The position numbers and the translations under genes are program-made. The notes under the pieces were generated by a model. The model made no database searches. It saw only the letters and a program-made list of their open reading frames with translations, and was not told the origin of the DNA. DNA of 58,729 nt, filler included, from Sphacelaria rigidula (taxonomy: Eukaryota), in NCBI GenBank assembly GCA_964200075.2. It is 5 parts of 5 records of this genome, joined end to end, with 100 filler letters (N's around TTAATTAATTAA, not from the genome) between each part and the next. Parts side by side here need not be neighbours in the genome. Positions count along the whole stretch, not along the records: positions 1 to 11,667 come from CAXNAA020004645.1; 4 more parts are not named here. The stretch is one strand, 5' to 3'. Positions 1 to 58,729 of this stretch are shown here, piece by piece; position 1 is the stretch's first letter, and the number at the start of each line of letters is the position of its first letter.

Positions 1-72
1 CAACGCATCGGGAATCGAACCGCCGTTCTCTGCACCGTTATGGCGACAGTCGGACCATTACACCACCGGGGC
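1..72 (-). mobile_element. tRNA-derived SINE head, truncated by contig start
   Basis: Minus strand reads GCCCCGGTGGTGTAATGG...GGTTCGATTCC (Pol III A and B boxes) but the acceptor stem is imperfect (GCCCCGG / CCGATGC); related heads at 11609 and 54402. Confidence 0.7.
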
Positions 73-341
73 GCGGCAGATATTGATGTGGTTGATAAAC
101 CCGACAGGGCTAGCCTGCCCTTCCCATCACTCCTCAACGGGCAAGCAATCGCTTCGACCTGTAGAATAACAGTCCATAGGGCAAGCACACCACGCAAATA
201 CTTCGGTCAGTTAGGGTAACATACCAACCCACAGCGGCAAGGAATCACTTGGATTCCGCTAGAACAGCAAAACTAAGATTAACCTGCATTTCCGCCATTG
301 TCCGTTACATGCGAGCGCGTTCTCTTGTGTATAAGTGCATA

Positions 342-946
342 CTTCCTCTGTGCCATAAGTAAAGTCCGTTATGGCCGTTTAATCGTTTGCGTATTCCAAC
401 GTTGACGATCATCCTATGGTCGGATTCGTTAGAGAGGTGAAGCGCAAACGAAGCTGGTGAAGAAACAAAAACGAAAAAATATACTTGTTTTCATCCACCA
501 AAATTATGTCGAAATATACCCCATTTTGACTCTTTTTGATCCATGTATACCCCCATCATTGGCCAATTTTGGACGTTTTCACGTCGAGTACTAGCAATTA
601 CATGCTAACAAAATGTTGGATAGGGCGTGCGTAGGTTAAAATCACGGACATGTCCAAAATCAATGGTGGTTTCGCCATATTCACATTTTGTGGCCCATTT
701 TTTGTGATTTTTTGTGTTCCCGGGTCTCTCATGCTTTCTGGGAAAACGAGCGAAAAATGGCCGTTTTGGACCGACCTCCTTTTTCTCGGCCGCGCGGATG
801 CATGGGTCAAGCACTCACGTTGTAGAAAATGTTTTGGTTTTAGCTAAAAAAACGCCTACGAATGCAATGAAAAGGTCGAGAATCAAATATCACACCGTTA
901 AAGGCCCGTGTAATCATAACGGACTTTACTTGTGGCGCAGAGGAAG
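342..946. mobile_element. Stowaway-like (Tc1/mariner) MITE
   Basis: TA|CTTCCTCTGTGCCATAAGTAAAGTCCGTTATG ... CATAACGGACTTTACTTGTGGCGCAGAGGAAG|TA: ~32-bp TIRs with 2 mismatches and TA TSD; related copy at 52176-52788. Confidence 0.75.
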
Positions 947-2519
947 TATGCTTCTTTGCGCAAGACCCCTTTCACCTGCAGTCATGCTATACATGCCGGC
1001 TATTCGTAGTATTATCTCCTCTGTCCCATGAGTCTGCTTGGTTATGTTTGTCCAGGCACTTTACGGTGTCCGATCTTTTTTCGTCAGTTCTGTTGATTTT
1101 TTTTTACATTTTTTGGGCCATCCCCCTTTTTTTACCGCAGGTTTCCACTTCCTTCGGACGGACACATGGCTGAAATAAAATCGGTTGACCCGAAATTGGC
1201 GTTATTCCGCCTCTATTTGGACAAGAAATGAAGGAAATAGAAAACCTGGAATAATTGCAAAAAAGGCAATAACACGCGGAAAATGATCCTGAATTCATGT
1301 TTTCCTTGAAACTACGCTGCCCACACATCGTCGGTACACACTTGGTTAAGCAGCCGTCTCTTGTTTACCTTGACCCCCGCAAAAAACGCCCAAATTCAGC
1401 CGAAAGTGGTAACAGGTGGCGAAAATCGGACCGTTATTTTACCAGAAATTGTGTGGCAACAGAATATCACATGTATATACAAGATTCCCCTTCGGGAGTT
1501 TGGTACGGGCCTCCCGGGGGTGACGCAAGTCGAAAACATATGGTTGAGAAAAGCTACTGTTATATCTCACTGTACAGTAGTGATCGCGGCTGTACAAAAC
1601 ATCGCATGTGGTCTCGGATGTCGTATTCGGACGTAGGCCGACGGCGGAACCGCCGGCGTAGGACATGTGTGGTATACCCGAGGTGCCAGAGTGCGAAGTA
1701 GCTCTCGCGCCACAAAGATGTGATAGCGGGGGGCACTTCCCGAAAAAGTGGAATGCGTGGAACAACATTCTTGGCATGTTCTTTGCACATCACTTTGGCT
1801 TCCACGTCACGGGGCCTTTGAAAACAGGGTGATTTCTTTTTGCGGTAAAACATTCTTGTGCTGTTGTGCTGCTGTGCATTGTTCAACTCGCCAACGGCCC
1901 GTTGCACGGCCTTGTGTTTGATGCTGACTAAGGCCAAGGCAATGTTTGATTGTTTTCAAGTGCTTTGCTCTCATGTTCTCGTGACATTGGTGGCATCACC
2001 GGTGTGTTCGCGTTCCCAAGTGAACAAGAACGCGACAAAGAGAAACACAGGGAAAAAATACCCCGCCAAAAGTAATCATTTTTCAAGTTTTGCATGATCT
2101 TCGACAGGCTTTTGTGGTTCGGGATCGACACCCCGCGAAAAGGGCCAGTTTGAGCGACTTTCAGTGGCCAGAACACGGGCCACAGGTATCAGACGACGCC
2201 CAAACCTGAACGGTAATGTACCGCTGAGCCTCCTCAGTGCGCTGCAAAAGAAAGCGCGGGTAAAAATGCCTTGCCGCCAGAGAAAACTCGGCAAAAGTGG
2301 TGAAAAATGTGAAAAGATACATAATGCATACATGTATTGTCTCACCAGCTTCTCCTTGGTTTCTTCTTTCAAATGACGCCGACTAAAGCATTGTAAACGC
2401 CGACGTGAAGGCGATGTGAACTGCACCTCATAACCAAGCACGCGTATTGGACAGCGGAGGCATTTCGTTGTTTCGGTTTACATGTATATATTATGTGTGG
2501 TTGTATTGTGAGTGTTATC

Positions 2520-2727
2520 CGTTCCCTCTCTTTTTTCTTTTTAGTGCTGTCCTTTTTTTCCAGTATTTCAGCTTACTCCGTTCCTTTGCTTCATCATTTG
2601 TTCTTGGAAGCTCTTTTTTTCTCCTTCAGCGAGTGTTTCTCTTTTGTTTACCTTGGGTACGTCTATCTTGTGGATAATGAATGACCACAGCTGAACCCCT
2701 GGGGGGTCAGTTAATGTACGACAACCA
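2520..2727 (+). mobile_element. Non-LTR retrotransposon 3' end fragment
   Basis: T-rich tract plus CTTGGGTACGTCTATC...GACCAC...GGGGGGTCAGTTAATGT motif shared with copies at 27324, 47380, 33255 (-) and 55870 (-); several copies end in (CAAT)n. Confidence 0.6.
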
Positions 2728-2827
2728 AAAAACGCCAGTGTAACCGTCGCTTTCCCCCACATCTTCACCCCGTATCTGTCGTCGCTGTTGGCCCACGGTT
2801 GTTGTTTTGTCGCGTTACTTTCCAAAG

Positions 2828-4345
2828 GAGGACTGCAGCTTTACGGACCCCACCCTCTCCTTCTCCGGGTTGTCTACTTACAAGCGAAATGTGGCTAGCC
2901 TCCAGGGCGTCCTAGACGCAGTTGTCGTTGACAGTGTCTCAGTGCTGTATTCCTGTCAGCTCCGACAGGTACGAAGCTGCAACATGTTCAGTACAGAACG
3001 ACACACGTACCGTGTAGGTGACGCGCTACGACACTTTGGTGATAGGAGCTGCACCTACGGTTCTGCTGCAGACGGAGATCCTGCAGTCTTTGCAGCTAAT
3101 CGTCAGGGGGGTTGTAAGTATTCTCCTTCACATTCACGCCGGGTCTGTTGAGCAGCCGGTGGCTCAGATCCAGAGCGTCTGGACACCGCTCGTGTCAGTA
3201 CATCTGTGCCAAACAAGTAATATTTTGCAGCGTAGTGGATAGTCAGGGGTATGGCGCGAAGGTACCATGATGCACCCCTTTTCCCTCCCAGCAAAGCCTG
3301 ATTTGACCTTCCTTGATCCCTCCTCTGTGCTCATGGTTTGATTGATTCGCCAGGAGGAATCATGTGTTCAAACGCGATGGAGGATGCTGGGCGACCTTCG
3401 ATTACCCTGGGGTAAGCAAATACTGCAAAAACACTCGACAATCCGGCAGGACCACGGAACAGCGTACGGCCACGAAACACACCTGGGCCGCACCGGTCTC
3501 TCATGGCTTTTCAAAACCCGGGTCATCTCATCAACTACAGAGGGCCATAGACCATAAACAAGGCACATACGAATAGGCACATCTCGTCACGACCATTTGA
3601 ACCACCTGTATTTCTTTCTTCATCACACATGGCACCGTACATGTCGAGATAGTCGCGTTGAAGTCCGTCGACACCATGTCGCCCCCTCATGGAGAGTGTT
3701 GTTCCCCTACTGCGGTGCAACTCTTATCGTTTCAACAGTGTCGAAGCATTTTTCACGCTACTCCCAACACATGGACCGAGCAGGGTGCACGATTTTTTTT
3801 CCTTCTCCCTACACTAATGTACTCGAGGGTACTCTGAAAACAATGAAAAACAAACGGGAAAAATGTCTATGTTGTTTTCCATTTCGACCGCCCTAGGGTA
3901 TAGGCGTCATTTTCACTTCTTGATCTGTCCCCTTCTTGGGCTCAGCACATTAACCACGCTTAGGAAACAGAAATTTCGTCTCCACCAGACGATGTGACAT
4001 GCAGCGCAACAGCAAAACATGTTCGGGACATCCCAGCACTGCTGCCGAAGATCCAAGACTGCGGAAACGTGGGTAGGGAATACATTGTTTGCGTAAATAA
4101 TACATCGCTGAAGTGCCGACCGCGATCTATTATTCCACCATGAGTTTTTTTTATTTGCTTTATCCGCAGGTCCAACAATCGATGTGGTTGGACGAACGAT
4201 TTTTTCGTACGACCCCGAACGCGGGAACCGGATCTACTCGTACGATGAGGTCTGGGAGGTAGAGGCGGCGCAGGCGCTATTGCAGCTGTTTCGTCCGGGG
4301 AGAAAAGACAAGGCCGCGCCCCTGGAGGAAACGCCTCAGAAATGA
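2828..4345 (+). CDS. DUF2358 / SnoaL(NTF2)-like protein, last three exons (5' exons not located)
   Basis: Phase-compatible GT-AG exons 2828-2968 (EDCSFTDPTLSFSGLSTYKRNV...), 3354-3411 (EESCVQTRWRMLGDLRLPW), 4170-4345 (GPTIDVVGRTIFSYDPERGNRIYSYDEVWEVEAAQALLQLFRPG...stop). DCxFxDP, RW...LPW and E-x-W motifs match my recollection of DUF2358. Confidence 0.85.
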
Positions 4346-5181
4346 CAAGACTGAACACACTTATATTCCTCGATCGATCGAACACTTTCCGTCGTTTCAA
4401 AACAGCTTTGTGTTACATCTGCGACCACGGGTTCGAGGGTTGCGGCTAATGTGCGGGAATAAAAATAACTGAGGGCATGTGGGAGCATGTTTGGTTTGTT
4501 GCAACCTTGTGCTGCAAGCCCAGGAAGGAGGAAGACGGGGTGGCCGCCCTCGAGATGTACCATCCGAAAAAGACGAACAGTGGGTAAAAGTCCCTTGTAC
4601 GGAGGGTCATGGCCATTTTATTGTTTTGTGCGTATGTGTGCCGTGGCAGCATTTTGCGTTCTCCCCTGGTAGCATCGATTTGGTGTCATGTTATGCGCTG
4701 AGTAACAGCAAAACGATCAATGGGTTATATTATCACAACCACAAACCCGTGCACTCTTTATCCAAACGAGCAGAATCCGGACATTCCATGCTCAGAAATA
4801 TTACAGGGGAAGAGTGAGCTGTGCAACGAATGTGAGCAGCGATGGAACATTGGTGAGGGTGATACATACACAGTGGCCCTCCCACAGTAGAGATGGGGTT
4901 GGAATGAGCCCCGCGCAAAAACTCAGATATGGACCGAGCACAGACACACACGTTACTGGGCACCCACCAGGTGGCGCTCGACACATGTACGCCTGTAAAT
5001 TGAACGAAAATACCGCCGGTCGCTGTAAGGGTCGGCCTGTTGTAACGCTTGGTACCAGACCTTTACCCCCTTTGTACAAACCCCCCGACATCGAAATGTG
5101 CCCGTTCGTTCAGGTTCCGCTGCGGCACAATAGGCCACCGTTGCTCCGCAAGAGTGCTGCAGTTCGCATTCCATATTTTCT

Positions 5182-8100
5182 CTAGATACCCACTCCGATT
5201 TCCTGCAGCATGCCGAGAACATCCGTATACACGAGAATGCCCTGCAAATACCGAAAGACAGATGAAGCACGGAACGAGGGTGACGAGGCGCAACCGGCGA
5301 CAAGGGATCATCGGAACACAGCAGGACAAAAAGAGACAACCCTACGATACGATACGACGTCGTTTCACTCCTCCCAGGGTAGCGTGTGCAAGAAACTCTC
5401 AGCTTTGGCTTTTGAGTTTGTCCAATGAAAGCTGTTCATTCGTACTGTTGCAGTGACATGGGAAAATAAACCCCTACAAAAAATCACCGTATTTTTATCA
5501 TTGATGTATTGTTTCTTGTCGGCTAATGTGTAATCGTTTTCGAGTTTGGCTCGTGCATTTGCAGCGAAGGATTGAAACGACTAGTTTCACTCGACCAGGA
5601 CAAGTATCGGTTCGACTGCCCAATATGTCACGCTTGCTCCGAATACTAAATAGATATATCGTACCTTGTCTTTGAAGCTGTAGATCGGTTCCCTGCCCTG
5701 AAACACCACGGTGCCCCCCTGCTGCGTGATGAGCTCTTTGTTCGGCGGTGCGAGCTTATTCCACTTGGTAACAATCTGGCGCATGTTTTGCAATCGAAGG
5801 GTGGCGAGCTCTAGCGGTCTCGCGCCCTCCTTACCCAGTATTTCGAATTCCTTGTTGTCCACGATGGTCATGGCACTTGATATCCAATCGGTATTAGCGT
5901 TCGGGTCGCCCACGTAACCCCTGAGAACCTGCGACAAAAAATGTGTGATCAGAGCAGTTCCTTGTGAGATATGATAACACGATATTCTGGAGTATCTTGA
6001 AATGTGGTTGGGAAGATTGAATACATTTGCTGCTCCGGCCCCGAGACGAAACATGATACTAGTATATTTGGTAGTGTCTCAGAGATGATTTTTGGAATAA
6101 TAAACACAACTTCTGTGGCTTCGGTGATCTAATCGGTGTGAGAGCTCGTGTCGCCCGCGTAGACCTCGAGGACCTGCAACACAAACCATGTAGGGTAAAC
6201 CGTGTGCCAGATGTGGTCCTACAATATGTTGCTTTCATTTTTGGCGCCTTTTTTCATGCGTGTGAACATGTGGGAACATCAAGTCCACGATCGATGTTGG
6301 GGTTTGTCGCCCACGTAGCCTGTTACGACCGGTGACACAAAATACTAGTAAATATCGAGAAGAAAGAAACGGAGAGACCAACCCTGAGTATCCATCAGTG
6401 TTGCATTAAGACAGTGTTGACGGTGTGGGGAAAACAGAACACTTTACAAATACTAAAGGAAAAAATCTACCGGGAGTTGAGGATATCCCGACAACCCCCA
6501 CCCCCCCCCCCCCTCCGAATGGTCAAACGACGAAGGCAGGCGACAAATGAGTACTCCCCCCCCCCTCCAGCCGTATCAACGAATAACACAGGCAACAAAA
6601 ACGCAAAGGTTTACATCTTACAGTCACCGCTTCGGCGTGCAACAGCAGTGTGGTGGTTGAGCTCACCGCTTGGATAGTCCCGGGGGATCTGCGGAGATGT
6701 TGTGTCGCGCACCCAAATCAAGTTGTTTTGGCAAAAATAGACGCCGCACGAAGATGTGGCATCGGGAGAGGAAGTGGAATCAGGGATCATGACAACCATC
6801 GACATCTGCATGAATGCTTCACTTGATTGAATAAGTATGCAGTGAACACCGCTTTGTCACAATAAAAAAAGTAACCCGGATGAGCATTATGGAAAATTAT
6901 CGACAACAACTAGCGGTAATCGAATGTGACCCACCAACGCGCGCGACGAGAAAACAACCAACGAAGTAAGCGGACAAAACGGAGGTAGGAATGTCCCTGA
7001 CCTAACCATAGATTGCGTTACCGTGGAACAAAGGCCAACGACAACAAGCAAGTACATTGCGTAGTTTTCAGCTGTGAATATTCAGTTCGCTGCAATGACA
7101 ATGTCTGTCCGTTGTGAGATTATCGACATGTGTTTGTTGGCTCACCCTATTCCGGCCAGCATGGGTAGCAATCGTAAGTAGGGGTTGAGCTTCTTGCCGC
7201 CCGGTAATCTTGGTTCGAATCCGTTCGAGAACCCGAGTGCATGGTAAGCTGCCCCTACCTCGTCCTAGGTCGTGAGGATCAGAAATAAGAAAACGCCGGC
7301 AAGGGGAGAATAATTTCCCGTGAGCACTTGACGATGTGTGGAGCAAGTGCGTTCGATGATTCCTCGTGGAAAATCGTCACGATGCCCAACAGGAGGACGA
7401 TCGTTACCGGAGGATAATCGTTTATACAAACACGATCACCACAAGCACGTCATATAATCAACGCACGCAAGCACCCACACACAGTAGTGGATAACGTGTG
7501 GAGCAATTTATACGAACATACGGAGAGGCGATAAGTTTTCATCTTCTGTGGCAGATCGTAAGCCAGTCAGCACCGGGTGGAACGAAATAAAAGGTGGTGT
7601 CGCATTTGTACCAGACATGCGCCTAATAATACGCGGAGAAAGCACTGCCCGCACCATTGACATAACAATAAAATATCCGAATCGTCGTATGATGGTGTTG
7701 CGATGATGATGCTGGTGTTTTTATTTCATATCAGTCATGGCATGCGTTACCTGCTGGTTAAGTTTGGTCTGTGGGCATCGTGTGGCGGTATTATGCTCTC
7801 ATGTAGTTCGTGCAAGGAAGGAAACACGTCAGTTAGCCCGCACGTCCGCGTGTAGGCTAACTGACGTGTTTTCTTCCTTGCACGAACTGCAAAGCAGTGC
7901 GATATAGTTATCCGATGGCTACAGACCAAAATTAACCAGCAGGTACCGCATGCCATGACCAAGATACAAGAAGCATCATTTTCATCATCATCACCATCAT
8001 TATCATCATCAACACCGACAACTTTCAGGTGACAAATATGAAGCAAAGGGAGTACAATAATGATGCATCAATTACATATCTGACGTGAAAAGGCTTTAAT

Positions 8101-10313
8101 CTGTACCATGAACATATTGTCGAGCGGGAACCCGGTCTCGGCGCAAAAGTCCCTCGCGGCGTCTACCGTGCCCAGACTCACGCCCACCACTCCGACCCCA
8201 GCATCATCTATCTGCGGCAGGTAATGTCGTAGCTTTTGGGCGTATTCCCTATGCTCAAGCAGGACGAACGACGGGCATTAATACACCAGCGTCGAGGGAC
8301 AAGCCAAGAACACACAGCAGACCCAATTATACGATTTGTTGAGTCAAGGGAATTGTGCACACGCCGCACAGGGAAGCATGATCATCGTCCTTGAGGGTCT
8401 GTGGCCAGCACCGAACAGCATTCCTGTCGGGGTGAAACATGCCTCTAGGTGTGCTCAGCTGTACAACCCCAAACCTCACGCTATGAACTTCTTGCCGGAT
8501 TGACCCGACGTAACAGAGCACCAGGACGAATTCGCGAAATTTTTACCGTATCAGTCGCACTTTTGTAATTTTCTTCACAGAATGGTAATCGTATCGGTGA
8601 CAATTTTGCAAATATTTCACAAAATAATCATCAAAATGATGCAATCCTGGGTACAGACCAGAAAATATCAACAGTGTAAATTGTGCAGATGATAACGTTT
8701 TGGCATACTTGCGGATGGAATACGAACGTACAATAGCAAGGTCCGGGCTGATTAGATGCGTGTGCTATGCTTTCTTTGTCCAACCAGGTGGGCACGAGAA
8801 GTCTCAGTACCACCTCACTAGACAGCCTACTCAGGATTGGATGTCGGCATGACGCGATGTTGTGCGATCTATTTCAAACCACAACAACCAGTGTCCCTCG
8901 TGTAGCTTTCATTGCGTTGCCTATCCACTCAGAAGTCATGCTGGTCAGGAATTTCCCAGACGCACCAGATATTCATGAGTTGAGTACCTTTTTGCGTTTG
9001 TCAAACCGGACGTGATTGCATCAGTTTTCAAGCGGTGTAGGTACCGCGCCTTCCAAACCAGCTGCACGAGGACGTGAAAATCTGTAGTGTCGCAAAGTGT
9101 GCTTTGAAAGCCCATTATTCGCAAAAAATTGTACCGGTGCGGTTCAGCGTACAATTTCCTCTGTCACTACTCAAGACTGAAATCCACAGTTCAGCTTTGG
9201 CATCTATCTCACAAAAACCACGCGGATATCGGCCTCTGCGAAGCAGCCGTAAGGCTGCTCTGTTCTACCGCATCACCAGAACAAGTAAATCTGCCAGCGC
9301 AACTGCACTGTGTTTCCGGTACATACTCGGTATCTGTCGACGCTCACCAGGAATTGAAATCTGCAGTGTGAGTGAAGAAGGCAACGATGGTCTTCTTGCC
9401 TGGCGAAGCCACCCATGCGTCCACGAGGCTTATCTCATCCCCATTCGAGGCTCGTTTCACCTTACAGCCACGCAGCACCTGTTCTCCGGGGACAACCAGA
9501 ACACATGTACATCGCACAGAAAGATCCACGATCGCAGCACCTGATATCATCCACAAATGATATTTTTTAGCCCTCGAAGATCCCACTCACCGAAAGAAGC
9601 CGGCGAAATGTTCACAGGTGTTGATTTATGTGATGTTGGAGGATAGAAGGGGGTGTTATACTCCGTCATATTGAGAAAGGGAATGGAGGGTACAGTGCCG
9701 TGAGCACATCAGCTCAAGGCCCACAATTCGACGACGACAATCCATCCTCCCCCAAAGCTCCAACTACTGCACAAAACATACTACCATTACAACTGTACGC
9801 ATACCTGATGGGAGTCCGAATGTATTTGCCTCTCAGATTATCGCCCAGATCTCATGCAACATCTTCAAGTTTCTGATATGACCTCGTTGTGCTGACTGCC
9901 TGTATGTATGTACTTTGTAGATTACCGAACTGCTGACGAGGCCGTAACGGTTTGGTTTCGTCCGTCTGTATGTAATGGTACTCTCTTTTATTGGTGCCGA
10001 CAGCCCCTTAAGTCCTGAAAATATAGCGTGGTATCCCTACCCCTTCATTGGTTACCTCATAGGTATCGGCAGATGTTTGCTTGTTCAACCCTGTCGTCGC
10101 CGACATGATCGTCACGCGTACGTTCTGACGGTTACTGCGGCAGTAGCTGCCCGCAGCCCGACCAGCTGGGATCATCGTAGGAACAAAAGCTGTTCGGTCA
10201 CCGCCATGATGACTAACGATAGGCTGCACAAAAGCAGACGCGGGAGAGATAATATTCCGTGTGTTTGCCAGCAAGCTCGCGATGGATAGCAGGGTAGCTC
10301 CTGGAGACGGCAT
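5182..10313 (-). CDS. Plastid-targeted peroxiredoxin-like protein (AhpC/TSA_2, PRXL2-like), complete, 7 exons, 331 aa
   Basis: Exons 10313-10056, 9478-9348, 8248-8107, 7264-7146, 6688-6667, 5928-5665, 5241-5182 total 996 nt, all GT-AG and phase-compatible. Motifs THTADFNSWEYAQKL, FCAETGFP, NPYLRLLPMLAGIGSPGTIQAVLRGYVGD, RPLELATLRLQNM, TQQGGTVVF, DKGIL. N-terminus contains ASAF. Confidence 0.9.
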
Positions 10314-10801
10314 GGCTGAGTAGTCATGCAGGGATGTGAATCCTCGGATCTACTGGGCGTCCATGTATGCATGGCAATAGAGTATGCGGGACAGTTGGGA
10401 AAATGAGTGGATTTTTATTGCGTGGTGATTCATCGATATGCTATTTGTGTTCCTCATACTACATTCATCCTCAATTTTCGATTACCTGGAGATCAGATGT
10501 TGCGTAGGCAATCCAACTCTGCAAGTTTGATCTCGTACACCCATGATTAGGCGTGGGGACAGGGGAAATGTAGGGGATCTAGTAATGTAGGAAAACGGGT
10601 ATTGGCGACATTGAAACGAATGTGGTGTTGAAAAACGCAGACTATTTTATCTCGCAAAGCGCCCACACAAGCAAGGACGGCGGGCCTTATGTCTCTCGGC
10701 ACGGAGAACCTTGTGCATCCTGGCGCTAGTCACTGTGATTGACATAAGCATCGGAAATCTGAGACTGCATTCAGCGCGGTTCAATACGAGGCGCTTGTTT
10801 G
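10314..10801. promoter_or_regulatory. Putative bidirectional promoter region
   Basis: ~0.5 kb between divergent start codons (10313 minus; 10802 or 10853 plus). Function inferred from geometry only. Confidence 0.5.
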
Positions 10802-10852
10802 ATGCCGAAGATATCGGAATACTACCCAGCTTGCAGGGTGCATGTCAGCACC

Positions 10853-11478
10853 ATGGCGCTGGTTGTCTCCGCTGTTGTGCTGCTGCTGCTTGCGCAAGCC
10901 GTGCCGGCTGCTAGCGGAGGTCGGGATTCCAGGAAAGGGTGAGGGGGAACCGCCTTCAATTTCCTGGATGGTGCGAGATTCTGTGCCCGAATAGGATGCA
11001 CTGAGAAAACGGGATGGTCAGTTCGAAAGGACCCTGCGGTGATGGGTTGGGATTTATCCTCGGTGACACAGTTCAGCTAGCGTGTGATGGGTTAGGATTT
11101 GTCAGCTTGAACTTGTTAGAGTGCACATCTGGAATATCCACCTTTTCCGGGTGCATGGCCTACCAGATATTGCTGATGCTCACCTGTGGTTGGTTTACGT
11201 AAGCGCATCGCAAAGACCGATGCTATTTACTACTAAACCTCATATAATTCAGTACCATAGATATCATGGAGACCCGTTTGTTTGACCGCTACACTCCTCT
11301 TTGCAATCGCCCCACTCGTGATTTTTGTAGGTACGATGCTGAGCTCTCTCTATTTTCGCCGGAGGGCAGATTATATCAGGTGGAATACGTGATGAAAGCC
11401 GTCGGGCAGTACGGCTGTCCCTCGGTGGGGGTGCAGGGAGAGGGCTGTAGCGTCGTCGTCTGCAAGAAGAATTTGCCG
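10853..11478 (+). CDS. Divergent 20S proteasome alpha subunit (alpha1/PSMA6-like) with N-terminal signal peptide; first two exons, truncated by contig end
   Basis: Exon 10853-10938 ([30 protein letters not shown]|gtgagg; in-frame upstream ATG at 10802) joins in phase 2 to exon 11331-11478 ([25 protein letters not shown]...[19 protein letters not shown]|gtgagt). [12 protein letters not shown] is the proteasome alpha signature. Confidence 0.85.
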
Positions 11479-11608
11479 GTGAGTGATGGTTTGTGCGGTT
11501 CACCGTTCGATCACCACGCAAGATCTGGTAAAAAGTGATCCGCGGCCAAAATTGCTCACGGATCGGATATACAAATTGGAGGAGGAAATGTTCCGGATCA
11601 AATCCTGA

Positions 11609-11667
11609 GCCGGTCGCCCCGGTGGCTCAGTTGGTAACCTCGTAACCTTCTGATGGTTGAGTTGGGG
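11609..11667 (+). mobile_element. tRNA-derived SINE head in proteasome-gene intron, truncated by contig end
   Basis: GCCGGTCGCCCCGGTGGCTCAGTTGGTAACCTC identical to the start of the copy at 54402. Confidence 0.75.
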
Positions 11668-11767
11668 NNNNNNNNNNNNNNNNNNNNNNNNNNNNNNNNN
11701 NNNNNNNNNNNTTAATTAATTAANNNNNNNNNNNNNNNNNNNNNNNNNNNNNNNNNNNNNNNNNNNN
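11668..11767. other. Artificial contig linker
   Basis: 44 N + TTAATTAATTAA (stops in all six frames) + 44 N. Confidence 0.98.
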
Positions 11768-12004
11768 GGGTGGGGAGGCTAATTGGTTGGTTAACTTGGC
11801 CTGGATTATCCCCGGTTCCCCCCCCCCCCCCCCCCCCCCCCGCCCCGCCCCCTCCCTCAACTCAGTGCTGAAAGCCTTACTGCCAGATATGTTCCTCGCA
11901 TCTACCGGTGCTGAGCACTCATACAGATTTCCTAGAAAACCTCACCGGACTGCCAGTGCACGTGTTATCGTGAAGGTTAAGACATTTTGAACTGATCGTC
12001 CCAC

Positions 12005-35509: not shown

Positions 35510-38500
35510 TAAACCGTCACAGACGGCTGCAACAGCGCTTTCTGCATATTCGGCAACTTGGTCTGGTTGGACCGACGAGTCGCAGCTATCGATGCCAAGT
35601 GCTGGAGGGCAGCCCTGGCGTCAGGCGACTCTTGGGACCGAACAGGGTTCTTCGGTAGGCGTGGTATCTGTCGATCGCAAGGCTGAATGCTTACGCACAG
35701 GTGTATCCTTGCCTGGTTCTGTAAGTTCGTTCATGGCCCGCGTTATTCTGGATTCTGGGTCCGCGCTCACGTCGATCGGTGTGGGGTTACTAGAACAGAT
35801 GTCTTCGCAGTTACGCGCCGCTCAGCTTCAGATTCCGTTCGAAAACGGACCGAAAACGGCGCAGACCGCCACGGGTGCTCCCGTGATTGTTACACACAAT
35901 ACGGTGCCAATTACTGTCAGCGTGCGTACGCCGTGGGGGGCTGTACAGTTGCAGCCCATTACGTTTGCTGTCATGCCCGGTAGGGACAACGTGGTTCTAT
36001 TTGAGATAGCGATTATGAAGGAGCTTGGGGTTGATTTGCATCCGCTGGCGTTGGAGAAGTTACGTTCGCGTGCTGTGCCGGTGCAAACCGGCGGGGAAAA
36101 CGCCAGTTACCTTGCTGCAAGGCGTGTGATCGTACCCATACGGTCATTCCAGAGCGCCAATTAGGAGAAGGCTCCTGCTGATGAAGCGGTAGAGCGCTTG
36201 GCCGATCTGGGGTCGGATATGTTCATGGGCCCAGCGGAGGAAAGATGTGCCAGAGGACATGCACTTGAGGATAGCGTGCAGCAGGCCGAGCAGAAGGGCC
36301 TGAGCGCCGATGGAGCACATCGTCTACGCGATATTTTGGCTCGTCGCGTAGATACACTTCGTCGTGCGCAACGTGGTGATCCGCCAGCGCGCGTGCAGCC
36401 AATGAAGGAGGCTGTGAAGGCCAAGCCTTGCCGCTGCGATCCGGTGAAGACTGTGTGGCTTGCTTCATGCATCGCAGTTTTGGTGGCATTTGGTTTGTTG
36501 GTTGGGAATATTCAACCTGTGAGGGCGCGTCCGGCGATGGCGGTGCCGAAGAGGGACACATTTCGTTTGGTCAGCGACTATCAGGCGGTGAACGCGCAAG
36601 TGGAACAGTCTCCGGGGGTGATACCAAGCCATGAAGACACGCGGAAGTTGCTGGGAGCCCAACAACAATATTGGTATGTCAGTGGACACATTCCTGGAGA
36701 GCGCAATTGTTGGGGAGATCTATTGTCTCGCTGGGTGCAGGTTCCTACCGTGCCTGTTCGTTCTGTTGCCGTGTACAGCCCGTGTTATACCGATGATTCG
36801 CTGCCCTCGTTAGATGTCATTCGTACCGCGCAGCGCAAAACAGTCGGCGAAGGTGTTCCTTCTTTTCCTACGACTTTTGGTCAAGCTGCCTTGGCTGACG
36901 ATGGTTTGTTTCGCGTGCGTGTTGGCAGTAGTGATGGTTTGTGGATCCCGTCGGATAATAAGGCTCTACAAACTCGCTTGATGGTGTGCGTTCATATGCG
37001 GTCGGCTGGTCACCGTGCTAGGGTGCCGACTCTGTTTCGTTTGAAATAATACTCTGTGTGGCCTCACATGGATTCCCACGTTATCGAGTTGGTTCGCCAG
37101 TGTTTGCATTGTGTAGCTGGTGCGATTGTACCCCGTCCGTATGGCGACACTGTGCATGATACTGCGCCAGGTGAAGTTGTTCACTTTGATTTTCTGTACG
37201 TCGGAAGTAGCGGACCTGAAGGTGCTAATGGTTTGCCTGAGGAGGATGGTTTTCGGTACGTTTTTGTCATCATGGATTATGTGCCCAATTTCGTTTGCTT
37301 GAAGCCGATCGAGGCTTGCACCGCCGAGGTTACGGCTAAGTACTTGCTCCATTGGTGCAAGACTTTGGGGGTGCTGCGTGTTTGGGTCAGTGATACCGCC
37401 ACGCACTTCAAGAATCGAGTGATCCCGCAGCTGAGCGATGTGCTCGAGGTGCAACACCAATTTACTGTTGCGTGTACCCCTTGGTCGAATGGTGCTTGTG
37501 AACTCATGGTGAAAGAGGTTATTCGTGCGTTGTGATCTATTTTGTTGGAACAGCGATGGCCTGTGTCTGAATGGGTTGATGTTTTGCCAGCTGCTCAGTG
37601 GGCGTTGAATACTCCTTTTCGTGAACGTTACCGTAACACTTCGTATTGTGTGATGTTTGGGCATACGCCGCGTACAGTGTTTTCCGCGCTGGCTTACGTC
37701 ACGGGCGGCGAGTGGAACGTCGATGTCATGCATGCTGCTTCGTTGCGTAACAAGGTTCGAGGCGTGGTTGACGAGCAAGTGCGGTTTTGTAACGAAGTGC
37801 AAGCTGCTGTCGTGGTGTCTCGCGAAACCAAACGCAAGCTTGCTCAAGGCCAGGCTGTGTTGCCCAAGTTTGCAGTTTGCGATTTCGTTCTGTATGCCCG
37901 TGTTCGGTGGTAAGGTGTGACGCCCAAGTTGGTGTCCACGTGGACAGGTCCGTGACGAGTGGTCGGAGCTGATCACGCTCGTGTGTATTCGGTGCAGAAG
38001 AGTGTTTCTGGCGCCGTGCACTCTGCCCACGTCGCTCGTTCACGTTTCTATGCTGACTCACAGTTACTCATCACTGCGGAACTAAAATATGTATTTCAGC
38101 ATTCGTATGCCCAAGGTGAATCTCGGATGAATGCTTCGGTACACGTCGCTGCGGATGACAATGGTGATGCCATTTTTTTGGTCGATTGGGAAGGGTTCGG
38201 CGCTGAAGAACGTACGTGGGAGCCCCTTCGCGAGATATATTCTTCTGCGCCTGACGTTGTTTTGAAGGAACTGCGTAAAACGCGGTTGACTTGGGCGCTG
38301 ACCGGTAAATTAGCGTCAGAGTATGGTATTTCTTTGTGATCTGGCGCATGCGATTTCGCCTTGGTTTTTGTTGGCTGTCAACCTCGTTCGTTTGTCTTGC
38401 ACTCGCCTTGGGGGTACTGTAGCCAAATGATACCAACCCGTAGGTTTCAGTAAAATGCATGATTGGAGCAGTGGCAGGAAACAGGGGCTCCTGGAATAAT

Positions 38501-38670
38501 AACCCTCATCTTTGTGGCCCCTTGCTGTCTAGCTCTTGATGTGGTCTGTAGGCGATCGCTCCGTGATATGAACAAGTGAGAACAAGGGACTTGTCGAGCA
38601 CGAGGCCACTGCTACTGGAGAAGTCCCTCGTGGATAATCGTTTTGTCCACATCGTCTGGTAGAGGCTACA
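35510..38670 (+). mobile_element. Ty3/Gypsy chromodomain-bearing LTR retrotransposon, 5'-truncated, RT/RNase H deleted, decayed
   Basis: Protease VILDSGS; RT start FRLVSDYQAVN fused to RNase H end HIPGERNCWGDLLSR; integrase HHCC, VHFDF, VSDTATHF, SNGACE; WTGP; chromodomain FLVDWEGFGAEERTWEP; in-frame stops at 36164, ~37049, 37535, 37913. Confidence 0.9.
38418..38670 (+). repeat. 3' LTR of the chromovirus-like element
   Basis: TGTAGCC...GGCTACA inverted termini, preceded by a G-rich PPT-like tract (TTGGGGGTAC). Confidence 0.75.
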
Positions 38671-39409
38671 AGCTATGTGATTGGCCTAGAGAGCAGAAGA
38701 CAGAATACTGTGCACAAATAGGACTCATGTATCAAGAAAATGTTTCTGTTGAAAAGTGTCTTTATGGCTCTTCTGTGAGGAAGGCGTACCGCTAGAGTAG
38801 TCAGAGACCCACGGGGGGAGACTGCCGTCCTGATGCCGAACTCCGAGGCTAGCAATGATTTCCTCTTGTATATGTAGGCAAAAAAAGTGGGGTCAGAGTA
38901 GGAGTGGTCGCCAGAGACGACCAGGATCTCGGAGGATGTTGGACGGTCCTAATATTAGGCTCTTCCTGGCATCAACCCGAGTTGTCTTGTTACGTCGGCA
39001 TTACAGGGTCCTCGGTAATCAGGTCCTTCCGGACCGTTCCTACCTTGACCCTGCTTGCGCTGGGTCTGCATACATGTGTGGCATCAGTCCCTGATATGTC
39101 ACTACAAAAAGGTATCCTCCACATATCATTTCCCTTTAAGCGCCTCAAGCCCATCGAGGCTATGGCTGGTGGGACGAGGCGATCGTCAGCTTCGCTGATG
39201 ATATAATCATGGAGGTTTCTTTGAGTGACAATCATTGATTGAGTCGCGCCACCACTAACCGCAGAGGTAGCTCTTCTCTATACTGTGGTATTGAGTAAAC
39301 ACACCCAGTAATTTTTGGCCACCTTTGGTCAGTAACAGTGCATGTATTTCAACCCCTCTTTTGCCTTTTTCATGTAGCTGTCATATGTGACATGTCTCCA
39401 TCAGATATA

Positions 39410-40210
39410 TTTGCACTTGGGTGCTAGTTGCTTCTGCTGGTATGCATGACTGGGCACTGGGACACTGATCGGTCCACGGGCGCCTGGGTTATTCTTTCCC
39501 GGGTTCTGGGATACCTTCGGTTCCGCGGACACCTGAGTAGGGCTAAGTCTCGGGTTAATAACAAGGCGGTGTTGAAGATACATATATGTATATTTTGTTT
39601 TTAACCTGGGAGCATTGTGCTCTCTTGGCCAAGCACCGTCAAAATGATCCTTGTTTCTTGTGTTGTGCCAAATACCTGCATCATGTGTGACCCATTTTTC
39701 ACGGGATGCTTTTGCACCTTGGTGCAGGCTTCATCAGTTGGGTATACCCGACTAGGCACTGGGACACCGACCGGTCCACGGGCGCTCGAGGTATTCTTGC
39801 CCGGGTTCTGGGATGCCTTCGGTTTCACTGACACCGGAGTATAGGACGAAGCCCTCGCGTTAGTACCAAAACGGTGGATCTGGTGTTTATCTTGCGAGCA
39901 TTGTGCTCTTTCGTGAAACATCGACATGATCTTTGCTTCATATAATTTGTGTCATATAAGTGTGTCCCATGTGATCTATTTCCAAAAGATGCGAGGCACT
40001 TTGGTGCTGGATGCATCTGCTGCTTCTACATGCCTGGGCACTGGGGCACTGATCGGTCCACGGGCGCCTGGGTTTTTCATGTCCGGGTTCTGGAATACCT
40101 CCGGTTCCGCTGACACCGAAATAATGTAACGTCCTCGTGTCAGTAACAAAGCCGTGGATACGATGTTTTCGGTCTGTGAGCGTTGTGCTTTCTTGTCTGA
40201 ACATCGACAA
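39410..40210 (-). repeat. Three diverged ~290-300-bp tandem units inside the LTR element
   Basis: Unit cores GGCACTGGG.CAC.GA.CGGTCCACGGGCG at ~39453, ~39755, ~40037. Confidence 0.85.
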
Positions 40211-40384
40211 AATCATCAGCACTACCCCGATTGCTGAGAGGTTATCTTCCTTGGGAAGTTGCACCCCAGTCCACGTTGACATGTCAGATATTTTTCCGTT
40301 CATGTCTGCATTGTTCTAACGTCGTTTTTCGTTTTTTTCTCTTGTGACTCTCCTTGATCTCCGAATTGTGAACCCGGGCTACTG

Positions 40385-40733
40385 CTCAACCCTTGAGCGT
40401 TTTGCTAGGACGCTCGAACAGTCTGTTGAACAGTCACATCCGTTTCCGTTACCCGGTATTTTCGGATTTCGACTCCGGATGTGACCGCTTTGCTAACCAG
40501 ATGTCATGACGGTATATATTGAGGAGGTATTTACCTTGTGATGTTTCGTCAGCTCGATAGGTTAGGTCAGCTGCTGGGCTGTAGCGTTTGAGTCTCATTA
40601 GTCTCCGAATTTTTGAGCTCAGGTTACCGCTCAACCCTTGAGCGTTTTGCTAGGACGCTCGAACAGACTGTTACACAGTAACATCCGTTTCCGTTTCCCT
40701 GTAGTTTTGGATTCCGAGTCCGGATGTGAGCAG
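40385..40733. repeat. ~105-bp direct repeat, period ~245 bp
   Basis: GCTCAACCCTTGAGCGTTTTGCTAGGACGCTCGAACAG... at 40385 and 40629. Confidence 0.85.
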
Positions 40734-43260
40734 TCAGCTAACCCTTTGTCAAAGTCCGGTGCCGGCGCTGTTTCTCGCGGGTGATATTTCTTCAAATGAG
40801 CGAGATGTACTGACGTTTCTCTAGAGTCGTCGCCTATTTTGATCATGTACACAACCGGCGATCGTCTCTCGGTTACCATGAAAGGCCCTTTCCATGTAAA
40901 TTGGAGTTTTGGGCTCGGCCTTCCTGAGCCCTTTTATGGTGGGTACAAGAGTACCTTCTGACCGGGTTTGAACACCGGGAAAGACTTGAATTTGTTCTTG
41001 TTTTCTTGCTTGTTCGCTATTCTCGTAGAACTTGTCTCGCAATTTCAAATCCACACTGTAGGTTTTCCCGTGTTTCTTTGGAAAATTCTTCGGGTGTTGC
41101 TGCTTGGCTCTCTTCGGTATGCCGAGTATAATGTCAATTGGTGGTCTGGGCTGTTCTCCGAACAACAAAAAATACGATATCTCCTGTACTGTACTGTGAT
41201 AGGCTGTGTTATACGCCATTTTGAAGAACGGAAGTACGGGTGCCCAATTTTTGTTTCCAAATGACCTATGCATAGCTAATATCGCGTGCATAGTGGAGTG
41301 GATTCGTTCCGACACTGAATTACTTTGCGGGTGTAAAAGTGCCGTGCGAGGTATAAAGAAACCCAGCTCCTGTTGTCATGCATGTGTTAGCTTGTTTCCG
41401 GTTTCGGTTCTTTAATTCGAACGCAGCTTGCCCGGGATGCCAAATGCAGTAAAGACTCTGTCAATTATAGCTTTGGCTATATTGATGTGGTCTGTTTTTT
41501 CGGCACCGGAATGAGCTAAGCATACCTTGTGAGGTGGTCCAATACGGACATTACATATTTACCAAGTACTCCAGCGTTTGACATCGAAGTTGTTTTGCAT
41601 TCGACTAGGTTTGCCGGCACTCTTTCGTATAGCCGTCCTACCGTAACGTGTCTCATCGGCAAACTTTGGCCGGTTGGGGACCGTTTTCCGGCGTTGGCAG
41701 CCCTGACATAGCGTACGCATGTCCGGAATAATATGAAGTTTCTCCGTTCTTGTCTCTTATCATTATCATCAAAGTTTTTCCGGGGTGTACATGTGGGCTC
41801 GACAGGTTGGTGATTTGTACCATTCCGTTTGATTCGTTGCCGACCCCGTGCACCCTGTCTTTGCTACCATGATGCGCGTGAATGCTTGGGGTACCTCGGG
41901 TGATCGAATGTTTTCTTTGGTTTTATGCGAGGCTCCACGACAGCTGCTGCTGTTGTTGACGGGGTATTTTCCGTCAAACTAATACTGCCATCTCACTCTG
42001 CGGAGGCACATTGCATTTCTTCGTGAGAAAACTGAAACAGCGTTTGAACAGTTCACACTGACTACAGAACAATGCGCCGTTTTGGGGTGTGTTGCATTTT
42101 GTGAACGCTGTTGTTTTCGGTGCGATGCTTTGATTTTTATACCCGAGTCACGGAATGTCAACTCTTCCGCTTGCCAGTCGAGTATAGCTTGGAAAGCACT
42201 CATCGTGGAGTCCCAGGTTAGGTAATACAAACGCCTCTCCTGGTAAGGTTTTTATCCCCAAAGTTCGAAACGAATGAACCCCTGGATTGTTTCTATGGGT
42301 GAGCCGGTTGTGCTTCTCAAATCCGTAGATCCCGGCGGTACTGGCTTCATATCAGCTGCCATGATGGCCAAGTGTTCATCGATGAAATTCTGCTGATACC
42401 CTGTACATCCTGCTGCGGAACCGATTGTGTGTTTTTCAGCGAGGGTACCGTTTACTCTGGCTGCGACTCTAACGCGGGCTGGTGCACAGGATAGCGCCAG
42501 GGGCGCATCTGTATACCTGGCGGGTGATGATGCGTCGTATGAGTCATAACAGTGATCGTCCGAGATCGGGTTGCAAGGGGGAGACTGGTCTTTTGATTTG
42601 GAATCAACAGCTCCTGTTTATAACATCGCTGTTCTTCTGGCTGCCGGTTGGAATTTGTCCGCGTGGAAGGTAACGTTAACGATTCATTGGGGTACGGCGG
42701 AGAATGTGCATGATGAGAGCCTCCACAAGCTGAGCTTCAATTTCGGCGATGATAGCCTCTTGTGTGGTGTAATACGTTTTCCACGGCTGCTCTGACGGCT
42801 GCTTAGGAACCACCCCACATCGTGCTCTTTCCAGCTTCTGCTCCTAGTTTGTACTTTCACATCCGAACTGAGGACTGTTTTGGTGCCCTTCTGGAGGAGT
42901 GGGTTACTGTACTGATCGAGAAACCCGTATTCCTCCGATATGTTTTCTTCACTTGACGGTTGACACTTTTCTCCATTTCATGCGTGATGTGGTGTGGGAT
43001 CTTGAACTGTCTGTCGTTTTCAACTTTCCTCAGCTTGTGGGCTGGGATGTGGTAAGACCACCCGATACACCTCCTTTCGCTCGGTACATGGTGGGGAATG
43101 ACAAGGTCGTGCATTCGCAGGTTGGGCAACTTGTTTGTTGATGCTACTTCGAGTCACCGCGTTTCCAGAGGTCGGCCTGCTTGAGTAATTGCCGTGCCTT
43201 TCGCGCGGTGGTGGTGGAAGGTTGGTTGATAAGTGTGGACTCGCTGTTCAATCAGCCGTT

Positions 43261-43430
43261 CTGGTGACATAATGCACGTTGAAGAGACTAATTTCGCGTT
43301 TTCGCTGTTTGACTAGCCGTACTGGTGACATATACTGCACCCTGAGGAGTCTAACTTCGCGTTTCGCTCTTTGACTAGTCACGCGGGTGATACATAAATG
43401 CACATTGAGTGGGCTAATTTCGCATTGATC
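43261..43430. repeat. ~62-bp tandem repeats in the LTR-element leader
   Basis: About 2.7 diverged copies of CTGGTGACATA..TGCAC..TGA..AG.CTAA.TTCGCG. Confidence 0.7.
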
Positions 43431-44619
43431 CAAACACATGAATCCAATAACCTCCCAACTCGAAAAAATAAGCACATGACCCATAGGTTTCACCTGGAGT
43501 AGTGTTCCTTGGAGGACCCTAGTATTTCCGGTGTCGAGGAGCAGGTGGTTCTCGCTCCAATGTTTCACCTCTAAGACCTGTCTTGTTTGAGTTCTGTTCT
43601 GGTGTCGCCAGTGTGAGAAAGGCGTACCACTAGAGTAGTCAGAGACCCACGGGGGGAGACTGCCGTCCTGATGCCGAAGGAACTCCAATGTTGGCGATGA
43701 TTTCCTCTTGTATATGTAGGCAAAAAAAGTGGGGTCAGAGTAGGAGTGGTCGCCAGAGACGACCAGGACCTCGGAGGATGTTGGACGGTCCTAATATTAG
43801 GCTCTTCCTGGCATCAACCCGAGTTGTCTAGTTACGTCGGCATTACAGGGTCCTCGGTAATCAGGTCCTTCCGGACCGTTCCTACCTTGACCCTGCTTGC
43901 GCTGGGTCTGCACACATGTGTGGCATCAGTCTCTGATATGTCACTACAAAAAGGTATCGTCCACACTTCGTCTTTTTCCGCCCGAAATGAGGGCTACGCA
44001 AGTTTTGACACCTGGGAATGACTTGCTCTACTCGAGAGCGTTCCAGGGCACCTTTGCATTTTCCGTTGATCAAATTCATGTCCTTGGCCCAACTTGCATT
44101 TTCAATTATCACGGCCAGCTCATCAAGAAACAGGAGAAAGTAGTCGATTTTTTTCGTAACTTGATCGTTTGTGGTTGAAAGAAGTTTGGCCAACGAGTAG
44201 AGGATGTCATTCCAGCGTGTCAACATCCGTTCCACCCTCTTCTCAGGTAAAAAACGAGGGAGGAGGACTCAAAAGGCACGTTTCAACAAGAAACATCTTT
44301 GCTCGACACGCAAGGAGTGGCATTACCTGGGAACTTGGGTGATCGTATGCTCATTTTCTCGCTCGATTGTACCTCAACAAACAGTACCTGGAGTTTGACG
44401 AGCGGCACAGAACGATATTCCGCAAAGCACCGATGACAGACTTCGGAGACGAGAGAGCCTATGGACCGTCCAAACCAGGCAAGGAAGTGCCATGTGCGAC
44501 GTATTTTCTCTCTTGAAATGGGTGGTGTTGAGTAAACACCAGTAACGTTGGATGGCTGTCCGTTGGGACACGTTCGGGAGAGAGACCCTGCGGCAAAGGC
44601 TGCGGCAAAGGCTCGAGCT

Positions 44620-44921
44620 GTGGGCTTGGCGGCCGCCTTCTTAGGAGCAGCCTTGTTTACGGCAGGCTTTTTCTCGACGACTTTCTTCTTGGGTGTGCCA
44701 TCCGCTTTCTTGGTCACGATCTTCTTGACTTTCTTCCTCGGGGTGCCATCTGCCTTCTTGGTGGCTGTCTTCTTCACGACTTCCTTCTTCACCACCTTCT
44801 TCGGGGTCTTCTTCACCTCTTTCTTTTTGACGGGCTTCTTCACCACCTACTTCACTACTTTCTTCTTTGGCTTCGGCGCCAGCTTCTTCGCCTCGGCCGA
44901 CAGCTTGTAGGAGCTCTTCAC
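44620..44921 (-). pseudogene. Linker histone H1 C-terminal exon, pseudogenised fragment
   Basis: Acceptor tgtgtgtccag|GTG AAG AGC TCC TAC AAG CTG (VKSSYKL, end of the H1 globular domain) then a K/A/P/V tail with KKADGTP repeats; in-frame TAG at 44849-44847; no globular-domain exon found upstream. Confidence 0.75.
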
Positions 44922-45167
44922 CTGGACACACATGCATCATTTGCAGTACAATCGTAGACGGGCAAGTCGGCATGGACTTGGGTGCGCCTCCGCACCCCGG
45001 CGACACTCGCGTCTACTCTCCACAGCGAATGAAGAACACGGTTGCTATACAGAATGGTTCACGCTCATCACCCAAAATTATGTCATGAGCATGTGCCTTT
45101 CGCGATATCTTTCCAAAAGCCGCATACATGATATCATACTGACCGCCATGGGCAGCCGAAGAGCGTG

Positions 45168-46070
45168 ACATAGCCGGATTTGTGTGAAAAGCTCTAGTGG
45201 TGGCGCTATGGGCTAACTGGTATATCGACCAATCAGCGCCCGTCAGATTATTGGAACCACGAATTCCAAGCCCAATTTTTACCCAATCTTCACATGCTTT
45301 GAACTATTGTGACCGTCATCGGCTCGGGAATTTAACGAAAAAAACATATTCCGGAACGGTTACCACGGGGGTCGAATTATACCCGAAACCGTGATGTTTC
45401 AGTCATGTCAGGTGTTGACTAATTTCCACTAATGATACGCACGAAAGACGCAGGGAGCCTTGTGATGGTGTCCCGTATATCTGTTGTAGAAAAATTCAGA
45501 TCGCTTTATAACTTGCAGTTCCGTAAATATTGATGCTGCAGATGGCAAAAATGTATTCTCGACATCATTTCATGGCTACTCCATTCTCTACCGGCTTCCG
45601 GGGGTCCCGGTATGAAGACCCCCGGAAGATACAGAATGTCCAATAGAAAAATAATGATATGGTGCGTCCAGGGATAGTCCAAGAAACACATATACAAAGC
45701 TTGGTGGAAAACTATGCGCAACTTTCCGTAGACGAGATTATCTGTTCCCTGTATTTTTCACCGATTTCCGGTGGTGCGACGGGATCCAAGTCGTTTTCGA
45801 GTTAGTCTCTATTTTGGGACCCCGGAAAACCGGCATCTCGCTTTTTCTATTTTTCTCGCACGATTTGTCGCCGCATAATCCAAGGGGGGGCTCCACAAAA
45901 TTTCGTCGCAAAACTCGATCAACTGATGGTTGAATTTCCACGTTCACGTCAAAGAATGCCCAAAAACGCCGATTTGGTACAAAAATCGAGTAGTTTGCGG
46001 TTTCACCTCGGTACGTCAAGGTTTATCGCACAAAAGCGAAAAACCTCACGCCGTGTTGAGGAGTTTGGCC
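45168..46070. repeat. Large dispersed repeat, probably a non-autonomous DNA transposon
   Basis: Colinear similarity to ~48982-50000; partial copy ~46527-46835. Confidence 0.7.
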
Positions 46071-46964
46071 GTTACTTTCGGTTTTTTTCCCCATCGTTTT
46101 TTGCAACAAATCATTTCCTAGGCACCAAATGTGTGAGGAAAAAATACCGCTAGGAAAAGAGTATGAGATGTTGAAGATGTATTCTTGAGGGGGGTGGGTA
46201 CCTAAAGAGTGGGAAGATACCACAATTGCGATCAGCGGATTTCAAAGGGATGAGCAGGCCAAGGCGAGGTACAAAGACCGAAAGACTCCGCCATGCCAAG
46301 CTTCCTGCGTCTGTGTACCAAGTGAAAAAAAAACTTCCCCGATCGCTGCTGGCCCGGCCCGCACTGTGCCTTCACTGACATCTTCAATCTATACTGCCAT
46401 ATGTTGTACAAGCTGGTTCAGATTGAATACTCAAAATTTATTCCCCGGCTGATGACGAACGCAACACCCAGCCAAAATGCACAAATAAATGTGGTTTCAT
46501 ACTGCCCGCAATGAATAGACATGGTGACAGCCATATTTACGTTCAAGACTATAGCGGTGGCGCTATCGACTAAAGTATGTTTCGACCAATCAGCGCCTTT
46601 CAAACTGTTCCGAAATAGAAAACACGAATTCCAAGCCCAATTTCCACCGAATTACGCAACTACAAGGTTTCAAGCTTTTTTGTTCACAGTTTTTCGGGGG
46701 TCCGATTGGATCGATGTTTTCTCGCAAAATTGGGACCCCCGAAAAACGGTGAATAAAGTAAAAAAGTAAAAAACCTCGATTTTCGAGAGTTGCGCAATAC
46801 CCATGAAACATCTGTGCAAAATTTCAGGGTCCAATCAGGAGTGCCCAAAAACAATGCGAGGCCCTATGCCGATTTCTGAGTCCTAGGTGTTTTCGGGAGG
46901 TGTACTCATGATCATGCATGCCATAGTCATCAGACCATTGACCTCGCATCCCTACAAAGCCGGG

Positions 46965-47064
46965 NNNNNNNNNNNNNNNNNNNNNNNNNNNNNNNNNNNN
47001 NNNNNNNNTTAATTAATTAANNNNNNNNNNNNNNNNNNNNNNNNNNNNNNNNNNNNNNNNNNNN
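46965..47064. other. Artificial contig linker
   Basis: N44-TTAATTAATTAA-N44. Confidence 0.98.
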
Positions 47065-47379
47065 CCCCATATTTTGTATGAACCCCAAAATATAAAATCG
47101 GCCGTTATGAAGTTTTTTTTTTCGTGAGTTAAGGGCAATAATCAGTTTTCATGTTTCAGCAAAACGCCCTTGACTCACGAAAAAAGAAACTTCATGCGCT
47201 TCTTCCCTATTTTTCATTATTATGCCCTGTGCATTATCCACGCCGAATTTCAGGGTCTAACTTCAAATATTGCCCGGCGCATTCGCCTGCAAACTTTCAA
47301 GCAGCCTCTAGGCTGGCCGAGCTCGTACTGCATATTTTCTTTCCGTTTTTTTGTTTTCGATCGACCATTTCTCTCTGTG

Positions 47380-47590
47380 CTTTTCTTTTTTTATTGATTT
47401 TCATTTGTTTTAAATTGTTTTCGTTTTACCTCTTAGTCTACCATGTCGTTCTGTTCGTTTTTTTTTTTCTGTCTTCTTTCACGGAGTGTTTCAGTTTTTT
47501 TGTTCTCTCTTGGGTACATCTATCATGTGACCACGGCTAGATCCTGGGGGAAAAGCTAAAATGCCACTACCAATCAATCAATCTATCAAT
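47380..47590 (+). mobile_element. Non-LTR retrotransposon 3' end with (CAAT)n tail
   Basis: CTTGGGTACATCTATCATGTGACCACGG...CCAATCAATCAATC. Confidence 0.65.
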
Positions 47591-48981
47591 TCATCGATAT
47601 TTTGGATGATGCCGCTTCTTACACACCCTGGACAACAGACAAAAAAAAGTGCCAAGAAGAATACTTCGAAGTATTGGGTACATACATGATATGGAATATT
47701 TTGTCTACTGTATTGCTTCTTGCAATGAACAACATATTTTTGCTATACTGTACACGGTAAGCTTCTTGACAGTGTAGAGGGATGCCGCGATAGTCCCCCC
47801 CCCCCCAGAAAAGTAGCTGGTTCGAAAAGTCAAATAAAAAAAAGATGGAGACGGAAGACGAGCATACCGAACAATGTTCATGTGATCGAAACTGCGATGC
47901 TTGGCATCATGAGAGGCGCTTCATGCAGCCTGAAACCAGCTGCCATGCGCTGTACGGCCATTTTCGTCGTGACAGTTTTGGGGCAGATTTTGGGGAAGTA
48001 TATTGCGGCATTACTCTGTAGTACATCATTAGTGTGGTTGTCTCAAGGTTGTCCAGGGCTTGTAGCGTTCGGGACACAGAAAATGACCGACTATTTAAAT
48101 GATTTAATTCAAAGCGACGAGAATAATCCAACGGAGTACGGGCCAGGATCGTACTGTGTGTTGCCTTACCCGCTTATGTATAATGGCTGACATAATACCG
48201 ATCACCTACGTTATAGACAATCTGATATACCTTGGAGCGAGCGTGTTGCTGGTCATTAGCCTCTGGTGGTCCGGAACTGCACAAGGTAAGCACTTGCATT
48301 CTACACCCTCGTCCAGGTTATTTCGCTGAAGAAAACCCCTTTTTTTCTGTCGACAAACGCTTTCTCCACGCACTCAAGCAGACCCAGACAGCGTGTACAC
48401 GGTCTTCAGTATGTAAAGAACAAAGAGACGTGGCTTCTTCCGCAGTGCCGGTTCGTGGCAGGGCGCTAGGGGGTGCGAAGCAGGGTGTCTCAAATCTCAA
48501 AGTATGCAGGACATGGTACATAGATGAATCTCCGAAAATCATCACGCCGCTATTTTTCGAGGAGTTGTGACGAGAAGCATTCCGCTGTACGACCTTCTGT
48601 GCACAGAGAGGTATACATCCGTGTCCACTTGAGGGCGTTTGGCTCCAGAAGGATCAAGCGCCGGGTAATGAAGTTGACACGAGTGGTCTCACGAAATGCC
48701 TGAGGTTTCTAGTGGATGGTAATCTCGAATTTCCCAGGGTTTCACAGTTTAGTCAGAGAGTCCCCGAATCCCCATATCGGTCGGGGACCCCCAAAACCGG
48801 TGATACCGGGCGAACTTTAAAAGTTGGTTCAGACGATCCCACGGTTCGTTCAGAAATGCATATACAGGCTGGTTCATGCAAAAGACCCAGAATTCTGTCA
48901 TCAGCTAATGCCTTCAGCAACAGGCACCCAATAATCGCATACATGGTATTATACTGACCGCAATGATTAGACCACGCGGGC

Positions 48982-50222
48982 GACATAGCCGGATTTTTGT
49001 TCAAGGCCATAGCGGTGGCGCTATGGACAAAAATGTGTCTCGATCAATCAGTGCCTTTCAAATTGTTCCGAAATTAAAAATACAATTTTCAAGCCCAGTC
49101 TCCACCGAATCTCCACGTGCTTCAAATCGTAGTGACCGTCATCACCTCAGGGATCTAACGGGAGATACAGATTTGAAAACGGTTGCATCGGGGTCCAATT
49201 ATACCCGAAACCGTAATGTTGCCGTGACGTGGAGTTTGGCGTCGTCTAGTTTCCACTCATGGTACGTGGGAAAGACTCGAGGGGCCTCGTGACGGTGTCC
49301 CTTACATCTGTTGTAGAAAAGCTCAGATCATCCTTAAACTTAGCAGTTTCGTAGGCATTGATGCTCCAAATGGAAAAATTGTGTTCTTGGCTAGAGTTTA
49401 AAGTTTTTCCGTTCTCTACCGGCTTCCGGGGGTCCCAGTATAAATACCCCCGGAAGACGATACAGCATGAATCTAAAGAAACAAGAATAACATGATGCGT
49501 CCCGGGGTAGTCCAAGGAACACGTGTACAAAGTTTCGTTGAGGAACTCAACAATCTCATACAACTATTCATGCCTTGACGTAAAAATCACCCCAAAAAAT
49601 GATTTCATACTAAAACCGAGTAGTTTCGGGTTTGCACGTTTTAAGCTCACATCCTCGCACAAACGCTAAAACCTTCACGCAGTTAGTAGGATTTAGGTCT
49701 TGAAGCTTTGCACAGATGTTCTATGAATCATTACGCATGTTTCGATCAATGAGGTTCCTCTACTTGGATTTTTTACGGTTTTGGGGGGGGGGGCGACGGG
49801 GTCCAAGTCGTTCTTCCAAAGTCGTCCATTCTGGGACCCCGAAAAACCGGCACTACGTTTTTTTTTAGGTTTTTCGCGAACGCTCTGTGGCCCCCAAACC
49901 CAAGGAAGAACCCCACAAAATTTCGTGGCCAAACTCGATCAACTGGTTCACGGAAAAGACCCAAAAAACACTCATCGGCAAAACTTCACGCCGTTTTGAG
50001 GAAACCCTGAAATTTGGCACAGCTGTTCTACGGGTCATTACGCAACTCTGGATGAACGATTCTTTCTTTGTTCTACCGTTTTACGGAGGTCCGACTGAAC
50101 CGAAGTTTTTCCCAAAAAACTGGGACCCCGGAAAAACGATGAAAGAGTCACAATGTGAAGAAAAACTCGACCTTGGAAAGTTGCGTAGTACGCATAGAAC
50201 ACCTGTGCAAAACATCAGGGTC
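48982..50222. repeat. Large dispersed repeat, same family as 45168-46835
   Basis: Shared GACATAGCCGGATTT, GGTGGCGCTATGG, CCGGCTTCCGGGGGTCCC and GGGACCCC blocks. Confidence 0.7.
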
Positions 50223-50225
50223 TAA

Positions 50226-50642
50226 GGCTACTTCTTATGTATCGAAAAGTAAAAGTTGTCGAAAAGTGCCTTTTTGGCCCTTCTCTGTCGTTTTTGTCCC
50301 TCGAAAGAGGGATAGGCGGATGTGGACACCTTGGAATGAGTTGCTCTACTCGCTGAGACCGTTCCAGGGCACCTTCGCGTTTTCCGTAGGTCACAGTTTC
50401 GTTCTCGGCCAAAAATGCGTTTTCAATAACAAGCGGTCAAGTTATTGAAAAAATGGCAGTTTTCCCCCTGTTTTTCGATAACTTGACTGTTATTGAAAAT
50501 GCATTTATGGCCAAGAACGAAACTGTGACCTACAGAAGACGCGAAGATGCTCGGGAACGGTCTCAGCGAGTAGAAAACGACGGAGAAGGGCCAAAAAAGC
50601 ACTTTTCGACAACTTTTACTTTTCGATACGTAAGAAGTAGCC
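50226..50642. mobile_element. Tourist-like (PIF/Harbinger) foldback MITE
   Basis: TAA|GGCTACTTCTTA...TAAGAAGTAGCC|TAA; nearly the whole element is self-complementary; empty-site-like CAGGGTCTAACT at ~47251. Confidence 0.85.
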
Positions 50643-50896
50643 TAACTCCTCAAGAAGGCGTGAAGTTTTGCCGATGAGTGTTTTTTGGGTCTTTTCCGTG
50701 AACCAGCCTGTATAAAATTTCAGTTTTCCATCTCTCAACAACAGGGTGAGAAGGCGGCCTACTTTGCTCCACCTATGTTGATCTTCATGGAAAATGATCA
50801 GTGTTGCTGCCTTTCTCTATATATGGAAGCTTAGACGTCCGCGCCACATTTGCAATTGCATACCGGCAGTCGTACAAAATACTGCAAACAATGTTT

Positions 50897-51190
50897 TTGT
50901 GAGATTGAGAGTAGAGGATACGATTGAGAGTGAGAAGCCATCAATTAATGAATGAATCGTTTCAATTTGGAAACGACCCTCCGCAACGCACGATACGCAG
51001 TCTGTAGTAGCTTGCCACTCAAGCCCTTCATACCCCTGAGTAGGATATCGACGTGTAGCTGGAAGCACACGCCAGTGTTACGAGCGAAGAAAAGCACACA
51101 CAGAATGAAAAATTGGTCAAGTTAAAACGAATGATATACTGTAACCCATTTTCAATCAACGCTCTACTCTCAATCTCACGACAGTATTGT
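50897..51190 (-). repeat. Second copy of the 28690-28980 repeat
   Basis: Shared AGAGTAGAGGATACGATTGAGAGTGAGAAGC and CCCTGAGTAGGATATC.ACGTGTAGCTG. Confidence 0.75.
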
Positions 51191-52175
51191 TTGCAGTTGT
51201 CATGTTTCACATCGTTTTTCCTACCGAGGAAAGCATCCATGGAGGGGCGGTGATCACACCAACACGGGTACCTGGCGCTACAGCCAGCCCGCAAGGACTG
51301 GGAAGTCTGCAAGGTGAAGAAGCTGTGTCACTACGCAGATGACAAGCGGTTGGTGTCCAAAACCCGCCGATCCGGAGTCACATGTTGGTGATAAGATGCC
51401 GCGGTTTGTGTGCTCAGGAGGTTAGAGTGTCCTTCTGTAGCCAGTGGCACTGTTATGGGGGTGATTGGGGTCCGATTTTGGGCACTATATACCTGGAAAA
51501 TGGACCGATCAAATACAGTCAGCTGAAGGCAGAAGAAATGAAACCTAAATGAGCCAATCAGTATCAATAAGAAGTACACGCGTCACTCGAAATGGCGACG
51601 GCGTTCATACAAAAAATGTACATTTGCTATTGTACATTCTACAACACACCTGTGGCTGACGTTGCTGTACCCCTGTACACGAGGTTACAACAACAGGAAG
51701 ATAGAAGCTGCTGCTCGTGTTGTTGTCGTGCCCCTCTTCTTGCAGTATGTTGTTGTGCTCATCTTTCAACTCTATTTCTCGGCAACGAAGCAGAGGATTG
51801 GGCTGCGGTTTGATACATGCGCTTCCCACACACCAGAACTTTCAAGCGTTGTAAGCAAGTTTCGGTAAGGCGTGCCGCGGAGGCCACAGCAATTTGTAAA
51901 CCGCTGCACCAAACACGAAATGTACTGAAAACGCGTTTCCTGCAACGTTCTGGGACTTTTCGGATCCGCTGTGGCGAATGGAGCAAATCCGCTTGCGGCG
52001 CTGAATAGGTCTAGTGTGTGTGCGGGGGGCTGTGAAGTTCCAGAGGCCGCTGTGCTTCCTGTCTCGAGAACTGCGCGATGAAAAATTACAGCGGTCGCAT
52101 ACTAAACCTAGGTCCTCGTGAAAATCAACCGACCAACTAGCGGAATCACTCTGGCGGCTTTTGTCCTCTCGTATA

Positions 52176-52788
52176 CTTCCTTTGTCTCATAAGTTAGGGA
52201 AACCTAAATTTGTACGGGCTCTCAACCGTATCCGATCTGTTTTTTGTTTTTTGTTGTTGGAATCTTTGGTGTTTCGAGTAAAAAACATGTTTTTGTTTCA
52301 GTCGGTGCTTGAACCATGCGGCCGAACGGCCGAAAAATAATCAGTGGGTCCAAAAATGGCCGTATTTCACGCCTTTCCCAGAGGATTGCGTGACCGTCGC
52401 ATCATTTACCGCCAATGCGTAGCGGCCACCAACCGATATTTCGGCGCCCCGTTTGCGAGGTGTGTGTGTGCTGGGGGGCGAGTCTATCGCTAGAATGATA
52501 TAGTGGGCAGGTAAGCTACTAAATTTGGACGCTTTTGAGATTTTTTTTGATTTCTCATAAACATTATCAAACAGTCTCGAAAACATTCCCCGAATAGGTC
52601 AAAACAGGGTATGTTTTGACCCTTTTTAGGTGAAGGAATAGAGCCCCTCCTGTTTTTTTTTTCTTTTTACCTCCAGCTTCGTCTTCGTTTTATCTTTCTA
52701 ACGAACCCGACTATACTGTTCTCACTAACACTGTTGTACCCCGACAACGTACTGCCCACAGGTACCCTAACTTATGGGGCGGAGGAAG
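52176..52788. mobile_element. Stowaway-like MITE, second copy
   Basis: TA|CTTCCTTTGTCTCATAAGTTAGGG ... CCCTAACTTATGGGGCGGAGGAAG|TA; internal similarity (inverted) to 419-480. Confidence 0.7.
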
Positions 52789-54401
52789 TATATGTATATC
52801 CTCCCCCTAAATTCGTTGTAGATACCGAACATTGATTTATTCGTGGCGAACACCGACCCGTCCACGACCTCTTGTCCAGCAGAAATACACTTGGTCAGTA
52901 CTACTTGCCAACCAGTTCATGAATGCATACTACTCTTGACATTCAATTTTACAACAGCAGTCCTTCTCCGAAATATAATTTCCACATTCTGGTTGTCATC
53001 ATCATGCGTGCATCTTACATCACCCCAGCATCATCGTCCCTGGATCCCCTATCCCCTGCAAAGCATTTCCAATTTTTTGCCAAAACTGCGGACCTCTTTC
53101 CCCCTTTTCGATGACGCCTGTCATGAACATTGGGTGGGCAGATAGGGAAATTATATAGATTGTTGCAGTACAGCCGTAGCGGTGCACCCAAGCTCTTTCC
53201 GGAGGTTCTACAGGTCTTGCACTGACAACTCTCCGTGCTTACCCCCCGGAACGGGCAAAAGTCCTTCTGCTCGTTCTTCGTAAGTGGGGGGGGGGCTTGG
53301 ACCAGTCGCCTTGATCATTCTCCCTCCGTTGTCATCGCACTTTACTCGTGCTCTTTGTGCTGTATGCGATGTGGGTGATCAAATCATTCGGAACGTACGC
53401 ACTGGCACTTTTGTGTGCCTGTCTCGTTCGCGCAGCTCGTTATTGTGGCGGACCTGTTCCTTCCTTGTAGCTGCGGCGAGCTTTAACCGATCATGAGTTC
53501 TCTCGCTCCCGCAGAATATGTGTGCTTTTTTACCTATCGCCACTTTTTGAATACTTTTGGGGTCGCAAATCTTTAGTGGCCTCCAACGGTTGCTCCTGGA
53601 GATCATCCAGACCGTTCTCCGATATATTGGAAGCTAGTCCGTACTATCGTTTGCTGTTCATAGCATACCTCTCGGACGCATCCGATCCCCCCCTGGTCTC
53701 GTTCTGCGACGTTGTAGGTGTTGCCCCCCCGGAAGCGAGGTGCGTAGCGCCGCCCATACGTCGGGAGTTCAACCCGTATCCATCGGGTTGCAGACCCGCC
53801 TTCGCTACCAACGCGCGCAATGCTCTCGTGGTTTAGTTCTGAGTCCACATCCACGTTCTCCGTGCAGCATGTACATGCGGCATGAAAGGAGCCGCCGCTG
53901 GAAGATCAACAGAGCAAAAACACCATTCCACCGTATTTGCCATCGCCTCTTTTCCACTGTTCCTACACCCACCAACCTCGCATTGGTGTCGGGTAACCGC
54001 GGTTTCTTTTTCGCACAAAAAGGGGCTTCCATCCGTTTCGCCGGAGATCGCGGTGGCGATAGCAATTGGTGTTCACCCGGAGAAAACGCATCATGTTCCC
54101 GCCTTTAACAACAATGGACATCTCGTTGCCCTTCGGTATCCGCAAATATTTACCGTGTTCGCGTTCAACAGAAATGTGATACCTCCAAACAGAAGAGCAA
54201 CACACGCCCACCAACCCAGCACTGGTCAACCATCCGCTTGCCGGTGAGCAACGTTGCCCATACAAGCGCCGTCGCAGGCGAAGAATTTTGCCTGACTCAA
54301 CGTGACTTCGCTCAATCCCTTCCGAACACATTTTGGATTGGTACATCCCCAATCGGAACTTCCACCTGCCATGCCATGCGGTGGTAATATCTTATGGCAA
54401 T

Positions 54402-54735
54402 GCCGGTCGCCCCGGTGGCTCAGTTGGTAACCTCAGAACCTTCTGACGGTGGGGTCGAGGGTTCAAATCTCGGAGCGATCTGGAATTTTTTTCACACCAT
54501 GCCGAACAGTGGAGAGCGACTATGTCGTAGATACACAAAATTCGACTTAACGGTTGACGAAGGAAAGGGTCTTCTGAACTTCTCTCGCTATAAAAAAAGA
54601 CAAGCACCGCAGGAAGAAGGTGGAGCACTAAAAACCATTAAAAAAGAAGAAGCTTCTGTGTTGACTTTCCTCTTGTGTGACCCCGGCTGGTACGCCAACA
54701 TACACCGAAAGGTGTAGACTGACGTCCCGAATAGA
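54402..54735 (+). mobile_element. Apparently full-length tRNA-derived SINE
   Basis: A box TGGCTCAGTTGG, B box GGTTCAAATC, unique body, 3' tail shared with 23253-23360. Confidence 0.8.
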
Positions 54736-55869
54736 TGAGACGACAGCACACAACGACAACGCACAATGAGGTGACCCTCAAGCATTTTTGCCTTCATTCG
54801 TTCCGTGAGCAAACGCATGTGCCATATTGCACCACCTTCGAAATTTGTCTTCGCTGGGTATCCGTCATCGTCCAAAAAATGGATCCGTTCATCCCGCTCA
54901 CACAAAACGCGCAGCATTTTGCTTGCCCCCGATTCTCCGAATCTGGATCCTGAAGCCTGCAAGGACGCAAGAGTTAGCACATGATGTTCGCAGATGGGTC
55001 CTCCTCGCTGGCGCAGTGCGTCTCGCGCCGCTCCCTACACTCCTCCGTCGCTCATCCACGTCACCAGCGCTTGTTTGCGAACCCCCGTTGGCCTCGCCGC
55101 TCGTCGGCGAAGCCCTTGCCCCTATTTGGAGGAGCCGGCCCGTCCTCCCCCGGTCGCATCTCCCGCCCGTCCGCTATATACTGCTAGTACCGATGACCGG
55201 CCCGCATCCACCGTCACACTTCCCGCAGTAGCGCCGGCCTCGCGACCTACAGCACCGCTAGCCCGACGCCCGGCACCCCGTCCGCTGTCCCTGGTCGCCA
55301 TCTCCACGACCCCGTCCTCCGCTTTCACCACATAGTCCGCCGACGGCTGGCCTGCCCGGGTCGTACCTCTGTCCGTGCAAGTATTTCCACGTTCCCACGG
55401 TCCCCCTGAATTTCTCGTACAACCACTTCCAGCACGCAGCATGTAACCTCACCCTAATCTGCTTTTCATCGCCGCCGGCACCGGCGTCTCCGCTGCAACG
55501 GCGTTTCGCGGCATGGATAATTCCGTGGAGAAATTTTCCTGGGGCACGAAACACCGTGGCACGCGGTAAACCATGCTAGCCACGAGAACTTGTTGAGGAG
55601 AAACTGATGCTCCTGTACCCCGATATCCCACGGCGAGAAGAGGGTTCGGGAACTTGGGTGCGAAATATACACTGCGGCATATTGGATTCGGGCTAATGTG
55701 AACGTTTTTTGCGCCGTCGTCTCAGCGGTTTTACGGACGGTTTTTTCGGGACCTGCGTTCAGTTCCGTTGCCGGACGAACGGCAGCATAATTTTATTTCA
55801 CATCAATGGAGGGTGAATGGAAACGTAGCGCTGTGGGTCGACAGATGCTAACTGAGCGAGTGATAGTAA

Positions 55870-56070
55870 CCAGTTGCTTCGATTTATCATCGCACGTGAA
55901 CCGTCCGCTACGAATCCACCCGCGTTCGCAAGATACAGGAAAGACGCACCCAAGGTAACTGAACGTAAAGGAATGTCGGGATTGGGGAGATATGACCACG
56001 GAAGAAGGGGAGCATACTAAACTGCAGAGGAAAAAACAGATGAGGAAGGAAAAGAACAAGACCAGAACTA
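55870..56070 (-). mobile_element. Diverged non-LTR retrotransposon 3' end
   Basis: Minus strand TTACCTTGGGTGCGTCTTTC...GGATTCG...CGGTTCACGTGCGA resembles the tail family. Confidence 0.45.
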
Positions 56071-58326
56071 TGCAAAAATATCTCGTACCGGTCCCGAGTA
56101 GAACACCCCCGATAGGCCCCTGCTGTATGGCTTCACGGAAGGAGGCCGGGTGGACAACAAGACGGAGTACCTTCTTTTGAAGCGTGCAGCTGTTACAAAC
56201 GGTTTCCATGTTTTGCCAGGACCACGGGAATACGATGTTGCGCAAAATTTCAATTATCGCTCCAATCAAGAAAGGCGTGCTGGCAACGGCGATTAACCGA
56301 CCGCCCTGTTCGCGGTGCTCCCCGCTTTGAACCGGAGGTGGTACATACAAGGTTGATCCATCCTGCGCTACCTCGTGCGTGATACTTGAACCGCTTCACG
56401 CTTCACCTCCAGCGTGCCCGCTCGTGGACCCCCCGATTTGTTTTACCAACCCTGTCGAGGACAACCTCGATTACTTACTTCTATCCTGCTTGGTCACCAC
56501 TGCTATGATAGGCTGAAAGCACGGGGATGAAACGTGGCATGCTTCAACTCGTGTATGCGTCCTATGAAACTACAATCTCCCCGTCAGCATCAAAGCAAAA
56601 GGAATTTCAGCCACCTCCCTGAGATTTTGACGTATTCTAATATCTTATCCCATCTAACGCATTTGGCAGAGGCATGGAATGGTATGAACATACTGGTGGT
56701 TAACCACAGAATCTCCCCTTGCTCACTTAACAGTCTCCGTCAAAGTCAGTACACGCTGCTATTTTCGCCGCTTTTCGAGCCGCAATACCGGGGGTCCTCT
56801 CTGGAGTGTTGCCCGCCGTGGCAACATCGACGCAAGCTCCCGTCGTTCTTCGCCACCTTCTCCACCCTACACCCCCCCCCATATTTTCGCCCTCCGCCAC
56901 ACCCTCACCCTCGCTTATCCTCTCTCATCCTACACTGCCTCTGTCGGCGGGTGAATCATCGGCCAAGAAGCATCTTCACGTGTTTTCGATGTCGTTCGCG
57001 CTACTTTATCCGCCAGTGCCGCCGCTTAGGTTACCACCCCGTCCATCTTTACACCGTTTGGGGATAGGACGAGCGTCGGGGATGAAAGGAAACGAGGAGC
57101 CTCCAACTGATCTTATTGCGCCCTGAAATGTGCGGTTGGATCATGACTCGAAGCATACAACGGTGAAACACGCAATGACGACTTCGATCTATGGCTCTGT
57201 GATGAATTCAGTAACCATCCTGTCGCAAGCGGTAAGGGCGCGGCGCCATGAGCTGAGGGCGTATGGGCGGTCAGTGCCCCCTGTGATGGTGCTACCATCG
57301 TGTGGAGATCGCGTCCGGAATACCTTCCGTCATTTCCGTGGCGGTATTGCCGTCGGGACCTGCAAAATGCCGGACCGCAGCGGTGACTTCGATTGCGGCG
57401 TTTAAATCGGACCCCGCGAGAAGTTGAGCGGCGGTAGTGATTTTTGTTGTGGCGTTGCCGAAGGACATCGCTTATCGCCGGCCGGCGGCGCTAGTCTTTG
57501 AGGCGATGGTCTTGCTAGTGGCGTTGCTGTCCGTGCTGCCAACGTCCAACCGGTCGTTCGTGTGGAGAATGAATCGTATCATCATAATCAAGCGCTCACT
57601 ACAGTAAAAGCATGCAGTCCTCATACACGTTTCTTGATGGATAACATCTGCAAGCTTCGCACATCTTAGGAACAGTTTTTCCCATATGCTTAACTTACGT
57701 CTCCCCCCCCCTCCCCCCTCCCGCCCCTCCCATTTTTTCCCCCCACGCGCCTGCATGTGTTGCCCGTGTATTGCACAACGAACTGTGCGTGCTCCTGCCT
57801 CGAGCACAGGAGTGTCACGGAAGACGCAATATCTCCGGCTAGCGACAACAGTGACCAAATGGATCGCCGTGTTTCCCATCATGCTTCCCATGCTGCAGTC
57901 TGGCAGCAATTATCTCTTGCTATTCATTCCGTGAGTCGCGTGAAGGTGGCTTTTCTAAAATATCCTTCATTGATCGGTGATTTGCGAAGAGGGAGCGGAG
58001 GGTTCTCTGTATATTTCATGGCGGGTATTCAAAGCGACGCAGCACACCCAAGATCAGCATTGGAAGGCGGGAGACGAGGGAAGAAATCGAAGCGACGCAT
58101 CGTCATAGCGTAGTATTGCGGCAGTTGGGGAGTGTTTGGGTACTCCGCGGTTGGGCACTTCTGAGGGGTTTTATAGTCTAAACGCAAAATGTTGGGTGCT
58201 GTATGGTGTACGTATTTGGTAACACGGAATTTCGACGTGCCGACAGCTGCATATACTCCAACTTTGATCTGCCTCGACAATGGTCGTGTACATGTAACTC
58301 AACCCGAAATGGTGAAATAAATAAAG

Positions 58327-58600
58327 GGCATCGCTACGGTAGGGGTTGCAATTTTTGTTTTGGGGTCTCTTTCATATAGGAGCCCAAATATATGGGGCTT
58401 ACTGTGCAACCCGAATCTCGGGGGACCGGCCTCCCAGGAACATGCTGTTTGCATGCACGGGTCTATTCGTGAATCGGCATTATTTTCAATCCTTTTCAAG
58501 TAATAATGATGCCGATTCTCAAAATGATCCGTCCAACACCCCGAGCAGCCCCGAAAAACGTTTTCGCTAAAAAAGTTCAACCCCTACCGTAGCATTGCTC
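58327..58600. repeat. Inverted-repeat (MITE-like) element
   Basis: GCTACGGTAGGGGTTG (58333-58348) / CAACCCCTACCGTAGC (58578-58593). Confidence 0.6.
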
Positions 58601-58729
58601 TGAAGGATATATAACTTTTGAGCCATGCGACGATAGGGGGGGGGGGGGGGGGGGGGGGACTCTGTTTCGTGCGTAGGCGGTTGGTCGGTGGACCCCCCAC
58701 GAGGCTGGAGCGGGGGGGTGGTGGGAAAG

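Follow-up and report, generated by a model that had tools for sequence, protein, structure and literature searches.

The shrunken cytoplasm of a red-algal endosymbiont persists as the periplastidal compartment. Protein turnover in this compartment is an open question, and diatoms have a partial, cap-less set of 20S proteasome subunits there. For the diatom P. tricornutum, Moog et al. (2011, PMC3101018) list alpha2, two alpha7, beta2, beta3, beta6 and beta7 as predicted periplastidal 20S subunits; five of these were tested as GFP fusions, and all five were in the periplastidal compartment. Under the criteria quoted in that paper, cytosolic-type proteins with a signal peptide were accepted “irrespective of the lengths” of the transit-like part, and otherwise “several amino acids” applied; ∼55% of its periplastidal predictions localized to the compartment. 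A non-aromatic residue at position +1 of periplastidal presequences is described both there and in the account of ASAFind 2 (PMC12136025), according to which these presequences carry both charges, a positive net charge is unnecessary, and recall for periplastidal proteins is 25%. The sequence-only reading of the locus studied here had cited the diatom subunits and the non-aromatic +1 residue, and these sources bear it out. Reviews speak only of “heterokont” periplastid proteasome proteins, on the basis of diatom data (PMC5756292); in PMC5756292, haptophytes and apicomplexans are said to have no periplastid proteasome, and cryptophytes are described as keeping a 26S-type periplastid particle with nucleomorph-encoded and imported components. 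Our full-text literature search found no description of a signal-bearing proteasome subunit in brown algae.

Here, we identify in Sphacelaria rigidula a gene whose product we infer to be a divergent 20S alpha1 (PSMA6/SCL1-type) paralogue made with a predicted cleavable N-terminal signal peptide. Because this signal peptide is of the secretion type, the site of action is probably the endomembrane system or the periplastid space and not the cytosol. The window, i.e., the whole stretch of DNA that was analyzed, has 58,729 nt and consists of five pieces of ∼11.67 kb joined by linkers of the form N44-TTAATTAATTAA-N44 at 11668-11767, 23435-23534, 35200-35299 and 46965-47064. The alpha1-like gene sits at the very end of piece 1 and is truncated at 11667, with two coding exons in view and a readable protein portion of 78-95 residues. 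Tblastn searches with one family member and two canonical alpha subunits as queries found no further proteasome exons in any of the five pieces.

All features of the gene are on the + strand. The 5' UTR extends from 10644, the furthest 5' end among the RNA-like contigs, to 10801 and contains an out-of-frame upstream ORF of 17 codons (10689-10742). The coding part of exon 1 (10802-10938), which is covered by the spliced contigs of runs X6, X7 and X9, ends in phase 2 (GG|). It contains two ATGs in the same frame, the first at 10802 in a weak context (tgtttgATGc) and the second at 10853 in a strong one (agcaccATGg); an in-frame stop lies upstream of both at 10760. From the second ATG, hydropathy and a rule-based cleavage reading delimit a signal-peptide-like leader of 21 residues (10853-10915), and the short linker GGRDSRK together with two bases of a Gly codon (10916-10938) would form a mature N-terminal tail of 8 residues before YD. 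Intron 1 (10939-11330; 392 nt, GT..AG) has the donor GAAAGG|gtgagg after 10938 and a pyrimidine-rich acceptor, tttttgtag|G, before 11331. Exon 2 (11331-11478), located by its PF10584 match and by tblastn, supplies the last base of the Gly codon and 49 codons ending in KKNLP. The start of intron 2 (11479-11667) follows the donor TTGCCG|gtgagt after 11478 and is truncated where the piece ends. Within it, positions 11607-11667 belong to a non-protein, tRNA-like high-copy repeat with a summed read-contig depth of 55,000-180,000; neither ARAGORN nor Rfam recognized this repeat, and a second, full copy lies near 54404-54490.

The in-frame splice of a leader to an alpha N-terminus is confirmed, and we take the locus to be the expressed 5' end of a nuclear brown-algal gene. 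Four of 11 sequencing runs (X5, X6, X7 and X9) were examined over it. X6, X7 and X9 come from one study, and their RNA label is presumed, as no run is recorded as RNA; we accept their RNA nature because their contigs are spliced. In all three, one long contig per run skips intron 1 and carries the 10938-11331 junction (X6, 2540 nt, depth 137, starting at 10644; X7, 2267 nt, depth 170, starting at 10678; X9, 2236 nt, depth 121, starting at 10789). X5 resembles low-depth DNA and spans both borders of intron 1 unspliced. Past 11478, the contigs continue with 30 letters that are absent from the window and read in frame as DDLVYPESVS, in agreement with the next residues of relatives (DDLVYPDSVT and similar); therefore, another exon exists beyond the stretch. 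Exon 2 lacks a usable ATG ahead of the conserved alpha signature, and the only in-frame ATGs upstream of this signature are those at 10802 and 10853. Because both precede the hydrophobic core, the alpha-signature protein must start with the leader. We rejected a start at an ATG that lies within intron 1 (near 11266) and shares the frame of exon 2, since it is spliced out in the contigs of all three RNA-like runs. The sequence-only reading had proposed this first exon and an in-frame fusion of a signal-peptide-like leader to an alpha N-terminus, with the junction to be confirmed in RNA and a leaderless first exon named as its refuter. The splice is present in 3/3 RNA-like runs, the spliced frame and the Pfam match of exon 2 agree with the fusion, and no alternative first exon was seen in the contigs of X6, X7 and X9.

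Exon 2 encodes the N-terminal signature of alpha subunits and the first core strands, and it matches Pfam PF10584 (Proteasome_A_N) with an E value of 9.7e-12 and 44.8 bits, against a cut-off of 27.7. PF00227 is present as precomputed annotation on all members of the family described below; the Sphacelaria stretch ends after 49 core residues. Among PDB sequences, the best matches were alpha type-6/PSMA6 with 147 bits and yeast alpha1/SCL1 with 125 bits, and other alpha types reached at most 96 bits. A HMMER search against 1.84 billion representatives gave 323 matches at E ≤0.001, headed by a group of 10 matches at 73-82% identity, after which identity fell to ≤62%. A word-index search for longer proteins with the 49-residue exon 2 as query returned no match, and a search of a protein atlas returned generic proteasome clusters only.

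The family comprises proteins of Cladosiphon okamuranus (409 residues), Nemacystus decipiens, Pylaiella littoralis, Ectocarpus fasciculatus, Ectocarpus sp. 6, Scytosiphon promiscuus and E. siliculosus, whose model begins within the leader and is annotated as “Proteasome Alpha Subunit family member,” together with partial members from Ascophyllum nodosum, Discosporangium mesarthrocarpum, Ectocarpus sp. 8 and Phaeothamnion confervicola. The full-length sequences are 394-412 residues long. The nearest relatives are thus brown algae, in line with the earlier assignment of the gene to an alga with a complex plastid, and independent gene models in six other species share the architecture of leader plus alpha domain. 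Over exon 2, identity is 36-40 of 49 residues to crown brown algae and to unnamed family-like database fragments, 33/49 to Discosporangium, 30/49 to Phaeothamnion, and 25-30/49 to four canonical alpha1 proteins. In eight unnamed gene-model fragments, YD is preceded by Arg and the exon end is followed by Val; because these residues would result from reading straight through an AG|G acceptor and a GT donor located at these same two sites, the intron positions appear to be conserved. No member outside brown algae and Phaeothamnion, and none from diatoms or other algae with a verified periplastidal proteasome, was present among the best 120 of 1126 family-profile matches, and a metagenome scan that kept 80 loci yielded a best identity of 44% and no family member. 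Two of these 80 loci were inspected and rejected, L002 as a canonical alpha1 and L003 as archaeal in appearance. As found here, the family seems confined to brown algae and Phaeothamnion.

The alpha domain had been called divergent, and its placement and its residues both bear this out. Identity between the family and 91 canonical alpha1 rows is 33-41%. These 91 rows have 97 columns with a conservation of at least 85%, of which 37 are kept in all family rows and 23 are replaced in all of them. The replaced columns include the R of YDR, G100, K194, Q76 and K78, which are 98-100% conserved in the canonical rows; in the YDR gate motif, R has become A in the Sphacelaria gene and in 7 of the 9 family rows. 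Because 23 of 97 conserved columns are replaced, we file the protein as a divergent alpha1 paralogue and not as the housekeeping alpha1. This pattern fits a paralogue under new constraints and, by inference, makes it unlikely that this is the sole alpha1.

We examined the relationships in an IQ-TREE phylogeny of 38 rows and 247 columns, with rows picked from the search matches (9 from the family, 19 labelled canonical alpha1 and 10 other alpha subunits, two of them as the outgroup). In this tree, whose canonical alpha1 rows include none from red algae, nucleomorphs or stramenopiles and whose bootstrap was not fully settled, the leader-bearing family is monophyletic (100/100) and nested within the alpha1 clade (100/99), from which a stem of 1.01 changes per column sets it apart. 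Together with the PDB matches, this placement upholds the alpha1/PSMA6 type. Within the family, Phaeothamnion branches first, followed by Discosporangium and then by the crown brown algae, which is the order of the species; the tree gives no resolved position for the family within the alpha1 clade, and the relic symbiont-type origin put forward in the sequence-only reading is a conjecture here. Three of the 10 other-alpha rows also landed inside the alpha1 clade. The 20 canonical alpha1 matches to which names were given come from green algae, amoebae, euglenids, a haptophyte and others, with no brown alga, red alga or diatom among them.

The leader of the Sphacelaria gene consists of a hydrophobic core followed by Pro-Ala-Ala-Ser. 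Cleavage is predicted after Ser21, or after Ala19, by the −3/−1 rule, under which signal peptide cleavage sites have small residues at both positions; all our signal peptide and cleavage-site calls are rule-based, combining hydropathy with this rule. The best 13-residue Kyte-Doolittle hydropathy of the leader is 3.12. All six frames of the window together contain 399 open stretches of 46 residues that start with M, and 7 of them, the leader's own included, reach this value. Thus, the hydropathy of the leader exceeds chance. In the seven full N-termini available, i.e., the Sphacelaria gene and six species, the 13-residue hydropathy is 2.15-3.12, its maximum ends 11-16 residues before YD, and all seven contain a cleavage motif in which position −1 is G or S and position −3 is A, T or V; position −4 is Pro in five. 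Predicted cleavage leaves 7-8 residues before YD in 7/7. The alignment of the leaders has no invariant column, and invariance starts at Y32/D33; in the N-termini compared, the leader is conserved as a feature rather than as a sequence. Its retention since before the split of brown algae and Phaeothamnion argues for a function. The predicted +1 residue is neither aromatic nor Leu, being G or A in the Sphacelaria gene and A or R in relatives.

The tail that precedes [YF]D is 3-9 residues long in 119 of 120 canonical alpha1-like proteins and exactly 8 in 77 of 120, and a hydrophobic leader was found in none of these 120 proteins. The 7-8 residues that separate the predicted cleavage site from the mature domain are therefore of normal alpha1 tail length, and the unusually short transit-like stretch pointed out in the sequence-only reading recurs in all seven N-termini. 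Judged from these alignments, a putative signal peptide in effect takes the place of the initiator Met on an otherwise complete alpha1.

Six full-length relatives contain a disordered acidic insert of ∼120 residues. We modelled the Cladosiphon member from a 107-row alignment, after discarding a 9-row model with a pLDDT of 38. In the model retained, the core has a pLDDT >90, residues 224-330 are disordered and lie between two core helices, and residues 6-18 form a low-confidence N-terminal helix. Foldseek aligned the model with 20S alpha chains at TM-scores of 0.85-0.90, including the alpha type-6 chains 8qz9_G and 1iru_A. In solved 20S structures, the loop that holds the insert is presumably exposed on the outside of the alpha ring.

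Altogether, these findings are consistent with a model in which the leader would take the protein co-translationally into the ER and signal peptidase would cut 7-8 residues before YD, leaving a tail as long as that of cytosolic alpha1; the outermost plastid membrane of these algae is continuous with the ER. We consider entry into the ER and a cut that leaves a canonical-length alpha1 tail to be highly probable. The protein would then cross the periplastid membrane into the periplastidal compartment and join a reduced, cap-less 20S core of the diatom kind, with the acidic insert of ∼120 residues occupying the loop between two core helices. This onward passage and assembly we rate at close to, or just short of, an even chance, and we hold the chain as a whole, periplastidal destination included, to be evenly balanced. 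The periplastidal compartment is our leading reading because diatoms send 20S subunits there, and the mixed charges and the G, A or R at +1 fit the features that ASAFind 2 describes for periplastidal presequences. With a prediction success of ∼55% in the set of PMC3101018 and the 25% recall given in PMC12136025, the destination is not decidable from the sequence. Since no transit-like stretch is visible, the ER lumen stays a real alternative. Also counting against a periplastidal destination are the lack of diatom members among the family matches listed and the absence of alpha1 from the diatom subunits given in PMC3101018.

Other explanations of the same gene have to be weighed against this model. 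It is hardly credible that the leader reflects a chance upstream frame or a mis-assembled or non-productive transcript: even though the RNA label is presumed and the three runs come from one study, the identical GT..AG junction appears in all three at depths of 121-170 while the DNA-like run keeps the intron, the gene models of six other species arrived independently at the same architecture, and the eight fragments imply intron borders at the same two positions. Very improbable, too, is an ordinary cytosolic alpha1 whose leader is removed or ignored and has no targeting role, in a species with no second alpha1 gene. Such a protein would account for the absence of a canonical brown-algal alpha1 from our search matches, but the searches were not designed to find one. 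It would have to be reconciled with a leader conserved in 7/7 N-termini while its sequence drifts, with the stem of 1.01 changes per column and the loss of residues conserved at 98-100%, with the disordered insert of ∼120 residues, and with canonical tails that are 3-9 residues long in 119/120 cases and never carry such a leader. Somewhat less improbable, yet still doubtful, is an uncleaved leader that anchors the alpha1-like domain to the membrane of the ER or chloroplast ER, on its lumenal or cytosolic face. Read from the second ATG, the Sphacelaria leader has no charge before its hydrophobic core and a net positive stretch behind it, its uncharged run is ∼19 residues long, and translation from the first ATG would give several relatives long N-regions of 17-30 residues. 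However, a cleavage-type motif ends all seven leaders, five of them with Pro at −4, the core is preceded by positive charges in most relatives, as it is in classical signal peptides, and the cores are mostly 12-15 residues long, which is short for a membrane span.

The alternative that deserves most attention, although we regard it as a minority reading, is a soluble proteasome-fold protein that is secreted or resides in the lumen of the ER or chloroplast ER and has a new role outside any 20S particle. The acidic insert and the extra cysteines, of which each relative has 7-10, would then be adaptations to that environment. A lumenal or secreted destination agrees with a signal peptide behind which a transit-like stretch is not discernible and with the strong divergence of the domain, where replacement affects 23 of 97 conserved columns and extends to the R of YDR. 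It agrees less well with the six full-length relatives, none of which has a KDEL-type C-terminus as an ER-retention tail or a conserved N-glycosylation motif, or with a ring-forming core whose predicted structure has high confidence and in which 37 of the 97 conserved alpha1 columns are retained by every row. Moreover, a eukaryotic 20S subunit that is secreted or resides in the ER lumen is not known to us. The diatom experiments bear on this alternative from both sides: as reported in PMC3101018, about one quarter of the periplastidal candidates entered the secretory pathway and missed the periplastidal compartment, whereas 5/5 of the 20S subunits tested reached it.

Like the P. tricornutum subunits, the brown-algal proteins are nucleus-encoded ochrophyte 20S core subunits with a signal peptide and a non-aromatic predicted +1 residue, and in both cases the parent complex is otherwise purely cytosolic or nuclear. 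They differ from the diatom set in being of the alpha1 type, which is missing from the list given in PMC3101018, in having no visible transit-like extension but an acidic insert of ∼120 residues, and in a distribution found only in brown algae and Phaeothamnion; their localization is a prediction. Canonical alpha1 (human PSMA6 and yeast SCL1) gives the best sequence and fold matches to the family and has in common with it the N-terminal signature, the tail length before YD and the clade. By contrast, it has a signal peptide where canonical alpha1 has an initiator Met alone, reads YDA in place of YDR, replaces 23 of 97 conserved columns, carries a long disordered insert and is 33-41% identical to its canonical counterparts. 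If periplastidal, the family would have in common with the cryptophyte periplastid proteasome, which we compare by its description in PMC5756292, the retention of a proteasome in the relic cytoplasm of the red-algal endosymbiont; the cryptophyte particle, however, is of the 26S type. The sequences of the family are already public, one of them under a generic annotation, and what sets them apart from the diatom set is the subunit type, the lineage, the minimal presequence and the acidic insert.

In a bolder proposal, which we consider rather unlikely as it stands, the family would represent either an alpha1-type subunit of a periplastid 20S particle in brown algae and sister lineages, of a type not reported from diatoms and imported with a minimal presequence in which the signal peptide directly adjoins the mature gate tail, or else the first 20S-type subunit of the ER or chloroplast-ER lumen. 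In the periplastid case, the long, acidic, disordered loop could substitute for the missing 19S cap or for a docking partner. The gene is readily testable by GFP fusions. If the protein is ER-lumenal, a compartment from which no proteasome-fold protein is known would turn out to contain one. If it is periplastidal, brown algae would become a second major ochrophyte lineage with a relic proteasome of this kind, with a subunit type that is missing from the diatom list, and its very short presequence would test what the periplastid import machinery recognizes.

The window is built from five noncontiguous pieces of ~11.67 kb each, which are joined by N44-TTAATTAATTAA-N44 linkers at positions 11668-11767, 23435-23534, 35200-35299 and 46965-47064. 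The piece ends truncate nearby features, including the alpha gene, which encodes the signal peptide-bearing paralogue of proteasome subunit alpha1.

A tRNA-like repeat is present in two copies in the window, at 11607-11667 and at about 54404-54490. It has a tRNA-type head and a T-arm-like box (GGTTC..A.TC), followed by a T run, and looks like a SINE; neither ARAGORN nor Rfam recognized it. In all four of the sequencing runs examined, the repeat reached a summed contig depth of 55,000-180,000, compared to 120-170 for the neighbouring exons. Thus, the repeat either has a very high copy number or is strongly expressed.

Piece 2 opens with a long poly-C/CCG-rich tract (11815-11860), close to which Pfam matches identify family-2 glycosyltransferase exons on the minus strand (11945-13064). 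PF00535 and PF13641 exceed their cut-offs on 11945-12421, and PF00535 falls just under its cut-off on 12333-13064. A Ser/Pro-rich open frame of 480 codons (13184-14626) lies upstream of these exons.

The search for alpha1-family relatives also returned the metatranscriptome contig L002. Its positions 1-1950 carry two intron-less ORFs, which are on one strand and about 320 nt apart; one encodes a canonical alpha1, and the other a protein that we take to resemble V-ATPase subunit E. The source of this contig is a compact eukaryotic genome.

On the 5' side of the alpha gene, RNA-like contigs of 1.9-2.5 kb from three runs terminate at 10054-10232, marking a terminal exon of the adjoining gene. Because this exon lies ~410 bp from where the alpha transcript begins, the two genes may have a promoter region in common. 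Within the 5' UTR of the alpha gene, a 17-codon upstream ORF (10689-10742) is out of frame with the coding sequence, and the two in-frame starts are separated by another ATG, at 10842, that is likewise out of frame. In the window as well as in two Ectocarpus models, an in-frame ATG is located exactly 17 codons 5' of the Met at which the hydrophobic core begins. Start choice in the alpha gene may be regulated.
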